This document shows positions 1 through 64,000 of a stretch of DNA of 64,000 bases, in pieces (positions within the stretch are counted from its first letter, which is position 1; each line of letters opens with the position of its first letter). The DNA is from a virus (lineage: Duplodnaviria; Heunggongvirae; Uroviricota; Caudoviricetes), in the IMG/VR virus record IMGVR_UViG_3300022562_001204, positions 14,551 to 78,550 of that record; one strand, given 5' to 3'. The position numbers and the translations under genes are program-made. The notes under the pieces were generated by a model. The model worked only from the letters and a program-made list of their open reading frames with translations, searched no databases and was not told the origin of the DNA.

Positions 1-483
1 TACCTGAAGTAGCTCGGTGTTCTCCTCGATGAGGTTACCCCGTTCGACCCGGTGGTTCTCCAGAGCACTCTCCACAGCCTCTCGGTTAGAGAACGTATGG
101 TGCCGCCGAACCACAAAGGCCTGGCGGGTCCGGTGATGGAGAATCTTGCTCTTGGGGATGGTGACCGTCAGGTTCTGACGGTCCGTCACCATGAAGTTGT
201 TTTCCGTCCGATTGAAGTACTGGGTCTGGAGGGAGTACGAGGCATTCATCTCCAAGTCTGGGAGAGAGCCCTCAGTGGGCTTGACCTCGACAGAGATCAT
301 GATGCTGTCATCATAGACCAGACAGTTCTGGTCCGTCTTGACGATCTTGGGTCTGACCGGGATCTTCGAGTCGGTCACGATGGATTCATACGGCCTCCCT
401 GTCGGATAGGAGGGGTTGTCGTACTTGACCACCGGCGGTGGGCACGGACGGGTGTCGTCAATACGGGCATCTCGGACGGCCAT
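1..483 (-). CDS. Hypothetical protein, truncated by window edge (MAVRDARIDDTRPCPPPVVKY...)
   Basis: Translated by hand: ATG at 483 with AGGAG RBS, frame open to base 1. A GATATACTC motif lies 43 nt upstream. The + strand ORF 52..522 is its shadow. Confidence 0.75.
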   Translation of the reverse strand, partial: MAVRDARIDDTRPCPPPVVKYDNPSYPTGRPYESIVTDSKIPVRPKIVKTDQNCLVYDDSIMISVEVKPTEGSLPDLEMNASYSLQTQYFNRTENNFMVTDRQNLTVTIPKSKILHHRTRQAFVVRRHHTFSNREAVESALENHRVERGNLIEENTELLQV

Positions 484-525
484 TGCAGTCTCCTATTCTT
501 TAATATTGTACCTCTTGTCTAAGTA

Positions 526-534
526 GAGTATATC
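526..534 (-). promoter_or_regulatory. GATATACTC motif (candidate early/vRNAP promoter)
   Basis: Exact 9-mer 43 nt upstream of the ATG; one of five intergenic copies. Confidence 0.65.
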
Positions 535-556
535 AAGTCAAGAAGAAATAGAAAGA

Positions 557-594
557 CCATAGACAGGGAGGCCTTCTGGCCTCCCTGTCTATGG
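557..594 (-). terminator. Intrinsic terminator
   Basis: 17-bp perfect stem followed by a U-rich tail on the minus strand. Confidence 0.8.
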
Positions 595-596
595 CA

Positions 597-968
597 TTAC
601 CAGGTTTGTACAGATCCCACGGGCAGCGGGAAGTACTCATGTGTCTTCTTGACCACGTCTTCCATTTCCTGCAAGAGCCGGATGACCGCCCTTTCGTGCT
701 GATCCTTCAGCGACCTGTGTGGTGAGACGATCTCCGTGATGTCGTATTCCTGGTTCAGGTTGTAGAGGCCAGCAATCAAGCCAACCATTTCTACCTCCCT
801 CTCCGGGTGCTTGACGTACCGGTCAAACTTATCCTCAAACCTTCTGGGCTGGAAGAGGATGACTTTGGGGATGTCCAGGGCTGAATTCTGGGGAATCAGA
901 AACCTGGCAGTGCCTGGGCAGGCTGCGGGTGCACCATCACGAAAGTTGTAGATCATGTCACACTCCAC
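597..968 (-). CDS. Hypothetical protein (start may be ATG at 956)
   Basis: 123-aa ORF preceded by a palindromic AAGGAG motif and followed by a terminator hairpin. Confidence 0.7.
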   Translation of the reverse strand: MECDMIYNFRDGAPAACPGTARFLIPQNSALDIPKVILFQPRRFEDKFDRYVKHPEREVEMVGLIAGLYNLNQEYDITEIVSPHRSLKDQHERAVIRLLQEMEDVVKKTHEYFPLPVGSVQTW

Positions 969-971
969 TGG

Positions 972-991
972 GACTCCTTATATAAGGAGTC
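972..991. promoter_or_regulatory. Perfect 20-bp palindrome GACTCCTTATATAAGGAGTC (promoter/RBS motif)
   Basis: Directly read; 3 nt upstream of GTG 968. Confidence 0.7.
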
Positions 992-1002
992 TGATGCAAC
1001 AT

Positions 1003-1038
1003 ATACAGGAGAGTAGCCAAGAGGCTACTCTCCTGTAT
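1003..1038 (-). terminator. Terminator-like hairpin
   Basis: 16-bp perfect stem, 4-nt loop. Confidence 0.7.
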
Positions 1039-1048
1039 GAAACCGGGA

Positions 1049-1207
1049 TCAACCAGCCTGGATGGTGGTGATCATGTCCGCCAGTTCCTGAATGGTGATG
1101 GTCTTCTGAACACCGTCCACGATGATGGACACCTTGGTCGTGGTGGTCACTTCTTCGGTGGCGTCGGCGGCGGGGGCTTCGTCGGCTTTGTTGCTGCTGA
1201 AAGACAT
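1049..1207 (-). CDS. Small hypothetical protein, 52 aa (MSFSSNKADEAPAADATEEV...TIQAG)
   Basis: Not in the ORF track; hand-translated. GGAG RBS, phage-like codon usage, terminator directly downstream (1003-1038). Confidence 0.7.
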   Translation of the reverse strand: MSFSSNKADEAPAADATEEVTTTTKVSIIVDGVQKTITIQELADMITTIQAG

Positions 1208-1263
1208 GGGGTTCTCCAGGAAATGGTCAGGCGCGGTGGGACCGCATATGATCTACGGTGAGA

Positions 1264-1491
1264 TTAACTCACCACGGTGTTACGGACGACCACGATGTGC
1301 GGGTGGTCTTCAAACATGGGTTCGAGGTTCTGTCCATGGGTCTGGAGGTACGCTCGTGCTTCACTGACGTACTCCGGAAACGCCATCTCGCGTTCGACTT
1401 CACTGGTGGCCCCCAAGCGTACATCACGTTCGAAGTTCTGTTTGGCAGCTGCTTCGACCGCTCTACCGAAAGTCAAATTAAGAACCTGCAT
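1264..1491 (-). CDS. Hypothetical protein
   Basis: 75-aa ORF co-oriented with neighbours, GGTGAG RBS-like sequence upstream. Confidence 0.6.
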   Translation of the reverse strand: MQVLNLTFGRAVEAAAKQNFERDVRLGATSEVEREMAFPEYVSEARAYLQTHGQNLEPMFEDHPHIVVVRNTVVS

Positions 1492-1540
1492 CGTCCTGAT
1501 CTCACCATTGGAATAAAGAAATGAGAGGAGTCCTTCCCTA

Positions 1541-1726
1541 CTACTTCTGTGGAGACTCCTGCTCTTGGTGACCGATTATGCTCGTCCATGACTGGTCGTC
1601 CATCCACCTCAATAGATAGAAAGGAAGAATGAGGGTACTCAGAATAGCACCGATCACTACGATCTCTACCACCACATTCTTGATTTGCTTAAAAGAAAAG
1701 AGGTGGGGACGCCTTTGTCCCGTCAT
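1541..1726 (-). CDS. Small single-pass membrane protein
   Basis: GAGGAG RBS; hydrophobic stretch VVVEIVVIGAILSTLILPFYLL. Confidence 0.6.
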   Translation of the reverse strand: MTGQRRPHLFSFKQIKNVVVEIVVIGAILSTLILPFYLLRWMDDQSWTSIIGHQEQESPQK

Positions 1727-1803
1727 CAGTCGACTCCTCGCATGTTTGCATTGAGAACTACTCTCGTAGAGAGTATTTCGTATTGTTGTATTTTAGGAAC
1801 GGG

Positions 1804-2346
1804 TCACGTCGTTGCTACGAACGGCGTGCGGTACAGCTCCATGTCGTAACCGATGATGGGTGCGACATTGTTCTCGGAGAACTTGGGCTGTGCCAGTCGG
1901 CAGGTCTTCTCATTCAGAGAGACGATCACAGAGAACACCAGGCTGCTTGTGGCACTGATACCCTGGTCGGTCAGCAGCGGGTCATCCGCTGCGATGGAGA
2001 AGTGGGAGACGTATTGGTTACCCAGGATACCGGAGGACGTGATGTTGGACTCCTCCAGACCAGAGACGTCGATCATCTTGACCGTCCCTGAGACGGGTTC
2101 CAGGTAGATCGCCTTCAATTTGGCTGGCAGTACTACCTGATCGCTCAAACAGAATCGGTACTCGTAGTCATCCGAAGCCTTGTGGTAGGCAGCTTCGATA
2201 ATGGGTATGTCAATCTTTGACTTGTACGGCAGGACTCGGTGGGGGATCCCCAGCAGCGTCTCATTGTCAGGGATGATCTTCGAATGGATGCAGAAGTACT
2301 TCTGGGTATGCGGCTGATAATACGGCATTGCCTGGATGACAGACAT
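1804..2346 (-). CDS. Hypothetical protein
   Basis: 180-aa ORF, co-oriented, AAGGTG RBS. Confidence 0.7.
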   Translation of the reverse strand: MSVIQAMPYYQPHTQKYFCIHSKIIPDNETLLGIPHRVLPYKSKIDIPIIEAAYHKASDDYEYRFCLSDQVVLPAKLKAIYLEPVSGTVKMIDVSGLEESNITSSGILGNQYVSHFSIAADDPLLTDQGISATSSLVFSVIVSLNEKTCRLAQPKFSENNVAPIIGYDMELYRTPFVATT

Positions 2347-2367
2347 GGATCACCTTTGGTCGAGGGT

Positions 2368-2631
2368 TTACCGAAGAAGACGCTTCGAGTAGAACCAATG
2401 AGAGAGAATGAATAGCAAGATTCCGACCGTTAGCGGCCAGGCGAAGATGAAGAATGTGGGTGATAACGGACTACCCGTTAGCATCATCCGAAATACTGCA
2501 TTGACTTTGGGCTCAGGCAGGTGCTTCGTGACCAATAAAGCGATCGTAAGCAGAATGATTCCCATACCGACCCAAGCGAATACTGCCCTATCAACATACA
2601 TTGTAACCTCCGGCTCCATTCGTAGACGCAT
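2368..2631 (-). CDS. Small membrane protein (2 TM)
   Basis: Two hydrophobic segments. Confidence 0.6.
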   Translation of the reverse strand: MRLRMEPEVTMYVDRAVFAWVGMGIILLTIALLVTKHLPEPKVNAVFRMMLTGSPLSPTFFIFAWPLTVGILLFILSHWFYSKRLLR

Positions 2632-2686
2632 CTATCCATGAAGAGGTCAGCCCGTTATCCCCAGCCGCTTCTTATATAAAGGAGTC

Positions 2687-3115
2687 CTAGTTCCTGACTC
2701 GCTTACCTGACTTCGTCACTAACACCAAAAGAAACCCAGGCCAGAACATAATTGACAGTAACAGGTACTCAACCCGCCCTAGCTTAGGCCACAGCCAGTC
2801 AAAAAACTTATGACTGCCCTTAGCAATGGCAAAAATCAGAACGAGAGAACCCATCACCACCCAACCCATGACCAGCAGCCATGGGGTATCGACACTGACC
2901 AACGATAGCACATTTAAAAGGACAGGTAACCCTAACGCCGTCAGGATCGCCAGTAGGATGGACGATATGGCCCGAGTGGTCTGGTTGGTTACCCGTTTGG
3001 ATAGCTGTCTATGGACCACACCGACGATCCCAGCGACAGCCACCACGACTGCTACAGCTTGGAAAAACATAGGAAGGTCTCCGGTGACAGCCTCATTGAA
3101 TATGATCGAGAACAT
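2687..3115 (-). CDS. Membrane protein (3-4 TM)
   Basis: Multiple hydrophobic segments; follows the capsid terminator. Confidence 0.65.
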   Translation of the reverse strand: MFSIIFNEAVTGDLPMFFQAVAVVVAVAGIVGVVHRQLSKRVTNQTTRAISSILLAILTALGLPVLLNVLSLVSVDTPWLLVMGWVVMGSLVLIFAIAKGSHKFFDWLWPKLGRVEYLLLSIMFWPGFLLVLVTKSGKRVRN

Positions 3116-3121
3116 ACAACA

Positions 3122-3157
3122 TACTCCCCCACCAGGCTTCGGCCTGGTGGGGGAGTA
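3122..3157 (-). terminator. Terminator after the major capsid gene
   Basis: 16-bp stem, TTCG/CGAA loop. Confidence 0.8.
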
Positions 3158-3194
3158 GTCACGTCAGCACTGTGCGACTGAGTCCTACGGCTCC

Positions 3195-5393
3195 TTACGG
3201 AGCAGCGGTCACATCGTTGACGTTCAGCGGCACCTTGTTCAGCACGTTCGGGATGTTGCTCACATCCATCACGCCCAGAACCGGCAGGTGGTTCACGAAC
3301 AGGTAGCGCGGCTGCACCAGCGTTTCACGGTTGTAGGTACCACCGCGGCCGATGTTCGCCGTCAGCACGAGTTCCGGCGCCCAGAAGAGGTTGCCGTTGG
3401 TCAGCGGGTTGATCGTGGTGTTCTGCTGTCCGTCGAAGACGCCGAAGGCCATGACGATCTTGCCCTTCATACGACGGTCCAGCGTGGACACGACCTTCAC
3501 GTTGAACTCGTTGCCCAGCGTGCGCAGGTCGCCCGGCACGATCAGGTAACGCATCGTGACCGGATCGGTCGCGATGATCACGGTCGGCACCGGACCCACG
3601 TCGCCGTTCAGCATGTCGGCAGCGACCTTGTACTGCGAGTCACGGTACAGGCGGTAGGCCATGTCACGCAGCTCGTTGATGAGCGCGGCGCTGATGTCCT
3701 GGGCGCGTTCGAACGAGGTCTTGGAATCGACCTTCAGAGTCGCATCCCACTCGCGGTACAGATAGGTCGGACGAACATAGAAGCGACCGACACCCAACAC
3801 GTCCGGACCTTCGCCCGCGGTGTCCTGCACGTCCACGTAGGTCGACAGCATGTCCACGGCGCTGAGGACCGAGGTCACGGCTTCGTTGCCCATACGGAGA
3901 CGTGTCGCCGCGATGAGAGCCTGCACATCGGTCGCATCGACGTTGGCATCGACATGGGCCGGGTGACGAGCGGTGATCGGGCTGCGAAGCGGCACGACGT
4001 AGCGCTGGTACTGCGTGGCCACGTCGATGAACTGACCCTGCTGGCGACGGTTGGCGTTCGAGCGGTAGGACTTCTGATCGTAGCCCATGAAGGTGGCGGC
4101 GTCGATCAGGGTGGCCATCGCGGCGTACACGGTGTCCGTGCTGGCCAGCGTGGTGCCGTCTTCGGTGCTGATCTCGGACACTTCCAGCGTGTTGGCGTAG
4201 ACCGTGATGTTGCCGTAGTCGGTACGCAGGGTGCCAGAGAGGACCAGGTGCAGACGCACGCGGTTGCCGGAGGTCGCCAGGGCGACCAGCGGAGCTTCGG
4301 TCACAGCCGAGCCGTCCCACTGGGTCACGGTGCCGCTCAGCAGCACGCTGGTGCTGTCGAGGTTCAGCGTGTGGTTCTTGTAGTCACCCTGGACACCCGG
4401 GGTGAAGTTCGAACCCGGCAGGCCGTCGGTGCGGAGCTTCAGGATGTCGGCGCCGAGCTTCACGTAGACATAGGAGACGATCGCACCCGGCTCCAGCGTA
4501 TCGGTCTGGTTCTGCACGCCCATGGCGACCATGGCGTCCGACTGGGAGATGCCCAGCAGGTCGATCTTCTTGTTGAAGAGCAGCGGAGCGGTGCTGATCG
4601 TGGTGCCGTCTTCCAGAACCACGTCGGTGGCGGCGATATCGCTGGCATCAACGAACTTGTCCAGGGACTGCGAGCGGACCACCGGGACGCAGAGGGTCTG
4701 ATCCTTGTGCAGGATGGTCGGATCTTCGGCAGCGCGGAGCAGGTTCTTGCGGTACGTGTCGTACGCATCGCCGCTGGTTTCGCGGTCAACGTTGTCGAGC
4801 ACGTACATCAGGTTCACGGCGATCGACACGCCAGCTTCGTCAGCCGGAATGGTCAGCGTCGGGTACAACGCTTCACCGAACTCGTCCTGACGGGAGGCCA
4901 TCAGGTTGTAGGCGATCGTGAAAGCCACGGCCGAACGGTTGTCCGCTTCGTTGTAGGCTTCGTTGGCGTAGCTGCGGGTGGCCATGGCATCGCTGACGCC
5001 ATAGGACTCGACCGTCACGACCGAGCTCGGGTTCACGCCGAGGGGCATCGCATCCAGCGGAGCGCGCTTCTTGAAGCGCTCCCAACCGGAACCGATGAAC
5101 GCGCCCTGAGTGGCGGCATCGATCTGGGCCTGGCTGAAACCACGCTTGCCGTTGGCACCGAGTTGCTTCAGGGATTCCAGGGAAGCTTCGGATTCGCCGT
5201 TGAAGAACTGACGAATGTTGTCGCCGACGCTGGACATCTCACGGAGATCGCTGTCGTTCAGGGACTCAACAGAAACAACGCGGCTCGAGATCGCTTTCAG
5301 GCCGCTCTGGCGAGCCACATTGGCAGTGATGGAAGCGATGAGATCGCCGATCGGGCTGTGCATGCCCTGCTTCTTTTCAGAAAGATTGCTCAT
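3195..5393 (-). CDS. Major capsid protein (phiKZ gp120-like)
   Basis: 732 aa; RQDEFGEALYPT motif; N-terminal propeptide with S/A-x-E protease sites (SVE, SLE, ANE); strongly biased codons; strong UUCG terminator; next to DnaB as in phiKZ. Confidence 0.92.
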   Translation of the reverse strand: MSNLSEKKQGMHSPIGDLIASITANVARQSGLKAISSRVVSVESLNDSDLREMSSVGDNIRQFFNGESEASLESLKQLGANGKRGFSQAQIDAATQGAFIGSGWERFKKRAPLDAMPLGVNPSSVVTVESYGVSDAMATRSYANEAYNEADNRSAVAFTIAYNLMASRQDEFGEALYPTLTIPADEAGVSIAVNLMYVLDNVDRETSGDAYDTYRKNLLRAAEDPTILHKDQTLCVPVVRSQSLDKFVDASDIAATDVVLEDGTTISTAPLLFNKKIDLLGISQSDAMVAMGVQNQTDTLEPGAIVSYVYVKLGADILKLRTDGLPGSNFTPGVQGDYKNHTLNLDSTSVLLSGTVTQWDGSAVTEAPLVALATSGNRVRLHLVLSGTLRTDYGNITVYANTLEVSEISTEDGTTLASTDTVYAAMATLIDAATFMGYDQKSYRSNANRRQQGQFIDVATQYQRYVVPLRSPITARHPAHVDANVDATDVQALIAATRLRMGNEAVTSVLSAVDMLSTYVDVQDTAGEGPDVLGVGRFYVRPTYLYREWDATLKVDSKTSFERAQDISAALINELRDMAYRLYRDSQYKVAADMLNGDVGPVPTVIIATDPVTMRYLIVPGDLRTLGNEFNVKVVSTLDRRMKGKIVMAFGVFDGQQNTTINPLTNGNLFWAPELVLTANIGRGGTYNRETLVQPRYLFVNHLPVLGVMDVSNIPNVLNKVPLNVNDVTAAP

Positions 5394-5430
5394 ACAAATT
5401 TTCCTTCAGTGTTTTCGATGTGACGAATAT

Positions 5431-6021
5431 TCAACCAGCGATCTCCCCGACGTACATCCTGAAGATCTCAGTGTTTGAAACAGTGCTGACAGGCGCCACC
5501 TTATATAGGGCCTTCAAATGATCACGGAAGAAGACCGCTCGAAGTTGCGGATTCTTCACGAGATTTGAGAAACCTTTCTTGACGACAAGCCAGAGGTTGG
5601 TCCCAACCAGAACGTGCTGGTAAGGCAACGATGACATATCATCAGTAGTAAGTTTCTCCTCAGAAGAGTCCGTCAATCGGTCAACGACTGTTTTGACGAT
5701 CTCTTCTGTCATGGAAAGCCCTAGGGCCTGATCCATGAAAGTGATGTCTCTCTGTCCCGATGGAAGGGAATCAAAGAGCGCATATTTTCCTGCGCTGGCC
5801 AAAGCAGAACCAGTGACGCAGAGAGAGATACCCTCAAAGAGGACACCTCGGTTGTTCAAAGCGATCCAGCCAGCCATGTCATCCGTCGAGAGATACGGAC
5901 GCACGAGCCCCAGATTCATGTACTCCTCTCCGCTGATCCCCCGCTTGGAGAGCATTTTGAAGATCCACTCCGGGATGACCCGGACCCGTGACACGTCCCG
6001 CTTGTCGACTTCGTTGGTCAT
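5431..6021 (-). CDS. Conserved hypothetical protein between DnaB and MCP (phiKZ gp119 position); probable start ATG 6021, track ORF starts at 6126
   Basis: ORF and synteny. Confidence 0.65.
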   Translation of the reverse strand: MTNEVDKRDVSRVRVIPEWIFKMLSKRGISGEEYMNLGLVRPYLSTDDMAGWIALNNRGVLFEGISLCVTGSALASAGKYALFDSLPSGQRDITFMDQALGLSMTEEIVKTVVDRLTDSSEEKLTTDDMSSLPYQHVLVGTNLWLVVKKGFSNLVKNPQLRAVFFRDHLKALYKVAPVSTVSNTEIFRMYVGEIAG

Positions 6022-6140
6022 GGCATGTAGTAAAATAAACGAGAACCCTATACTGTGCCTAATTGAGTTAGAGCACGACTTACATCCGCTCAGAACCGCC
6101 CGGCTATCGCACGGTTCTCTAAACAATACGAAATCAGACC

Positions 6141-7673
6141 ATGGACCAAAAGCTTCTACTCGCCAAGTGTATCGGGCTGATCTACAAAGAGAGCAAGCTG
6201 AAGAACGAGGGTGGCGATAGCCGGGACTACGTTAAGAACGCAGTCAGTCGGATCGTAACGAGGGATCCCGGCATGGGATTGACCTCGGAGAACAACACGA
6301 TCGCAGCTCTGAAAATGACTGTGATGGACATGATCGCCACACCTCCTGACCAGGAGATTGACAGATCAGGTCTGCTTCAAAGAATAAGAATAGATGTTGG
6401 TGACAACGATAAGCTGTATTCGGCGATTGAGAAAGGTCTTGATGACGATAACGAGCCGGACGTGATCCGACGCTCCATCAAGAACAACCGTCGGTCTATT
6501 GATCGCTACTTGGATGACACCAGGGTAACCGAACTTCTTTCAGCAGCGAATTCTCGTTGGAACTATAGTCGAGACAAGATCGAGAACACCTACGAGTTTC
6601 TAGAAACCCTGAGAAGTCAGCTCGAACCGCTGGCGGCACTGAAGACCCGAGAGGATCCAGCGATCATTAACGAGGTCAGGATCGGGGATAACTCCTCGTT
6701 ATCGAAGGTGCTGTCAGATATCCACATCACAGAGACCTCTAGCCAGTTCTACCGAACAGGATGGCAGGGACTCAACCGGATGTTGCAGGGAGGTATCCGC
6801 CGTGGGGAGATGTGGGTACAGGGTGGTCTTCAGCACAACTACAAGACCGGCTTGTCCAAATCCATCTTCAGCCACATCCCGCTCTACAACCAGCCGTACA
6901 CGGGTGGAAATGGTCGTGTACCTGCCGTTATTCATTACTCGTTCGAAGACACGATCGAAGAAGGCATGAAGTTCACCTTGACGCAACTCCTTTATACGGA
7001 GCGTCGAGAGATGATCGATATCCGCAATATGACGACCACGGAAATGCAGGACGCCGTACAGACCCGACTAAAGGTCAATGGGTTTGAGGTGTTCTTCTTC
7101 CGTGTGAATCCAACGAAGTGGACCTACATGGACCTCTTCCGTCATATTCAGCATCTGGAGACTTCTGGGTATTCTATTGAGTTTGTCATGGCGGACTATC
7201 TGGACCAGCTCCCCAAGACGGGGTGCGATACGTCCGGACCTTCCGGTAACGACATCCTGGACCTCTTTAAGAGGACTCGTCTGTTCTTCAGTGAGAAGAA
7301 GATCGCCTTCTGGACGCCTCATCAGCTTTCCCCAGACTGCAAGAAACTGATCCGTGGACAGATCAGTGAGGACAAACTGGTCAAAGAGATCGTCGGTCGT
7401 GGGTACTTTAAAGGTACCACGCAGCTCGATCAGATCCCAGACGGCATCATCTTCAACCACAAGTTCGTTCACAATGGCGAGACGTATCTGGCGATCCAGC
7501 GCGACCGTCATCGTCTGTTGAGCATTGTGGATGAGAAGTACAAGTACATGTTGCTGAAGTTTCCAAAGGGAATGCCGATCCCGGATGACCTCAACGGAGA
7601 TGACAGCACCCTGTATAAGCTCCCCAGCTACGCCGGGAATGCTGATGAAAGTCTCTTCAGCTTCGGTGAGTGA
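6141..7673 (+). CDS. dnaB: Replicative DnaB-like helicase (phiKZ gp118-like)
   Basis: TGWQGLNRMLQGGIRRGE, variant Walker A GLQHNYKTG, Walker B ADYLD, HQLS motif, QLDQIPD. Confidence 0.9.
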   Translation: MDQKLLLAKCIGLIYKESKLKNEGGDSRDYVKNAVSRIVTRDPGMGLTSENNTIAALKMTVMDMIATPPDQEIDRSGLLQRIRIDVGDNDKLYSAIEKGLDDDNEPDVIRRSIKNNRRSIDRYLDDTRVTELLSAANSRWNYSRDKIENTYEFLETLRSQLEPLAALKTREDPAIINEVRIGDNSSLSKVLSDIHITETSSQFYRTGWQGLNRMLQGGIRRGEMWVQGGLQHNYKTGLSKSIFSHIPLYNQPYTGGNGRVPAVIHYSFEDTIEEGMKFTLTQLLYTERREMIDIRNMTTTEMQDAVQTRLKVNGFEVFFFRVNPTKWTYMDLFRHIQHLETSGYSIEFVMADYLDQLPKTGCDTSGPSGNDILDLFKRTRLFFSEKKIAFWTPHQLSPDCKKLIRGQISEDKLVKEIVGRGYFKGTTQLDQIPDGIIFNHKFVHNGETYLAIQRDRHRLLSIVDEKYKYMLLKFPKGMPIPDDLNGDDSTLYKLPSYAGNADESLFSFGE

Positions 7674-7693
7674 AAAAAGAAAGTGTCAGCACA

Positions 7694-7725
7694 TCCCTCC
7701 TACGACCTTCGGGTCGTAGGAGGGA
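7694..7725. terminator. Terminator between convergent genes (DnaB and 88-aa ORF)
   Basis: 14-bp stem, TTCG loop, flanking A-tract. Confidence 0.8.
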
Positions 7726-7733
7726 GTATGTCG

Positions 7734-8000
7734 TCAGTATCCAGCGAGGATCTTCCAGAGAACCCGGAAGAAGTTGACCACGCCGACGGGCGGGAAGACA
7801 CAAAGGATCTTTCCGTACCATGTAGTGGCCATCCCGATACCGGCGAACCAGGTCGGAATCAGGACGATGCTGGCCAAGAGCCAGTACAGATCCCATTTCT
7901 TGTATGAAACGGGGTACAGCTTTGCGAGCACATCCCCCGCCCGGTCTTGGGCGGGGAACTTGGCATAGGACTGCTGGGTGCTGAACGGATTGCGATTCAT
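7734..8000 (-). CDS. Small membrane protein (2 TM)
   Basis: Hydrophobic segments; convergent on DnaB at a shared terminator. Confidence 0.6.
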   Translation of the reverse strand: MNRNPFSTQQSYAKFPAQDRAGDVLAKLYPVSYKKWDLYWLLASIVLIPTWFAGIGMATTWYGKILCVFPPVGVVNFFRVLWKILAGY

Positions 8001-8003
8001 GAG

Positions 8004-8426
8004 TCACCTGAAGAGATGCTGAAGATGAATGCGGGGTGCGTCTGGAGAGAAGTACGGGTATCCGACCATCATGATGTACCCGAGACTCAACATGGACACG
8101 ATGAAGATCGTGTTCCAGAACGCACGAAGTTGTCCGACAAAGCCATCCTCTCGGATGGTCTTGAGGGCGGCAGGTGGGTAGAAGATCGCGGCGGTCAGGG
8201 TGAACGCCGAGATCACAAACCCAAAGGCGAAGAGCCAGGGGCGGCTCAGGGTCTCGTTAGGGCTCCCGATCCCGAAGGCATAGAGGAGCACCACAAAGAA
8301 CAGCACGATGCCGAATCGCCCGGTGTGCTTCCACCGGGCGATCTTGGTGGGGAGGACGTAATAGACGGCAATGAGGTAGATCCCCCAGACCGAGAGGATC
8401 TCCAGCGCCATCTTCAAGTGCAGCAT
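8004..8426 (-). CDS. Membrane protein (4 TM)
   Basis: Four hydrophobic segments; AAGGAG RBS. Confidence 0.7.
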   Translation of the reverse strand: MLHLKMALEILSVWGIYLIAVYYVLPTKIARWKHTGRFGIVLFFVVLLYAFGIGSPNETLSRPWLFAFGFVISAFTLTAAIFYPPAALKTIREDGFVGQLRAFWNTIFIVSMLSLGYIMMVGYPYFSPDAPRIHLQHLFR

Positions 8427-8435
8427 ACTGGCTCC

Positions 8436-8849
8436 TTATGCGACAGCCAACTCCTCCGGCTGGCTGTCAACCTCAAAGTTGAACATGTACTGGTTGCCAT
8501 CCGTGGCAACCGGTGTTGCATAGACCTGTCCGGAGAGGGTCTGAAACATCATGACCCCCTCGAGTGTTTCCACAAAGATCCCGTCTGGAAGCCGATCACT
8601 CCGGTACTCCAGAACGATCGACTCCCCTTCGGGTCCTACAGTTACTTCCTGTACGATGTAGCGAGACATACCTTTCTCCTGATGATTGAAATATCCAGTT
8701 TCTATTGAACTGTGATACTGGTTCAGGTAAGGTATATCTAATTGAAAAAAGTTCAGAACGAGCTGTTCCGGTTCTGAACTGGGGTGTGGGGAATCAAGTA
8801 TCGCAATCAGACTTGGACAGCATGCGGCTATATCGGTGATTAATGTCAT
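8436..8849 (-). CDS. Hypothetical protein
   Basis: 137-aa ORF in a co-oriented run. Confidence 0.65.
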   Translation of the reverse strand: MTLITDIAACCPSLIAILDSPHPSSEPEQLVLNFFQLDIPYLNQYHSSIETGYFNHQEKGMSRYIVQEVTVGPEGESIVLEYRSDRLPDGIFVETLEGVMMFQTLSGQVYATPVATDGNQYMFNFEVDSQPEELAVA

Positions 8850-9207
8850 CTGAGAAGATTACCTGTCTCAGCAGTCCATTGCTGTCGTATATACGCTCCC
8901 AGCTAAGGAAGTTCGTGGTCGAGCCAGCGAGGATCTTCCGATTGATCCGTTGGCCATCTTCCGATAAAATGTACGTCCAGCTCATGGGATGCGACATGTC
9001 GGCCGACTGGATGTGCTCCACCAACCTCCCGGAGGGGTCATACTTTCTGGTCCAGCTGCTTTGGTCCTTCGGGTTCTCCCCGAAGATCTGGCTGGTACAG
9101 TAGCCTTGGGCGTCGTACGTCTTGGTCCAACTCCAGACGTGGGTCGGGTCCCCGAAAAATGCCACCGCGATCAGCCGTCCCTGGTCATCTCTGGTTTCTG
9201 TTATCAT
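8794..9207 (-). CDS. Small YD/RHS-like repeat protein (five ~25-aa repeats)
   Basis: Repeats DDQGRL/YDAQGY/YDPSGRL/YDSNGLL, most ending in SW; TATATAAAGGA upstream. Confidence 0.75.
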   Translation of the reverse strand: MITETRDDQGRLIAVAFFGDPTHVWSWTKTYDAQGYCTSQIFGENPKDQSSWTRKYDPSGRLVEHIQSADMSHPMSWTYILSEDGQRINRKILAGSTTNFLSWERIYDSNGLLRQVIFSDDINHRYSRMLSKSDCDT

Positions 9208-9224
9208 GGTTCCCTTTCCTTTAT

Positions 9225-9257
9225 ATAGCCCAGCGAGGATAGACCTCGCTGGGCTAT
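9225..9257 (-). terminator. Terminator after the basic protein gene
   Basis: 14-bp perfect stem. Confidence 0.75.
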
Positions 9258-9264
9258 GCCGACA

Positions 9265-9705
9265 TCACGAACGCGTCTTGAACATACCGAACAGTGCCGG
9301 GTAGCTCTGGACGGGACCGTTCAGGTTCAGCTCATCGAAGCTGACCTTGTTGGAGTTCTTGTTGGACTTCGCTGCAGGCCTCGGCGCCGGGGCGGAAACC
9401 ATTTCGTTCGGCGCCGTATGGGGCTTGACTTTGGAAGGGGTCAGGGTTGATTCGGCAGCCGGGATGCTGGCGAAGGCTTTGGCCAGGTCGGATGTGGTAG
9501 CCAGTTCAACCTTCTTCTTGACGGCCACCTTGGGTTTCGGCTTGCCCTTGGCCATGACCTTGTCGACACGCTTGTCGAGTTTCTCGGCCTTCTTGGAGGG
9601 CGCTGGCTTCTTGGTCACCTTTTCAGCGGACTTGTCGACAGTGCCTTTGGTATCGGACTTGCCTGGGGCAGCCTTGGTCTTTGACGCGGGTTTCTTGGTG
9701 CTCAT
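9265..9705 (-). CDS. Lys/Ala/Pro-rich basic protein (histone H1-like composition)
   Basis: KKPA/KAEK-rich N-terminal 70 aa; AGGAGG RBS; terminator downstream. Confidence 0.75.
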   Translation of the reverse strand: MSTKKPASKTKAAPGKSDTKGTVDKSAEKVTKKPAPSKKAEKLDKRVDKVMAKGKPKPKVAVKKKVELATTSDLAKAFASIPAAESTLTPSKVKPHTAPNEMVSAPAPRPAAKSNKNSNKVSFDELNLNGPVQSYPALFGMFKTRS

Positions 9706-9722
9706 GACGAGCCTCCTGGTGG

Positions 9723-10823
9723 TTAAATGGAAACAGGGTACTTGATAGCGGGGAGCGACTCGTACCCGATGACCTCGATATCGGATCGTTGGATCTTGAA
9801 GAGATCCCTGGCTTCCGGGTTGATCTTGATCTTCGGGGGAGCGAGTGGTGTGCGGGTGACCTGTTCCTGGGCACCCTCGACCTGGTTGGCATAAACGTGG
9901 ACATCCCCACCAGACCAGATCAGTTCCTTTGGACGCAGGTCGGAGACGTGAGCCAAAAGGTGGAGCAGGGTGCCGTAGAACACCAGGTTGGTGCTGACGC
10001 CCAGCGGGAGGTCAGCCGAACGCTGGATGACTTTCAGAGAGAGGAGATGAGGACCGCCGTCTGGGGCTTTCTCGACGAAGCACTGGAAGGCCATGTGACA
10101 GACGGCCAGTGCGCCACGACCCAGCAGGACATTGGCCTGTGGGGAGAGGGTCGAGAAGGGGACGTAGCGGGGATCCCAGCTATCCACGACCAGTCGGGAT
10201 GAGAAGGGCTCGCGCTTCAGAAGGCGCACCAGTTCACCCAGTTGGTCATTGTCTTCGATGTACTGATGCCGAGCAAAGACCTCAAAGGGGATCTTCTCGG
10301 CAAGGGCGGGTTCCATGAAGACGTTTTCGTCATAGATCTCACGATAGCGAGTCAGCTTGTCAGACGGAAGGTCTTCCATGGCGAACGAGTCGATCGGCCA
10401 GAGGACTGACCGGGTGCCGCCTGGGTTACGGCGCCAGCGGTGTCCGTACATCTCACCGATGCTGCCCTCGTACTTGGCCAACAGCTCCTTGACTGTCTGT
10501 TCTCGGAACAGAGGGTCGGCTTCGGGGAACGTCTCGTCCACGATCTCGTTGACAGACGCCTCCGTCACTGCCCATCCGTTCCAGATGGGGACCCCCACCT
10601 TCTGAAGCTCTCGAACATCCACGGATCCCCGGATCATCCAGAGGAGTTCCTCGATACCGTGGTTCAAGTTGATCTTTCGGGTGGTGACTGCCGGGATGCT
10701 CCCGTCCGAGAGGTCAAACCGAAGTTCCCGACCAAAGACGCGGAGACGCCCCGTCTTGGTACGATCTGGGGAGACGCTGGCGGTATCCAGGATCTCTTTC
10801 ATCAGGTTCAGGTAGTTCTGCAT
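9723..10823 (-). CDS. thyA: Thymidylate synthase with internal insertion
   Basis: PDRTKTG, PAVTTRK, EELLW, catalytic CH (ALAVCHM), QRSADLPLG..N, GDVHVYANQ. Confidence 0.95.
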   Translation of the reverse strand: MQNYLNLMKEILDTASVSPDRTKTGRLRVFGRELRFDLSDGSIPAVTTRKINLNHGIEELLWMIRGSVDVRELQKVGVPIWNGWAVTEASVNEIVDETFPEADPLFREQTVKELLAKYEGSIGEMYGHRWRRNPGGTRSVLWPIDSFAMEDLPSDKLTRYREIYDENVFMEPALAEKIPFEVFARHQYIEDNDQLGELVRLLKREPFSSRLVVDSWDPRYVPFSTLSPQANVLLGRGALAVCHMAFQCFVEKAPDGGPHLLSLKVIQRSADLPLGVSTNLVFYGTLLHLLAHVSDLRPKELIWSGGDVHVYANQVEGAQEQVTRTPLAPPKIKINPEARDLFKIQRSDIEVIGYESLPAIKYPVSI

Positions 10824-11392
10824 TACTGTCCTTTCGGTAGGGTGATGCCCATCTGGCCCTGAAACTGGCCAGTGGGTCCATAGGGGAGCTCGCAGTCAGT
10901 GCCGGTCAGAAAGAGGATCTGGGCAGCACCCATGCCTGCGTAGAATGTGATGGGACGGCTGCTGTGGTTGGCGTACTCCAGGACCAGCTCGCCCTCCCAG
11001 CCCGCGTTGATGACCGTTGTCAGGCAGTAGAGCCCACAGCGAGCATAGGAGCTCTTGCTGAAGACCAGACCCGTCACGTTGCTTGGCATCCGGAAGTACT
11101 CCTGGGAATGCGTCAGCATGAAGGAACCCGGCGGGATGACGCAGCTCTTCCCCTCTAACTGGTGAAAAGACTGTTCGTCCACGTTCAAAGGGTCGACGAT
11201 GCCGTGGGTAAGGTTCGAGGAGATCTTGTACTTGCCCACGGCTCGAATGTCGTAGCTATACGCACTGGGGCCGTAGGAGAGGACCTTCTTACCGTCCTCG
11301 TCCACGGTGACCTTGCTGGGCATGTATGGCGTCAGGAGCTGGTTCAGCTCACAGAGTTTGAGGATTTCGCGATCAGAGAGTATCATGGCCAA
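10823..11392 (-). CDS. dcd: dCTP deaminase
   Basis: ILSDREI, SYDIR, KSSYARCGL, AGWEGELVLE, YGPTGQFQGQMGITLPK. Confidence 0.92.
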   Translation of the reverse strand: MAMILSDREILKLCELNQLLTPYMPSKVTVDEDGKKVLSYGPSAYSYDIRAVGKYKISSNLTHGIVDPLNVDEQSFHQLEGKSCVIPPGSFMLTHSQEYFRMPSNVTGLVFSKSSYARCGLYCLTTVINAGWEGELVLEYANHSSRPITFYAGMGAAQILFLTGTDCELPYGPTGQFQGQMGITLPKGQ

Positions 11393-12134
11393 GCGTGCTC
11401 AGATGGGACGCAATGTTCTTGTGGTAGTCTCGATACCGTTTCTGGATAGCGTTCTCCACATAGGTCATCGCTCCCTTCAGGATGGGGTCCTGGTCTCGAT
11501 CGCAGTCCAAACGAACGATGGGGAGGCTGGACCAAAGTGGGGAACTGTCGAAGAGCTGATGGACTCTCTTGTGGTAGTCGTTGCTCTTCATATCGAAGAT
11601 CGTGGCCTTCTCGCCATTACTCGACCGAACATTGATCCGACTCAACGCCGTCTTTACGGAGGTTTGACAGAGCATGATCAGATCGGGCACAAAGAACCCA
11701 GGGATCGCCTTGTGAACCGAAGTCACCATGTCCGTCATATCGCTGCCGTTCATACGGCCCTGGTAGACTAGACTACTGAGCAGGCTACGGTCAGTCAGGA
11801 CAACCTTGCCGGCTTTTAGCGCCGGAATGACCAGTTCCTTCATGGTGACTGCTCGATCAGCAGCGAAGAGCATGATCGCCACCTCAATGGGGACTTCGGT
11901 ACTCATGAGAATGGACCGAAGCTGGACCCCCAGTTCGGTACTGCCGGGTTCTCGGATGGTCAGAACCTCGTGACCTTTAGCCGTTAGGGCCTCAGCTACC
12001 CGTTTGACCAGGGTGCTCTTACCCGTACCATCGGGACCATCGAAAGCAATATAGGTTCCCCAGTTCTCATTGCCGAAGCCTAGCTTCGAGGTGCCAGCGG
12101 TAGGGATCAGCTTAGATGGTGGTTGGATGTGCAT
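11373..12134 (-). CDS. tmk: Thymidylate (dTMP) kinase
   Basis: P-loop FDGPDGTGKST, REPG, LFAADR, VLTDR, PDL. Confidence 0.93.
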   Translation of the reverse strand: MHIQPPSKLIPTAGTSKLGFGNENWGTYIAFDGPDGTGKSTLVKRVAEALTAKGHEVLTIREPGSTELGVQLRSILMSTEVPIEVAIMLFAADRAVTMKELVIPALKAGKVVLTDRSLLSSLVYQGRMNGSDMTDMVTSVHKAIPGFFVPDLIMLCQTSVKTALSRINVRSSNGEKATIFDMKSNDYHKRVHQLFDSSPLWSSLPIVRLDCDRDQDPILKGAMTYVENAIQKRYRDYHKNIASHLSTLGHDTL

Positions 12135-12576
12135 GAAACGGTTTCCAAGAAAGGTGGAACCAGCAGCGAATGGCGCCGTTGAACATAGGGGCGATCTGCT
12201 CGATGGTAAAGCCTGCCAATCCAGTCCCTACATTGGCCACGTAGAAGGTGAACTCCGGGTTGGCGTGGGTGAACTGAATGAACTTCTGGATGTCTTCGAA
12301 GACCTCTTCGATCTTCCGCTGACTCAGGTCGTACTTCCCATTGGGGAGCTTTGTGGCGTCTTTGGTGGGGATACCGTAGGATCTTCCTACGAGTCCCTGA
12401 CCTTTTCCCGGCTCAGCCCCATACTTCTCACGGGCGGTCAGGGCCGTGCCGGCCCCGTGTATCCCTGCCGTGTTCGACCCATACACGAAGATAATGCCCG
12501 GGTCTAGCCGGCATTTCTCAGGATCTGTGTAGTAGAGGTTCTTGGTCCTGAGGGGTATGATCCGCTCGAATCGCAT
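12112..12576 (-). CDS. Macro-domain-like protein (A1S_2505-type phage family)
   Basis: IFVYGSNTAGIHGAG.A and G.G....SYGIPTK, plus VGTGLAG, which resembles the macro-domain GxGxxG loop. Family name is from memory. Confidence 0.7.
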   Translation of the reverse strand: MRFERIIPLRTKNLYYTDPEKCRLDPGIIFVYGSNTAGIHGAGTALTAREKYGAEPGKGQGLVGRSYGIPTKDATKLPNGKYDLSQRKIEEVFEDIQKFIQFTHANPEFTFYVANVGTGLAGFTIEQIAPMFNGAIRCWFHLSWKPFHAHPTTI

Positions 12577-12580
12577 GGTA

Positions 12581-12598
12581 AGTCCTTATATAAGGAGT
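12581..12598 (-). promoter_or_regulatory. ACTCCTTATATAAGGA motif overlapping the RBS
   Basis: Directly upstream of ATG 12576. Confidence 0.65.
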
Positions 12599-12611
12599 AT
12601 GTCCTCGAGAA

Positions 12612-12620
12612 GAGTATATC
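12612..12620 (-). promoter_or_regulatory. GATATACTC motif upstream of the macro-tmk-dcd-thyA operon
   Basis: Exact 9-mer 36 nt upstream of the ATG. Confidence 0.65.
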
Positions 12621-12678
12621 GGTCTGAGAGGACATAAAAAAGGTTTCTAATGAATACAAGATTTCAGCATAAAAAGCA

Positions 12679-12708
12679 GAGAGCTCTGGGGTAGTCCCCA
12701 GAGCTCTC
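12679..12708 (-). terminator. Terminator after the endolysin
   Basis: 13-bp stem followed by a U-tract. Confidence 0.8.
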
Positions 12709-12716
12709 CTATGTCG

Positions 12717-13493
12717 TCAGTTCTGCTCGAAATACGGCTTGTACTTGCCCATCCTCAGCTTGAACACATTTGTGACATGTTCACGATTGATGTCGCAGGC
12801 TGACCGATTCCCGTAGAGGATCGCCTTGCTCTTGGTACAGTGCTTCTCAACATTGTCAAACCAGAGGTTGGGATCGCAGCCAGCGGCTAGCCCGCAGGCC
12901 CTGCGGTCCTTATTCAGCCCGGACAGCCCGCCATTGTAGGCAGCATCAGCCATCTGTAGCCTGGCAGCTTCAGTCGGTACCTTGGAGAGAGCAGTGATGT
13001 TCTCTCTGGAGAGCAGGATCATCGCTGACATCTGTAGCTCGGGTCGTTCCTTGATGTTCTCCCAGGAGAGGTCCCCGAGTTCCTTGGGGTACTTTCTCCG
13101 GAGATCACTAAGGGTATCGAACCGTAATGCCCCACTTTTACTCCAAGCCCGGGTAATCTGCCCAAACCCCACACCCTGTTCACGGGATGTCTTCAACTCA
13201 GAAGCAGGGTTCCAGCATTTGCTATGGGTAAGGGAGATACAGGACTCCTGCTCGATCAGTCCCCCGAAGTACCACGGAGATGCCATCCCAGGAATCAGCG
13301 TATGTACCTCAGTACTGAGCGTCGGCAGGTATTTCGGGGCATTCTTCGGGATGTAGGTCTTCACATCCAAGGCATGCGCCTGGCGAAAAGACCCGAGTAC
13401 AAAGAAAAAGATCAGGGCAGAAGCCAGCGCGATCAGAAAATCGGCGATGACGCCCCCCAGATCGAACTCTTCTTTACGTTGACGCCTTCTCAT
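12717..13493 (-). CDS. Endolysin, lytic transglycosylase (SLT/lysozyme-like) with signal peptide; probable start ATG 13493
   Basis: EQES catalytic Glu motif, GFGQIT, AAYNGG; hydrophobic N-terminus ending AHA-LD; AAGGAG RBS. Confidence 0.85.
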   Translation of the reverse strand: MRRRQRKEEFDLGGVIADFLIALASALIFFFVLGSFRQAHALDVKTYIPKNAPKYLPTLSTEVHTLIPGMASPWYFGGLIEQESCISLTHSKCWNPASELKTSREQGVGFGQITRAWSKSGALRFDTLSDLRRKYPKELGDLSWENIKERPELQMSAMILLSRENITALSKVPTEAARLQMADAAYNGGLSGLNKDRRACGLAAGCDPNLWFDNVEKHCTKSKAILYGNRSACDINREHVTNVFKLRMGKYKPYFEQN

Positions 13494-13605
13494 GGTGCGC
13501 TCCTTGAGTATGGTGATGCTTGGCTCGATGGTGCGGAGGTATGAGGAGGGCCATGGCACCGATGAAGAAAAACACGGTGCCCAGAAGAACCTTGAGGCTC
13601 CTCAC
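13474..13605 (-). CDS. Putative 43-aa single-TM micro-protein with His-rich tail
   Basis: GTG start overlaps the upstream TGA (GTGA); hydrophobic VLLGTVFFFIGAMALLIPP. Confidence 0.45.
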   Translation of the reverse strand: MRSLKVLLGTVFFFIGAMALLIPPHHRAKHHHTQGAHHEKAST

Positions 13606-13724
13606 GAGATGCCGTACAGAAAGGAGACCAGCAATGCCGCGGTCAGTACTCCTCCGATCATGGAGAGCACTCGTTGCAATGCCAGTCTCGTGACCCGTAC
13701 GTCCTCTGCTTCCGGCGTGGTCAC
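13602..13724 (-). CDS. Putative 40-aa single-TM micro-protein
   Basis: GTG start overlaps the holin TGA (GTGA); hydrophobic MIGGVLTAALLVSFLYGIS. Confidence 0.5.
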   Translation of the reverse strand: MTTPEAEDVRVTRLALQRVLSMIGGVLTAALLVSFLYGIS

Positions 13725-14050
13725 GTAATGACCGCGGCCAGGATGACGATGGCAATGGCCACCATGATGATCGATACCGCCATCATGGCTCGACCAGCCC
13801 CTTCTGACGACTCCATAGCCTTGTTGAAGACAGTCTGGAAGTCGATGTAGTCCGTCAGAGCCCTACGGGCACCGTGAAGCGTCGCAACGAACCAGGTGAC
13901 CTTGGCCAGGCTGAGCAGCAGCACGATGGTATCGGCACCCACCGGCAGATCCGTCAACAGACCGGCATTCGGGTCGGTCAACAGGTAGGACAGCAACACC
14001 ACGACTGACCCGAGGATCATGAAGACGTAGCGAAAACGCATTTTAAACAT
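13721..14050 (-). CDS. Putative holin (3 TM)
   Basis: 109 aa, three hydrophobic segments, upstream of the endolysin. Confidence 0.65.
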   Translation of the reverse strand: MFKMRFRYVFMILGSVVVLLSYLLTDPNAGLLTDLPVGADTIVLLLSLAKVTWFVATLHGARRALTDYIDFQTVFNKAMESSEGAGRAMMAVSIIMVAIAIVILAAVIT

Positions 14051-14082
14051 GGGGTTACCTCATATTGTCAAAACACATAGGA

Positions 14083-14110
14083 TCTCGGCTGGGGCGAACC
14101 CCAGCCGAGA
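14083..14110 (-). terminator. Terminator after the acidic tail-fibre gene
   Basis: 12-bp stem, UUCG loop on the minus strand, U-rich tail. Confidence 0.8.
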
Positions 14111-14121
14111 CCATAGCCTAC

Positions 14122-17100
14122 TTAGGCAGACTTCTCTTCCGTGGAAGAGTCGTCGGTACCAGCAGCGTCAGTGGTCGACGCATCGGTCGACTCGGACTCA
14201 GCGGCCGTCTCATCGCTCGACGTTTCCGCCGAGGAGTCATCAGCCGGAGTCTCTTCGGTTGAAGCCGACTCATCGCTGGAGGCGTCGGAAGCGGGGGCCT
14301 CCTCCGTGGTCTCACTGGACGTGTCAGCTGCTTCTTCCGTCGAAGCGTCGCTGCTTTCGGTTTCCGAACCCGACGAATCCTCGGAGGCTTCCGCCTCGTC
14401 ATCAGACTCACCGGCGTCCGTCACCGTGGTATCATCAACCGATTCGCTGGCATCAGCCGAAGCCTCTTCCGTCGTATCGGTCGTTTCAGCCTCGGAAGTC
14501 TCCGAAGCCGAGTCATCCACCGTCGCATCGCTTTCGGTGGATTCGGTCGCCGTCTCGTCAGCCGTCGATTCCGAAGAGTCGTCAGCGGCTTCCGCCGTCG
14601 AGTCGTCCTCAGACACCGTCGCGTCGGAGTCAGAAGCTTCCGTATCGTCCGCCGGGGTCTCCTCAGCCGAGGCTGAGTCATCCGCAGCGGGTTCGCTTTC
14701 AGTCGCCGTCTCGTCGGAGGCAGCCGGTTCTTCCGAGGAAGTGTCGGTCGTCTCGTCGGCAGTCGACGCATCAGCAGCAGGTTCCGAGGAGGTGTCTTCG
14801 GTGGGCGTTTCAGCACTGGAGTCGGTCGAAGCCGAATCATCCGTCACATCGCTGTCGCTGGCCGCAGTGTCTTCGGAAGTGGTGGAGGGCTCTTCAGAGG
14901 CAGTTGCCTCATCGGAGGTGGAAGTCTCCGCTGTCTCGTCAGCAGCACCCGTATCGTCGCCGGCAGCAGACTCCTCCGAGGAGGATTCGTCAGCGGACTC
15001 ACTGGCGCTGTCGTCGGTAGCCCCATCAGAGGCCTCGGCAGCAGAGGTGTCATCGGTCGCATCGGTGGTCGATGCATCTGCCTCATCCGACGACTCATCA
15101 GCCTGGGTATCCTCGGTCGAAGCCGAGTCATCCGAAGCCGTCTCGTCGCTGGATTCATCGCTCGACTCGTCAGCGGCGGTGTCATCGACCGAGGTCGAAT
15201 CATCCGTGGCGCTTTCGTCAGTCGAGGTATCGCTGCCGGTGTCGTCAGCCGGAGCTTCGTCACCAGTGTCACCATCCAAATTCGCATCGGCACCGGTATC
15301 GGTGGCGTCGGACTCATCCTCGGAGGAGGACTCATCGGCCGGCACTTCGGCGTCGGTGGAACTGTCAGTGGATTCCGACGAGGAGTCGTCAGCCGGGACT
15401 TCGTCGGACGAATCCGACGACTCGCTGCCGGTATCGTCCGTTGCCGGGGTTTCGTCCGAGCTGGACTCGTCGGTCGAGGTCGAGTCATCCGAAGCTGCTG
15501 AATCACCAGACTCATCGGCCGTACCGGCGTCAGCGGAGTTGTCGTCAGTGCTGGTATCGTCCGTTGCCGGCTCTTCAGCCGAGGTATCGTCAGCCGAGTC
15601 ATCCGACGAACTGCTGTCGTCGCCGGTTGCGTCGGCACTGTCTGACGAGGTGTCGCTTTCGGTGCCGGTATCATCAGCCGGAACCGTGGTATCGTCGCCA
15701 GTCACGTCACTGTCGTCCGACGAGGTATCGTCTTCGGAGCTGGTGTCATCGCCGGTGTTGATGTCGCTGCTGTCGTCGTCCGTGGACGTATCGTCCGACG
15801 AGGTGTCGGACGAGTCTGCCGGGGTTTCGTCATCGACCTTCTCGAGGTCGATGGCTTCGTCAGCAGCCGGAATCAGGAATTCCGGGATTTCCAGACCCAG
15901 TTCACCGCAGAGGCTGTACAGGAAACCGCTGACGTTTTCCAGAGATGCCTTCAGTGCGGTATTCTCGGCCACCACGGCTTGCACGGTCTCGTCCACTTCC
16001 TGAAGCGCAAGAATCAGCTCCGGGATGAAGGCCGTGTAGACCACAGTGTTGTAGGTGTCGGCATTCGGAGATACCTTGACCGTGTTCTTGACCATCTCAG
16101 GACGCTGAGAGATCAATTCATCGGCCATGACACCACGCCGGCGTTCGCCCTTGAGGGCGCCGTTTACCGGATTGTCATTGTACGTGAAGTCGTAGATTTT
16201 GACCTGTCGCATCAGATCAAGGCCACCATCGGCCTCGACGATATCCTGCTTCAGGCGGCGGTCGGAGAGTTCGGTCAGGTTGCCCACGATCGTCAGATCT
16301 CCGTTCGACTGTTGATAGAGGGACAGCACACCTGTGTCCCAGCCACCCCAACCAAATACACCATTCGCATCGATACCCACTCCTACACTGTAACCGTTGG
16401 TGGTATGGGTAAAGGAACAACCAGCCATGAGTGTCGCGTGACTTGACTGGAAGTTCATTCCACCCATGTATGTATCTAGATCCGAACCTTTCCCCACCGG
16501 AAGGTTCGCACCGTCGATCCGGCCGGACATCGCCCCGCCGGTCTTGGGGAGATATGTCCCCAAAAGCGTATCGACCTCTGCAGTGGTGTATGCTCCGATT
16601 TGACTCGGAGATACCCCATGAGGGTTCGAATAGTTCAGCGTATGTGCCAACAATGTGTCGGCAAAGCCGTTCTGGACACTGGCGATCAGAGCATCCTGCG
16701 TCTCGAACTGGGAGATGTTCCAGTCTGAGATCGCCTGAAAGGCCGGGATGTTCGTCAGGACGATAGCATCCTTGACCCGTTCCAGGGCGTAGATGACCGG
16801 TTCGAAGCCCTTGATGTCCAGTAGCAAATGATTGTGCAGTGACGGGGGGTAAAAGCTCCACTTGTCAACCACATTCTCCCAGGCCACCGGACGGTCGTCC
16901 GTCATGATGGTCTCGTACATGTTGGCGATCGAAGTGATGCTCTGCATGTACGCACCGCCCAGCACTTGGTACGTGATACGTACACGGTCACTGACGGAGG
17001 TGTTGGTGACGATCGCCATGGAGGCGATCTCCAGGCCGGTCTTGATGGTGCCTTCCTGGAACATCTGTACGAAGATGTAGTCCGTATCCCGCACCAGCAG

Positions 17101-17265
17101 GGTGTTCGTGGAGTCATCATACATCACGAACGAGTCGGTGTAGACCGGGCCGTAGGCCGGGACCACCGCACGGTTCGAGGCCGAACTCAGAGTGATGACC
17201 TCGTCTGTGACCAGATTGTCCGGACTGGTGCCGGTGAGGTCTTCCTCATAAACGTAATCAGCCAT
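14122..17265 (-). CDS. Tail fibre/virion protein with S74 intramolecular chaperone and ~580-aa acidic disordered C-terminus
   Basis: phiKZ-type virion N-terminus (DLTGTSPDNLV); fibre-like Gly-rich segment; L-SDRRLKQDI at aa 334; coiled coil; D/E/S/T/A tail. Confidence 0.8.
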   Translation of the reverse strand: MADYVYEEDLTGTSPDNLVTDEVITLSSASNRAVVPAYGPVYTDSFVMYDDSTNTLLVRDTDYIFVQMFQEGTIKTGLEIASMAIVTNTSVSDRVRITYQVLGGAYMQSITSIANMYETIMTDDRPVAWENVVDKWSFYPPSLHNHLLLDIKGFEPVIYALERVKDAIVLTNIPAFQAISDWNISQFETQDALIASVQNGFADTLLAHTLNYSNPHGVSPSQIGAYTTAEVDTLLGTYLPKTGGAMSGRIDGANLPVGKGSDLDTYMGGMNFQSSHATLMAGCSFTHTTNGYSVGVGIDANGVFGWGGWDTGVLSLYQQSNGDLTIVGNLTELSDRRLKQDIVEADGGLDLMRQVKIYDFTYNDNPVNGALKGERRRGVMADELISQRPEMVKNTVKVSPNADTYNTVVYTAFIPELILALQEVDETVQAVVAENTALKASLENVSGFLYSLCGELGLEIPEFLIPAADEAIDLEKVDDETPADSSDTSSDDTSTDDDSSDINTGDDTSSEDDTSSDDSDVTGDDTTVPADDTGTESDTSSDSADATGDDSSSSDDSADDTSAEEPATDDTSTDDNSADAGTADESGDSAASDDSTSTDESSSDETPATDDTGSESSDSSDEVPADDSSSESTDSSTDAEVPADESSSEDESDATDTGADANLDGDTGDEAPADDTGSDTSTDESATDDSTSVDDTAADESSDESSDETASDDSASTEDTQADESSDEADASTTDATDDTSAAEASDGATDDSASESADESSSEESAAGDDTGAADETAETSTSDEATASEEPSTTSEDTAASDSDVTDDSASTDSSAETPTEDTSSEPAADASTADETTDTSSEEPAASDETATESEPAADDSASAEETPADDTEASDSDATVSEDDSTAEAADDSSESTADETATESTESDATVDDSASETSEAETTDTTEEASADASESVDDTTVTDAGESDDEAEASEDSSGSETESSDASTEEAADTSSETTEEAPASDASSDESASTEETPADDSSAETSSDETAAESESTDASTTDAAGTDDSSTEEKSA
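14125..15860 (-). repeat. Degenerate acidic low-complexity repeat region ((E/D)xPA(D/T)D motifs)
   Basis: Recurring ETPADD/EVPADD/EAPADD/EEPAAD units in D/E/S/T/A-rich sequence. Confidence 0.85.
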
Positions 17266-17803
17266 TGAATTCTTCGCCTTCTGTGTTGATCAGGAAGAGG
17301 CCCTTCTTGGACCACAGAAGGGCCGCCTTAACAATGTTCGAGGGGGTCAGACGCCCGACCTTGAGGTCAATCCCCATTTTCAGGTAAGAGTAGTTTGACA
17401 GTTCGACACACTGCCACCGGTTGTTGTCATCAACCGCCATCCCCAGGTATCCCCGGATAGCGTCAAGTACCGAATAGCGTGTTCCAATCTTCTCTTTCAG
17501 GATGTCAAGGTAAGACTCCTGCCATTCGATCCCCATGGGGAGATGGTAGAAGACGCTACCTTCGATGATCCGGGTAAACCGGATATACGGCTGTGTCGCT
17601 TCCAGAACGTAGAGTCCTTCTTCGTTCCGGTAAGCAATCCCGACATGGCCGTACTCCGAGAAAGTAAACCCACGGACGATCATCAGGATCAAACGACCCC
17701 ACCAATCGGTCTCGGTGTCGTTCCAATGAGACGTGTCGCTCCACGCCAGTAAATCCCCGGACTGCACAGCGTCCAACTGACTCGTGCTCACGATCTGATC
17801 CAT
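17258..17803 (-). CDS. Permuted papain-like (NlpC/P60, YiiX/YebB-like) amidase
   Basis: GDLL, GHVGI (His), VLEA, Y-S, and QCVEL (Cys), with His before Cys (permuted order). Confidence 0.75.
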   Translation of the reverse strand: MDQIVSTSQLDAVQSGDLLAWSDTSHWNDTETDWWGRLILMIVRGFTFSEYGHVGIAYRNEEGLYVLEATQPYIRFTRIIEGSVFYHLPMGIEWQESYLDILKEKIGTRYSVLDAIRGYLGMAVDDNNRWQCVELSNYSYLKMGIDLKVGRLTPSNIVKAALLWSKKGLFLINTEGEEFNG

Positions 17804-17837
17804 AACCTACTCCGATATGCTCGTACAGCTTGTTATA

Positions 17838-19043
17838 TTAGCTCAATTTCAGCATGTAGTACAGCTGAAGCAGAGCCGACGCTTCTTCGCTATCGCTGCT
17901 GTATCCCGGGATCGAGATCAGTTCAGCCATGCGGAAGTCGTTACCGTAGACGGTACCGTTGATGTTCGGTGAGCCGCCTCGGATATCCGCCGTAGCCGCA
18001 ATGGGCGTCACGGTCGAATCAGAACTGTAGGTTGTTACAGCCACGCCGTCCAGGTACGCCTGGTACTGAGTCCTTCCCGTAGCGCTAGGACGGTAGGCCA
18101 GGGAGTACATATGGACTTCCTCGTCGGTTACTACGGCATCCTGACGAGGGAGGCTGGCGTATGCCGTGACCGTCCCACTAGGGTTATAGACCATGAGTCC
18201 GTCCTGGATGAACGCACCCGACGTGATGCCAGTCCCATTTGTCGCAACAGACCCCCAGAGGAAGCGGGCAGTCGTACCCGCGGTAACGGATGCCGCCTTG
18301 GCCAGGAACACCGAGACAATCCAACCATTCGTCTCAGAGGCACCTTGGGTCCATAGGGTACCGGGTAGCGTAAAGCCGCCCAGGTTCGTCTGACCTTGAG
18401 GTTTGTAGGATTTCAACGCATTGCTGATCGCTGTACCGCTTTCAGCGGTCGCCATGTACGAGCCATCGTTTCCATTACCCGAGGAGTCCGACATCACTGA
18501 CCCCGTGGAGAGGTCGTCCAGTCGGTACCAGGAGTATGGTCGCGCGATGGTTTGTACTGCGGTCACCAGAGCGTCGTCATTCCCGCTATCGTCATCTGAT
18601 TCCAGCTCAATAGCCTCGCTGAACTCGGTTTCGATGTACTCATCACCGGTCTCTCGCTCCAGATACTCCGTATCCTCTTCCTGGTAGATGTCCTCATAAG
18701 GGACTCTGGACAGGACTGGGAAGAAGGCCCTGGGGAGGGTAACGTAGCAGACATGGACTTCATCCTCAGGCCCTGGCGCTTTGTTCTGGATCTGCTCCAG
18801 ACGGTAAGGCGTGAAGTCAGGAAGTTCGGCAAAGCCCGTGATGTACGAGCGTACACGGAGATAGGCACCGGCAATCACAGTCTGAATTTCAAACCCAAGT
18901 CGCGTATACACGCGACCTGGGATGAATTTCGTGGTGATTTGCGTGGTGCCGACCCGTATGTCCGAATACGCGTAGAACGCTTCATCGACCAACTCAATGA
19001 GTCGTTCGATCTCTACGGTAGGGATCACTACAGATTGAGCCAT
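17838..19043 (-). CDS. Virion-associated protein with C-terminal LamG/ConA-like lectin domain
   Basis: PYSWYRLDD...DSSGNGNDGSY, and HMYSLAY...YLDGV; acidic linker. Confidence 0.7.
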   Translation of the reverse strand: MAQSVVIPTVEIERLIELVDEAFYAYSDIRVGTTQITTKFIPGRVYTRLGFEIQTVIAGAYLRVRSYITGFAELPDFTPYRLEQIQNKAPGPEDEVHVCYVTLPRAFFPVLSRVPYEDIYQEEDTEYLERETGDEYIETEFSEAIELESDDDSGNDDALVTAVQTIARPYSWYRLDDLSTGSVMSDSSGNGNDGSYMATAESGTAISNALKSYKPQGQTNLGGFTLPGTLWTQGASETNGWIVSVFLAKAASVTAGTTARFLWGSVATNGTGITSGAFIQDGLMVYNPSGTVTAYASLPRQDAVVTDEEVHMYSLAYRPSATGRTQYQAYLDGVAVTTYSSDSTVTPIAATADIRGGSPNINGTVYGNDFRMAELISIPGYSSDSEEASALLQLYYMLKLS

Positions 19044-19049
19044 GAGGGG

Positions 19050-19067
19050 TTCCTTATATAAGGAGTC
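19050..19067 (-). promoter_or_regulatory. GACTCCTTATATAAGGA motif overlapping the RBS
   Basis: Directly upstream of ATG 19043. Confidence 0.65.
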
Positions 19068-19084
19068 GAAAGGTCAAAGGATAC

Positions 19085-19495
19085 TTAACCTTCCGTATTA
19101 CCTGCCTTACTGTCGGGGTCCATGGCGTCAATCTCGGCCTGGAGCTGGGCCAGCTCCTCTTCCTCGGTCTGGTAAATGACCGGCTCGTTCGAATCAGTCT
19201 TTTCAACCACCTCAGGAAGATCTTCTTCAGTGGTACTGAGTTCGCTGGATGTATCCTCGAGGGTAGTTTCCACAACTTCCTCTTCGGTTTCGGATGCGTC
19301 GGATTCATCGATCGGATCTGCATCGAGGGATTCTTCTTGGAGAACGGACTCTTCACGAGCGATGAACTCGTCTTTGGCCTTCTCTACTGCGGATTTACTG
19401 AACTGGATCTGCTCTTCCTTGGGCAGGAGTTCTTCGGTCGTCGTCGAGATACTACTGCGACGGTGACGGTGAGTTTGAAAGATACGGTTGATCAT
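19085..19495 (-). CDS. Acidic hypothetical protein
   Basis: E/D-rich ORF overlapping the upstream stop (ATGA). Confidence 0.65.
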   Translation of the reverse strand: MINRIFQTHRHRRSSISTTTEELLPKEEQIQFSKSAVEKAKDEFIAREESVLQEESLDADPIDESDASETEEEVVETTLEDTSSELSTTEEDLPEVVEKTDSNEPVIYQTEEEELAQLQAEIDAMDPDSKAGNTEG

Positions 19496-20895
19496 GAAGC
19501 GACCCCTTGGTCTTCGTAATCGGGCACAAAGGTAGTCACCTCAGTGGCCAGCGTTACGATACAATTAGTAAGGTACAGCGTATTGGAGAGGGTATTACTC
19601 TGCATGACAGTGGCGATCTCCACGGTCTGGACAGTTCCTTTGATCTCGACCAGGTTTTCACCCTGCATAAAGACATACTTGGCAGGCATACCGGGGTACA
19701 GCAGGTCTGGGTTGGCATTCTCCCAGGTGAGTCGCACAATCGCCGTCTGTCTGGCGGCGATCTTGGATAGCTGCGAATAGGGGTTGGTACTGTAGTCATT
19801 CACCACTGGTGAGTTGGTGAGTCCGTCATCGCGACTAATGAATGATACCTCTCGATTCAGGTTAGCGCGTGAGGCTACAGGCTCGTTGTTGTCGAATGTG
19901 GCGGGTTTGGTGGTGAACGCAGTCTGGTCCACCATACGAAATCCGACGCCCTCATTCATCTGAGTGATGTCGTCCACACTAAAATACAGCCTTTCAGCCG
20001 TAACTGCAATACTCAGAGAGCTGGCATCAGCCAGGTAGGTTCGTTCCATACCCGTGGTGATCTGCTTGGGTGTGGCATAGAAGGTCACCACATCCCGCCC
20101 GGTGTTATTATCAAACCGGGTATGGTCGTAGAGCGGGTACACGAACCAGAGGCCTAAGTCGTTGTATGTCTGGAAGTACGTACCGATAGCGTTCTTATAC
20201 ACCCCGCCGATACGCTCCTGGATGTACGTAGGGACACGGATCGCCCGTGTCCCTGACGGAAACACCGCCTGAGTGAAGACGGTTGTGTTGTCTGGCTCGA
20301 CCAGATCGATACCGTCTGCCGAGGGAGTGCCCGAGATCTGTACCTTCTGAGCCTGACCCAGTAATAGTGCGCTGATCAGCTGTTTCGCCGTGGCTCCACG
20401 GTAGACCCCATCGACCATCTTGAAGCGAAATGCCTCGACGCGACGATCTAGAAGCTGGAGGGAGACAGACACCAGAGTGCTGTTGTTCAGGTCAGACTGC
20501 TTGCGACTTCCGATCTCTGTCCCCACGAAGTTCGGATTGGTTGGATCGAAAGTGACCTTGTAGACCGTTTCCGTCACTGAGGAGTCCCCCGAAGAGGAGT
20601 CCCCTGACTCATTCAGAACCGTCTTACTTAGAGTGAGCTCCAGGTTATGACGGTTTGGATAGATCAAGTAGACGTAATCACCCCAGGGGACGTTGATACG
20701 GATCTGAGTATGGTCCGTAATGGAGGAGGCATAGTCCCGAAATACATTCACGGACTCGATGTTCAAGATGGTGTAATCGAGCGACGAAGTGCTCAGTATC
20801 GCGGATAGGCGGGTACGGACTGGTTTGGATGAGGACTGCATGATCGGATTCACCGAGGCGTAGATCGGTGAGGTCTTGAAGTTCTCGATACTCAT
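19492..20895 (-). CDS. Baseplate hub-type virion protein (phiKZ gp101 position)
   Basis: 467 aa; synteny; C-terminal LLYPGMP...GTV typical of gp27/VgrG-like hubs. Confidence 0.6.
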   Translation of the reverse strand: MSIENFKTSPIYASVNPIMQSSSKPVRTRLSAILSTSSLDYTILNIESVNVFRDYASSITDHTQIRINVPWGDYVYLIYPNRHNLELTLSKTVLNESGDSSSGDSSVTETVYKVTFDPTNPNFVGTEIGSRKQSDLNNSTLVSVSLQLLDRRVEAFRFKMVDGVYRGATAKQLISALLLGQAQKVQISGTPSADGIDLVEPDNTTVFTQAVFPSGTRAIRVPTYIQERIGGVYKNAIGTYFQTYNDLGLWFVYPLYDHTRFDNNTGRDVVTFYATPKQITTGMERTYLADASSLSIAVTAERLYFSVDDITQMNEGVGFRMVDQTAFTTKPATFDNNEPVASRANLNREVSFISRDDGLTNSPVVNDYSTNPYSQLSKIAARQTAIVRLTWENANPDLLYPGMPAKYVFMQGENLVEIKGTVQTVEIATVMQSNTLSNTLYLTNCIVTLATEVTTFVPDYEDQGVAS

Positions 20896-21581
20896 TCGTC
20901 GAAGTTCCTGAACATCCCGGCTGTGGGGGCCGTATTGTATTTCGGCTCCGTTGCTTCTTTATTTTGAACGTTGGAGATACCGGTCTTGAAGAAGTCCATG
21001 AGCGGGTCTCGGTCCGGCATCCGGGGTGGCTGGGTATTGCTACTGGAGATACCGGGAACATTACCCATACCTGCACGCTGTAGCTTCTTCGGATCAAAGA
21101 AGTTACTCATGTTGATCCGCTGAGCACCCTCGTAGGCCGTGTGGACACCCTGTGTCAGCATCCGTTTACCTCCAACATCCCTGGCGTAGGCGTAGATGTC
21201 TGTCGCGAACTGGTCCATAAGGACCAGGTCATCCAAGGGAGCGTTCCTGACGTTGAACATCGTGGCCAGCGCTTCCTTCCAGGCCAAAAGGTGTTCTTGC
21301 ACCACATCGTAGATTGCCTTGGTGTCGTCAACCTTTACAATGGAGAACGGTACACCCCTGCGGTAGTACTCCACCATCTGGTCGATGGTCTTGTTCTGCA
21401 ACTCGAAAGCATCGACCAACTCGGCATCCAGCTTACGGTTACCCGTCAATAGCACACCTCTCCTCTTGACGTCCTCAATGGTCCGGGAGGAGAGGGCTGG
21501 GGCTTTGATTTTGTAATACCAGCCCCAGATGTGTTCGCAGGTAGTCAGTTTGACCTTGGGTCTCTTATAGACGTTAGCCAT
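20892..21581 (-). CDS. Conserved hypothetical protein (phiKZ gp100 position)
   Basis: ORF and synteny. Confidence 0.6.
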   Translation of the reverse strand: MANVYKRPKVKLTTCEHIWGWYYKIKAPALSSRTIEDVKRRGVLLTGNRKLDAELVDAFELQNKTIDQMVEYYRRGVPFSIVKVDDTKAIYDVVQEHLLAWKEALATMFNVRNAPLDDLVLMDQFATDIYAYARDVGGKRMLTQGVHTAYEGAQRINMSNFFDPKKLQRAGMGNVPGISSSNTQPPRMPDRDPLMDFFKTGISNVQNKEATEPKYNTAPTAGMFRNFDE

Positions 21582-21588
21582 AGGTCCC

Positions 21589-23022
21589 TCAAGTGTATTG
21601 TGTCCGGCGAGTATCCTGGATCAGGGTCAGCAGGATAGGCGCGTAGTAGAACTGTTCCAACCTGGGGAGCTTATAGAAAGCTGCGGTCAGGGCGTACAGC
21701 TGGGACAGATTGACGGCTTCGCCATTCAGGTAGGTCCATACGAGACTTTCCAGGAGACACTGACTGTCGCTTTGGGTGTAGAAGGCTTCACTCAGGACGT
21801 AGTAGGTATCCTCCAGAACCTTCTTGTAGAGAATGACCGTCCCGTCCTCGGTGGTGAAGTTGTTGTCCGTCGTCCCAAAGAACGTCGTATCGTCCCCAGT
21901 ACTGTCGACAAAATCGTACAGCCACTCCTTAAGACCCGGGTCACCCGGCAGTCTGGTCGACTCATCCCCCGTGCTCGGGTAGACGAAGTAGTTCACCATG
22001 TACCAGCCCGCGCCCAGGATGTACTTGTCCCGGTTGAACTCTTCGCGGCGTGCCAGCATCATGGTCTTGTTGCAGGCCGATACATACACGGGGTTGCGGG
22101 ACTGTAGTAGCTTCCAGAACTGGGGCTGTAACATGTAAGGGTCCTGGTCATTACCCAGGATCCGACACTCCTGGATCTCAGCAGCATCGGAAACATTCAC
22201 GATGGAGAGGAACATCGACATCAAAAAGCTGTCGTAAGCCCGACCATCCTGGCCAGGAACCAGCAGTGTCTTGGTCTGACGGTTGAAGAAGACGCTGAAG
22301 TAATACGTCATGATGTCCCCATACTGCTTGTACAGGTCATCGATGTACTTGTTCTCCTGCTCTTTCACCAGAGGGCTAAAGCCCTCGATCAGCCGATCAC
22401 TCCGAAAGTAGTAGGTCTTCTGGACCTTCGTATTGAGGTTGTCAACCCAAGCCTTCGGGTCACCCGTGTTGGCGTATCCCACCATGGCGTAGTCAATCTG
22501 GTACAGACTGTCCCGGTTCATGGAGAGACGGGTGACATCGGTCACCCGGAACAACGCAGGGGTACCCCGGGTCGTCTTGACCACAAAGTAGTCGTAAGCG
22601 TTCGGGATGATCCCCGGCATCATCGTGGCACTGCCGGTGACGTTACTCAGGGCTGTGTTGTCATCGTAGTTGAACTCCAGGGGGGTCTCTACCCGGACAT
22701 CCAACCCGATGACCTTCTGGTAGGGCTGGTAGGTCGCTGCCTGGGCAGGATCCAACTCACGAGCATCGTTGTGCTCACCCAGGATCTGACCATAGTAGTC
22801 GATCGTCTGGGCATATCCCTCAACATAGGCTGTGAGACTCTGTAGGTTGTGGTACTTGTCATCAACCACCACACCCTTGTACTCATCCGGCGCCGTCTTC
22901 GGAGTGTTCAGGTTCTCAGGGAAGGTGGTGGTCGGCTTGTAATTCGCAATAGGCATGACGACGTCCTGTACGCAGATAAGGTCATAGCATGAAGCCCACC
23001 AGACAACAATCAGTACGGACAC
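21589..23022 (-). CDS. Virion structural protein (phiKZ gp99 position)
   Basis: 477 aa; PGIIPNAYDYF and FYYAPILL motifs; synteny. Confidence 0.6.
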   Translation of the reverse strand: MSVLIVVWWASCYDLICVQDVVMPIANYKPTTTFPENLNTPKTAPDEYKGVVVDDKYHNLQSLTAYVEGYAQTIDYYGQILGEHNDARELDPAQAATYQPYQKVIGLDVRVETPLEFNYDDNTALSNVTGSATMMPGIIPNAYDYFVVKTTRGTPALFRVTDVTRLSMNRDSLYQIDYAMVGYANTGDPKAWVDNLNTKVQKTYYFRSDRLIEGFSPLVKEQENKYIDDLYKQYGDIMTYYFSVFFNRQTKTLLVPGQDGRAYDSFLMSMFLSIVNVSDAAEIQECRILGNDQDPYMLQPQFWKLLQSRNPVYVSACNKTMMLARREEFNRDKYILGAGWYMVNYFVYPSTGDESTRLPGDPGLKEWLYDFVDSTGDDTTFFGTTDNNFTTEDGTVILYKKVLEDTYYVLSEAFYTQSDSQCLLESLVWTYLNGEAVNLSQLYALTAAFYKLPRLEQFYYAPILLTLIQDTRRTQYT

Positions 23023-23050
23023 CCTCCGAAGAAGGTGTCCGTACCGAAGC

Positions 23051-23434
23051 TCAGCGAGTGAAACGTATGGAAGTCACATACAACAGTACACCGAACCTGC
23101 CCTCTTTCAGGTTCACATGATAACCTGAAAATTCAAGTATTCGGATGATCAGCTTCATGATGAGCATTTCGGCGTCTATCCGTTTCATTGACGTCCTGGT
23201 CATCAGGTTCTTCCTGAGGAGCAGCAGGTACTCGTCATTTGTCGGTACAGGGAACGTCATGGTGTCGCTGTTTACCAGTTTGTGCATGAACGCTCTGGAT
23301 TCCAAACGGCGGATCACCCACGGCCCTAAAGACCTCACGAGGCGTATCACGATGGGAGTTGGGACTACATTCCCGAGCCCGTCGTCTTGCACTGCTTCTT
23401 CGACAGCAGCAGCCCCTATGTCAATTGACATCAT
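23051..23434 (-). CDS. Hypothetical protein
   Basis: GGAG RBS; co-oriented ORF. Confidence 0.6.
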   Translation of the reverse strand: MMSIDIGAAAVEEAVQDDGLGNVVPTPIVIRLVRSLGPWVIRRLESRAFMHKLVNSDTMTFPVPTNDEYLLLLRKNLMTRTSMKRIDAEMLIMKLIIRILEFSGYHVNLKEGRFGVLLYVTSIRFTR

Positions 23435-23484
23435 GTCTCTCCAGGTCGTACTAACCTATTGAGGCCTCACCTAACAAAAAGACA

Positions 23485-23518
23485 TAGGATACACCCGGGT
23501 CTCCCCGGGTGTATCCTA
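23485..23518 (-). terminator. Terminator after the gp93-family gene
   Basis: 15-bp stem followed by a U-tract. Confidence 0.8.
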
Positions 23519-23533
23519 GTCTCAATTCACAAC

Positions 23534-24802
23534 TTAGGCAGCGACGCCTTCGCCTTCACCCGGAGCTTCCTTCGCTTCCTTGGCATCGCCAAGGTTGCTG
23601 ATGCAGGCGGAAGCGTAGTCGCTGGCAGCCTTGACCACGCTGTAGTTCTGAGAGCAAGCGCTGCCCATCAGAGTACCGGCGGAGGTCACCAGGCTGCGAG
23701 CAACTGCGAAACGCTTCTTGAAGGTCTCGCGGGAGGCAGTGCCGGCTTCGCCCTGAGCAGCCAGCTTCTTGTCGACATCCTTGCCCTCGGAATCCACTTC
23801 CTTGAGGATCTTGTCGAACGCCTTCTGAGCGAGCTTGTTCTCGTCGGCAGCCTTCATGGCTTCGGCGACGAACTTCTCGATCTCTTCGATGAAGGGAACG
23901 ATCTCACCCGGCTTCAGGGCCGGCATGGACTCTGCCACCTTTTCCGTTTCCTTGAACGAGATCGAGAAGATGGCATCTTCGATGCCGACTTCCAGGTCGC
24001 GACCGCCGAAGAGAGGACCGAAGGTCGTCTTTCCATCCACCATCATGGCTTTGGCAATCTCGTCGGACTTCCCGATGAGATCTTCCACGCTGGCAATCTT
24101 GGTGGCCACGTTCTGGGAAGCCTTCACCAGGTCGGCCTGGTTCTGGGCGATTTCCTTGATGGTGACCACGTCGCACTTGCCGTCGACGCTGAAGGCGCGC
24201 AGCACGCTGCCCTTGGTGATGGTTTCGCTCTTCGGCTTGGTTTCAGGAGCGATGGTCTTGGCTTTGCTCTTCAGCAACTCGAGATGCTTCTGAAGTTTGG
24301 CCAGGTTCGGGCCGAGGTTCGCGAAGAACGCTTTCAGCTTCGCCATGACCTTGGCGATGATCTGCTTCAGCTGTTCGATGACCTTCTTGACGAAGTCACC
24401 GACTTCTTCCAGGGCCAGACGGGTCGCTTCGCGGCGGCTCTTCGGGTTGGCGAAGTTTTCCATGGACGGCACGCGGCCAGCGCGGCCAGCGTACTTCAGG
24501 CGGGTCTTGATCGATTCGATCGTGACTTCGGCCAGCTTGGCAGTGGTTTCGTCCATGCCTTCGCCGCCGTCATCCAGGGTTTCCGCCATCGTGTCGGCAG
24601 TATCGGTCAGCGTGTCAACGGACTCACCAGCGGCGTCAGACATTTCCACGACATCGTCGATCTCATCCGACATTTCAGCAGCTTCGTCGTCGGCGTCCTG
24701 AATTTCACCAGCGGATTCCAGGATCTCGGAATCATCCACCGGCGTTTCTTCCTGAACTTCCAGATCTTCGGCTTCGAGAGAGAAAAACTTGTTGCGGGAC
24801 AT
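23534..24802 (-). CDS. Inner-head/ejection protein (phiKZ gp93-97 family)
   Basis: Acidic propeptide ending PSME-NF, then ALEEVGDFVKKVIEQLK amphipathic helix; highly biased codons. Confidence 0.8.
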   Translation of the reverse strand: MSRNKFFSLEAEDLEVQEETPVDDSEILESAGEIQDADDEAAEMSDEIDDVVEMSDAAGESVDTLTDTADTMAETLDDGGEGMDETTAKLAEVTIESIKTRLKYAGRAGRVPSMENFANPKSRREATRLALEEVGDFVKKVIEQLKQIIAKVMAKLKAFFANLGPNLAKLQKHLELLKSKAKTIAPETKPKSETITKGSVLRAFSVDGKCDVVTIKEIAQNQADLVKASQNVATKIASVEDLIGKSDEIAKAMMVDGKTTFGPLFGGRDLEVGIEDAIFSISFKETEKVAESMPALKPGEIVPFIEEIEKFVAEAMKAADENKLAQKAFDKILKEVDSEGKDVDKKLAAQGEAGTASRETFKKRFAVARSLVTSAGTLMGSACSQNYSVVKAASDYASACISNLGDAKEAKEAPGEGEGVAA

Positions 24803-24984
24803 ATAAGCACTCCAGCTTGAATGGTAACAATCGATTGTTAGCTCTTGGGTGAGCCACTCCCAGGTATGCTCTCGTGCCGGCCTTGCACCCGATGAATGAG
24901 CATCCCAAAAGATAGTTGAGCAACCTCGCCCGGGGTTAGCGGGCGATATCGCACCTCAAAGCACTTGTTCTAAACTATAAGTAC
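24803..24984 (-). promoter_or_regulatory. Structured 5' leader of the gp93-family gene (candidate cis-regulatory RNA)
   Basis: 180-nt non-coding gap with several nested helices found by hand-folding. Confidence 0.4.
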
Positions 24985-26445
24985 TTAAAATGCCTTGAGG
25001 TTCTTCTCGACGAACGTCAGTGTGGACGTAATCAGACGTACGATGTACGTGTGGGTATCCATGGCACCGGGTAGATACACACGGTCGATGAAGTTGTTGC
25101 GCAGGTAGACGTACTCGGCCAGGGAGTCCGAGATCGACACCTTCTTCTGCTTCTTGGTGATGTCTTCGAAGTACCGATGATAGACATACCGGAGTTTGAG
25201 CTTCTGGTCTTTGAGGTCTTCGTAGAACACCTGGTGCTTGACACCTGCTTCGCGGAGTTCCTCCAGAAGGTCGAGGATCTTGGAGAGATCCTCCTTTGAC
25301 AGGAAGGGCGTGGTCAGCACTTCTTGGTAGTCTTCCTTGTCGATCGCCAGGAAGAGCATGCTGTTGTTGTAGGCCTTTGCCGTCAACGAGATGTCTTCTA
25401 GGTCCTGTCTGGGGAAGAACCCAGCCAGAACGATGTCGCCCGGTAGGGTACGGTTCAGTCGGAAGGGTGTGACGGTCTCGTCGTATTGGTCATACCCAGC
25501 TACGGTACCTTCCACCAACCCGGGGATATGGGTCGAGATGACCATGGCCTTCGGGGCGTTAGAGATCGTCCCGTCCTTAAACAGTTCGATCAGGTACCGA
25601 ATGCTCTGGAGATCGGCTCTGACGCTCTTACTGATCCCATCAAACGTCTGGTTCACAAAGGCAGTAGCCTGCGGCAGGCTCTGGAGCAGGTTGACCTCAC
25701 CCTTGATCTTCAGCCGGTTGAGAACCTTGACATTCCCAAAGTCCCCCGTCAGGTCCCCCTCAGGGACCTCCACGGCCTCCAGGGCCTTCCTGGCTTCAGC
25801 GATTCGGTCTTCCAGTCTACTGAAGCTTTCCTTCTGACGACGGATGGTCTGTTCCAGTGCCGTCATGGAGACAGCCATGGCGTACCCCAGACGACCGAAG
25901 ATGTACAGCACGCCCTTGAAGACCAGCTTAGTCAGTCGAGTGATCGCCTGAGCTGTGGCCTTGATGCCAAAGATAGCCAGGTAAGCCGACATGGCCACGA
26001 TGTTTTCAACCGTCGATACGGCATCAGCAGCGCTCCCTTCGACACCTCCACCATCACCCAACAGTCCTTCATTCGACACGCTCAGAAGCCCGCGCGTCTT
26101 TGACAGGTACCTCAGGGACTCTGCGGAGACCTCATCAGGGATGTCGATCGGAGCCTCGTCAGACTCCTCATCCTTGTCGGTTGATGTATCGGTGTCAGAC
26201 TCAGCAGTCTCATCAACGGAATCAGAGGACTCTTCGGATGACACCGAAGAGTCCTCTGACGTATCGTCTTCTTCCTGCTGTTCTTCCACCTTCTTGTCCG
26301 TGTAGATTTCCGTGAAGTCCGAGGTCTTCTCAGCCAGGTCTTCCGACCGGATGACTTGCTCGAGCTCCAGGTCCTCTAGCGCGGGGGTTGGCGTAAAGAA
26401 CGACTTTCTCACGGGATCACCCCACCACTTTGCGACGTTTGCCAA
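24985..26445 (-). CDS. Head protein with acidic propeptide (phiKZ gp92 position)
   Basis: Acidic N-terminus with ALE/SAE/SNE sites; synteny. Confidence 0.7.
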   Translation of the reverse strand: MANVAKWWGDPVRKSFFTPTPALEDLELEQVIRSEDLAEKTSDFTEIYTDKKVEEQQEEDDTSEDSSVSSEESSDSVDETAESDTDTSTDKDEESDEAPIDIPDEVSAESLRYLSKTRGLLSVSNEGLLGDGGGVEGSAADAVSTVENIVAMSAYLAIFGIKATAQAITRLTKLVFKGVLYIFGRLGYAMAVSMTALEQTIRRQKESFSRLEDRIAEARKALEAVEVPEGDLTGDFGNVKVLNRLKIKGEVNLLQSLPQATAFVNQTFDGISKSVRADLQSIRYLIELFKDGTISNAPKAMVISTHIPGLVEGTVAGYDQYDETVTPFRLNRTLPGDIVLAGFFPRQDLEDISLTAKAYNNSMLFLAIDKEDYQEVLTTPFLSKEDLSKILDLLEELREAGVKHQVFYEDLKDQKLKLRYVYHRYFEDITKKQKKVSISDSLAEYVYLRNNFIDRVYLPGAMDTHTYIVRLITSTLTFVEKNLKAF

Positions 26446-27004
26446 AGATGATACGCAGGCTCGTCAGGAGATCCTGCGTACCGCCGGGTTGTCCAAGCCA
26501 ATGGGCGAGGAACCCGCCCTTGCTCTGAGGGAGGGCATACCCGCCATCATCGGCGATGAAGTACTTCGCTGCCATGATCGACACACCGGGGCCGACGTTA
26601 CCCGAACTCAGTAGCGGAAACCAGAGTGCCGGATCCATACGACGACCCTGACCCGATACATAGTTCAGGGTATCCAGCAGGAAGTTGCGGTGCTGGATCG
26701 TCACTGACGGGGTGTTCACCTGAAGGGCTAGCCAGTCGGTAATCACAGGTGCACCGAAAGCCGCCGAGGCGGCCTTGATGATGCGCTCCTGGAAGTCAAA
26801 GTCATTCACCAACGCCGGGGTACGGAGGGAATCCTCGTAGAGCATCTCCACCGGCTTGTTAAAGAAACCCGTTGACTTGGGGGTCAGGTAATCCTTCATC
26901 AGGATCGCCACACCGAGGTTTTTACCCTCGGTCTCCGGGAATACCAGGTCGTCAGTGGGGTAGGACAGAAACCCCGACTGGAGGATGGGGTACTGGGTGG
27001 CCAT
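26417..27004 (-). CDS. Virion protein (phiKZ gp91 position)
   Basis: ORF, TAATG coupling, synteny. Confidence 0.6.
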   Translation of the reverse strand: MATQYPILQSGFLSYPTDDLVFPETEGKNLGVAILMKDYLTPKSTGFFNKPVEMLYEDSLRTPALVNDFDFQERIIKAASAAFGAPVITDWLALQVNTPSVTIQHRNFLLDTLNYVSGQGRRMDPALWFPLLSSGNVGPGVSIMAAKYFIADDGGYALPQSKGGFLAHWLGQPGGTQDLLTSLRIIFGKRRKVVG

Positions 27005-27897
27005 TAGTCGAGGACCTCTTCCTGCTCGCGAATGTACTTCTCCAGCTTGGAGACCTTACCCTGCCAGAAGGTGATTTCCTTCTCGAGGGCTGGGTTGCTG
27101 GAACCTTCACGGAGCTGTTCGAGATCCAGGATACGGAGCTCCAGGAGTTTCTTCCGATCCTTAGCAGCGTCATACCGGCGCTTCCGCCACTCGGAGACGG
27201 ACATCCGAACCATGTAGATCGGATTGCCACGAAAGTTCTTGAGACCCGGCGGTGTGATGGGATCCAGCTCGGTCTCGCGATAGAGGTTCTCGCTGGTCTG
27301 GTCATTCTTGCTCAGATGCACGTCGATGGCACCGTCAAGGATTTTCTGGAACTTGTCGCTGGGAACACCGTAGGCCGGCACCAGCTTGGCCAGGTTGAAG
27401 GAAGCGTCGACGACTTCACGGACCTCCATCGGGTTCAGGTCCTTCATGACATCACCGCCGTCGATCTCAGCTTTCTCAGCCGACAGGAGGTAGTTGGTCA
27501 GGGCCAGAGCGCTGTTGGCACAGAACTCGAAGTTGCTGACCACGCGGATCAGCATGATCTTCCGGGAGGTGGCACCATCGACGACCACGTCACGACCGAG
27601 TTCAGCCTGGACTTCCTTCTTAAGGACATCCAGATTGTTGTGCATGAACTCCAAGTGTTCAGCAAACTTCGGCAGGAAGGTCTTGGCACCACGAATTCCA
27701 AGTTCCTTCAGGAAGAAGTCATTGACTGTCTTGGCTTCCTTGGACTTGAAACCATCGCTGAAGACCGGGACCATCTGGCGGTAGGCGGGAATGACGATCT
27801 TCTCGAGAAGATCGTCCACGGCGAGGATGCTGTCCATCACGTCGTCTTTCTCGACGCGCGGCAGCAGAGACTTGAAGAAATCCAGAATCGAGGACAT
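27004..27897 (-). CDS. Head protein (phiKZ gp90-like)
   Basis: NPIYMVRM..SEW...RY motif, C-terminal coiled coil, synteny. Confidence 0.7.
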   Translation of the reverse strand: MSSILDFFKSLLPRVEKDDVMDSILAVDDLLEKIVIPAYRQMVPVFSDGFKSKEAKTVNDFFLKELGIRGAKTFLPKFAEHLEFMHNNLDVLKKEVQAELGRDVVVDGATSRKIMLIRVVSNFEFCANSALALTNYLLSAEKAEIDGGDVMKDLNPMEVREVVDASFNLAKLVPAYGVPSDKFQKILDGAIDVHLSKNDQTSENLYRETELDPITPPGLKNFRGNPIYMVRMSVSEWRKRRYDAAKDRKKLLELRILDLEQLREGSSNPALEKEITFWQGKVSKLEKYIREQEEVLD

Positions 27898-27918
27898 GGG
27901 TATTCCTTATATAAGGGC

Positions 27919-29079
27919 TTAGAACGTCGGTGCGCCGCCGGACAGGAGGGTTTTGAAGATGTCCATCACATCCGGGCCGCCGCCCTTATTCTTGCTCTGG
28001 ATTTCCTTGAAGGTCAGACTGGTGCCGCGTTCAGCGCCACGGACGTAGAACGTCACCTGGCCCCACTCACGGTCCACGATCGCCACCACCATCGAGCCAG
28101 TCTGGGAGAAGAGATGCTTGCGGACACCCGCATTGCTCCACTTGCCACGGACCTTCTGTTCGATGGACTTGGCGATGACTTCGGACATAACCACCAGGGT
28201 GGATGCCGATGCCAGAGACGGATTGGCAGTCAGAGCACCCCACTTCTTGGCGTTGGTGCGGCGGCGACCGATCTCTGCCAGGACATTGGAGCTGTCGGAG
28301 ATCAGCGCTTTGTTGTAGTTTTCGATCAAGTCCTGAGCGAACACCAGATCACGCCAGAACTCGATACGGCCTGCCTGCCAGGACTGAAAGCGATCCTTGA
28401 GGGTCAGCTCTTCACCCTTGCCGTAGGTGAAGATGGTCTCGACGACTGCGGCAGAGGCAGGGGTCACCATCAGACGAATGCTCACCGGCATGGTCGTGGT
28501 TTTGACCTTGCCATCGGCGCCTTCCACCTGGAGTTCCAGGTTGATGACCTTGCCGATCGACAGATTGGAGGAGATCTCGAGGTTCAGATCGCCACCATCT
28601 GCTTCCATGGACACCGACGGACGATTGGTCGTCGGGAGTCGGTACTTCATGTCTTCAAAGGTGATGTGACGGGCTTCAACCTCGATCACCGGGTTTCCGA
28701 AACCCTCGGTAGCCGCCTTCTTCCCGCGAATGGAACCTTCCAGCATCCAGCCGCTACCGTCACGGTTCGGGTTCAGTCGGTCCAGGAGTCGAACATTCTC
28801 GACGTCCTTCAGACGCATGGAGAGATTCACAGCTTGCAGGTAGTATCCCGCAAACAGAGAATTCAGTGTCATCAGAATGTCTTTGGTGTTTTCAAAATTC
28901 ACCAGGTCGTTCGATAGTATGGTCAGGGGTTCGACCCGTGCCAGACTCGTCACATCGGTGAGGGATGTGTCTCGAACAAATGCCGCGCCCTTTTTGGCAG
29001 CGTCAGCATACTTGGCAGCCGCCATGGCGGCACCATGAACGGCACCAGCCGTGGCGATCGTTGCGCTTATCGGATCCAC
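27919..29079 (-). CDS. Major inner-head protein (phiKZ gp89-like)
   Basis: SLTDVTSLARVEP, internal VSME site, GRIEFWRDLVF..DLI motif, synteny. Confidence 0.75.
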   Translation of the reverse strand: MDPISATIATAGAVHGAAMAAAKYADAAKKGAAFVRDTSLTDVTSLARVEPLTILSNDLVNFENTKDILMTLNSLFAGYYLQAVNLSMRLKDVENVRLLDRLNPNRDGSGWMLEGSIRGKKAATEGFGNPVIEVEARHITFEDMKYRLPTTNRPSVSMEADGGDLNLEISSNLSIGKVINLELQVEGADGKVKTTTMPVSIRLMVTPASAAVVETIFTYGKGEELTLKDRFQSWQAGRIEFWRDLVFAQDLIENYNKALISDSSNVLAEIGRRRTNAKKWGALTANPSLASASTLVVMSEVIAKSIEQKVRGKWSNAGVRKHLFSQTGSMVVAIVDREWGQVTFYVRGAERGTSLTFKEIQSKNKGGGPDVMDIFKTLLSGGAPTF

Positions 29080-29112
29080 ATCAAACTCCTAGTGTGGGAG
29101 GTAAAAAAATCA

Positions 29113-30219
29113 ATGGCTGATAATACAATATCGTCGATATCGATCGACGACATTTTTCAGACAACTTCAGTCGGTTCATTAGATAAGGCCGTAGGTAACA
29201 ATCTCTACGGCATTAACCATCAGCAGATGCCGACTGCGGTTATCAGTAATAGGGAACAGCAAGGCTATACTTTTTTTGTACGTCCTCAGCTGAATCTGCA
29301 GGCTGACAACATTCGAAACGTTCGGAGACTGATGCCGTTGATGGCGGATTACTCTGACGTGTCCATCCATCGGGTCATCAGAACTCTGCTGGATCCTCGG
29401 CTACAGGCAGGCTATACGTTCAATAAGCAGAGTATCGCACCGATCACCTGTCCACTGACGGACCCAGATATGGCATTCATTCCCATTCTGACCAATAACC
29501 TCACTTCCATATCGGGCTGGCCTGATACGGTCAGTCCGGTTTACACCAGTAAACCAGGGATCGTGGAAGAAGCGGTCTCCATGTATGATGGTCCCGTACA
29601 GAACTTTGGGACTTACACCCTGGATGCGACCTTCCGGAACACGGTCTCTGATCCGATCATCTACATGTTCTACGTATGGCAGACCTACGGAGACTGTGTC
29701 TTCGAAGGGACGATGATGCCCTACCCAGACATGCTGGCCTCGAATCGGATCGACTACCACACCCGGATTTACCGTCTGGTGTTGGACTCCAGAAAGAACA
29801 AAGTCACCAAGATCCTGTCCACAGGCCCGGCAATACCGATCTCCATCCCGGTCGGTACGTTCGGTGACTATAACAAGGAGAGACCTTTCTCCGAGCAGAA
29901 CAAAGAACTGACAGTTCGGTTCCAGTGCACGGGGTTCGAGGTCTTTGACCCCATCCTGCTCTCTGAGTTCAACCAAACCGTCCAGATGTTCAATGCCAGT
30001 ATGAAGGACGATAACCTTGAAAGCGACATGATTCAGGTTCCCGCCCATCTCCGGCAGTTGTTTAACAATCGCGGGTATCCTCGGATTGATCCTGATACCT
30101 ATCAGCTCCAGTGGTGGGTGCCGCAGTCCCTATACAGCAGTCGAACCCTTGCTCTGTTGACGACGTATAGCCAGGCCTACCCTGACGTCGATATAGCCAA
30201 TTCAACCGAATCAGAATAA
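29113..30219 (+). CDS. Baseplate/tube-initiator protein (phiKZ gp88-like); probable start ATG 29113
   Basis: TFFVRPQLNL, N.LTSISGWPD and NRIDYHTRIYRLVLD motifs; synteny. Confidence 0.7.
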   Translation: MADNTISSISIDDIFQTTSVGSLDKAVGNNLYGINHQQMPTAVISNREQQGYTFFVRPQLNLQADNIRNVRRLMPLMADYSDVSIHRVIRTLLDPRLQAGYTFNKQSIAPITCPLTDPDMAFIPILTNNLTSISGWPDTVSPVYTSKPGIVEEAVSMYDGPVQNFGTYTLDATFRNTVSDPIIYMFYVWQTYGDCVFEGTMMPYPDMLASNRIDYHTRIYRLVLDSRKNKVTKILSTGPAIPISIPVGTFGDYNKERPFSEQNKELTVRFQCTGFEVFDPILLSEFNQTVQMFNASMKDDNLESDMIQVPAHLRQLFNNRGYPRIDPDTYQLQWWVPQSLYSSRTLALLTTYSQAYPDVDIANSTESE

Positions 30220-30230
30220 AGGACACGTCA

Positions 30231-33185
30231 ATGACGGAGCTTACCAGCGGATCTGTCAGCATGCAGACCCTCTACGATAACATCGACACCTACAAGACGT
30301 CTCCCGTCAAGATCGTGGACACCATGGTGGACTACATCGACGAGCTCCTGGACGGAGCGGTGGATATCGTGGATCCCACCAACCCTTTCATTCTGCTGCT
30401 GGAGATGAGCGCGGTATCGACCTCTGTGGCGGTGAATACCAACATCGTCAACCTGAGGGCGGCCTACGCCAAGATGGCGCAGACCCAGGAAGAACTCTAC
30501 CACCACATGACGGACTCGGACTACCTGGGTCGCTTTGCGACACCGGGCACTGCTCCCGTGACGATCATGCTGGAAGTGAATGAGCTGATCAATAAGCTGG
30601 TCTACGATGAGTCAGAAGGTGCCTACAAGGGTATCATCCCTCGAGACAGCTATGTCACGGTGGACGGATACGTCCTGACCAATGAGTACCCGATCGTCAT
30701 TCGACGCTATGACAACGGGGTGGTGCAGATCAGCTACGACTCGACGTACACATCGCCGATCACCACGCTGAGCCAGCTGATCATTCCGTATACGGTCAGA
30801 ATCTCCTCCACGGACAAGGTTCAGTATGTGAACTTTACCGTGGATATGAAACAAATGACGCTGACCAGCAGTCAGACGACCATCAGTGCCTCGACGATCT
30901 TCTCGGTGGATTATAGCTACACGAACTACTTCGTATATGCTCGTGCCTTCTATCAGAACTCAGCGACGGGTACGGAATGGGTCGAAGTGGCTACGACCCA
31001 CAGTGACCAGGTCTTTGACTCAGGCACCCCAACGGTGGTTCTGACGGTATCGGACCCAGCAGAGGGGTCTACCACAGGAACTCTGAATGTCTCTATTCCT
31101 TATATATACGTCTCGAATGGTTCGATCTCGGGCGTGTTGCGGGTGGACATCTACACGACCCTGGGGGAGATCACTGAGGACCTCTCGACCTATACGGTTG
31201 ATTCGTTCAAGCTGAGCATCCGGGCTATCGACAGTACCCGTGACCTGAATGTATACACCAACCAGTGGGCCAACCTGTCCCTGAACGCGTACAGCTCGGG
31301 TGAGATCACCGGGGGTACAGCGGCAATTGACTTCGACACTCTCAGGGATCAGGTCATCAACCACGTGGCAGGACCCCGGCAGATCCCGATCACCAACGTG
31401 GAAGCGGCCTCTGAGATCTCGAAGGCTGGCTTTACGCTGGTCCCGAACGTGGATGCTCTGACAAACCGTATCTTCCTGGCGACCCAGAGTCTCCCGACCC
31501 CGACGAACGCGGACATCAATACCCCAGCCAACATGGGCATGATCTCCTATACTGCCGACCTGGATGCTCTCAAGAATTACACGAACGTCAAGATCAATGA
31601 CCGCCGCGCCACGTTCCTGTCCTACAATCTGTTCAGTATGGACAACGGTGTGGCCACGCTGATCGACCAGTCGGATATCGACGATATCGAGGCGTTGAAC
31701 CGCACGACCCTGATCTCGACTGTCAACGCAACCAGCTACGTCTACAACCCGTTCTACTACGTGTTGGATGTCTCTGAGGATGTTCCGGAGATCAGAGCGT
31801 ACGATCTGGACAACCCGACAATCTCGGATCTGTCGATCATTCGACAGAACCAGACCCTCCAAATGCCCGTCAATACCGATGAGTACACCATCACCAAGGA
31901 GTCGACCGGCTTCAAGATCGTGGTGACCACCTCCTCGGGTAACAACTACCAGCAGGTCGCAGACAGCATGGTCTTCGCTCAGCTGGGGATCTCAGGATAT
32001 CTCCCGAACACGGACACTGCGACGACGGGGTATGTCCTGGGTACCATGACAGGGACGACCGATGACGATGAACGCATCTTTGAGTTCGTTCTGGAGACGA
32101 ACTACGATGTGAACGGTGATGACCAGATCTACATCAGTACGCTCTCGGTGGACGAGGATACTGTCGGGCTCTATGTCCCGATCTCCTTCACCATGAACCT
32201 GTTCCACGCGACCACCTCCCTGACCACGGCTTATATCGCCGATGAAACGGACGCTTTGCTGGGCAAGTTCCAGCTACCCACCGGCGTGGCGGGTAATACG
32301 CAGGAGACCTTTACGGTCACCATCGGTCAAGCCCTGAGCAACCTCTGGACACGTTGTCGTCCGGCTGTGGCGGGTGCGACGTACCAGACCTATACCAAGA
32401 ACATCCCGAAGGTCTACGCTCAGGACTACTACAGCACGGATACCGACACGGGCTCCATCCTGGATATGTCGACTGGCGTACCCACGTACACCAAGCTTTA
32501 CAGCAAGGGTGACTACGTCTATGACGACGAAGGTAACCAGGAATATGAGCATCTGGAAGGCGATACGGTCCTGGACTCCAGCGGCAACCCCTTGGAAGTC
32601 GATGCCATTCGTTCCAGCTACAACCTGGATCTGCTGGTGGTGGATGGTAAGATGTACTTCGTGACTGACACGGACTACCTGGCCTATCGCGAGGAGATCT
32701 CTGCTACGATCACCGACTGGGTGGTGAATGACCTGGAAGACCTCGAGGAGCGTCTGCTCGAGAAGACTCAGATCTACTACTACCCGCTCTCAGCGATCGG
32801 CACCACCAAGATCATGACCAGTGCCAGCACCACGGCGTCTATCGACTCCGAACAGTCGCTGACAGTGACGCTCTATGTGGAGAGCGCAGTACTGGCTTCC
32901 CAGACCATCCAAGACCAGATGCGGGCTACCCTGGTCGCCACCATCAACACGGTCTTCTCGGAATCAAGCTTCACCATGACCTACCTGCACAATGCGATTA
33001 TCGATGCGTTGGGTACTTCAGTCAGCGGTGTGGTGGTTTCGGGTATTGGCGGCAGTACCAACTACCAGTCCATCACGGTCGCTACCGGGTACAACAAGCT
33101 TTGTCTGGCCAAGAAGTTGGCTACCCAGACAGACGGGACCCTCTACGTGACGGAAGATCTCACCCTGACGTTCACACAGTACTGA
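30231..33185 (+). CDS. Baseplate wedge protein (phiKZ gp87-like, T4 gp6-like)
   Basis: 984 aa; DPTNPFILLLE, AQT.EELY.HM.D, GG.....D.LR (baseplate J/gp6 motif); synteny. Confidence 0.75.
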   Translation: MTELTSGSVSMQTLYDNIDTYKTSPVKIVDTMVDYIDELLDGAVDIVDPTNPFILLLEMSAVSTSVAVNTNIVNLRAAYAKMAQTQEELYHHMTDSDYLGRFATPGTAPVTIMLEVNELINKLVYDESEGAYKGIIPRDSYVTVDGYVLTNEYPIVIRRYDNGVVQISYDSTYTSPITTLSQLIIPYTVRISSTDKVQYVNFTVDMKQMTLTSSQTTISASTIFSVDYSYTNYFVYARAFYQNSATGTEWVEVATTHSDQVFDSGTPTVVLTVSDPAEGSTTGTLNVSIPYIYVSNGSISGVLRVDIYTTLGEITEDLSTYTVDSFKLSIRAIDSTRDLNVYTNQWANLSLNAYSSGEITGGTAAIDFDTLRDQVINHVAGPRQIPITNVEAASEISKAGFTLVPNVDALTNRIFLATQSLPTPTNADINTPANMGMISYTADLDALKNYTNVKINDRRATFLSYNLFSMDNGVATLIDQSDIDDIEALNRTTLISTVNATSYVYNPFYYVLDVSEDVPEIRAYDLDNPTISDLSIIRQNQTLQMPVNTDEYTITKESTGFKIVVTTSSGNNYQQVADSMVFAQLGISGYLPNTDTATTGYVLGTMTGTTDDDERIFEFVLETNYDVNGDDQIYISTLSVDEDTVGLYVPISFTMNLFHATTSLTTAYIADETDALLGKFQLPTGVAGNTQETFTVTIGQALSNLWTRCRPAVAGATYQTYTKNIPKVYAQDYYSTDTDTGSILDMSTGVPTYTKLYSKGDYVYDDEGNQEYEHLEGDTVLDSSGNPLEVDAIRSSYNLDLLVVDGKMYFVTDTDYLAYREEISATITDWVVNDLEDLEERLLEKTQIYYYPLSAIGTTKIMTSASTTASIDSEQSLTVTLYVESAVLASQTIQDQMRATLVATINTVFSESSFTMTYLHNAIIDALGTSVSGVVVSGIGGSTNYQSITVATGYNKLCLAKKLATQTDGTLYVTEDLTLTFTQY

Positions 33186-33192
33186 GCATAAG

Positions 33193-33230
33193 CCCACTAG
33201 GGACTCCTTATATAAGGAGTCCCTAGTGGG
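33193..33230. repeat. Perfect 38-bp palindrome between convergent genes, centred on the CCTTATATAAGG motif
   Basis: CCCACTAGGGACTCCTTAT-ATAAGGAGTCCCTAGTGGG read directly. Confidence 0.9.
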
Positions 33231-33239
33231 TGTTTGGTG

Positions 33240-34346
33240 TCACAGTTCCAGGTACGTCACCAACATCTCTTCGAGCGCCAGGTTCAGCATGGTCAGGCCG
33301 TAGACCAGGTTGTTGTTCCGTGCGACGGTGTCGTGGAACTTCATGAAGGCCGGGGCATGCTCCACGATGTAGTCGGAGAGCTCCTCGGGTTTCGTCTCCA
33401 GACCCTGAGCGTTGGCCAGAAGGGTGTCAATGTGAGCGATCTGGTCCGTGATGTCCTTGACCAGATTCTCCAGAAGATCCGGGTACTCTGGGCTGGTGAT
33501 GTACCGAACCAGCATGTCGAAGCCGATCGGTTCATGGTGGTCGTGAGGCATCACGCCCAGCTTGGAGTACTGTTCCGGGTCTTCGCTACCCAAGCGACAG
33601 ACCGTGTGACGGACACCGTGGTCGCTCAATGCCTTCCCCATGGTCCGCAGCGCCCGCTGGAAGCGGGGTAGCGTTTTCAGGGTGGTCTTGATGACCAAGG
33701 GGTCCAACACGGAGATATCGGTGGTGTAGAGGTTGATGAACTCCCCTGTGGTGGTGGGCACCACATTCGAGGGGTTGCTCCCCAAACGGTCTTGGATTGA
33801 TCTGACTTCGCTAGCCAGAGAGGTCGATACCCGCACCAGCCCCGGGATTTGCCGTTCCACCAGAGTGACCAATGCCTCCTTGGCCTGGGTCATCGGGCCA
33901 GAGAGGTAGGTCTTGTAGAGGTCCATCAACTCCAAAGACTCCAGAGCGATCCGGTTCTGCATGTAGTTCCGGGTCTTCTGGTAGTTGGTGCGGGTTGGGA
34001 TGTTGGTGAAGGTCTGCTTCGGGATGCTGTCATAGAGACCCCCAAAGCTTTCCTGCACAGCCTCTGCCAGTCCCGTGTCCATGGTCTCACCAGGAGCGAT
34101 CTCCGAATCGACCGTCTTCAGGTCCACCAGACGTTCAGCTTTGTCTTCCACGAGCTTGAACTGAATGTCCATGTCGGGAAGCTTCTCCTGGATTTCCAGG
34201 GCCTCGTCGATTGAACGAGGTATCTTACCACTCGTCGGAGGTTCCAGGATGATCTTCTCCTTCGACTCCGGCTTCAGGATGGAAAGGTCCAGGGCGGCCT
34301 CATCCGGGTTCTCTGGGTCAAAATCGTCGTCTTCGTATTGGCTCAT
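33240..34346 (-). CDS. Head protein (phiKZ gp86 position)
   Basis: Acidic propeptide ending IALE-SLE; synteny. Confidence 0.65.
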   Translation of the reverse strand: MSQYEDDDFDPENPDEAALDLSILKPESKEKIILEPPTSGKIPRSIDEALEIQEKLPDMDIQFKLVEDKAERLVDLKTVDSEIAPGETMDTGLAEAVQESFGGLYDSIPKQTFTNIPTRTNYQKTRNYMQNRIALESLELMDLYKTYLSGPMTQAKEALVTLVERQIPGLVRVSTSLASEVRSIQDRLGSNPSNVVPTTTGEFINLYTTDISVLDPLVIKTTLKTLPRFQRALRTMGKALSDHGVRHTVCRLGSEDPEQYSKLGVMPHDHHEPIGFDMLVRYITSPEYPDLLENLVKDITDQIAHIDTLLANAQGLETKPEELSDYIVEHAPAFMKFHDTVARNNNLVYGLTMLNLALEEMLVTYLEL

Positions 34347-34813
34347 GTTGAGAGTCCCAGGTCAGTGAGCAGCAGTTTGAGGGAGATACAGTGTCGAATG
34401 ATGTCAACCCGGCAGTCTTCAATGCACTTCAACTCGTCGGGGGAGAAGAACCGGGAGATGCCGAAGTAGTCGACCACGGCAGTCCCTTCGTAGAGTGCAC
34501 CACCGTTGATCTTACCCGAAGCAACTGCGACACGCCAGCAATACAGCTTGCAGGCCTGGTCCTCGATAGCCTCGACATCCAGGCGGATGTGTTCATTCAG
34601 CAGGGTCAGGGTCTTCTCCAGATTCCCCCACTGGACCTCCCTGAAATGTTCGCTCAGGTCAGCCGGCATGTCCACGGGGACGTGCAGGCTTTCAACCAGA
34701 AGCATCGCCAGCGCATGGGTGACGGCCGGCATACGGCCGGTAGAAGTCCCAGAGAAGGTGGACAGGTACTGCTTTGAGCTCATGGTGAGTTTCGTCAAAC
34801 TGAAATACGACAT
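34343..34813 (-). CDS. Conserved hypothetical protein (phiKZ gp85 position)
   Basis: ORF, ATGA coupling, synteny. Confidence 0.6.
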   Translation of the reverse strand: MSYFSLTKLTMSSKQYLSTFSGTSTGRMPAVTHALAMLLVESLHVPVDMPADLSEHFREVQWGNLEKTLTLLNEHIRLDVEAIEDQACKLYCWRVAVASGKINGGALYEGTAVVDYFGISRFFSPDELKCIEDCRVDIIRHCISLKLLLTDLGLST

Positions 34814-34829
34814 GTCTGGGATCCCTGGG

Positions 34830-36143
34830 TTATGTGGTGCGGAGCTTGGCAGCTTCTACGTACAACGGATTGGCGGAGAGTTGCTCCAAGAGCTGCTGGT
34901 ACGCCAGATCCTTGGTGGCTTGGCGAGAGAGTGGGTCGACGGCGTCATACAGCTTCGCCACGATGGTTTTGCCCGAGATTTGAGTCTTGGCAATGTTGTC
35001 AAGCGTTCGGATCTGCTCAATGGCGATCTTCGTGTCCTTTGGAGACAAATCAGTATCTTTGAGCTGCTCGATAAGATGATTCTTCAGTCGTATTGTTCGA
35101 TCTGGGTCGTAGTCGTAGAGCATGGTGTTTGCAGAATTGCTCGTCGGCGGACCAAAGAACCAGCTGGCTCTCTTATTGTACAAACCAAAACCGATCAATA
35201 TCGCGAAAAGTCGGGCGATTGTCCACGGAATGAATAAGAACAGTAGCGTCCTGACCACACCAATGACGTCCGCGGTTACCGTAAGCAGCCACATGGGTGA
35301 GTAGCGTTTCGTAGTGAAATGCTGAAGAGCGGTACCGAGAGCCTCGCTGTACCCGAAACTGGCTGCGAAGTGATCGGCTAACATCTCAAAGCTATTGTTG
35401 TTGTATGCGCTCTTCCGGTTGCTTTCATGAACCGAGATTCCAAGAATCTCAAGGACCCTTGGTCCTGGAATCAGCTTACCCTGGATGGTCAGTTCTTCAA
35501 GGTCTTCCTTTTTAAGGTCCGGGTTTACCTTGCTGAGTTCAACAAACATCAAGTCCAGGTCGACCTTACCGGTATCGAGCTTCTTCTTTGTCAGCTTGTC
35601 CAGGATCATGTTGACGGCGTTCATCCTGGAGGAGAAGGCAAACGAGTAGAACAAATGTCCGATTTCGTGTAACATGATACCGGCAATCTGTTTAACCGAC
35701 CAGAACCTTCGACACTTTGAAAAATTGATATACAGACAGCAGGTCACTTCGGAAAATCCCCCGCTAACCTTGGCATGTTCAAAGTCGACAGACCCTGTCA
35801 CCGCACTTCGTGTGTGTTTACGGTTCTCTTCGTACATGACCCGTTCGTATTCCAAACCGCGCTCATAAGGCAGGAGCATGGTGGTCGATGTGTTCAGATA
35901 CACTGGCCAGGCCGCAGCCAGGGTAGAGTTGGTCACAATGAGTACGTTGATACCGAACCGAGTATTGATCAACTGGGTTAGGTTTACCAGGGCCGGATTG
36001 TCCTTTTTCAAGGAACTGGCCTTGGTTTTGAACAATTCGGTCATGCAGTCGGTGATGGCTGCCTCGAACTTCTCCGGGAAGCCGTCAGTCTGACGCGAAA
36101 TCATCTCCTGGCTGATCGACAGGCTGTCAAAGAAACGAGGCAT
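34830..36143 (-). CDS. Virion protein with zinc metallopeptidase motif (phiKZ gp84-like, M48-like)
   Basis: LHEIGH (HExxH), FEMLADHFAASFG (ExxAD), TM segments. Confidence 0.7.
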   Translation of the reverse strand: MPRFFDSLSISQEMISRQTDGFPEKFEAAITDCMTELFKTKASSLKKDNPALVNLTQLINTRFGINVLIVTNSTLAAAWPVYLNTSTTMLLPYERGLEYERVMYEENRKHTRSAVTGSVDFEHAKVSGGFSEVTCCLYINFSKCRRFWSVKQIAGIMLHEIGHLFYSFAFSSRMNAVNMILDKLTKKKLDTGKVDLDLMFVELSKVNPDLKKEDLEELTIQGKLIPGPRVLEILGISVHESNRKSAYNNNSFEMLADHFAASFGYSEALGTALQHFTTKRYSPMWLLTVTADVIGVVRTLLFLFIPWTIARLFAILIGFGLYNKRASWFFGPPTSNSANTMLYDYDPDRTIRLKNHLIEQLKDTDLSPKDTKIAIEQIRTLDNIAKTQISGKTIVAKLYDAVDPLSRQATKDLAYQQLLEQLSANPLYVEAAKLRTT

Positions 36144-36209
36144 GGCTGACCTATAGGTGGAATGTGGGAGTCATAACATCTCCTCACCCGAGATGGTAAA
36201 AACGATTCC

Positions 36210-36224
36210 GACTCCTTTATATAG
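36210..36224 (+). promoter_or_regulatory. GACTCCTTTATATAG motif upstream of the DNA polymerase
   Basis: Same motif family; 22 nt before ATG 36247. Confidence 0.6.
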
Positions 36225-36246
36225 TGCAGTCCACAAAGGGAAAGAG

Positions 36247-37998
36247 ATGAGCGACGCACGTCAACTCGTTGGGAAGGAATGTCGGTTTGCCTGGCATATC
36301 CCCGCGTCCAAGAACAACCCGGACCTCCACATGGTCAAGGAGGTCAGACATTACTCGGATGGCACGACCGAACCGGCTATTCGGTTCATCAAGAATTTCA
36401 AGCGGGACTTCTACATCACCACGCCTAACAAGCGGACGTACAAACAGAAGAAAGAGTTCGAGAAGCTGAGCAGCGTGGTCAAGTACTCCTGCACGCAGTC
36501 GGACCTACGGGACGAGGTGGCCCATGCGTTAGAGAGAGGGTTTAGCCGGGATCACCTGAAGAAGCTCGCAAACAGCCCCTACCTCTACGGGACTGAGATC
36601 TCCTCGACCTCCCTGATCAAGCACGAGTATATGAAACGGTGGCCTGACCACCGTACGGCGTACCGGGTGGCCTGCCTCGACATCGAAACCGATGTCGTGG
36701 ACATGACCGAGGACCCGATCATCATCACGATCACCCTGGGCGACAAGATCTGGACAGGGGTCAGCAAACGGTTTATCGGGGGTATCGCGTTTGCTGAGCG
36801 ACAGATCCTGGATGCAGCCCATAAGTACATCGGTCAGTACGAGAAGCTCGATAACTACGAGCTGATCATCGGGACGGAGTACGAAGACGGAGCTGAGTTG
36901 ATCAAGGGTGCGTTTGCCTGGCTGCACCAGGAAAAGCCGGATATCGTAGCCATCTGGAACATCAACTTCGATATTCCCAAGATGACCGCTTGTCTCAGGA
37001 AGTATGGGGTGGACCCTGCTGACGTTTACTGCGACCCCTCCATCCCCAAGAGCGTCAGGCTCTGCGAGTACAAGGAAGGTCCGGATAAGAAGAAAAAGGC
37101 AGGTGGTAAGGAGATCTCGATCGACTATGTCGATCAGTGGCATTACTTCATCCTGACCGCCAGCTTCTACTTCCTTGACGCCATGTGCGTCTACCGTCTG
37201 CTTCGTCTAGCCAAGCCTAAGCTCCCTTCGTATAGTCTGGACGCCGTACTGGACCTGGAACTGGGTGTCCGTAAGCTGTCCTTCAGCCAGGCTGACCACC
37301 TCAGTGGTCTCCAGAAGCACCAGTTTATGCAGCAGAATTACAAGATCGAGTATATCGTCTACGGTATGTTCGATACCTTGTCGATGGCGATGCTGGACCG
37401 GAAGATCCTGGATCTGTCGTTTACCGTCCCAACGTTCTCGGTCACGACGGACTTCTGGAAGTTCAACTCGAAGCCCCGGTGTATCGCGGATGCTCTTCAT
37501 TACTACGTCCTGGAGAAGGGGTATGTCCTCCAGTCCGTTGGACAGGAGGACGATATCGGGTATGAAGAGGTCGGTATCGAGGAAGACGACGACACGCTGG
37601 ACCTGAAGGGGTGGATTATGACCCTGCCAGCTCATCTGACCGCCCCAGGGCTCTGCCTGGTAGATGAAGTCTCTCAACTACCGACCATGATCCGGGCGTT
37701 CGTCTATGACAGCGACTGCACCTCCGCCTATCCCACTTGCATTTCCATCCTCAATGTCTCCAAGGAGACCACGAAGCGAGAGATCATCACCATCGTCGGT
37801 ATCGACGAAGATGTCTTCCGACTTCAGAACATCAACCTCCTCTCTGGGCATGTCAACATGCTGGAGTACGGACATGAGATGTTTGGATTACCGACACTCT
37901 TCGAGCTCGAAGAGATGGTGGTTGTAGACCACCAGAACGGCGTACACTTCAAACAGCCGGAACAGGCAGTTCAGATTCCGTATGAGGAAGCTGAGTAA
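36247..37998 (+). CDS. Family B DNA polymerase, 3'-5' exonuclease and motif-A half of the split enzyme (phiKZ gp82-like); probable start ATG 36247
   Basis: ExoI LDIETD, ExoII WNINFD, ExoIII YGMFD, motif A DCTSAYP; no motif C, as expected for the split chimallivirus PolB. Confidence 0.9.
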   Translation: MSDARQLVGKECRFAWHIPASKNNPDLHMVKEVRHYSDGTTEPAIRFIKNFKRDFYITTPNKRTYKQKKEFEKLSSVVKYSCTQSDLRDEVAHALERGFSRDHLKKLANSPYLYGTEISSTSLIKHEYMKRWPDHRTAYRVACLDIETDVVDMTEDPIIITITLGDKIWTGVSKRFIGGIAFAERQILDAAHKYIGQYEKLDNYELIIGTEYEDGAELIKGAFAWLHQEKPDIVAIWNINFDIPKMTACLRKYGVDPADVYCDPSIPKSVRLCEYKEGPDKKKKAGGKEISIDYVDQWHYFILTASFYFLDAMCVYRLLRLAKPKLPSYSLDAVLDLELGVRKLSFSQADHLSGLQKHQFMQQNYKIEYIVYGMFDTLSMAMLDRKILDLSFTVPTFSVTTDFWKFNSKPRCIADALHYYVLEKGYVLQSVGQEDDIGYEEVGIEEDDDTLDLKGWIMTLPAHLTAPGLCLVDEVSQLPTMIRAFVYDSDCTSAYPTCISILNVSKETTKREIITIVGIDEDVFRLQNINLLSGHVNMLEYGHEMFGLPTLFELEEMVVVDHQNGVHFKQPEQAVQIPYEEAE

Positions 37999-38074
37999 TT
38001 GAGGATTCTTTAACCACCATAGTGTGACAGGGTAATCTGGTTCCCTTGTTGTCTGAATTTATTCGGACCCTATT

Positions 38075-38102
38075 CCAGGCTGGAAACCCTCTTCCAGCCT
38101 GG
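38075..38102 (+). terminator. Terminator after the DNA polymerase
   Basis: 11-bp stem followed by a T-rich tail. Confidence 0.65.
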
Positions 38103-38117
38103 GCTTTCTATTCAGTA

Positions 38118-38161
38118 CATACTCCCTCCCTACCCAGTCTGTCGGGTAGGGAGGGAGTATG
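38118..38161 (-). terminator. Terminator after the 220-aa gene
   Basis: 18-bp perfect stem. Confidence 0.75.
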
Positions 38162-38175
38162 CTGTCATGATGACG

Positions 38176-38838
38176 TCAGATGCGGTAATACGCGTTGATG
38201 TTGGCTTTTCCGGCTTCTGTCCAGCAGAGGTCCAACGTGCTGGTCATGTTGACCTTGCTCACGGCACTGAACCGGGTATCTGGCGCAGCTGTGACGATCA
38301 ACAAGTTGTTGAGGCGCTGGAATGCAGTCAGACGGCTGTCCTTACGGCTCCAGCTGTCTGAGAAGCGGTTCACCTTGGTCATGCTGAACACGCCATCGCG
38401 GTACTGGTAGTAGAACGCCAGGATCAGGCTCCAGTTCTTTCGGAACTCTGAGCGATCCGTAATCTTCTCTGCCGTATTGAAGATAGCAAACCACAGAAGC
38501 TGTTGTTGCCTGGCGCCATCCGTGCTGGTGATATCGTTGGACATCACCTTTACATAGGCTTGGAGCGTCGAGAGCAGGGTCTTGGTGGAGTCTGCTCCAC
38601 TGCTCTGGATATTGGCTACCAGCTGAGCAAAGCCCGTCACCGGGTCTTTGATCTTGACAGTACTGGTAGTAACCGGGGTGGAAGAGATCTTGACCGGGGT
38701 CACGGTGCTCTTCATGCGGAGGGAGTTCCGCTTGGTTGCCGTGGTTGTGGTGACCGGCGTGGTGCTCTGAGCCGTCGACGATGTGGTGGTCGTCGACGTA
38801 TCGGTGGTTGTGGTCGTCGTGGTGGTGTCGTCAGCCAT
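38176..38838 (-). CDS. Hypothetical protein with Thr-rich N-terminus
   Basis: Poly-Thr start followed by a globular helical domain; own terminator. Confidence 0.7.
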   Translation of the reverse strand: MADDTTTTTTTTDTSTTTTSSTAQSTTPVTTTTATKRNSLRMKSTVTPVKISSTPVTTSTVKIKDPVTGFAQLVANIQSSGADSTKTLLSTLQAYVKVMSNDITSTDGARQQQLLWFAIFNTAEKITDRSEFRKNWSLILAFYYQYRDGVFSMTKVNRFSDSWSRKDSRLTAFQRLNNLLIVTAAPDTRFSAVSKVNMTSTLDLCWTEAGKANINAYYRI

Positions 38839-38853
38839 GAGGGGTCCTGTAGG

Positions 38854-39645
38854 TTATTCGATACCCAGGAACCGATACAGTCGGTCCTTGGCGTCGGAGC
38901 GGTTCAGATTGAAGATCGGGATGTGCATCGCAGAGGCCACCGAGATGGCATGCCCCACGTTCCCGGTTTCGGCACTGCGGTTACGCGCGTGCTCACAGCC
39001 GTCCTTTGACCAGACAATCAGCAGAGAGGCAGGGCTGTTCATGCGCTGACCCTGGAGAGCACGGATGTTCACTGACAGGAAGGCCATGAAGGTTTTCCTG
39101 AGGTCGTCTCCCTCGGGGAGACGGTCACCCGGACGAAACGCCGGCTGGAACTGGATCGCCAGGATCTTGGATTCGTCGCTGGGGAAGCTGAAGTTGTTCT
39201 CGATCCCCCGGAAACCCTTCCAAGGAATGTAGACCTCGGCATCCGGAATCTTGGCGGTCTCGATATCTGGACCCTCCAGACCCGTGGTCCGGATGGTGTA
39301 CCCGGCCTGTTTCAGTCGTTCTCCGATCTCGACGAAGAGTCGTCCGATGTGTTCGGGGGCGTCTGAGTTGGAGGTAAGGTAGGCGGGAATATAGAGTTTA
39401 ATATCCTCGGGATTCTTTTTCTCAGCTCGATTACCCCGGTAGCCACCAGAGCGATTACCGCCAGAATAATTATTACGATATCCGCCCTGGGACTGAGAAC
39501 CAGAACCACCATAGCTGCGATTGGAACCACCGCCGTAGTTATCACGGCGATCATTTTGCCCACGGCTCTGATCATCGTAGTTACGTTCACGATATCCCCC
39601 GTTTTCGTACCCCGAGGAGGGGCTGTTATAGTCTCGTTCGGACAT
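38854..39645 (-). CDS. SLOG/DprA-like protein with G/R/N/S/Y-rich disordered N-terminus
   Basis: GYTIRTTGLEGPD, EVYIPWKGF, LIVWSKDG, GNVGHAISVA....IPIFNL. Confidence 0.7.
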   Translation of the reverse strand: MSERDYNSPSSGYENGGYRERNYDDQSRGQNDRRDNYGGGSNRSYGGSGSQSQGGYRNNYSGGNRSGGYRGNRAEKKNPEDIKLYIPAYLTSNSDAPEHIGRLFVEIGERLKQAGYTIRTTGLEGPDIETAKIPDAEVYIPWKGFRGIENNFSFPSDESKILAIQFQPAFRPGDRLPEGDDLRKTFMAFLSVNIRALQGQRMNSPASLLIVWSKDGCEHARNRSAETGNVGHAISVASAMHIPIFNLNRSDAKDRLYRFLGIE

Positions 39646-39658
39646 ACGCGTTCCTATT

Positions 39659-40960
39659 TCAAGTGAGTGCGGTCATGAGATCAACTTCGGCCGTTGATAG
39701 GATCTTGCCGTGCATGGCCTTGAGGCTGGATGTCAGAATGATGCTGGATGCTTCAGTAAAGGGGATGACGACACCCTGTTCGTAGCGGCTCATTCTGGCG
39801 CCAGCACAGACCTTGCAGAACCGATCACCCGGGCCTGCCTTGCACTTGGCCGCTGATCTGACGGTCAAAGGTCTATCCAGATAATGGAGTGCATCTTCTT
39901 TCTTTTCCAGGAAGATAGACCGGCCATTCAGGACGATGCTGTGGCCTACCAGGTCGTCCACATTGTCCTTGGTGTAGGTCATCTGAACCCCGGATGTCGT
40001 ACCGCAGTCTTCGACGTCAATCTTGACGTTGCTGCCGACACGGATCAGGGTTTTGGCAACCACACCGCCGTTGATCGTTTCGGTACCACGAGAGTAGGAA
40101 CCCGCTCTGGCACCATTGACAACCGCCACGAAGTCCTTGGGATCCGTGGGGATACCCTCCTCAAGGGTGTTCTTGACGGTGACCAGGGGGTCTTTGATGT
40201 CCATCCGGTCTTCGGAGCCGATACCGATGAACATCTTCTTTCGGGAGATATTCAGAATCTTACCCGAGAGGAAGTTTCCGTAGGCTGGGTCATCTTTCAG
40301 CCATTCCTTATCAAAGGCTTTCAGCTTACCTTCGTATTCAGCCAGGACTAGCGGGTCATTGAGACTATCCCCATACTCCTCCTGAAGCTGCTTCCGATAG
40401 GCGGCCATGGCCGGATCTTTGGTGATACCCTTTCGGGTGGTTGACCAATTGACCAGGGGCGCCAGGTGCTCCATGTAGGACAGGTGGTCCCGGAACTTCA
40501 GGTATTCATCCACGTAGAGCGCCGACTCATCTCGAAACTCCCCAGCCTTCGGGGTGGACTTCACCCGTGAAGCGATGTACTTTTCCATGCCGCCGATGGA
40601 GAGCTTTCCGTTCTGGAAAGGGAACTTCCAACCAAAGGAGTCTTTGACCACGACCATGTTGAAGATGAGGTTACCGATCTTCGTAGTGGTGGGTTCCTTG
40701 ATGTTGGCACCCCAGGAGCTATCCACCTGAAGCTCTTCCTGAAAGCTGAATAGGGGCTGACCTGGCTTGGCACCTTCGATATCGTCCAGCTGGAGCTTGT
40801 CATTCAGGTACTGGTAACCCCAGGGTTGGGAGACAACGGCCAGGTGTCTCTTATCCCCATTGGCGCCAGGGCGGGTAATGGAGAAGGCTGAGAACATCCA
40901 GCCCAGGTCATCAGCCTTTCCGGCGAGCAGGGCTGTTTTCAGAAATTCAATGCGTTCCAC
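39659..40960 (-). CDS. Virion RNA polymerase beta'-like subunit (phiKZ gp80-like)
   Basis: Bridge helix GARAGSYSRG.ET..GG...K, DCGT, Zn site C......FCKVCAG, trigger loop LKAMHG. Confidence 0.88.
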   Translation of the reverse strand: MERIEFLKTALLAGKADDLGWMFSAFSITRPGANGDKRHLAVVSQPWGYQYLNDKLQLDDIEGAKPGQPLFSFQEELQVDSSWGANIKEPTTTKIGNLIFNMVVVKDSFGWKFPFQNGKLSIGGMEKYIASRVKSTPKAGEFRDESALYVDEYLKFRDHLSYMEHLAPLVNWSTTRKGITKDPAMAAYRKQLQEEYGDSLNDPLVLAEYEGKLKAFDKEWLKDDPAYGNFLSGKILNISRKKMFIGIGSEDRMDIKDPLVTVKNTLEEGIPTDPKDFVAVVNGARAGSYSRGTETINGGVVAKTLIRVGSNVKIDVEDCGTTSGVQMTYTKDNVDDLVGHSIVLNGRSIFLEKKEDALHYLDRPLTVRSAAKCKAGPGDRFCKVCAGARMSRYEQGVVIPFTEASSIILTSSLKAMHGKILSTAEVDLMTALT

Positions 40961-41801
40961 GGGTAGCGCTCCTGACTTCGTTGAGGCGACCCACCAGGGT
41001 CAACACCTCGGTCTCCGCCAGTCGGGCGGCATCCAGGTTCGGGAAGAACCGATCAGCATGATCACGAAGAACCTTGACGGGGTTCTCCTTGTATGCGTCG
41101 CTTATATAAAGGAGTGAGTAGAAGTTCTCAGCCGAGAAGGTCTTCTCCTCTGGGTTGCCCAGGTACTCCCCGACAAAGGGGAGGTAGCTGTCGAAGGGCA
41201 TGCCCGGCGTCATGTCTGCTTTCAGGAGTTCTGAGAGAAGTGTCTCGTCTCCGAAGGCAACGAAGAACAACTTCATCTCAGCGATGTGTTCCGGGAGAGG
41301 ACCCTTGGCCTCCTCTGGGATCCCTCGAAGCTGAATGTCAATGAAAGTGACCAGCAGCCGGATAGTTGCATCCGCCACATAGTCGATGACCTCCATCAAC
41401 CGAGCCTGGTCAATTCCTGTATAGGGCTCCAGGATGCCCGTCATCTTCTCAGTCGCTTCAAGGTCCCCTTCGCAGAGGGAGAGGATCTCGGTGTAGTCCT
41501 CCAAGTGCTGGATGTCCAGGTACGCCTTGAGGATCAGGTACCGCTCACGGATCGTGCACTCATCCGTGACGTGAGTCAGGTGAAGATTCAGAATGTAATC
41601 CAGCTGTTTGGCCAGTTCAACGGTGAAGTTGTCCACCCGGTCTTCGATGGAGGTCGTGGATTCCTCCATGAGGAGATCCACGAAACCGCTATACGCATTC
41701 TGATGCTCGTAAGCTTCAAACAAACTAAAGCATTGACGGATCAGATCTCGGTAGTCCTCCGTGAGATTGTCCGTTATGAACTGCTCAATCAACTCGTTCA
41801 T
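40947..41801 (-). CDS. Conserved hypothetical protein (phiKZ gp79 position)
   Basis: ORF and synteny. Confidence 0.65.
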   Translation of the reverse strand: MNELIEQFITDNLTEDYRDLIRQCFSLFEAYEHQNAYSGFVDLLMEESTTSIEDRVDNFTVELAKQLDYILNLHLTHVTDECTIRERYLILKAYLDIQHLEDYTEILSLCEGDLEATEKMTGILEPYTGIDQARLMEVIDYVADATIRLLVTFIDIQLRGIPEEAKGPLPEHIAEMKLFFVAFGDETLLSELLKADMTPGMPFDSYLPFVGEYLGNPEEKTFSAENFYSLLYISDAYKENPVKVLRDHADRFFPNLDAARLAETEVLTLVGRLNEVRSATRGTH

Positions 41802-41906
41802 CGAAAGCGCCTTAAAGATGGGGGATTTTTCCCGATGGCTTGGTATAAAATAGCGTCAGTCATAGCATAAACTCGAACGTCCGTTTACGACAGAGGTGAC
41901 ATTTCA

Positions 41907-42458
41907 ATGGGAAAGATGCGTATTCGCGAGATTCAGTCAACACTCGCAAAGAAACAGAACACCAAGGCCTCCACGCTGAGTCCAGAGAGTTCTGGCAAAC
42001 CTCAGAAGGGCAAGACGAACCTCAATTGGTCCGGGCTGGAAGGTCTGTTTGGGAAAATCTCCGGCGGTATCGTGACTTACCTGGAAGGTATTCAGGATAC
42101 TCACCTCATGCTGACCAAGCATAACAAGGTCGATGCGCATCTGAACCAACTGGTCATGACGACCACCAGAGACTGCGAAGCGATCTCCATTGAACTGGAA
42201 AAGATCCACGCAAAGCACGACACCCGAAAGGGAGTGGTCGACGATGCAGATATCGCCACCTACTTCCTACTCGGTGACGAATACAACGGACTGTTCGACA
42301 AGTTCATATGTTTAGCTCAGCAGATCTCGCTTGAGATCATGGACTATACCATCGACCTGAGTCACGAGATCGCACCTGAGTCCAGTATCCAGACCCACCT
42401 GGCGCGTATCGATCAAGAAGTGATCGCCCTTTCCACGAAGTCAGAAACCCCGGCATGA
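41907..42458 (+). CDS. Hypothetical helical protein
   Basis: ORF coupled (ATGA) to the next gene. Confidence 0.65.
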   Translation: MGKMRIREIQSTLAKKQNTKASTLSPESSGKPQKGKTNLNWSGLEGLFGKISGGIVTYLEGIQDTHLMLTKHNKVDAHLNQLVMTTTRDCEAISIELEKIHAKHDTRKGVVDDADIATYFLLGDEYNGLFDKFICLAQQISLEIMDYTIDLSHEIAPESSIQTHLARIDQEVIALSTKSETPA

Positions 42459-44092
42459 ACGAAAACGACCAGACCCCCGAAGAAACCTCTGCTGAAGATC
42501 CGGTTCTGGAACCTTCTGCCCCTGTTGCGGCAGAAGATCCCGTTATTGAGGAGCCCAGCGTTACGGAACCTCAGACCGTGGAAGTGCCGGCGCCTGAGGT
42601 CGAGGAACCTTCGACGGATCCAGAAGAGCCCTCTCCGACAGAAGCTTCTGAATCAGAACCTACGATCGTTCTGCCGGAGGTTATCCCTCAGAACGTCACG
42701 GTTGACTTCAAAGTGAGTCTTCCGCGTGACGAGGCTCGAGATCAATACCCGCCCGTACCGCTGCCGTCAGAACCGACTGACCGGGTGCTGGAGATGATCC
42801 GGAACCTGCCCCAGATCAACCTGGCCGGTGAACCCAAGGGTGAGTTTTGGGCACAGACCCTCCAAACGGGTATGGAACAGGCCACGATGGCGAATGTCTA
42901 TACCAAGACGCTCGAAGATCCGGAAGCCGAGTTCCACAACACCCTTCTGCTGAACAACGAGACCTTCGGTCCGTCACAGATCCGGTTCCGTGAAAGCCAG
43001 AACGAGGTCTACTCGGCTGAAAGCGCCGTGTTGAGGACCATGGCCCATATGGGCCTGGGTACCACCTGGAACACCCCGTTCTACAATACGGGCATGTGGG
43101 CTTCCTTCAAACCGCCCACAGAAGAAGCGTTGTTGGAGCTGCACCAGCTACTGACCTCTGATCAGATCGAGATGGGTCGGTACAGTTATGGTCTGGCACT
43201 CTCAAACCGTACGGCCTATACGGCGGCCCGTATGGCCAAGTTTGCGGTTGACCACCTGTACACCACCTCCCTGTCACCGGACGTCAGTACGAACCTGCTG
43301 GAGATCCTTCGCATTCAGGACCTCCCGTCGCTATTGTGGGGTGTGGCTTGCACACTTTATCCGAATGGCTTCCCATACAGCCGTGCTTGCACGGCCAATA
43401 TGGAGAAGTGCCAGTACGTGCTTCAGGAGAACCTGAACATTCGGAAACTTCAGATGGTGAATCGTCGAGGATTTACGCCTCGTCAGGTCACGATGATGTC
43501 CAAGGCACGTGGCAGCCGGAGTACCACGCTGGAGTCCCTTGGACTCTACCAGACGGACTTCCCGAAGGCAGGTAACCGTAAGGTCACCGTCTACAAGGAC
43601 ACCCCGAGGGAAATCAACTTCATTCTTCGGTCTCCCTCAATCGCTGAGTACATCGAGTCCGGTCAACGCTGGATCGACGGCATGGTCCAGTCGGTGGATG
43701 CTGTACTGGGCACCACGGCCAGCAGCGAAGATCGGAATCGCATGATCGACCAGTACGCCAATGCGTCCTGGGTCAACCAGTACTCCCACTGGGTGGAATC
43801 CATCAGCTTCGGTAGCGGCACGATCACGGATCGTCTGGCCATCGAAAGCTCCATGGCCCCACTGTCCGGGGATACCCGGATCAGGAACGAGTTCACCCAG
43901 GGCGTCATCGACTACATCGAGAGCTCCTCAGTCGCTGTGGTGGGTATCCCCACCTATGTCTGCCCGAAGTGCGGTAAACCCGTCGACGGTCCTGAAACGT
44001 TTCCCTTCAAGAGCAATCTCATCCCGCTCGATGTGATCCAGCTTTTTTTTATCCTCATCACTCAGAAGCTCTGGGCCATCCGCAATCGGTAG
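42455..44092 (+). CDS. Conserved protein (phiKZ gp77-like); possible tail/baseplate assembly chaperone
   Basis: 545 aa, acidic Pro-rich N-terminus, C-terminal CPKCG; T8 slippery site near the 3' end. Confidence 0.65.
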   Translation: MNENDQTPEETSAEDPVLEPSAPVAAEDPVIEEPSVTEPQTVEVPAPEVEEPSTDPEEPSPTEASESEPTIVLPEVIPQNVTVDFKVSLPRDEARDQYPPVPLPSEPTDRVLEMIRNLPQINLAGEPKGEFWAQTLQTGMEQATMANVYTKTLEDPEAEFHNTLLLNNETFGPSQIRFRESQNEVYSAESAVLRTMAHMGLGTTWNTPFYNTGMWASFKPPTEEALLELHQLLTSDQIEMGRYSYGLALSNRTAYTAARMAKFAVDHLYTTSLSPDVSTNLLEILRIQDLPSLLWGVACTLYPNGFPYSRACTANMEKCQYVLQENLNIRKLQMVNRRGFTPRQVTMMSKARGSRSTTLESLGLYQTDFPKAGNRKVTVYKDTPREINFILRSPSIAEYIESGQRWIDGMVQSVDAVLGTTASSEDRNRMIDQYANASWVNQYSHWVESISFGSGTITDRLAIESSMAPLSGDTRIRNEFTQGVIDYIESSSVAVVGIPTYVCPKCGKPVDGPETFPFKSNLIPLDVIQLFFILITQKLWAIRNR

Positions 44093-44130
44093 GCTACGCG
44101 GGACACCACAGTTTCGGTATCGGCATCGAC

Positions 44131-44535
44131 ATGAACAAGATGCTGACCGAGCTTCTGAGGATCACGAAGCAATCGAACAGTATCGAAGTCCAGCAGATCA
44201 TGGCGGACGTCTACGAGACTCAGTTCGGTATCTTCGACCAAATTAGCAATGCGAATCGCCCCGCTAGGCAGCAGAGACCTCTGGCGAGCGTGGCGTACTT
44301 TCCTCAGGAGGACTTCAGAGCTTACCACAACCTGGCAACGGTGGCTAAGCTTTACATCCAACTGGGGATATACGACTTGTTTCATATCCCCCTCGATCAG
44401 TTCGTCAAGCTTCCAGCCCCTGACTTCAATGACCTGGTCAAGATTGCCGAGGAACACGCCAGAGCGAGTAAAGGTAAGGCTGACGATGCCAAGAAGAATC
44501 TGGAAAAGCAGCTTGCAGAATCGCTGAAGCGGTGA
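44131..44535 (+). CDS. Conserved protein (phiKZ gp76 position); may be made mainly as a -1 frameshift extension of the upstream gene
   Basis: No SD before ATG 44131; frame is open back to 43996, across the T8 run. Confidence 0.65.
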   Translation: MNKMLTELLRITKQSNSIEVQQIMADVYETQFGIFDQISNANRPARQQRPLASVAYFPQEDFRAYHNLATVAKLYIQLGIYDLFHIPLDQFVKLPAPDFNDLVKIAEEHARASKGKADDAKKNLEKQLAESLKR

Positions 44536-44538
44536 ATG

Positions 44539-44569
44539 ACATAGCCCGGGATATTCTCCCGGGCTATGT
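44539..44569 (+). terminator. Terminator-like hairpin after the gp76-like gene
   Basis: 13-bp perfect stem. Confidence 0.7.
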
Positions 44570-44582
44570 GCTGTCATGATGT

Positions 44583-44598
44583 GACTCCTTTAATATAG
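44583..44598 (+). promoter_or_regulatory. GACTCCTTTAATATAG motif upstream of the SF2 helicase
   Basis: Same motif family; 18 nt before ATG 44617. Confidence 0.55.
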
Positions 44599-44616
44599 CC
44601 ACCCCAGGGATCCCAG

Positions 44617-46623
44617 ATGAGTGCATACCTTCGAGCAGCCGTAGGTGCTGTTAACATTTACGAGAAACGTGGGCTCATCGTGGTCGATGGGATCTACACG
44701 AACCCCCTGACAGGGGCGATGTTCAGTATCTGGCGAACGAACAAGATTGCCGGAAACATCTTCAGCCGGGTGGATCGGACGTCGTTTGCCTTCAATCCGT
44801 TCTTTGGACCCGATGTCCTGTACGTGCTGAACACCATTGTTCAGAAGAAGATGCGGGGTGTCAACATCCGTGTCGTCAGGAAAACCATCGAGCTCCTGCT
44901 GGAAAAGACCTGGATGGCCTCGGTTCGTCGAGAGTTCCATCCCATGCTGGACTGGGACAAGCTGGACCGGTTTGTCTACAATCCCATGCCTCACCAGGAG
45001 GAGTTCTTCCGGGACTACGATGAGTCCGTCCAGAAGTGGAACCTGGAAGGGTTCCTGTTGGCGGCTGCGCCTGGTGCGGGTAAGACCCTCATGGGTCTGA
45101 TGCTGGGGGAGATGCTGAACACGGATGTCAATATCTACATCTCTCCCAAGAACGCCATTGACCTGGTGTGGAAGGACTCCTTCGCCAAGCTCTACAAGAA
45201 ACCGACCTCCTTCTGGGTCTCGTCGACTCCGGGTGAGCCGCCCATGGGGCTTCGGAACTACGCCTTCCACTACGAACGCCTGGCAGATGCCGTGGCTTTT
45301 GCCAAGAAGTGTCAGTTCCACAAGCCGATGCTCTGGCTGGACGAGTCCCACAACCTGAACGAGATGGACACGACACGGTCATCTTTGTTCCTGGAACTCA
45401 GAAGAGTCCTGAAGACCAAGCATGTCATCTGGGCGTCGGGTACGCCGATCAAGGCCATGGGTAAGGAAGTCATCCCCCTCATGCGCTCGATCGACCCCCT
45501 CTTTGACAAAGATGCCGAAGAACGATTCATTCAGATCTTTGGTAAGAACTCCCAGCGAGGTCTGGATATCATCGCGGCTCGCCTAGGGCACATCATGAAG
45601 CTCGTCAAGAAAGACGAGTTCATGCGGGCTAAGCCCACCACCCAGGAAGTCAAGATCTCCATCCCAAATGGGGAGGACTACACCCTGGATGCCGTGAGGG
45701 AAAAGACCTCTGCCTTTATTAAGGAGAGGTTGGAGTACTACAAGAAACACTTCAGCGGCTACGAGAAGACCTATCTGACGGGGCTGGATATCTTCAAGGG
45801 CACCATCAGGAACAAGGAACAGCAGAGAGCCTTCGACCTGTATAAGCAGTACTTTGCCGTCATTCGGAACGGGTACGACCCGAAGATCCACAAGGACCAG
45901 GCGATATACTGCAACAACTTCGAACTGAAGACCATCTCTCCCTGCCTACCCCAGCCGCTCAAGGATCAGTTCCGAGATGCCCGTACAGTCGTCAAGTATG
46001 TGGAACTGAAGGTCCAGGGTGAAGCCCTGGGTCGTATCCTGGGTCGACTCCGTCAGCAGTGTATCGTGGACATGGTCCCGTACTGCAATCTCCCAGAGAT
46101 GATCGATCAAGCGGATAAGAAGGCCGTGATCTTCACCACTTTCGTGGAAGCCGTCCAGGCGGCCAAGGTTCATCTGGAGAAAGAAGGCTACCAGACCCTT
46201 GAGGTCTATGGGGAGACCAACAAGAACTTGAACCAGATTGTGGGGCAGTTCGGGGCGAATGAAGACATCAACCCCCTTATCGCCACCTACGCCTCCCTCT
46301 CCACAGCCGTGCCCCTCACCATGGCGAACGTTTGCATCATGCTGAATGCACCGTTCCGTGAGTACATCTACAACCAGGCCATCTCCCGTGTGGACCGTCT
46401 GGGGCAGGATGCGACGGTTTACATCTACAACCTCTTCCTGGATACGGGCAATAAGCCCAACATCTCCACGAGGTCCGGGGATATCCTGGAGTGGTGTAAG
46501 GAGCAGGTCAGCCAGATCCTGGGGACGCCGATCATCGATGATCCCACTGACTCCGTCTCGATGGAGTGTCTGAATGACACCGAGTACTTGAAACGCTATA
46601 CCGCCCTCTCAAAGAGCTGGTAA
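44617..46623 (+). CDS. SF2 helicase (SNF2/DEAD-like)
   Basis: AAPGAGKT, LDESH, SGTP, QAISRVDRLGQ. Confidence 0.9.
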   Translation: MSAYLRAAVGAVNIYEKRGLIVVDGIYTNPLTGAMFSIWRTNKIAGNIFSRVDRTSFAFNPFFGPDVLYVLNTIVQKKMRGVNIRVVRKTIELLLEKTWMASVRREFHPMLDWDKLDRFVYNPMPHQEEFFRDYDESVQKWNLEGFLLAAAPGAGKTLMGLMLGEMLNTDVNIYISPKNAIDLVWKDSFAKLYKKPTSFWVSSTPGEPPMGLRNYAFHYERLADAVAFAKKCQFHKPMLWLDESHNLNEMDTTRSSLFLELRRVLKTKHVIWASGTPIKAMGKEVIPLMRSIDPLFDKDAEERFIQIFGKNSQRGLDIIAARLGHIMKLVKKDEFMRAKPTTQEVKISIPNGEDYTLDAVREKTSAFIKERLEYYKKHFSGYEKTYLTGLDIFKGTIRNKEQQRAFDLYKQYFAVIRNGYDPKIHKDQAIYCNNFELKTISPCLPQPLKDQFRDARTVVKYVELKVQGEALGRILGRLRQQCIVDMVPYCNLPEMIDQADKKAVIFTTFVEAVQAAKVHLEKEGYQTLEVYGETNKNLNQIVGQFGANEDINPLIATYASLSTAVPLTMANVCIMLNAPFREYIYNQAISRVDRLGQDATVYIYNLFLDTGNKPNISTRSGDILEWCKEQVSQILGTPIIDDPTDSVSMECLNDTEYLKRYTALSKSW

Positions 46624-46636
46624 GACAAAAAAAAGA

Positions 46637-46672
46637 ATAGACTCCAGGGAGCCGAAGCTCCCTGGAGTCTAT
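46637..46672. terminator. Terminator between the two convergent helicase genes
   Basis: 16-bp stem, UUCG loop and long U-tract on the minus strand. Confidence 0.85.
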
Positions 46673-46676
46673 GCTG

Positions 46677-48278
46677 TCAGAGTCCCACGTTGGATTGAAA
46701 CTCCTTGAAGAACACCACCCGGTCCATAAAAAGTTCTCGACGCTCTCGGTAGTACTGGACATGCTTCTTGATATTGTCCGAGTAGACCGTGAAGTATCGG
46801 GCGGTGCCCTTCTTGGGTTTACGCAGTCGTCCCAAGCATTGGAGGTTGGAGACGGGTGAGCGGGTGTTGTCGGTGGTGATGTTGGTGACCAGACCATCGA
46901 TATCCAGGGCGGTGCCGGCGGATTGCTGGGTGGTGACCCGGATATCCGGTTCCATCACGTTGACGTAGGGGTCTTCCTGGACGTACCGGCGGATATCCAG
47001 TTTCGGGTAGATCTTCTTGAGGTGTTCGACGAGCGCATCGCACATTTTGACCGTCCTGACGAAGATGATGCACTTGAAACCAGGTTCGTACTTGTCCATG
47101 TACCCATTACGGACCACCTCCTCGACCAGCTCAAGGTATCGTTTCTTGATGTCAGGGTTCTTGAGGATGGACTTCTCATAAGCGGACTGGGAGTAGACAC
47201 TCGCCCCACGTTCAGAGGTCTTGATCTTCCTGAGTCGGTCTGGATGGATGCCGTACGCGATCCCGTAGGCCTGGATGTACTTCTCCATCTTCACTTCTTC
47301 GAAGCGAATCTCCCTGGGGAACATCACCTTCTGCATCTGGTCGATGAAGTCCTCGTTCGACAGGAAGGTGGCAGAGAGGGCGATCAGTCGGTCGACGTTC
47401 ATGTAGCATGTCGCCTTGTAGACCATGTGGAGATGTTGGTGAGCCTCGTCCACAAGTGCGGTACCAATCCCTAGCAGCGCAAAGATGTCCTCAGGAGCGC
47501 ACCCGTACTCTACGTCGACACAGTACGTAGGGTCTTTAGCATACGACTTCAGGAAGTTATTCCAGGTGGTCAGGGAGATCACCACGAAGTCTGATTGATA
47601 CTGGCTTGTCTTTCCGAGGTCGATAAGCCCTCGAAGCGCATCCGATCCCGTGACGACCATGATATCCTTCTTCCCTGCCGTGGTCGTATTCTGAATATCC
47701 TCCACCCACTTCTCGATATACCGAGGAATCAGGAAGACCGCGGTACGCAGACCCCTTTGGCAGATTGACCAGAGTCCGCAGACGGTCTTACCCGACCCCG
47801 TGGGGAGGGTAACCAACCGACTATGCAAGTCATGGATGTCCTCTCTCAGGATGAAGTCCACGACCTGAGGCTGTTTCCGTTCTTCTTGAAGTGTCCAGCC
47901 TTCCCTGATCTTGGCCTTCATTGGCAAAGCTTCATGAAGCGGCGCATCGGCAACGGCATACTTACTGCTGTCATAGCCCCGGCTGTACAGATACTCCACA
48001 AAGGCTGGAAACTGACCGATGTGGAACCTGTATTCCTGGGCATTTCCGATGGATTCAGCGAAAACCTTGGTTTTCTCCTCCTCCTGCTGGGTAGGGACGT
48101 AGCGGTTCCATGCATTCAGCTGGGGATTGACGGAGCTTTGGTTGGGTGAGAACCCCTGATGGACGTATTTAAGGAAGAAGGTCTCTACCCAGCGACGCCC
48201 CGTCGGGGTAATCTTGGTCACCCTGAAGAAGTGCGTGTAGCGAATGATTCTGAATATGGGTTCGATCGCAATATCCAA
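46677..48278 (-). CDS. uvsW: SF2 helicase, UvsW-like (phiKZ gp75-like)
   Basis: LPTGSGKT, VDEAH, LSAT, GTALDI, QCLGRLRK. Confidence 0.85.
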   Translation of the reverse strand: MDIAIEPIFRIIRYTHFFRVTKITPTGRRWVETFFLKYVHQGFSPNQSSVNPQLNAWNRYVPTQQEEEKTKVFAESIGNAQEYRFHIGQFPAFVEYLYSRGYDSSKYAVADAPLHEALPMKAKIREGWTLQEERKQPQVVDFILREDIHDLHSRLVTLPTGSGKTVCGLWSICQRGLRTAVFLIPRYIEKWVEDIQNTTTAGKKDIMVVTGSDALRGLIDLGKTSQYQSDFVVISLTTWNNFLKSYAKDPTYCVDVEYGCAPEDIFALLGIGTALVDEAHQHLHMVYKATCYMNVDRLIALSATFLSNEDFIDQMQKVMFPREIRFEEVKMEKYIQAYGIAYGIHPDRLRKIKTSERGASVYSQSAYEKSILKNPDIKKRYLELVEEVVRNGYMDKYEPGFKCIIFVRTVKMCDALVEHLKKIYPKLDIRRYVQEDPYVNVMEPDIRVTTQQSAGTALDIDGLVTNITTDNTRSPVSNLQCLGRLRKPKKGTARYFTVYSDNIKKHVQYYRERRELFMDRVVFFKEFQSNVGL

Positions 48279-48329
48279 ACGGTCGTCCTCGTGGGTGAGG
48301 GGCGGGTGTCCCTATCCGCCCCACCGGGG

Positions 48330-50405
48330 TCAGTGTTTACCGCGTCGCTTGGTATCTTCAACCACTTCCTTGGGTCTGAAGTACACGTCAAGCGGAGAGC
48401 TGGGTCTGCCCTCATTGAAGAAGCTGGCGGGGTTCGTGATGATGTCCGTCTGCTTCTCGTAGACCAGGCTTGGGCCCATCGACCGGTTCTGAATGATGCT
48501 CTTAGCGACGTTCAGGCCGGCACCCGGGTGGTTACGGGCCATGGCGTAGTTGTTCGGACCTGCCGTCATATTGGCGTACACGATGGTCTCTAGCACAGCA
48601 ATATTGACAGACAACTTCGAGTTCACCAGGTCGAACAACTCCTGGAGTACCCGTACCGGGGCGTCCGGTCGACTCCTCAGTCGGATGTCCTTGATCTTGG
48701 ACTCGATCATCTCCGCGATCTGCTTCGAGTGATCCGAGTAGCTATACTCGACATCCGGGATCTTCAGGATGGGTTCGTTCAGCGCCCACTTCGAGAGGTC
48801 AAATACGAAGTTCTCGTGTTCATCCGTCTCCCACTGGACATTCCGAGCGTAGTCCAGGAACTCCATGGACAGGTACCCGGGTCGTCCGTTCTGGTCCACC
48901 CCAACCACGGTCGGGACATGAAAACCCTCCACCATCTCCTCACGGATCTCCATGGTCTGGACCGAAGAGATACGTGCCGGAGAGATCCCCTGGTTACTAC
49001 TGACGTGCAATAGGTCTGTCAACCCCACCGCGGCAGCGCGGGGGATTACCAGGGAGAGCTTACTCGTCTTTATACCAGGGCGGATGTAAAACGCCATGGT
49101 TTTCGGAACGAAGTGGAAGTACCGCCGGGCCTCCTGGGACAGCATGAAGTCGCTACCCACACCCGAGCCAATGAGATGCTTGGTGCCCAGGATGCTCTGG
49201 GTGCTTTGCTGGGTCAGCGTCGCACAGCAGAGGTGTCCTAGGTTAGCAAACCGAGAGACATTGATGGAGAGCATCCCGAAACAGGTCGAGCAGACCATAT
49301 GCGGGTCTTTCAGGTGACAGAACATGTGAGATCGCATCTTGATCACCTTACCAATCAGGAAGGTGTCGTCGCTGGTGATCTCCCGGAGCGTCCCGGTATC
49401 CTCATCCAACCGGTATTTCCCGACCAGTAGGGGTAGGTCACCACCGTAGCTGATGTGACCCGCCGAGTTCATGGCAGGTCCCCTCACCAGCCATGACACG
49501 TACTCCGTACTGCCGCAGTCGCCTTCCTCGATCCCCTCCACCACCATGCTGACCAACTGCAAGCGCCGAGCAAAGTACTCGGAGTCCTGCAAAGGCTGCT
49601 CGGCGCTGAAGAGATGTTTGGCTGCCCCACGAGACTCCGCCACGAAGTCATAGACCTTATACATCCCCGTGACGTAGTTACTCATGATCGGCTGACTGAG
49701 GATCGCTCCGGTCACCTCGGTCGGAAGACCTCGCATCAGCGCACACTGGTTCACCTGGTTCATGTTCAGCAGGCCCATACGGACATACTGCACCATGGAG
49801 TTGTCCTGATGACGCTCATTCTCCATGATGATCTTCTGCGCACTCGAGTAGAACTCAGCGATGGAGTGCGCCGTGGCGATCGTCTTTTCTTTGAGGGCCA
49901 GGATCTCGGAGTCTCGGACGATCGAGATGATGTCTGAGAGGTCCACGGTCGCCACATACTCGCCCGTCAGGGTCGGTAGGACGTTGTAGATCGTATTCAC
50001 CACATCGTAAATGAGTGAGAGGATCTTCTCTCGCTCAGTATGGCTGCGGTGTCCGTGGTTCCGAATCAGCTGTTCGGTAATCCGGGTCAGGAGGTTGATA
50101 TGTGTCGCCGAAGTCATCAGCCTCCCTTTCAGGACGCTGGAGACATGGTGGTCGTACGTGATGGGGAGTTCTGGGTAGTGTGCATGAAACTCCCAGAAGA
50201 ACCGGCTCAGGGCGAGTTTCCTCACCCCACTCTTCTTCACTACCCCGTTGTCATACTCGACCATCACGTAGTCAGGTACGTCAGACTCGCTCGAAAACTC
50301 CTCGAGGATCTGCTGAGGGGAATAGACCAGGAGAGCCCTGGCCTTTACCTGTGGGAAGCTCAATAGAGGTTCTCCGGGATATAGACTGTCTTGAAGCCTG
50401 CACAC
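48330..50405 (-). CDS. Non-virion RNA polymerase beta' C-terminal subunit (phiKZ gp74-like); true start may be TTG near 50362
   Basis: SEYFARRL, DCGS, C.....VCSTCFG, TQSILGTKH. Confidence 0.9.
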   Translation of the reverse strand: MCRLQDSLYPGEPLLSFPQVKARALLVYSPQQILEEFSSESDVPDYVMVEYDNGVVKKSGVRKLALSRFFWEFHAHYPELPITYDHHVSSVLKGRLMTSATHINLLTRITEQLIRNHGHRSHTEREKILSLIYDVVNTIYNVLPTLTGEYVATVDLSDIISIVRDSEILALKEKTIATAHSIAEFYSSAQKIIMENERHQDNSMVQYVRMGLLNMNQVNQCALMRGLPTEVTGAILSQPIMSNYVTGMYKVYDFVAESRGAAKHLFSAEQPLQDSEYFARRLQLVSMVVEGIEEGDCGSTEYVSWLVRGPAMNSAGHISYGGDLPLLVGKYRLDEDTGTLREITSDDTFLIGKVIKMRSHMFCHLKDPHMVCSTCFGMLSINVSRFANLGHLCCATLTQQSTQSILGTKHLIGSGVGSDFMLSQEARRYFHFVPKTMAFYIRPGIKTSKLSLVIPRAAAVGLTDLLHVSSNQGISPARISSVQTMEIREEMVEGFHVPTVVGVDQNGRPGYLSMEFLDYARNVQWETDEHENFVFDLSKWALNEPILKIPDVEYSYSDHSKQIAEMIESKIKDIRLRSRPDAPVRVLQELFDLVNSKLSVNIAVLETIVYANMTAGPNNYAMARNHPGAGLNVAKSIIQNRSMGPSLVYEKQTDIITNPASFFNEGRPSSPLDVYFRPKEVVEDTKRRGKH

Positions 50406-52492
50406 ATGCTGACATGCCCCACCAATTGGATCGGACGACCACCACCCAGGGGAACCTGGTTGCGGTCCACAATCTCCTCAATGTCGCTGGGATTCTCCTT
50501 CGTGAGTAAGTTCCAGTAAATGTTTCGACGGGTGGTCGGGTTACTGGACCGATCAAATAGCTCAGCAATGGACTCCACCCCGCTGTAGCCGGCAAAGATT
50601 CGAGATTCGGTCTCGCCAGACAGGCGGGTCGGTGAGTTGCGGAAGGGATAATTGAACTTATCCCCCTTCATCACCGAGGAGAGGATGCCGAAGTGCTGAA
50701 GACGTGCGGTCGAGGTCGCTGACCATTCGTCTGCCAGTTTGTCCAGCAGGAACATGTAGACCATGCCAATCCTGATCTTCTTCTTGGTGGTCACCCAGTT
50801 GCCGGAGGGTGCCCGATACCGTACCGGTGTGTACGTCGGCTCGAAGATCCTGTCGATGTCGGCAGCGATATCGATGGGGAGTTTCGGGTTATCCACCGGC
50901 ATGAAGATTCGACAGATGCCCTCCGTCATCACGTCAGAGAGATGTTCCAGCTGGTCTTCCCAGGACAACCCTCCGAAGTAGTTCGGCATCGTATCATTGA
51001 ACTGCCTGTAGAACAGATACAGATAGTTCAGTGCTTTCTCGACCTTCTCGATGGGTTGACATTGGAGCCACTCGATCGAACACGGTCGACGTTTGTTGAA
51101 GTCGTCGATGTGTGTGCTGGCGCAGAGCCCCAGCCCTACCGCCGTCCGAATCGTGACATCCCGAGCTGCATTGGTGAAATTCAGTTCATACAGCTGACCG
51201 AAGTTCATGCGGTTAAACGGGGGACCTGGATCGATGATGATGTCTGCCCTGACACCGTCCGGCCTCGTAGGCATCTCCGATTCGTCCATGATCTTGCAGA
51301 TCACGCCCTTGTTACCGGAGCTGTTACTGATTTTGTCCCCGATAGACGGCGTGAGTTCCGACTCGATGGTGAACTTGATGTAATACTCATCGATGGGTGT
51401 GCGGCGGTTCATCAGGTGCAGTACCTGACGCTGCTGACGACCGTTGTGGTTGGTCATACCCAGAGCGTACACCAGGAGGTTGTGAAACCTCGGAGTGTGG
51501 TTGAACTCCGAGACGCCATACTTGGCTTTACGCTCCAGTCGGATCTGCCGTTCTGCTTCCAGGATGTTCTGATAGTACTTGACCAGGGCATCCGCGTAGC
51601 GATCAGCCTGGGTGGTCAGGCCTGTGGGGGTCTTCTTGTTGGGGTTGTTGTTTCGAATAACCTCGATATCAACGACTCGACCCATCCCAGATCGGGCGTA
51701 GATGGATTTGTCGAAGATATGGTCGGGGTTCTGCATGTCGCGAGTCCCTAGCGTCACAGCGTACGCATCAGGATCGTGTTCACGCAAGGTCATCAAGAGA
51801 CCATCGGTCTTCACGATGTCGCCGATGTCTGGGAATTGCTTCCCGACACCATAGATGTTGATCGGGTAGTGGGTACTCCCGAACTCCACGATGCGTTCAT
51901 CGTAAACTTTGAACTTCAGCTTCTCCAACAGCTGCTTGGAGACCACCACGCCATCCTCAGCCACCCCTGGGACGGACATATAGGCGGCGTTGATGTTCCG
52001 ACCGTAGGCGTAGCTGTTTCCGTCGATCACCCCGGGGGTGTCAGCAAAGACCGTATCCTTGGCGAAGTAGGCGTTTGGCTGGGTCAGTCGCTCACAGGCC
52101 TCGGTCATTTGGCATTTCCAGCCAAAGTACTGATGGAAGCTCCGATGATACGGAATGGTAAAACAGTCGATTTCCTTGGTGTCTTCTCGTTCGTAGATGA
52201 CCAATAGCTCCGGGTTCATCCGGATGCTGTTTTGCCCCACGCTCTGTGGATACTTTGGAATGACCCTCAGGACACGGCCGTTTTCCGGCATCTTGATCCC
52301 GAGTGTGTATTTGGCGAACTCCTGTTCCGGCCCGGCATAGAGGATTTTCTCCTCCAGCCCGTTGATGACGAGATGCTGCGTGTAGTGACTCCCGAACATC
52401 ACGCCACGAGAGGCGCTGTTCGTGGGAGCCGTGGAACTCATGGCGTGGATCCCCAAGAATTCCGGCTTCAGCTCGTTCTCTGACTCAATCAT
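50360..52492 (-). CDS. Non-virion RNA polymerase beta C-terminal subunit (phiKZ gp71-73-like), uninterrupted
   Basis: EDGVVVS, GDKISNSSGNKGVI, ADIIIDP..P.NRMNFGQL, RLSGETE. Confidence 0.92.
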   Translation of the reverse strand: MIESENELKPEFLGIHAMSSTAPTNSASRGVMFGSHYTQHLVINGLEEKILYAGPEQEFAKYTLGIKMPENGRVLRVIPKYPQSVGQNSIRMNPELLVIYEREDTKEIDCFTIPYHRSFHQYFGWKCQMTEACERLTQPNAYFAKDTVFADTPGVIDGNSYAYGRNINAAYMSVPGVAEDGVVVSKQLLEKLKFKVYDERIVEFGSTHYPINIYGVGKQFPDIGDIVKTDGLLMTLREHDPDAYAVTLGTRDMQNPDHIFDKSIYARSGMGRVVDIEVIRNNNPNKKTPTGLTTQADRYADALVKYYQNILEAERQIRLERKAKYGVSEFNHTPRFHNLLVYALGMTNHNGRQQRQVLHLMNRRTPIDEYYIKFTIESELTPSIGDKISNSSGNKGVICKIMDESEMPTRPDGVRADIIIDPGPPFNRMNFGQLYELNFTNAARDVTIRTAVGLGLCASTHIDDFNKRRPCSIEWLQCQPIEKVEKALNYLYLFYRQFNDTMPNYFGGLSWEDQLEHLSDVMTEGICRIFMPVDNPKLPIDIAADIDRIFEPTYTPVRYRAPSGNWVTTKKKIRIGMVYMFLLDKLADEWSATSTARLQHFGILSSVMKGDKFNYPFRNSPTRLSGETESRIFAGYSGVESIAELFDRSSNPTTRRNIYWNLLTKENPSDIEEIVDRNQVPLGGGRPIQLVGHVSMCAGFKTVYIPENLY

Positions 52493-52533
52493 GGTTCCCT
52501 TCTACTTGGTTAAGACCGCGTACCGTCCAGGTA

Positions 52534-52542
52534 GAGTATATC
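52534..52542 (-). promoter_or_regulatory. GATATACTC motif upstream of nvRNAP beta
   Basis: Exact 9-mer 42 nt upstream of the ATG. Confidence 0.7.
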
Positions 52543-52569
52543 TACCTCCACTCCTTTAATAAGGCCGCT

Positions 52570-52908
52570 ATGAATATCTCCACGATGTTTCCGACAGTCT
52601 CTGATCTCTACACGCAGACCGGGTTGATCAATCTGTTCGAAGATCACCTGACCTACTTCAGAAACCACGCGGACACGACCTCGCTCACCGTCGACGCCCA
52701 GAAGGCCGAGATGTACACCGGCGATCTCTACGGGCTTCTGGCTCTGAACGGGGTTCCGATTGATCAGATTCAGCTGGCCATTCGGATGAACTACTACAAG
52801 AACTCTTCGGAGTACCGCGGAGATAAGCTAACGTTTCTGATCCCTCCAGCCTCTGCTGTGGTTCTTCTTGCCAACATCTACAAAACACAAAAAGCAGCTT
52901 CCACCTAA
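52570..52908 (+). CDS. Small LysM-like protein, possible baseplate wedge (T4 gp53-like)
   Basis: Y.GDLYGLL...GVP......IRMN......Y.G....LIP pattern. Confidence 0.5.
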   Translation: MNISTMFPTVSDLYTQTGLINLFEDHLTYFRNHADTTSLTVDAQKAEMYTGDLYGLLALNGVPIDQIQLAIRMNYYKNSSEYRGDKLTFLIPPASAVVLLANIYKTQKAAST

Positions 52909-52912
52909 GCAT

Positions 52913-52949
52913 CCGCCTGCTCAGCCTTGGTCAGGGGCTGAGCGGGCGG
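52913..52949. terminator. Terminator between convergent genes
   Basis: 14-bp stem with one G-U pair. Confidence 0.7.
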
Positions 52950-52955
52950 TATGGC

Positions 52956-54563
52956 TTACCGCTGACGCCAGTCGTTCGGCATCTTCTTGAAGCTTCCCGT
53001 ATCGCTGGGGCGACTTGTGTCTTCAGAAGAGGCGAAACGTTGACCGCTTACGTTGAAGTTGTTCCAGGAGACCGGCTGCTGATTCATCGGAGGCGGATAT
53101 CCCGGCTGGGGATATCCTGGCATCTGAGTCCCCTGCTGCGGGTAGTAGCCTGGAGGATAGGGTTGCGGGTAGCCCGGCGGGGGCATTTGAACGGAGGGAC
53201 CCTGAGGGGGATATCCCGGAGGGTACATGGGTTGCATTGGGGGTTGCCCCGGCATCTGCTGAGGATACCCCTGCGGATACATCGGCTGCATCGGCGGCTG
53301 GCCAGGCATCTGCTGAGGATACATGGGTTGCTGGGGGTACACCGGCTGCTGTGGCGGCATCATGGGAACAGGGCGTCCCTGAGCGTCATACTGAACAGGG
53401 ACGTATCCTGGAGGATACTGACCATATTGCCGCACGTAGTTCTCCACGTATTCATTTGTCAGCTGCTGAGCGAGAAGACCGCCGTTTGCCGCCAACTGAG
53501 GAGTCACAGCTAGTACGTCACTCATACTGGCCTTGCCGGAGGAGGCTGGTGTCGGTTCCTTCTTTTGTTCGGGAGGGGGTTGAACCGGAGCCGGCTGCCG
53601 GGGTTCAGGGGCCACTACCTTGGCCGGAGTATTGCTACTCTGAGGGATCTCCTGGCTGGGGTGTCGTTGTTCAGAAACAGGTACTGCGCCGATATTGCCG
53701 CGCAGGTCGCCCATTTCCTGGATTTCGGAGCTGAGCGCCTGGAGAGACTGGAAGGTCTCCAGCCAGTCCATGTCGAAGAGGAAGTCCTCCCATTCCGGGA
53801 TGAAGTCCTTGAAGAGGCTGGCGATCTCGTTGAGACGAGTCGCTAGCACTGCGGCAGCCTTCGTCAGGACGTCCAGGAACGGCGCCACATGACTGCGAGT
53901 CCCGTAGTTGTAGGTGTCGGGTTCGTCCAGTCCGGGGAAGATATACTCGAAGACCGCTTTATACGCGGCATGATCCCCGACCAGGTGGCGGGACTTCTTC
54001 TCCGGATCCGTCAGCTCCTTGTAGAAGGGGAAGGTGATGATGGCGACACGGCTATACGACTTGCCGATCCACGTCCCCTGCTTCTTCAGGTAGATCCCCA
54101 CAAACGGAGACGGGACCTTCTTCTTCAAATAGCTCAGCATTTGAGCCTGGAAGTTCTGTCCTGTCTTTTCGTTTGCATCACGAACTACCTTCAGCAGGGA
54201 GTTCTGATCTGGGCTCAGCCGCCGCTGGAGGTCTTGGCTGCCAGCAATGACCAGCAAAGATGTCGTGATCTGACCCGTCACCAAGTTCAGTCGAGTCAGG
54301 ATGGCGTTCCGAAGCTTCTGAAGAACCTCGGATTCTCCGCCACGAAGAACGGACTCGCAGAGTGGGTGAAAGTAGATCTTCTCCTGATCAGGGTCACTGA
54401 ACTGCTTCTGACAGGGGAAGACCAGCTTCTGGTCACCAATCAGGATGTTCGGCGTAGGTCCATTGGAGTTGAAGAGATCGGCAACGATCTCTCCCTCTTC
54501 ATTGACCCCCATCCCTGCAAACTTCAGCAGGGACGTATAGGCCTTCTCGATTCTTTCTGACAT
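52956..54563 (-). CDS. Conserved nucleus-block protein (phiKZ gp70 position) with Q/P/Y/M/G-rich C-terminus
   Basis: YFHPLCES motif; synteny between the PicA-position gene and RNAP beta. Confidence 0.6.
   Translation of the reverse strand: MSERIEKAYTSLLKFAGMGVNEEGEIVADLFNSNGPTPNILIGDQKLVFPCQKQFSDPDQEKIYFHPLCESVLRGGESEVLQKLRNAILTRLNLVTGQITTSLLVIAGSQDLQRRLSPDQNSLLKVVRDANEKTGQNFQAQMLSYLKKKVPSPFVGIYLKKQGTWIGKSYSRVAIITFPFYKELTDPEKKSRHLVGDHAAYKAVFEYIFPGLDEPDTYNYGTRSHVAPFLDVLTKAAAVLATRLNEIASLFKDFIPEWEDFLFDMDWLETFQSLQALSSEIQEMGDLRGNIGAVPVSEQRHPSQEIPQSSNTPAKVVAPEPRQPAPVQPPPEQKKEPTPASSGKASMSDVLAVTPQLAANGGLLAQQLTNEYVENYVRQYGQYPPGYVPVQYDAQGRPVPMMPPQQPVYPQQPMYPQQMPGQPPMQPMYPQGYPQQMPGQPPMQPMYPPGYPPQGPSVQMPPPGYPQPYPPGYYPQQGTQMPGYPQPGYPPPMNQQPVSWNNFNVSGQRFASSEDTSRPSDTGSFKKMPNDWRQR
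53090..53400 (-). repeat. Q/P/Y/M/G low-complexity repeats
   Basis: YPQQMPGQPPMQPMYP occurs twice, with further YPPGY/YPQ units. Confidence 0.8.
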
Positions 54564-54575
54564 GAAGGGTCCTGG

Positions 54576-56066
54576 TTAGATGCCCATGTTGACGGATGTG
54601 GTGCCCAGGCTGGTGTTTGAAACCTCTGACAGCAGCTGGTACATATCGCTGGAGGTGTCCCTCAGGACCGCGCCATTGACAGAATAGGTCGGCGCCAGCA
54701 ATGAATCGCAGAACGACGGAACCTGGAACGGCGTCGGGGGGCGACCATTCATGGAGACCGAGAGGGTCGTACTGCCCAAAAGGTCGAACTCCACGGTGAT
54801 ATCGTACAGTTCCTGGTTGTTGTGGGTGATATCCATCATCACTTCCTGGACGAACCGCTGCTTGAAAGCTTCCAGGTACTGGCTGGTGTTTCGACTCGCG
54901 AGATCCATGCAGCCCGTGATGAAGACCTGGTTCATACCCCCATGGAACGCATTGGTGGCTTTGAAGGCCAGTTTCGTCAGCATGTACGCCGACATCAGGC
55001 TGGGTACGCCGTGCAGCAACATGACAGCAACTTGAACATGACGGTCATTCGGGTTATGCCAGTACTCAGTCTGTCCAGCGACGGGCAGTTTGGTCATGGC
55101 GTTCGGATCCAGTACCTGGAACCGACTGACGCTCTCGTGGTTCACCCCAGGGTCCAGACGTTGAAGGTGAGCCATTCTGAAGGACATCGGGTTACCGACA
55201 CCGATTTGGCCGGCAATGGCACGGAAGAACGGATTGTCAGAGAGAGTGTTATCTGCAACAAGGTCTCTGGCACGACCGAACGCATCCATCGTATCGTTAC
55301 CGTATGCCGAGACCGCCTGTGCCGTGGTGTAGGCATTGACGACTCCCGTCAGATAGGATACCGGCAGGTTATTCATGCGGGATGACATGGAGCTGATCGA
55401 TGACAGATCCGTACTGCTATCGTAGTAGTCTGCCCTCTGACCCAAGTCGGCTTCCAGCTGATGCTGGCGGATCTGGGCGTAGACATCCTGAGGGCGCATA
55501 CCGGCCACGGTGTTGGTCGGGGAGCCCTGGGAGACGACTCGACCATTGATGATCTGGTTGGAACTCATCACCCGTTCTTCACTGACGACCCCGCCCGCAT
55601 GGTGGAAGTTGATGACCACGGTGCCGATCACGGAGTTTACGAAGAACTCGATGTTCGGGTCTACGACCCGGTTATACGACAGATCGAAGTGGGAAGTGTA
55701 GCCCTGCAGGTAGTAGTAGTTCACTGTACCGGTGGCCTGGGTGACTTCCACACGCATCATGAATCGCCCACGCGGGCGATCCCATCCATTCGGAATGGCC
55801 ACCATGCCTTGAGGCTGGTGAGACGGCGCCACGAATTCCCCGGCCATACCGGCCAGCATCGTCCCCGCCGACCCGCCATTACCACGCGCTGACTCTTCCA
55901 CACGCTCGATGATCCGATTCGCCAGATCCCCATTGAAGTGGGTCTCATACGGGCGATTGTACATCGGGTTGTAGGTGCCGGTCTGGCTACAGATCAACTT
56001 GGTGATCCGGATCTTCGGTGCTCGTAGGGCGCCTTCATCGTGGAATGTCTGGTTCATGTACGACAT
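54576..56066 (-). CDS. picA: Probable PicA/Imp1 phage-nucleus import protein (phiKZ gp69-like)
   Basis: 496 aa, directly downstream of the gp68-like gene; RPYET, IPNGW...R.RF and P.FCDSL motifs. Mainly synteny. Confidence 0.65.
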   Translation of the reverse strand: MSYMNQTFHDEGALRAPKIRITKLICSQTGTYNPMYNRPYETHFNGDLANRIIERVEESARGNGGSAGTMLAGMAGEFVAPSHQPQGMVAIPNGWDRPRGRFMMRVEVTQATGTVNYYYLQGYTSHFDLSYNRVVDPNIEFFVNSVIGTVVINFHHAGGVVSEERVMSSNQIINGRVVSQGSPTNTVAGMRPQDVYAQIRQHQLEADLGQRADYYDSSTDLSSISSMSSRMNNLPVSYLTGVVNAYTTAQAVSAYGNDTMDAFGRARDLVADNTLSDNPFFRAIAGQIGVGNPMSFRMAHLQRLDPGVNHESVSRFQVLDPNAMTKLPVAGQTEYWHNPNDRHVQVAVMLLHGVPSLMSAYMLTKLAFKATNAFHGGMNQVFITGCMDLASRNTSQYLEAFKQRFVQEVMMDITHNNQELYDITVEFDLLGSTTLSVSMNGRPPTPFQVPSFCDSLLAPTYSVNGAVLRDTSSDMYQLLSEVSNTSLGTTSVNMGI

Positions 56067-56090
56067 TGCTACTCCTTGGTGAAGCGTAGT

Positions 56091-57635
56091 TTAGATATAG
56101 TCGCCTGTTTGAATCTCAATGACCAGCCTGGCCAGATGGGTTTTAATATCGGCGACGACAGGGATACGACGAGTACGTTGGTCTAGGACACTCTCCACCC
56201 GTTTCGAGGTGGTCGTGGCAGCCCAGCTGAACCGAGTAAACTCAGTTGCCAGGGTGTCGATGTTCTCGATCGCTGGATTCAACGTCTCTTCAGAGGCTTT
56301 CTTACCTCTCTGAGGCAGGCGATACGGGAACAGCTGGTCCAGTTTGTCAATCATCTCGCGGGGAATCCGCTTCTTACTGTCCAGAGACGAGACGATCATC
56401 TCTCGTTCGGACGTGATGGGCATAGCGCTGGAGAGGATCGCCAGATAGTGGTGACCTCGAGCCCAGAGGACGGACTCCAGCACAGCCAGGTTTTGTTTGA
56501 TCAGGTACTCCGGCATGTAGACCAGGCCCATGGGGGATATGATGGGACTGAAGACCCAGCGCATCAGCATCACCTGGGGCTTACTGGGGACTGCGTCATA
56601 CTGCTTGACGGACTGCAGGGCTGTTTGTAGATCTTCGAGGACGATGTTGCTAGAGAGCCGACTCGCCGACTCGTAGACGTTCTTGATCGAGAACTCCATC
56701 TCTGCCAGCTCCCCTACGGAGAGATTGGCTTTGATCTTGTACCCTTCCAGCGTAGAGGGGCTTTCCGGGTTGTTGCTATTCTCGTCGACAGCCCGTTTGT
56801 CCTTGATGGCGGATTCGCTGGAGTTATCCTTGTTCTCCATCTTCCCCACCACGGACATGTACATGTACTTGACCAGGTGGTGGTTCTCCTCGGTAATCCG
56901 AAGATCCCGTACGGCAAGATGCCGCACACAGAGCATCGCCAGCATCCAGCGGGGATAGTCTGACCGAGGGATACCGTTCAGGGCGTTGTTGTGAGAGGAT
57001 CGGTCACTGGAGACCACGATCTCTTCCACGTACTCAGACAGCTTCATCATCGGCGCTGTCTGGAAGATGTTTGAAGTATCTAACAACCGAAACGCCAGCA
57101 TCTCCTTGTAGACGTTCTCAGAACCCTTGCGGATACTGGCCGTATACTCACCCCAGATCGGCACCATGGTCCTCAGGACGATGACCAGGGAGACCAAGCC
57201 GACGTAATCCGCACGGATATACGTCTTGCTACGGCTGGTGTTGGTATCCGGATTATGGACATACTGAATCGGTACTGCGGACTCAGGCGGGATATCGATA
57301 CCCTGCCCTTTAAATCCCATCCACATCTGGATGGTCTCCAGGTCGTGCAGCTCGATCAGCTCCTTCACCTTCTCTTGGAGGCGGCTCAGAATCATCTCCT
57401 TGGGGATGACCCCATCGAAGATGGACATCGTCTCGCTATAAATCTCGAAGATCCGGTCCTGGGTCTCCATGGGGAGACTCGACCAGTAGTCGTTGATCTG
57501 GTCAAAGATCCCGACATCCCTGGCAAAGGTGTTCTTCCGGTAACTCACGATTGAAAAACCAACCACATTACCCTTGTGGCTCACCAGCGCCATGGGTGTA
57601 GAGTTTAAACCGTCGTTCGAAGGATCAATTCTCAC
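56091..57635 (-). CDS. Non-virion RNAP specificity (sigma-like) subunit (phiKZ gp68-like)
   Basis: 514 aa; F.QINDYW, RTMVPIWGEY, STLEGYKIK motifs; synteny. Confidence 0.75.
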   Translation of the reverse strand: MRIDPSNDGLNSTPMALVSHKGNVVGFSIVSYRKNTFARDVGIFDQINDYWSSLPMETQDRIFEIYSETMSIFDGVIPKEMILSRLQEKVKELIELHDLETIQMWMGFKGQGIDIPPESAVPIQYVHNPDTNTSRSKTYIRADYVGLVSLVIVLRTMVPIWGEYTASIRKGSENVYKEMLAFRLLDTSNIFQTAPMMKLSEYVEEIVVSSDRSSHNNALNGIPRSDYPRWMLAMLCVRHLAVRDLRITEENHHLVKYMYMSVVGKMENKDNSSESAIKDKRAVDENSNNPESPSTLEGYKIKANLSVGELAEMEFSIKNVYESASRLSSNIVLEDLQTALQSVKQYDAVPSKPQVMLMRWVFSPIISPMGLVYMPEYLIKQNLAVLESVLWARGHHYLAILSSAMPITSEREMIVSSLDSKKRIPREMIDKLDQLFPYRLPQRGKKASEETLNPAIENIDTLATEFTRFSWAATTTSKRVESVLDQRTRRIPVVADIKTHLARLVIEIQTGDYI

Positions 57636-57661
57636 GTAAACGTCCCGAGTGGGTTCAGAGA

Positions 57662-57670
57662 GAGTATATC
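57662..57670 (-). promoter_or_regulatory. GATATACTC motif upstream of the gp68-like gene
   Basis: Exact 9-mer 27 nt upstream of the GTG. Confidence 0.7.
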
Positions 57671-57690
57671 TACCCAGCGTGGGTTACAAA

Positions 57691-57735
57691 GGCATACAGT
57701 ACAGTCGACGCTTGTCGACTGTACTGTGCTATGCC
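57691..57735 (-). terminator. Terminator after the ChmC-like gene
   Basis: 14-bp perfect stem extended by GGCATA/TATGCC. Confidence 0.75.
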
Positions 57736-57740
57736 GTATT

Positions 57741-58412
57741 TCAGAACGCGATGTCGTCGTCTGCGAAGTTTGCTCCTGAGTAAGAGTTGTTGTTGGACGA
57801 CGCTTTGCCCCGTTGTCCACCGCCCTGCTGCCCACGTCCACGCGTATTCTCACGCGGAATGCTGGTGTCTCGCCACTTGGCGCACCGATTCGCAAAGACA
57901 CGCTTCAGCACCTCGACCATGGCCAGCGTTCTCAGAACGGAGCCTTCGGCTTCCGACATCTGACGATTGTTGCTGTCGTAGAAGTTGTGGTACTCGGACA
58001 GGGTGATCTTGAACTGGATATCCGGGTGTTCCGGCGCCCGTACGGCGATCCAGACCACGCCATTCCCGTCCTTCCCGAACCAGACATCGCCACGGAGCTC
58101 TTTCTCACCCGTGATGTTACCACGCTCGTCGCGCTTACCCCAGAGAGACGTGACGTGTACTTTGACGTTGTCGGGACCCTTGGCCACCATGGCCAGCTGA
58201 GACAGAAACGCCGTGACGGTTTCCAAATCAAACGGTGCTGTGATGATACCGTTTTTCAGGGGTCCCGAATCTGAACGGGTAAACACCGTGATCCTCGGGT
58301 ATTCATCCCTGATGGACCACGCCAGGCTGGCCCGCTTATTGTTCTCCACGGGTGAGAACAACGTGAATCGTTCGAGCTCGAAGATCTTCGGCTTCTCGTT
58401 TTCTTCTGACAT
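57741..58412 (-). CDS. chmC: Probable ChmC-like (Whirly-fold) nucleic-acid-binding protein (phiKZ gp67 position)
   Basis: YPRITVFT and GKDGNGVVWIAV beta-rich core; R/G/N-rich tail ending DDDIAF; directly upstream of the gp68-like gene. Confidence 0.65.
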   Translation of the reverse strand: MSEENEKPKIFELERFTLFSPVENNKRASLAWSIRDEYPRITVFTRSDSGPLKNGIITAPFDLETVTAFLSQLAMVAKGPDNVKVHVTSLWGKRDERGNITGEKELRGDVWFGKDGNGVVWIAVRAPEHPDIQFKITLSEYHNFYDSNNRQMSEAEGSVLRTLAMVEVLKRVFANRCAKWRDTSIPRENTRGRGQQGGGQRGKASSNNNSYSGANFADDDIAF

Positions 58413-58421
58413 CTGGTTTTA

Positions 58422-58438
58422 TTCCTTATTAAAGGAGC
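58422..58438 (-). promoter_or_regulatory. GCTCCTTTAATAAGGA motif upstream of the ChmC-like gene
   Basis: Same motif family, overlapping the RBS. Confidence 0.55.
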
Positions 58439-59286
58439 TTCATCAGGTACTGAAACAGGTACGGATCGAGGACATTTGATTTAATGTCTGTACAAATTTT
58501 TTCACGAGTGGTATACGGCGTCCAGCGTCCTTTCACCGAAATATCGTGCACCACTCTTCTCACTTTCAACTCATGGGGTTGGATGAGAGTTTTATCTCCG
58601 AAGAGAATCAGCAGTCCGGATGTGAAGGGTAGATGGGTCAGGTCCTCCTTACCCAGAGGGGCGTACTTGGTGTTCCACTGAGCATGTCCTTTCAGGATTC
58701 CCGTATGGGATTCCAGGAGGTCCAGGGTCCTGAAGTGTTTCTCGCTGAGGAGATCCCAGGCGTAATGGGTGATGACCAGGGCTCTGGCTGGGTGCCGAGG
58801 CTTGAGATCAGGGTCGCAGCTCTGGATCTGGTCCGTTTGCTTCTCCAGCATCATCCTGACTTGTTTCAACTTCAGGGCCGTCGCCGCCCCCTTCTCCGTG
58901 GAGTTCTCTCGAAACTGCACCATATTGCCGTACAGATGAGGTAACCGGCTGTACTGGGGTCGGTAGAAGATAGGCGTACACGTACCCTGTCCTTCGATTT
59001 GAAAGAGCGACTGGATGATCTCCATCTCAGTCAGCAGAACATCCAGCACCTGCTTGGCATTACTGGTATTCCAATCTACCGAGGTCACAGACCCCTGGAT
59101 GTTCCGAAGGAGGGTATCCACGTTGACCCAGCACTCATCGTACTTCTTCAGGTCAACCTGCTGAGGGATCTTTCGATCTGGGTCATACGGGGGGCGGTCT
59201 CCTTTAAAGATGGACTCCAGAGCCAACGATGTCCCGATACTGACAGGGATCGAGGACATGGTACGGTCGAACAACGACATGCTCAT
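58429..59286 (-). CDS. Conserved protein (phiKZ gp66 position), possible PIN/5'-3' nuclease fold
   Basis: WVNVDTLLRNI, LLESHTG, FGD; synteny. Confidence 0.55.
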   Translation of the reverse strand: MSMSLFDRTMSSIPVSIGTSLALESIFKGDRPPYDPDRKIPQQVDLKKYDECWVNVDTLLRNIQGSVTSVDWNTSNAKQVLDVLLTEMEIIQSLFQIEGQGTCTPIFYRPQYSRLPHLYGNMVQFRENSTEKGAATALKLKQVRMMLEKQTDQIQSCDPDLKPRHPARALVITHYAWDLLSEKHFRTLDLLESHTGILKGHAQWNTKYAPLGKEDLTHLPFTSGLLILFGDKTLIQPHELKVRRVVHDISVKGRWTPYTTREKICTDIKSNVLDPYLFQYLMKLL

Positions 59287-59304
59287 TCCTTTATATAGAC
59301 AGAC

Positions 59305-59330
59305 ACACAGGGAGCCGAAGCTCCCTGTGT
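59305..59330 (-). terminator. Hairpin after SbcD
   Basis: 11-bp stem, UUCG loop; core CAGGGAGCCGAAGCTCCCTG identical to the 46637 hairpin. Confidence 0.7.
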
Positions 59331-60473
59331 TTATGCTTGAATATTTTCCAGCAGCTGGCGTAGGAGGTGTTTATCGGCAGCATCGATCTTCTCGACCCCA
59401 TCGACCTCCTCCATGATCAGACTCACCACGTTCTCTGGGGTAATCTCGATCGAGGTGTATTGAAGGAGCGTCGAATCCTCCAGGGCTTTCTGATGCTCCT
59501 TCTCCTCTTCCTCGTTCAGTTTACTGAGATGAAGAGAGGGGTATCGCTTCTTGATCTCCTCGAATCCCTGGTAGACTGGGTGAAGTTTGGGGGCTTTGAT
59601 CCGGAGGTAGGACCCCTCCAGCAGTTTGCCGGCGACCTTATCGAGCTTCAGGAGGGCGGATTCCATTGTGCCATTGGACAGAGAGACCGTCTTGAAGATC
59701 AAAGCGTTCTTGTTTTCCACAAAGACGTAGTGGTCAACACCGTCCCCGTCAGGGAAGATCTCGCAGTACACAGCACCCTTGGCTTCCTCCTCCCCATGGG
59801 CGAGTCGGTCAAAGGACCCCTGAGCAATGATCCGGTCATACGTACTGAAGGTATGGACATGACCGATATTGATGAAGTGTCGGGTCAGTGAAAGGTAGGA
59901 TGCCTCGTCATGCGTGTCGTGTTTCCCTGGGATGCCCGCCATTTGGTACGTAAACATCCCGTGCATGAAGCTCAGGTCAACCTGCGTCAACCCCTTCTCC
60001 ATCATGAGTTCCCGTACCTGCCTGAGGGTCTCCTCAGCAGACGAAGAATGCTCATCGGGCACGTAGAGTATATCGAGCCCTAAATCTTTAAGATGCTCTA
60101 TCTCCAGACCCTGGACCCAGCGGACGTCCGCCTTGGTGTTTTCCAAGCTGGAAACGATGTCAAGTAACCTTGACTGTTTCCAGTCATGTCCCGGCGTACC
60201 CTCGGATATCCGCAGGATGACGTCGTTCCTCTCGCAGAACTTTACCAGAAAGGACAGAAACGTCAAAGCTTCGAAGAGATCCGACTGCACGCAGTCCATC
60301 AGACTGTCGAACAGATCCCCAGCAATCACGATCAGGTCAAGCTTCCCGTACGCAGAGCCTTTTTCGAACTGTGAGAAAAAATGAAACAGATTCCCGACGA
60401 TGCGACTCGTCGGGTTTCTGTCATGATTCAGGTGTACGTCACTGAGGCAGATGTAGCGAATCCCGTCAGTCAA
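59331..60473 (-). CDS. sbcD: SbcD/Mre11-like metallophosphoesterase nuclease
   Basis: SDVH, AGDLFD, GTPGHD, MHG, GHVH. Confidence 0.9.
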   Translation of the reverse strand: MTDGIRYICLSDVHLNHDRNPTSRIVGNLFHFFSQFEKGSAYGKLDLIVIAGDLFDSLMDCVQSDLFEALTFLSFLVKFCERNDVILRISEGTPGHDWKQSRLLDIVSSLENTKADVRWVQGLEIEHLKDLGLDILYVPDEHSSSAEETLRQVRELMMEKGLTQVDLSFMHGMFTYQMAGIPGKHDTHDEASYLSLTRHFINIGHVHTFSTYDRIIAQGSFDRLAHGEEEAKGAVYCEIFPDGDGVDHYVFVENKNALIFKTVSLSNGTMESALLKLDKVAGKLLEGSYLRIKAPKLHPVYQGFEEIKKRYPSLHLSKLNEEEEKEHQKALEDSTLLQYTSIEITPENVVSLIMEEVDGVEKIDAADKHLLRQLLENIQA

Positions 60474-61044
60474 AGATCAGCTCGTCGTAATTCGGACCTT
60501 CCTCAGCCGCTCCTGAGGAGGATGCCTTCTTGGTTGTGTTCAGATTGTAGTACTTGAAGATTGCGTCCCAGCCTTTGACAGACTCTTCCTCGGGCTTCAG
60601 CTTGGACTTGTCCGTCCTGAGAGTGACTGCACTGGCCAAGAGGTTCTGCCCGGTGCCCGGCAGATAGGCGTCCTGACGCTGGGCCATGTCGAACAATTCA
60701 CCAAAGGACTTGATGTTTGAGTTCTGAGCCCGTTCCAGGAACGTCGTTGACATCACTGGCGGAACTTGGAAGAGTGTCTTCCCCTCCTGGTCGACCACAT
60801 CCACGGGGGACGTGGGTGATCCAGCGATACCGATCCACACTGTGGTGATCTGGCGGGTCCGATCATCGATGATCTGGCCGGAGAAGTACGGCAGGAAGTC
60901 CTGGCGAAAGACGGACTCAGGAAGCTTGGCGATGTTCTGATGATTGAAGATGTCGCCAAACGCTTCCTCTTCGATCGCCTTCGCTTCGGCCAACATGACC
61001 TTCGTAGCGAAGTCCAGTGCTTTGGTACGCGGTTTCTTGGACAT
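60466..61044 (-). CDS. Conserved hypothetical protein; probable start ATG 61044
   Basis: W..IAGSPTSPVDVVD..G..LF.VPP motif. Confidence 0.65.
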   Translation of the reverse strand: MSKKPRTKALDFATKVMLAEAKAIEEEAFGDIFNHQNIAKLPESVFRQDFLPYFSGQIIDDRTRQITTVWIGIAGSPTSPVDVVDQEGKTLFQVPPVMSTTFLERAQNSNIKSFGELFDMAQRQDAYLPGTGQNLLASAVTLRTDKSKLKPEEESVKGWDAIFKYYNLNTTKKASSSGAAEEGPNYDELIFD

Positions 61045-61045
61045 G

Positions 61046-61468
61046 TTAGGACCCATTGGTAATGATCTCGCGAATGGACTCGAACTTCGAGTTGTTGATC
61101 TTGGCGACTTGTGCCAAGTTCTGAGTGACGCCATCGGCAGTCACGAACTGAACAAAGATGTTCACTGTCACCAGACTGGAGTTCGTATCTTCACTACCGT
61201 CGACGACCTCGACGACTACATCATTGAAGTAGCGCGAGAATAAAGCTGTGACCATGCTTCTCAGCTTATCCATGAGGGTTGGTGGGTCGTTATTGTAAGC
61301 CGCCATGACCCATCCATACGAAGACACCTTCCCCTGGAAGATGTTGGACTGACTGTAGAAGCTGGCCAGAAAGTCAGCCATGACGTAGTCAGCCTGCTTG
61401 ATGCTTGAAAAGACCCAGCCGTCATCAGACAGCGAGGGTGTGACGACGGTGTTGATATTGTCAGGCAT
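61046..61468 (-). CDS. Conserved protein, possible gp25-like baseplate/sheath initiator
   Basis: 140 aa; LFSRYFNDVVVEV...VNIFVQF pattern resembles gp25; inference. Confidence 0.45.
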   Translation of the reverse strand: MPDNINTVVTPSLSDDGWVFSSIKQADYVMADFLASFYSQSNIFQGKVSSYGWVMAAYNNDPPTLMDKLRSMVTALFSRYFNDVVVEVVDGSEDTNSSLVTVNIFVQFVTADGVTQNLAQVAKINNSKFESIREIITNGS

Positions 61469-61477
61469 AACGTTCCC

Positions 61478-62281
61478 TTACAGGGTGATGTGGTGAAGAT
61501 CCACAGGTTTTCCAGCACCTTTCATCCGTGCCATCATGTCCTGAGTACCTCTTGAGCGACCATCCCAAATGGAGATCAGGGCGTCACTGTACTCTTCCAT
61601 CTCGCCATTCCGGATCATCCCGGCTGCTCTGGGCTGATTATCCCAGTCGGCTGGGAAACAGACGAGGTTGAGCTCCAGCTCAATAGCCACCTGTTCAGCC
61701 AGGTTATCTACACCAGGCGCCATCCCTGAGACGATGCACCCAATGTCAAACGGCGTCTCTTTGATCGCCTTCCGAACCAGACTGATGTCCTTGATAGACC
61801 GGCTACCCGCCACAATGACCCGGAGGTTACGGCGATTGAGTCGTTCCCTCAGGCTTTCCAGTACCCCAACCAGCCACAGATGGTCTCTGGGGTAGACTGT
61901 CTTCACATCTGGCAGAGTGCCATACATGTAGTAGTGCTTGAAGGGCAGGACCGACATCTTGAACTCCTGGAGGAGGTCAGGATTCTGAGTGATCTTGAAC
62001 CGAATCACTCGCTCAATCTCATCCTTAAAGTTCTCCACAGGCACTCGCTCCAGCTTCTTGCCCTCCTCTTTGGCCTTGAAACCAGAGAGGTGTCTCAGAA
62101 ACTGATGCTTCTTACCCGTGGAGAGCCAGTACCAGTAACCCTCCACACTTTCGAACTCACCGTGTTTCGGGTGGATGAACCCTATTTTTGCGAAGTTTGA
62201 GAGTGCCCTTCCGAGGTTGGTCTGCCCTCGGGAGTAAATGTTGATGTGTTGTTTCCCGTCTTCGAACGGTGTCGTGTCCAT
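61478..62281 (-). CDS. NADAR (T4 gp30.3-like) fused to YspA-type SLOG domain
   Basis: N-terminal INIYS...LGRALSNFA...F.SVEG.W..L...LSGFKAKEEG; C-terminal VIVAGSR, IVSGMAPGVD, ADW.....AGMIRN, WDGRSRGTQDM. Confidence 0.78.
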   Translation of the reverse strand: MDTTPFEDGKQHINIYSRGQTNLGRALSNFAKIGFIHPKHGEFESVEGYWYWLSTGKKHQFLRHLSGFKAKEEGKKLERVPVENFKDEIERVIRFKITQNPDLLQEFKMSVLPFKHYYMYGTLPDVKTVYPRDHLWLVGVLESLRERLNRRNLRVIVAGSRSIKDISLVRKAIKETPFDIGCIVSGMAPGVDNLAEQVAIELELNLVCFPADWDNQPRAAGMIRNGEMEEYSDALISIWDGRSRGTQDMMARMKGAGKPVDLHHITL

Positions 62282-62654
62282 GGTTCAGGAGTGTCCTCAA
62301 CCAGCCTTTCACTCTGTGAAATACACGGTAAGGGAAAGGATAGTTCTGTAAGGTGAGTGGCAGCGATTTACAGATTCTGCCATGCTTGTCATAGTAAATG
62401 GCATGGCTGCGAGGATTTTTCGGGTCCTTACTGACGATGAACAAGTCGTGGTCAGGCCCGCCCTTCACGATGAACCAGCTCTTTGGATGGGAGAAGTCCC
62501 CAGCGCGGGTGTAGGCAATCTGGCGATCATTCTCGTCAAACTCGATGAACCATGAATCTGGGTGGGACATCAACCCATCGATAAAGACAGCGACGAGCCT
62601 GCCCTTTTCGTCGTAGCGTGTCTGGGTACGACCTGTACTCTTGGGTGGGATCAT
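62157..62654 (-). CDS. Small YD/RHS-like repeat protein, paralog of 8794-9207
   Basis: YDEKGRLVAV...MSHPDSW, FDENDRQIAY...FSHPKSW, YDKHGR; AAGGAG RBS. Confidence 0.7.
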   Translation of the reverse strand: MIPPKSTGRTQTRYDEKGRLVAVFIDGLMSHPDSWFIEFDENDRQIAYTRAGDFSHPKSWFIVKGGPDHDLFIVSKDPKNPRSHAIYYDKHGRICKSLPLTLQNYPFPYRVFHRVKGWLRTLLNHGHDTVRRRETTHQHLLPRADQPRKGTLKLRKNRVHPPETR

Positions 62655-62697
62655 AACGCTCTCCTTGTGTCACTCGATACCCGAAGAAAAAAAGAAG

Positions 62698-62725
62698 AGA
62701 GGGAGGGGCGTGAGCCCCTCCCTCT
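62698..62725 (-). terminator. Terminator after the 164-aa gene
   Basis: 12-bp stem followed by a long U-tract. Confidence 0.8.
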
Positions 62726-62730
62726 ACCCG

Positions 62731-63225
62731 TCAAGAAGCCTTGCGGCTCTTGCGGGGCTTCTTCTTTGCCACGGCCACTTCCGTGGACGGGGCCGTCATC
62801 GAGGCATCGATGACGTGCCGGGCCTTTTCGGCCGCATAAGCGGCCTCAAAGCGGTTCAACCCGCGGTTGAATGCGGCGTCGAGCTTCTTCTCGAAGCTCA
62901 TTACCGTCAAAACGACGTCGGTGACCTGGGCGGCCAGCTGGCCCTGAATCTCGGCCAGCTCGGCGGCGCAGCCGCCGAGGTCTTCGATGAAGCTCGGGGA
63001 CATCCCGAACTCCAGGTTTCCTTCCTGGTCCTTGTGGACCAGGGGGAGCCTGGAGATGAAGCCAACGATTTTATCGCTGACTTCCTCCACGGTCACAGCG
63101 GCTGGGACCTCCGCCCCGTGCTTCTCAAGCACGGGGGCCATTGCCTCCGTGCTGACGCGGTCACAGAGGACCACCGCGTTGGAAATGGCGGAAACGACCT
63201 GCTTAGAAATGGAAATCTTGAACAT
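62731..63225 (-). CDS. Hypothetical protein with basic C-terminus; monocistronic, probably early
   Basis: AAGGAG RBS, GATATACTC upstream, own terminator, biased codons. Confidence 0.75.
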   Translation of the reverse strand: MFKISISKQVVSAISNAVVLCDRVSTEAMAPVLEKHGAEVPAAVTVEEVSDKIVGFISRLPLVHKDQEGNLEFGMSPSFIEDLGGCAAELAEIQGQLAAQVTDVVLTVMSFEKKLDAAFNRGLNRFEAAYAAEKARHVIDASMTAPSTEVAVAKKKPRKSRKAS

Positions 63226-63279
63226 GATGTAGCTCCTTTAGAAGGCTTGAAATGACGAGGATGGGATATTCCTCAAGTT

Positions 63280-63288
63280 GAGTATATC
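63280..63288 (-). promoter_or_regulatory. GATATACTC motif upstream of the 164-aa gene
   Basis: Exact 9-mer 55 nt upstream of the ATG. Confidence 0.65.
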
Positions 63289-63318
63289 TAACTGAAAATT
63301 TATAGAAGTGGCATAGCC

Positions 63319-63350
63319 CCCACCGGGAGCCCCTCTAGGCTCCCAGTGGG
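63319..63350 (-). terminator. Hairpin after the gp59-position gene
   Basis: 12-bp stem with one G-U pair on the minus strand. Confidence 0.6.
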
Positions 63351-63357
63351 TAGGCTG

Positions 63358-63984
63358 TCAGCCGATGTTTCCGCCGAATGGATCCGTGGGATCCTCGCCA
63401 GCCTGGGCAAACAGCCTGGCCAGCTCCATCGTGCCGATGATATCGACCTGCTCGTCGATCGCCAGCTCTCGATCCCCGTCCCTGAGGTCCTCGAAGTACT
63501 GGACACACTGCCAGCCCTTCTCGTCCACCTCAGCGATACCCTGATGGACCCGGCGCCAGTCGTAGTGCTGCTCGCCTACGTCAGACCCGTCAGCATTCAT
63601 ATACTGACCATCATAGCCGGAACACAGCTGCTCCAGATACTTCTGACGAATATACGGATCCGCCATGATGTACCGCTGCATGACCGGGGCTGCGCACTGG
63701 AGATCCTCCAGGGTCCGAAGGTGCTGTACGACGTTTGGATTGACGATGTGACCGATCATGCGCACGGCAGCACGGGCCGCCATGGCAGCAGCGCTGTCGT
63801 AGAACTGCTCTGAGAGCAGCCTGGCAGACTCGATGTACTGAGCAGCTGCCGAGTTGAGGTTGTGGCCTACCTGCTGAAACTGGGCCTGGATGTACTGCTG
63901 CACGCCGGAATGCTGCTCGGGATAAACCAACGCGTCGAACACATCCACGTGACTGACATCGATGGCAGTGATCGGGACGTTCAC
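63358..63984 (-). CDS. Conserved core protein (phiKZ gp59 position, possible Imp3-like)
   Basis: MQRYIMADP..R..Y..Q...GY...Y motif; synteny. Confidence 0.55.
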   Translation of the reverse strand: MNVPITAIDVSHVDVFDALVYPEQHSGVQQYIQAQFQQVGHNLNSAAAQYIESARLLSEQFYDSAAAMAARAAVRMIGHIVNPNVVQHLRTLEDLQCAAPVMQRYIMADPYIRQKYLEQLCSGYDGQYMNADGSDVGEQHYDWRRVHQGIAEVDEKGWQCVQYFEDLRDGDRELAIDEQVDIIGTMELARLFAQAGEDPTDPFGGNIG

Positions 63985-64000
63985 GTCATAAGACTCCTTA

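Follow-up and report, generated by a model that had tools for sequence, protein, structure and literature searches.

Intramolecular chaperones of the Peptidase_S74 family (PF13884) are known from the K1F endosialidase (3GW6), the GA-1 neck appendage (3GUD) and T5 pb1 (4UW8), where they stand at the end of the protein. The Ser-Lys dyad motif SDxxxK marks the start of the domain, whose fold combines beta elements with a long C-terminal helix from which the trimeric bundle is built. In the S74 proteins that have been solved and tested, trimerization precedes a cleavage that exposes the binding tip, as described for Bd3182 (PMC10769870). Bd3182, a secreted bacterial protein of an S74 subgroup, is a MAT fiber of Bdellovibrio that forms a trimeric adhesive fiber; its self-cleavage was tested with an S782A substitution and it was studied with a C-terminal mCherry fusion (PMC10769870). 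The best-known internal S74-type domain with a large piece after the cut is the ICA domain of MYRF, a eukaryotic protein from which the cut sets free a transcription factor; a membrane anchor and a folded C-terminal region follow the domain (PMC3742443, PMC8326128). Among phage-encoded acidic segments, residues 56-122 of SPO1 Gp44 (67 aa, 57% Asp/Glu) are disordered, strongly negative and free of basic residues, and have been proposed to act as an ssDNA mimic and to bind RNA polymerase (PMC8208478).

The gene analyzed here was found in a window of 64,000 nucleotides (positions 14,551 to 78,550 of IMG/VR record IMGVR_UViG_3300022562_001204) from a marine sediment sample; related contigs came from mangrove samples. 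An open reading frame of 1047 codons encodes a tail-fiber precursor (Table 1), and its ATG shares bases with the stop of the 181-aa gene upstream. The protein has the PF13884 domain, the SDxxxK dyad and the fold in common with the K1F, GA-1 and T5 proteins, and its chaperone likewise carries a long C-terminal helix and comes right after the fiber tip. In those three proteins the chaperone is terminal, whereas here 577 residues more follow it. In contrast to the part that follows the domain in MYRF, this addition is a polyanion, and unlike Bd3182 the protein is a phage fiber. The addition resembles the SPO1 Gp44 segment in its disorder, its lack of basic residues and its strong negative charge, but it is far longer, with 36% Asp/Glu and 39% Ser/Thr, and it sits in a late structural precursor, whereas Gp44 is an early host-takeover protein in which the acidic segment adjoins a DNA-binding domain. 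The closest named homologue is gp70 of Burkholderia phage FLC9 (BDD79589.1, 493 aa), also from a jumbo phage, which shares 29% identity over residues 6-392 and has the same order of N-terminal domain, fiber and S74 chaperone. FLC9 gp70 ends just past the chaperone helix, and the downstream gp71 and gp72 are not acidic.

Table 1. Features of the fiber gene and its surroundings (positions in the window)
Feature	Position	Strand	Basis
Whole fiber gene, 1047-aa precursor	14122..17265	-	ORF reading
Residues 1-225, virion/baseplate-attachment N-terminal domain	16591..17265	-	PHROG 2163, homologues, paralogue
Residues 226-333, short fiber/tip segment	16267..16590	-	Tail-fiber PHROGs, model beta strands, alignment
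Residues 334-470, Peptidase_S74 intramolecular chaperone	15856..16266	-	Pfam, invariant residues, pLDDT, Foldseek
Residues 471-1047, 577-aa polyacidic disordered tail	14125..15855	-	Composition, pLDDT, mangrove contigs
35-codon segment, absent from one mangrove contig	14558..14662	-	Contig comparison, diverged direct repeat
Terminator-like hairpin, 14-bp stem	14081..14112	-	Starts 10 nt past the fiber gene's stop

The N-terminal domain of about 225 aa matches PHROG 2163 (virion structural protein) over residues 2-224 (E = 5e-55). This domain is conserved, with 4291 homologues (293 with E ≤ 1e-30), and its family occurs in 292 phage records, mostly of jumbo phages. A 1803-aa paralogous fiber encoded elsewhere in the genome has the same N-terminal domain with 30% identity. 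Tail-fiber PHROGs match residues 230-445, and AlphaFold2 predicted beta strands in residues 226-333, which would become the C-terminus of the mature fiber once cleaved. The anatomy given in the original prediction (virion N-terminus, fiber segment and S74 domain) is matched by PHROG 2163, the tail-fiber PHROGs and the Pfam Peptidase_S74 profile, and the gene encodes a tail fiber with a bona fide S74 chaperone. The same genome codes for a homologue of a protein annotated as 'nuclear shell protein', whose best match is from phage FLC9, and the source is probably a nucleus-forming jumbo phage.

The Peptidase_S74 profile matches residues 334-392 over positions 1-57 of its 58 (E = 5e-9; 36.7 bits, with a curated Pfam cut-off of 22 bits), and a repeated search on the genome gave 42.2 bits. 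The dyad motif SDRRLK was located at Ser334 as predicted, with Ser334 and Lys339 intact, and 19 aligned S74 fibers all share Ser334, Asp335 and Lys339. In the AlphaFold2 monomer model, residues 334-464 have pLDDT values of 84-96 and a long C-terminal helix spans residues 410-456, which agrees with the coiled coil proposed after the S74 domain; a hydrophobic or acidic linker of about 15 aa follows up to residue 470. The best fold matches in Foldseek are the chaperones 7dc3 (MyRF), 3gud (GA-1), 3gw6 (endoNF) and 4uw8 (T5), of which the MYRF ICA domain (PDB 7DC3) ranks highest (E = 2e-5, TM 0.75 normalized to the target). A sequence search of the PDB with residues 1-480 gave no match. From the intact dyad and what is known of the family, we infer that cleavage would release a trimeric chaperone bearing three polyanions. 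A cut at Ser334 would leave a mature fiber of 36 kDa and a discarded fragment of 72 kDa with a charge of about -217 per chain.

The tail contains S131, D130, T93, A91, E79, G17, P15, V11, N3, I2, L2, K2 and Q1, has a mass of 57 kDa and a net charge of about -207, and makes up 55% of the precursor length. The expected absence of aromatic, Cys, His, Met and Arg residues (no F, W, Y, C, H, M or R) was found, and K1045 is the sole Lys from residue 481 on; the description of the tail as holding only a terminal Lys fails at residues 471-480, where one Lys occurs beside a few aliphatic residues. The fraction of charged residues is 0.37 and the net charge per residue is -0.36, which places about one charge in every 2.8 residues. 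Charges are evenly distributed (-16 to -20 per 50 aa), with acidic runs of at most three and acid-free runs of at most five residues; Asp dominates the first part of the tail and Glu the last. From about residue 487 onward pLDDT is below 50. Swollen, non-aggregating coils are the regime of polypeptides with such charge and without hydrophobic or basic residues, and engineered solubilizing polypeptides of the XTEN type use a closely similar residue alphabet. Long D/E runs destabilize translating ribosomes; the tail avoids such runs.

The recurring (E/D)xPA(D/T)D units described earlier were recovered as seven copies of the strict motif [ED]xPA[DT][DE], and the proline context exceeds chance: 13 of the 15 prolines precede Ala and 12 of 15 lie within E-x-P, each count being reached in 0 of 20,000 shuffles. 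E-x-P-A units number 13-15. At the DNA level the tail is no tandem repeat, since Tandem Repeats Finder returned a single 21-nt unit in 1.9 copies and nothing else; many diverged families of short direct repeats (60-88% identity) are present. The frame is open throughout, yet 139 of the 577 tail codons are one substitution away from a stop.

Several observations bear on whether the tail DNA is real. A second assembler produced a 101-kb contig that is identical over positions 13600-17400, at depth 15 and with no variants. In a second study (mangrove), short contigs match eight stretches of the tail with 95-99% identity. These contigs, from two runs, cover only the tail interior (14287-15777) and none of the rest of the window, a pattern that mosaicism or, at depth 2, patchy coverage might explain. 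One of them has an in-frame 105-bp indel that removes 35 codons, flanked by a diverged direct repeat with copies 105 nt apart; this joint is weak, being supported by a single contig of depth 2 whose short side measures only 30 nt. Synonymous codon usage in the tail is that of the genome (for example, GAC 0.59 in both), and the stem of the hairpin past the stop codon has 10 G-C pairs. An assembly artefact or a trivial read-through of a lost stop, named beforehand as possible refutations, is contradicted by the second assembler, the mangrove contigs and the hairpin after the stop, and the polyacidic tail is genuine. Two further candidates were rejected. A mistaken fusion with a separate acidic gene finds no such gene downstream in relatives, and a 620-aa antisense ORF (14141-16003, plus strand) is a low-complexity by-product, as it runs against the direction of all neighboring genes and shares the third codon positions of the sense frame.

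The mangrove contigs also allowed a comparison within the tail. Among the 18 listed substitutions, all from very low-depth contigs, 10 are synonymous, as are 9 of 16 transitions (p = 0.05), and the eight amino-acid changes all involve uncharged residues (A/T/S/V/G/N), Asp and Glu never being altered (p = 0.026); the significance is borderline and the antisense frame shares third codon positions. Scoring of synonymous codon usage in six frames did not separate the frames. The substitution pattern and the in-frame indel are weak signs of constraint in the reading phase of the tail.

The relatives bear out the claim that S74 chaperones normally end their protein. Among the best 150 matches from 1.84 billion cluster representatives, all 18 S74-bearing relatives end no more than 37 aa beyond the chaperone match, and 13 of 14 S74-type PHROG profiles covering the region agree. 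The C-termini of relatives vary by 3-35 aa, and an acidic segment is present in none of the 152 relatives retrieved. Judged from sequence, a chaperone that is followed by a 577-residue polyacidic tail, and so does not lie at the C-terminal end, is a departure from all 18. The terminal position is a typical and not a defining feature, since MYRF departs from it too, and extensions beyond the domain are tolerated, as the MYRF anchor and the Bd3182 mCherry fusion indicate. Tail peptide patterns had no match in IMG/VR viral contigs, nor did these patterns or an exact 41-mer from the tail in JGI metagenome contigs. Against 50,697 phage records, no match was obtained by megablast with the whole gene, by sensitive blastn with the tail DNA or by tblastn with the tail, a search whose low-complexity filter probably leaves little of the query unmasked. 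In word-index protein searches, acidic words probably overwhelmed the query with the whole protein, the chaperone region had no match, and residues 1-470 gave two distant matches only, both without a tail. The PHROGs profile search of the tail matched no family, and the ESM Atlas search with the tail alone gave no usable match. As far as these sequence comparisons reach, the tail is specific to this lineage and a singleton among the relatives found.

We tentatively favor an explanation in which an S74 fiber acquired the tail as a disposable, cis-acting polyanionic bristle that is lost with the cut at Ser334. The chaperone would have gained a lineage-specific, translated strong-polyelectrolyte tail; three chains would trimerize through the chaperone, and Ser334/Lys339 would then cut each chain at Ser334. 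The mature fiber (residues 1-333) would stay on the virion, and the chaperone with its tail would be thrown off. Before cleavage the tail would most likely work in cis as a highly soluble, non-sticky 'entropic bristle' that keeps the aggregation-prone unfolded fiber and chaperone soluble and shielded until trimerization. Such a tail would be tolerable because it would exit the helix bundle at the end facing away from the fiber and be discarded later. Cleavage, trimerization and the action in cis are the parts of this reading that we infer. The 18 tail-less S74-bearing relatives count against it, as this fiber family therefore folds without a tail. Three like-charged tails per trimer should, if anything, oppose trimerization, and solubility tags are usually far shorter than 577 aa.

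Near-neutral growth is a possible but doubtful explanation. Under it, a stop codon was lost and slippage or unequal recombination then expanded an acidic, Ser/Thr-rich discard without specific function, an expansion that would be cheap because the portion after the chaperone is thrown away. The tail's status as a singleton, the existing variation of 3-35 aa at the C-termini of relatives, the diverged direct-repeat families and the length polymorphism between repeats 105 nt apart are in line with this, and the shift from an Asp-rich first part to a Glu-rich last part points to segments that differ in age. A duplicated unit could likewise have left the E-x-P-A units as relics. However, the frame has stayed open despite its many near-stop codons, the charge is strikingly evenly spaced with short acidic runs, the hairpin sits where the extended gene ends, and more than half of the precursor is spent on the tail. 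The synonymous excess and the lack of any Asp/Glu change, both weak signals, point the same way.

That the cleaved trimeric chaperone and its three polyanions act in trans in the late-infection cytoplasm is unlikely in our assessment. The same grade covers, taken jointly, its variants: a coacervate scaffold, and a decoy or sink for polyamines, for divalent cations or for host or defense proteins that are basic and bind nucleic acids. The freed fragment would be large, highly charged and trivalent, and the encoded nuclear shell homologue implies that tail assembly probably takes place in the same cytoplasm as the host nucleases. The SPO1 Gp44 segment offers a precedent as a proposed ssDNA mimic on RNA polymerase (PMC8208478). 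The E-x-P-A units might serve as short motifs for binding, and Asp and Glu are untouched in the eight amino-acid changes. DNA-mimic proteins (Ocr, ArdA, Gp44-type) are characterized by carboxylate spacing or a charge density resembling the DNA backbone and by a known DNA-binding target. The tail, however, with a net charge of -0.36 per residue, acidic runs of at most three and 39% Ser/Thr, carries its charge far less densely than DNA, and this makes nucleic-acid mimicry in the strict sense less likely. A late structural gene would also have the wrong timing for counter-defense at the start of infection, and the tail is absent from all relatives examined. We regard it as quite unlikely that the chaperone 'waste' fragment has turned trans-acting in the specific sense of bringing some 650 negative charges per trimer to the infected cytoplasm, where it would sequester cations or basic nucleic-acid-binding proteins of defense systems or of the nucleoid, or seed a tail-assembly condensate. 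If true, this would be a case of S74 auto-processing moonlighting in a phage, analogous to the release of the MYRF factor by the same cut.

It is improbable that the fiber remains uncleaved, or the tail associated, and that the virion shows an anionic brush, which could limit adhesion to sediment particles or debris or mask the receptor-binding tip. Negatively charged surfaces adsorb polyanionic brushes poorly, and the marine-sediment source and the mangrove origin of the related contigs would suit such a role. Against it stand the intact and family-wide invariant Ser334, Asp335 and Lys339, the cleavage of solved and tested S74 proteins after trimerization to expose the binding tip (PMC10769870, Bd3182), and the expectation that an uncleaved chaperone with its brush would cap the fiber tip. 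Finally, an artefact of assembly or sequencing, or two genes fused in error, is highly improbable: there is a single full-length record, from a metagenome, and low-complexity regions are easily misassembled, but the independent assembler's contig is identical, tail fragments occur in a second study, a tandem DNA repeat is absent, codon usage is native, a hairpin lies just past the stop codon, and in close relatives the fiber gene is not followed by a separate acidic gene.

S74 chaperones are regarded as terminal, throw-away folding aids, and here a 57-kDa polyanion lies behind the cut site. The case also has a bearing on natural solubilizing sequences of the XTEN type, which could help the recombinant production of tail fibers. 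The tail raises the question of whether the discarded piece is used, for solubilization, for shielding or as a polyanion in trans, or whether discarded segments grow freely; either answer informs the evolution of phage fiber genes.

The tail-fibre precursor has a solid and unusual anatomy, encoded by a phage that is uncultured. PHROG 2163 (virion structural protein) matches residues 2–224 (E 5e-55), tail-fibre PHROGs cover residues 230–445, and Pfam Peptidase_S74 covers residues 334–392 (E 5e-9, exceeding the curated cut-off). A Pfam profile search of the genome identified no other S74 domain. Ser334, Asp335 and Lys339 are invariant in an alignment of the fibre with 18 S74-bearing relatives. 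In an AlphaFold2 model of residues 215–520, pLDDT is 84–96 over residues 334–464, with a long helix at 410–456, and is <50 from about residue 487 onward. The top Foldseek PDB match is the MyRF ICA domain (7dc3; E 2e-5, TM 0.75 on target), followed by the GA-1, endoNF and T5 pb1 chaperones. By profile, motif and fold the protein belongs to the S74 fibre family, and its sole departure is that the chaperone is not in the usual terminal position.

The tail (residues 471–1047) comprises S131, D130, T93, A91, E79, G17, P15, V11 and about nine other residues. Aromatic, Cys, His, Met and Arg residues number zero, in agreement with the polyacidic tail described in the original prediction. The net charge is about −207 (fraction of charged residues 0.37; net charge per residue −0.36) and is very evenly spread, at −16 to −20 in every full 50-residue bin; the longest acidic run is 3 residues and the longest acid-free run 5. 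Asp prevails in the early tail and Glu in the late tail. The context of the 15 prolines is fixed: Ala follows 13 of them and 12 have an E-x-P context, neither count being reached in any of 20,000 shuffles of the tail. No tandem DNA array was found in the tail, and its DNA holds many diverged direct-repeat families (60–88% identity). At 594 aa, the tail's acidic segment is by far the largest in the genome; the second (83 aa) belongs to a 136-aa ORF with no PHROG or Pfam match. The low-complexity tail DNA also yields an antisense ORF (620 aa, S/V/A/E-rich; 14141–16003, plus strand), and several further long open frames overlap the tail; all were rejected as by-products of low-complexity sequence. 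Since the antisense and sense frames share third codon positions, substitution patterns cannot separate them.

A second-assembler contig from marine sediment, the probable source sample, is identical over 13600–17400 at a depth of 15. From mangrove (another study, two runs), 151-nt contigs match eight tail stretches at 95–99% identity. Ten of the 18 listed differences are synonymous, the synonymous share of transitions being 9/16 (p = 0.05). Each of the 8 amino-acid changes exchanges one of A, T, S, V, G or N for another of this set, with D/E changed in none of the 8 (p = 0.026). One mangrove contig lacks exactly 105 bp (35 codons) between direct repeats 105 nt apart, and on this single depth-2 contig the gap looks like in-frame length variation via unequal recombination. 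Tail codon usage mirrors that of the genome, and the frame is open throughout although a single substitution could turn 139 of the 577 tail codons into a stop. A strong terminator-like hairpin with a weak T-run begins 10 nt past the fibre stop codon. Together, the contigs, substitutions, codon usage, open frame and hairpin exclude the assembly artefact raised as a possible refutation and make a recent, meaningless read-through unlikely as its origin. Any artefactual account of the tail is at odds with the read evidence and extremely improbable. The matching contigs of both mangrove runs all lie inside the tail (14287–15777), with none on the gene head or flanks, which may reflect mosaic exchange of a tail module or simply uneven coverage at depth 2.

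When residues 1–470 were searched with HMMER against the full set of 1.84 billion cluster representatives, 4291 homologues were retrieved, the best being 40% identical and 447 aa long. The expectation that S74 normally ends the protein holds for all 18 S74-bearing relatives among the 150 listed, which end ≤37 aa past the chaperone match. It also holds for 13 of the 14 PHROG families matched by the fibre S74 region at their S74 end, where the match ends ≤13 profile positions from the profile end (exception phrog_9942). An acidic low-complexity segment was found in 0 of 152 stored relatives. The closest named protein, gp70 of Burkholderia phage FLC9 (493 aa), ends after the chaperone helix, and no acidic gene lies downstream of the fibre gene in FLC9 or the best metagenomic relative. 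Tail relatives were found neither in IMG/VR viral contigs and JGI metagenome contigs (peptide patterns; exact 41-mer in JGI) nor in 50,697 phage records (megablast of the whole gene; tblastn and blastn of the tail, the tblastn probably mostly masked). FLC9 gp73 (L001:7585–9549 in the FLC9 locus, minus strand; 655 aa, 20% D/E overall) has a low-complexity C-terminal region of ~400 aa where acidic residues abound along with Gln, Pro and Gly, so long acidic disordered regions occur in other jumbo-phage proteins, not on the fibre. The fibre gene of the closest metagenomic relative has, on its downstream side, a gene for an extremely Gly-rich 311-aa protein (L003:1819–2754, plus strand), another low-complexity protein adjoining a fibre gene.

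The fibre gene ATG overlaps the stop codon of a 181-aa gene upstream, and all neighbouring genes have the same direction. On its 3' side come a gene for a small membrane protein and one that is endolysin-like, then a dTMP-kinase operon. The virus record is 257,149 bp with direct terminal repeats and an IMG/VR completeness rating of 100%. Fibre homologues are almost all from jumbo phages of Pseudomonas, Erwinia, Ralstonia, Burkholderia and related hosts, and the genome encodes a 621-aa homologue of a Klebsiella jumbo phage 'nuclear shell protein' (98% coverage, 22% identity; 30% identity to an FLC9 protein). A nucleus-forming phage, as assumed earlier, is therefore a reasonable reading, the homologue supporting such a predicted lifestyle. 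An 1803-aa open frame without an S74 domain probably encodes a further, long fibre that uses the adaptor of this one; given their common N-terminal attachment domain, the phage would appear to have two or more fibres on one adaptor.

Coordinates of the fibre gene and associated features (window positions unless a locus or the whole genome, G000:C1, is named)
Feature	Position	Strand	Remarks
Fibre gene	14122–17265	minus	ORF open for 1047 codons
ORF with 83-aa acidic segment, 136 aa	19085–19495	minus	two genes upstream of fibre gene
Terminator-like hairpin	14081–14112	minus	14-bp stem, 10 G-C pairs; between fibre and holin-like genes
Holin-like gene	13721–14050		other side of hairpin from fibre gene
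Nuclear-shell-like ORF, 621 aa	L005:1614–3479 = G000:C1:176213–178078	minus	homology to protein annotated 'nuclear shell protein'
Second fibre candidate, 1803-aa open frame	G000:C1:254166–254681 (locus L007, outside window)	minus	30% identity to fibre N-terminal domain

In the S74 family, an intact SDxxxK dyad implies a cut at the serine after trimer formation (PMC10769870, PMC3742443, PMC8326128). Because the dyad is intact here, the fibre would be cut at Ser334 after trimerisation, leaving a 36-kDa mature fibre and discarding a 72-kDa fragment with a charge of about −217. Extensions past S74 are tolerated, since sequence likewise continues beyond it in MYRF, which has a membrane anchor after its S74-type domain (PMC3742443, PMC8326128), and in Bd3182, studied with mCherry fused after S74 (PMC10769870).

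We tentatively favour a cis-acting role for the tail during folding, as a polyanionic bristle that is disposable afterwards. Physically the tail resembles a swollen, non-sticky coil, and its residue alphabet is XTEN-like; both features are consistent with this role, as is its avoidance of long D/E runs, which are known to stall ribosomes. However, all relatives fold without such a tail, and like-charged tails should oppose trimerisation. Near-neutral growth of the discarded segment is conceivable but doubtful: the tail is a singleton and carries a repeat-mediated indel, but such growth accords less well with the evenly spaced charges and the weak signals of selection. For an action in trans as a polyanion after release, SPO1 Gp44 with its disordered acidic segment offers a precedent (PMC8208478), but such action is unlikely in view of the tail's low charge density and late timing. 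Display of a brush on the virion by an uncleaved fibre is at odds with the intact Ser334/Lys339 dyad and very improbable. As a cis-acting bristle, the tail would shield the fibre while it folds and then be thrown away.
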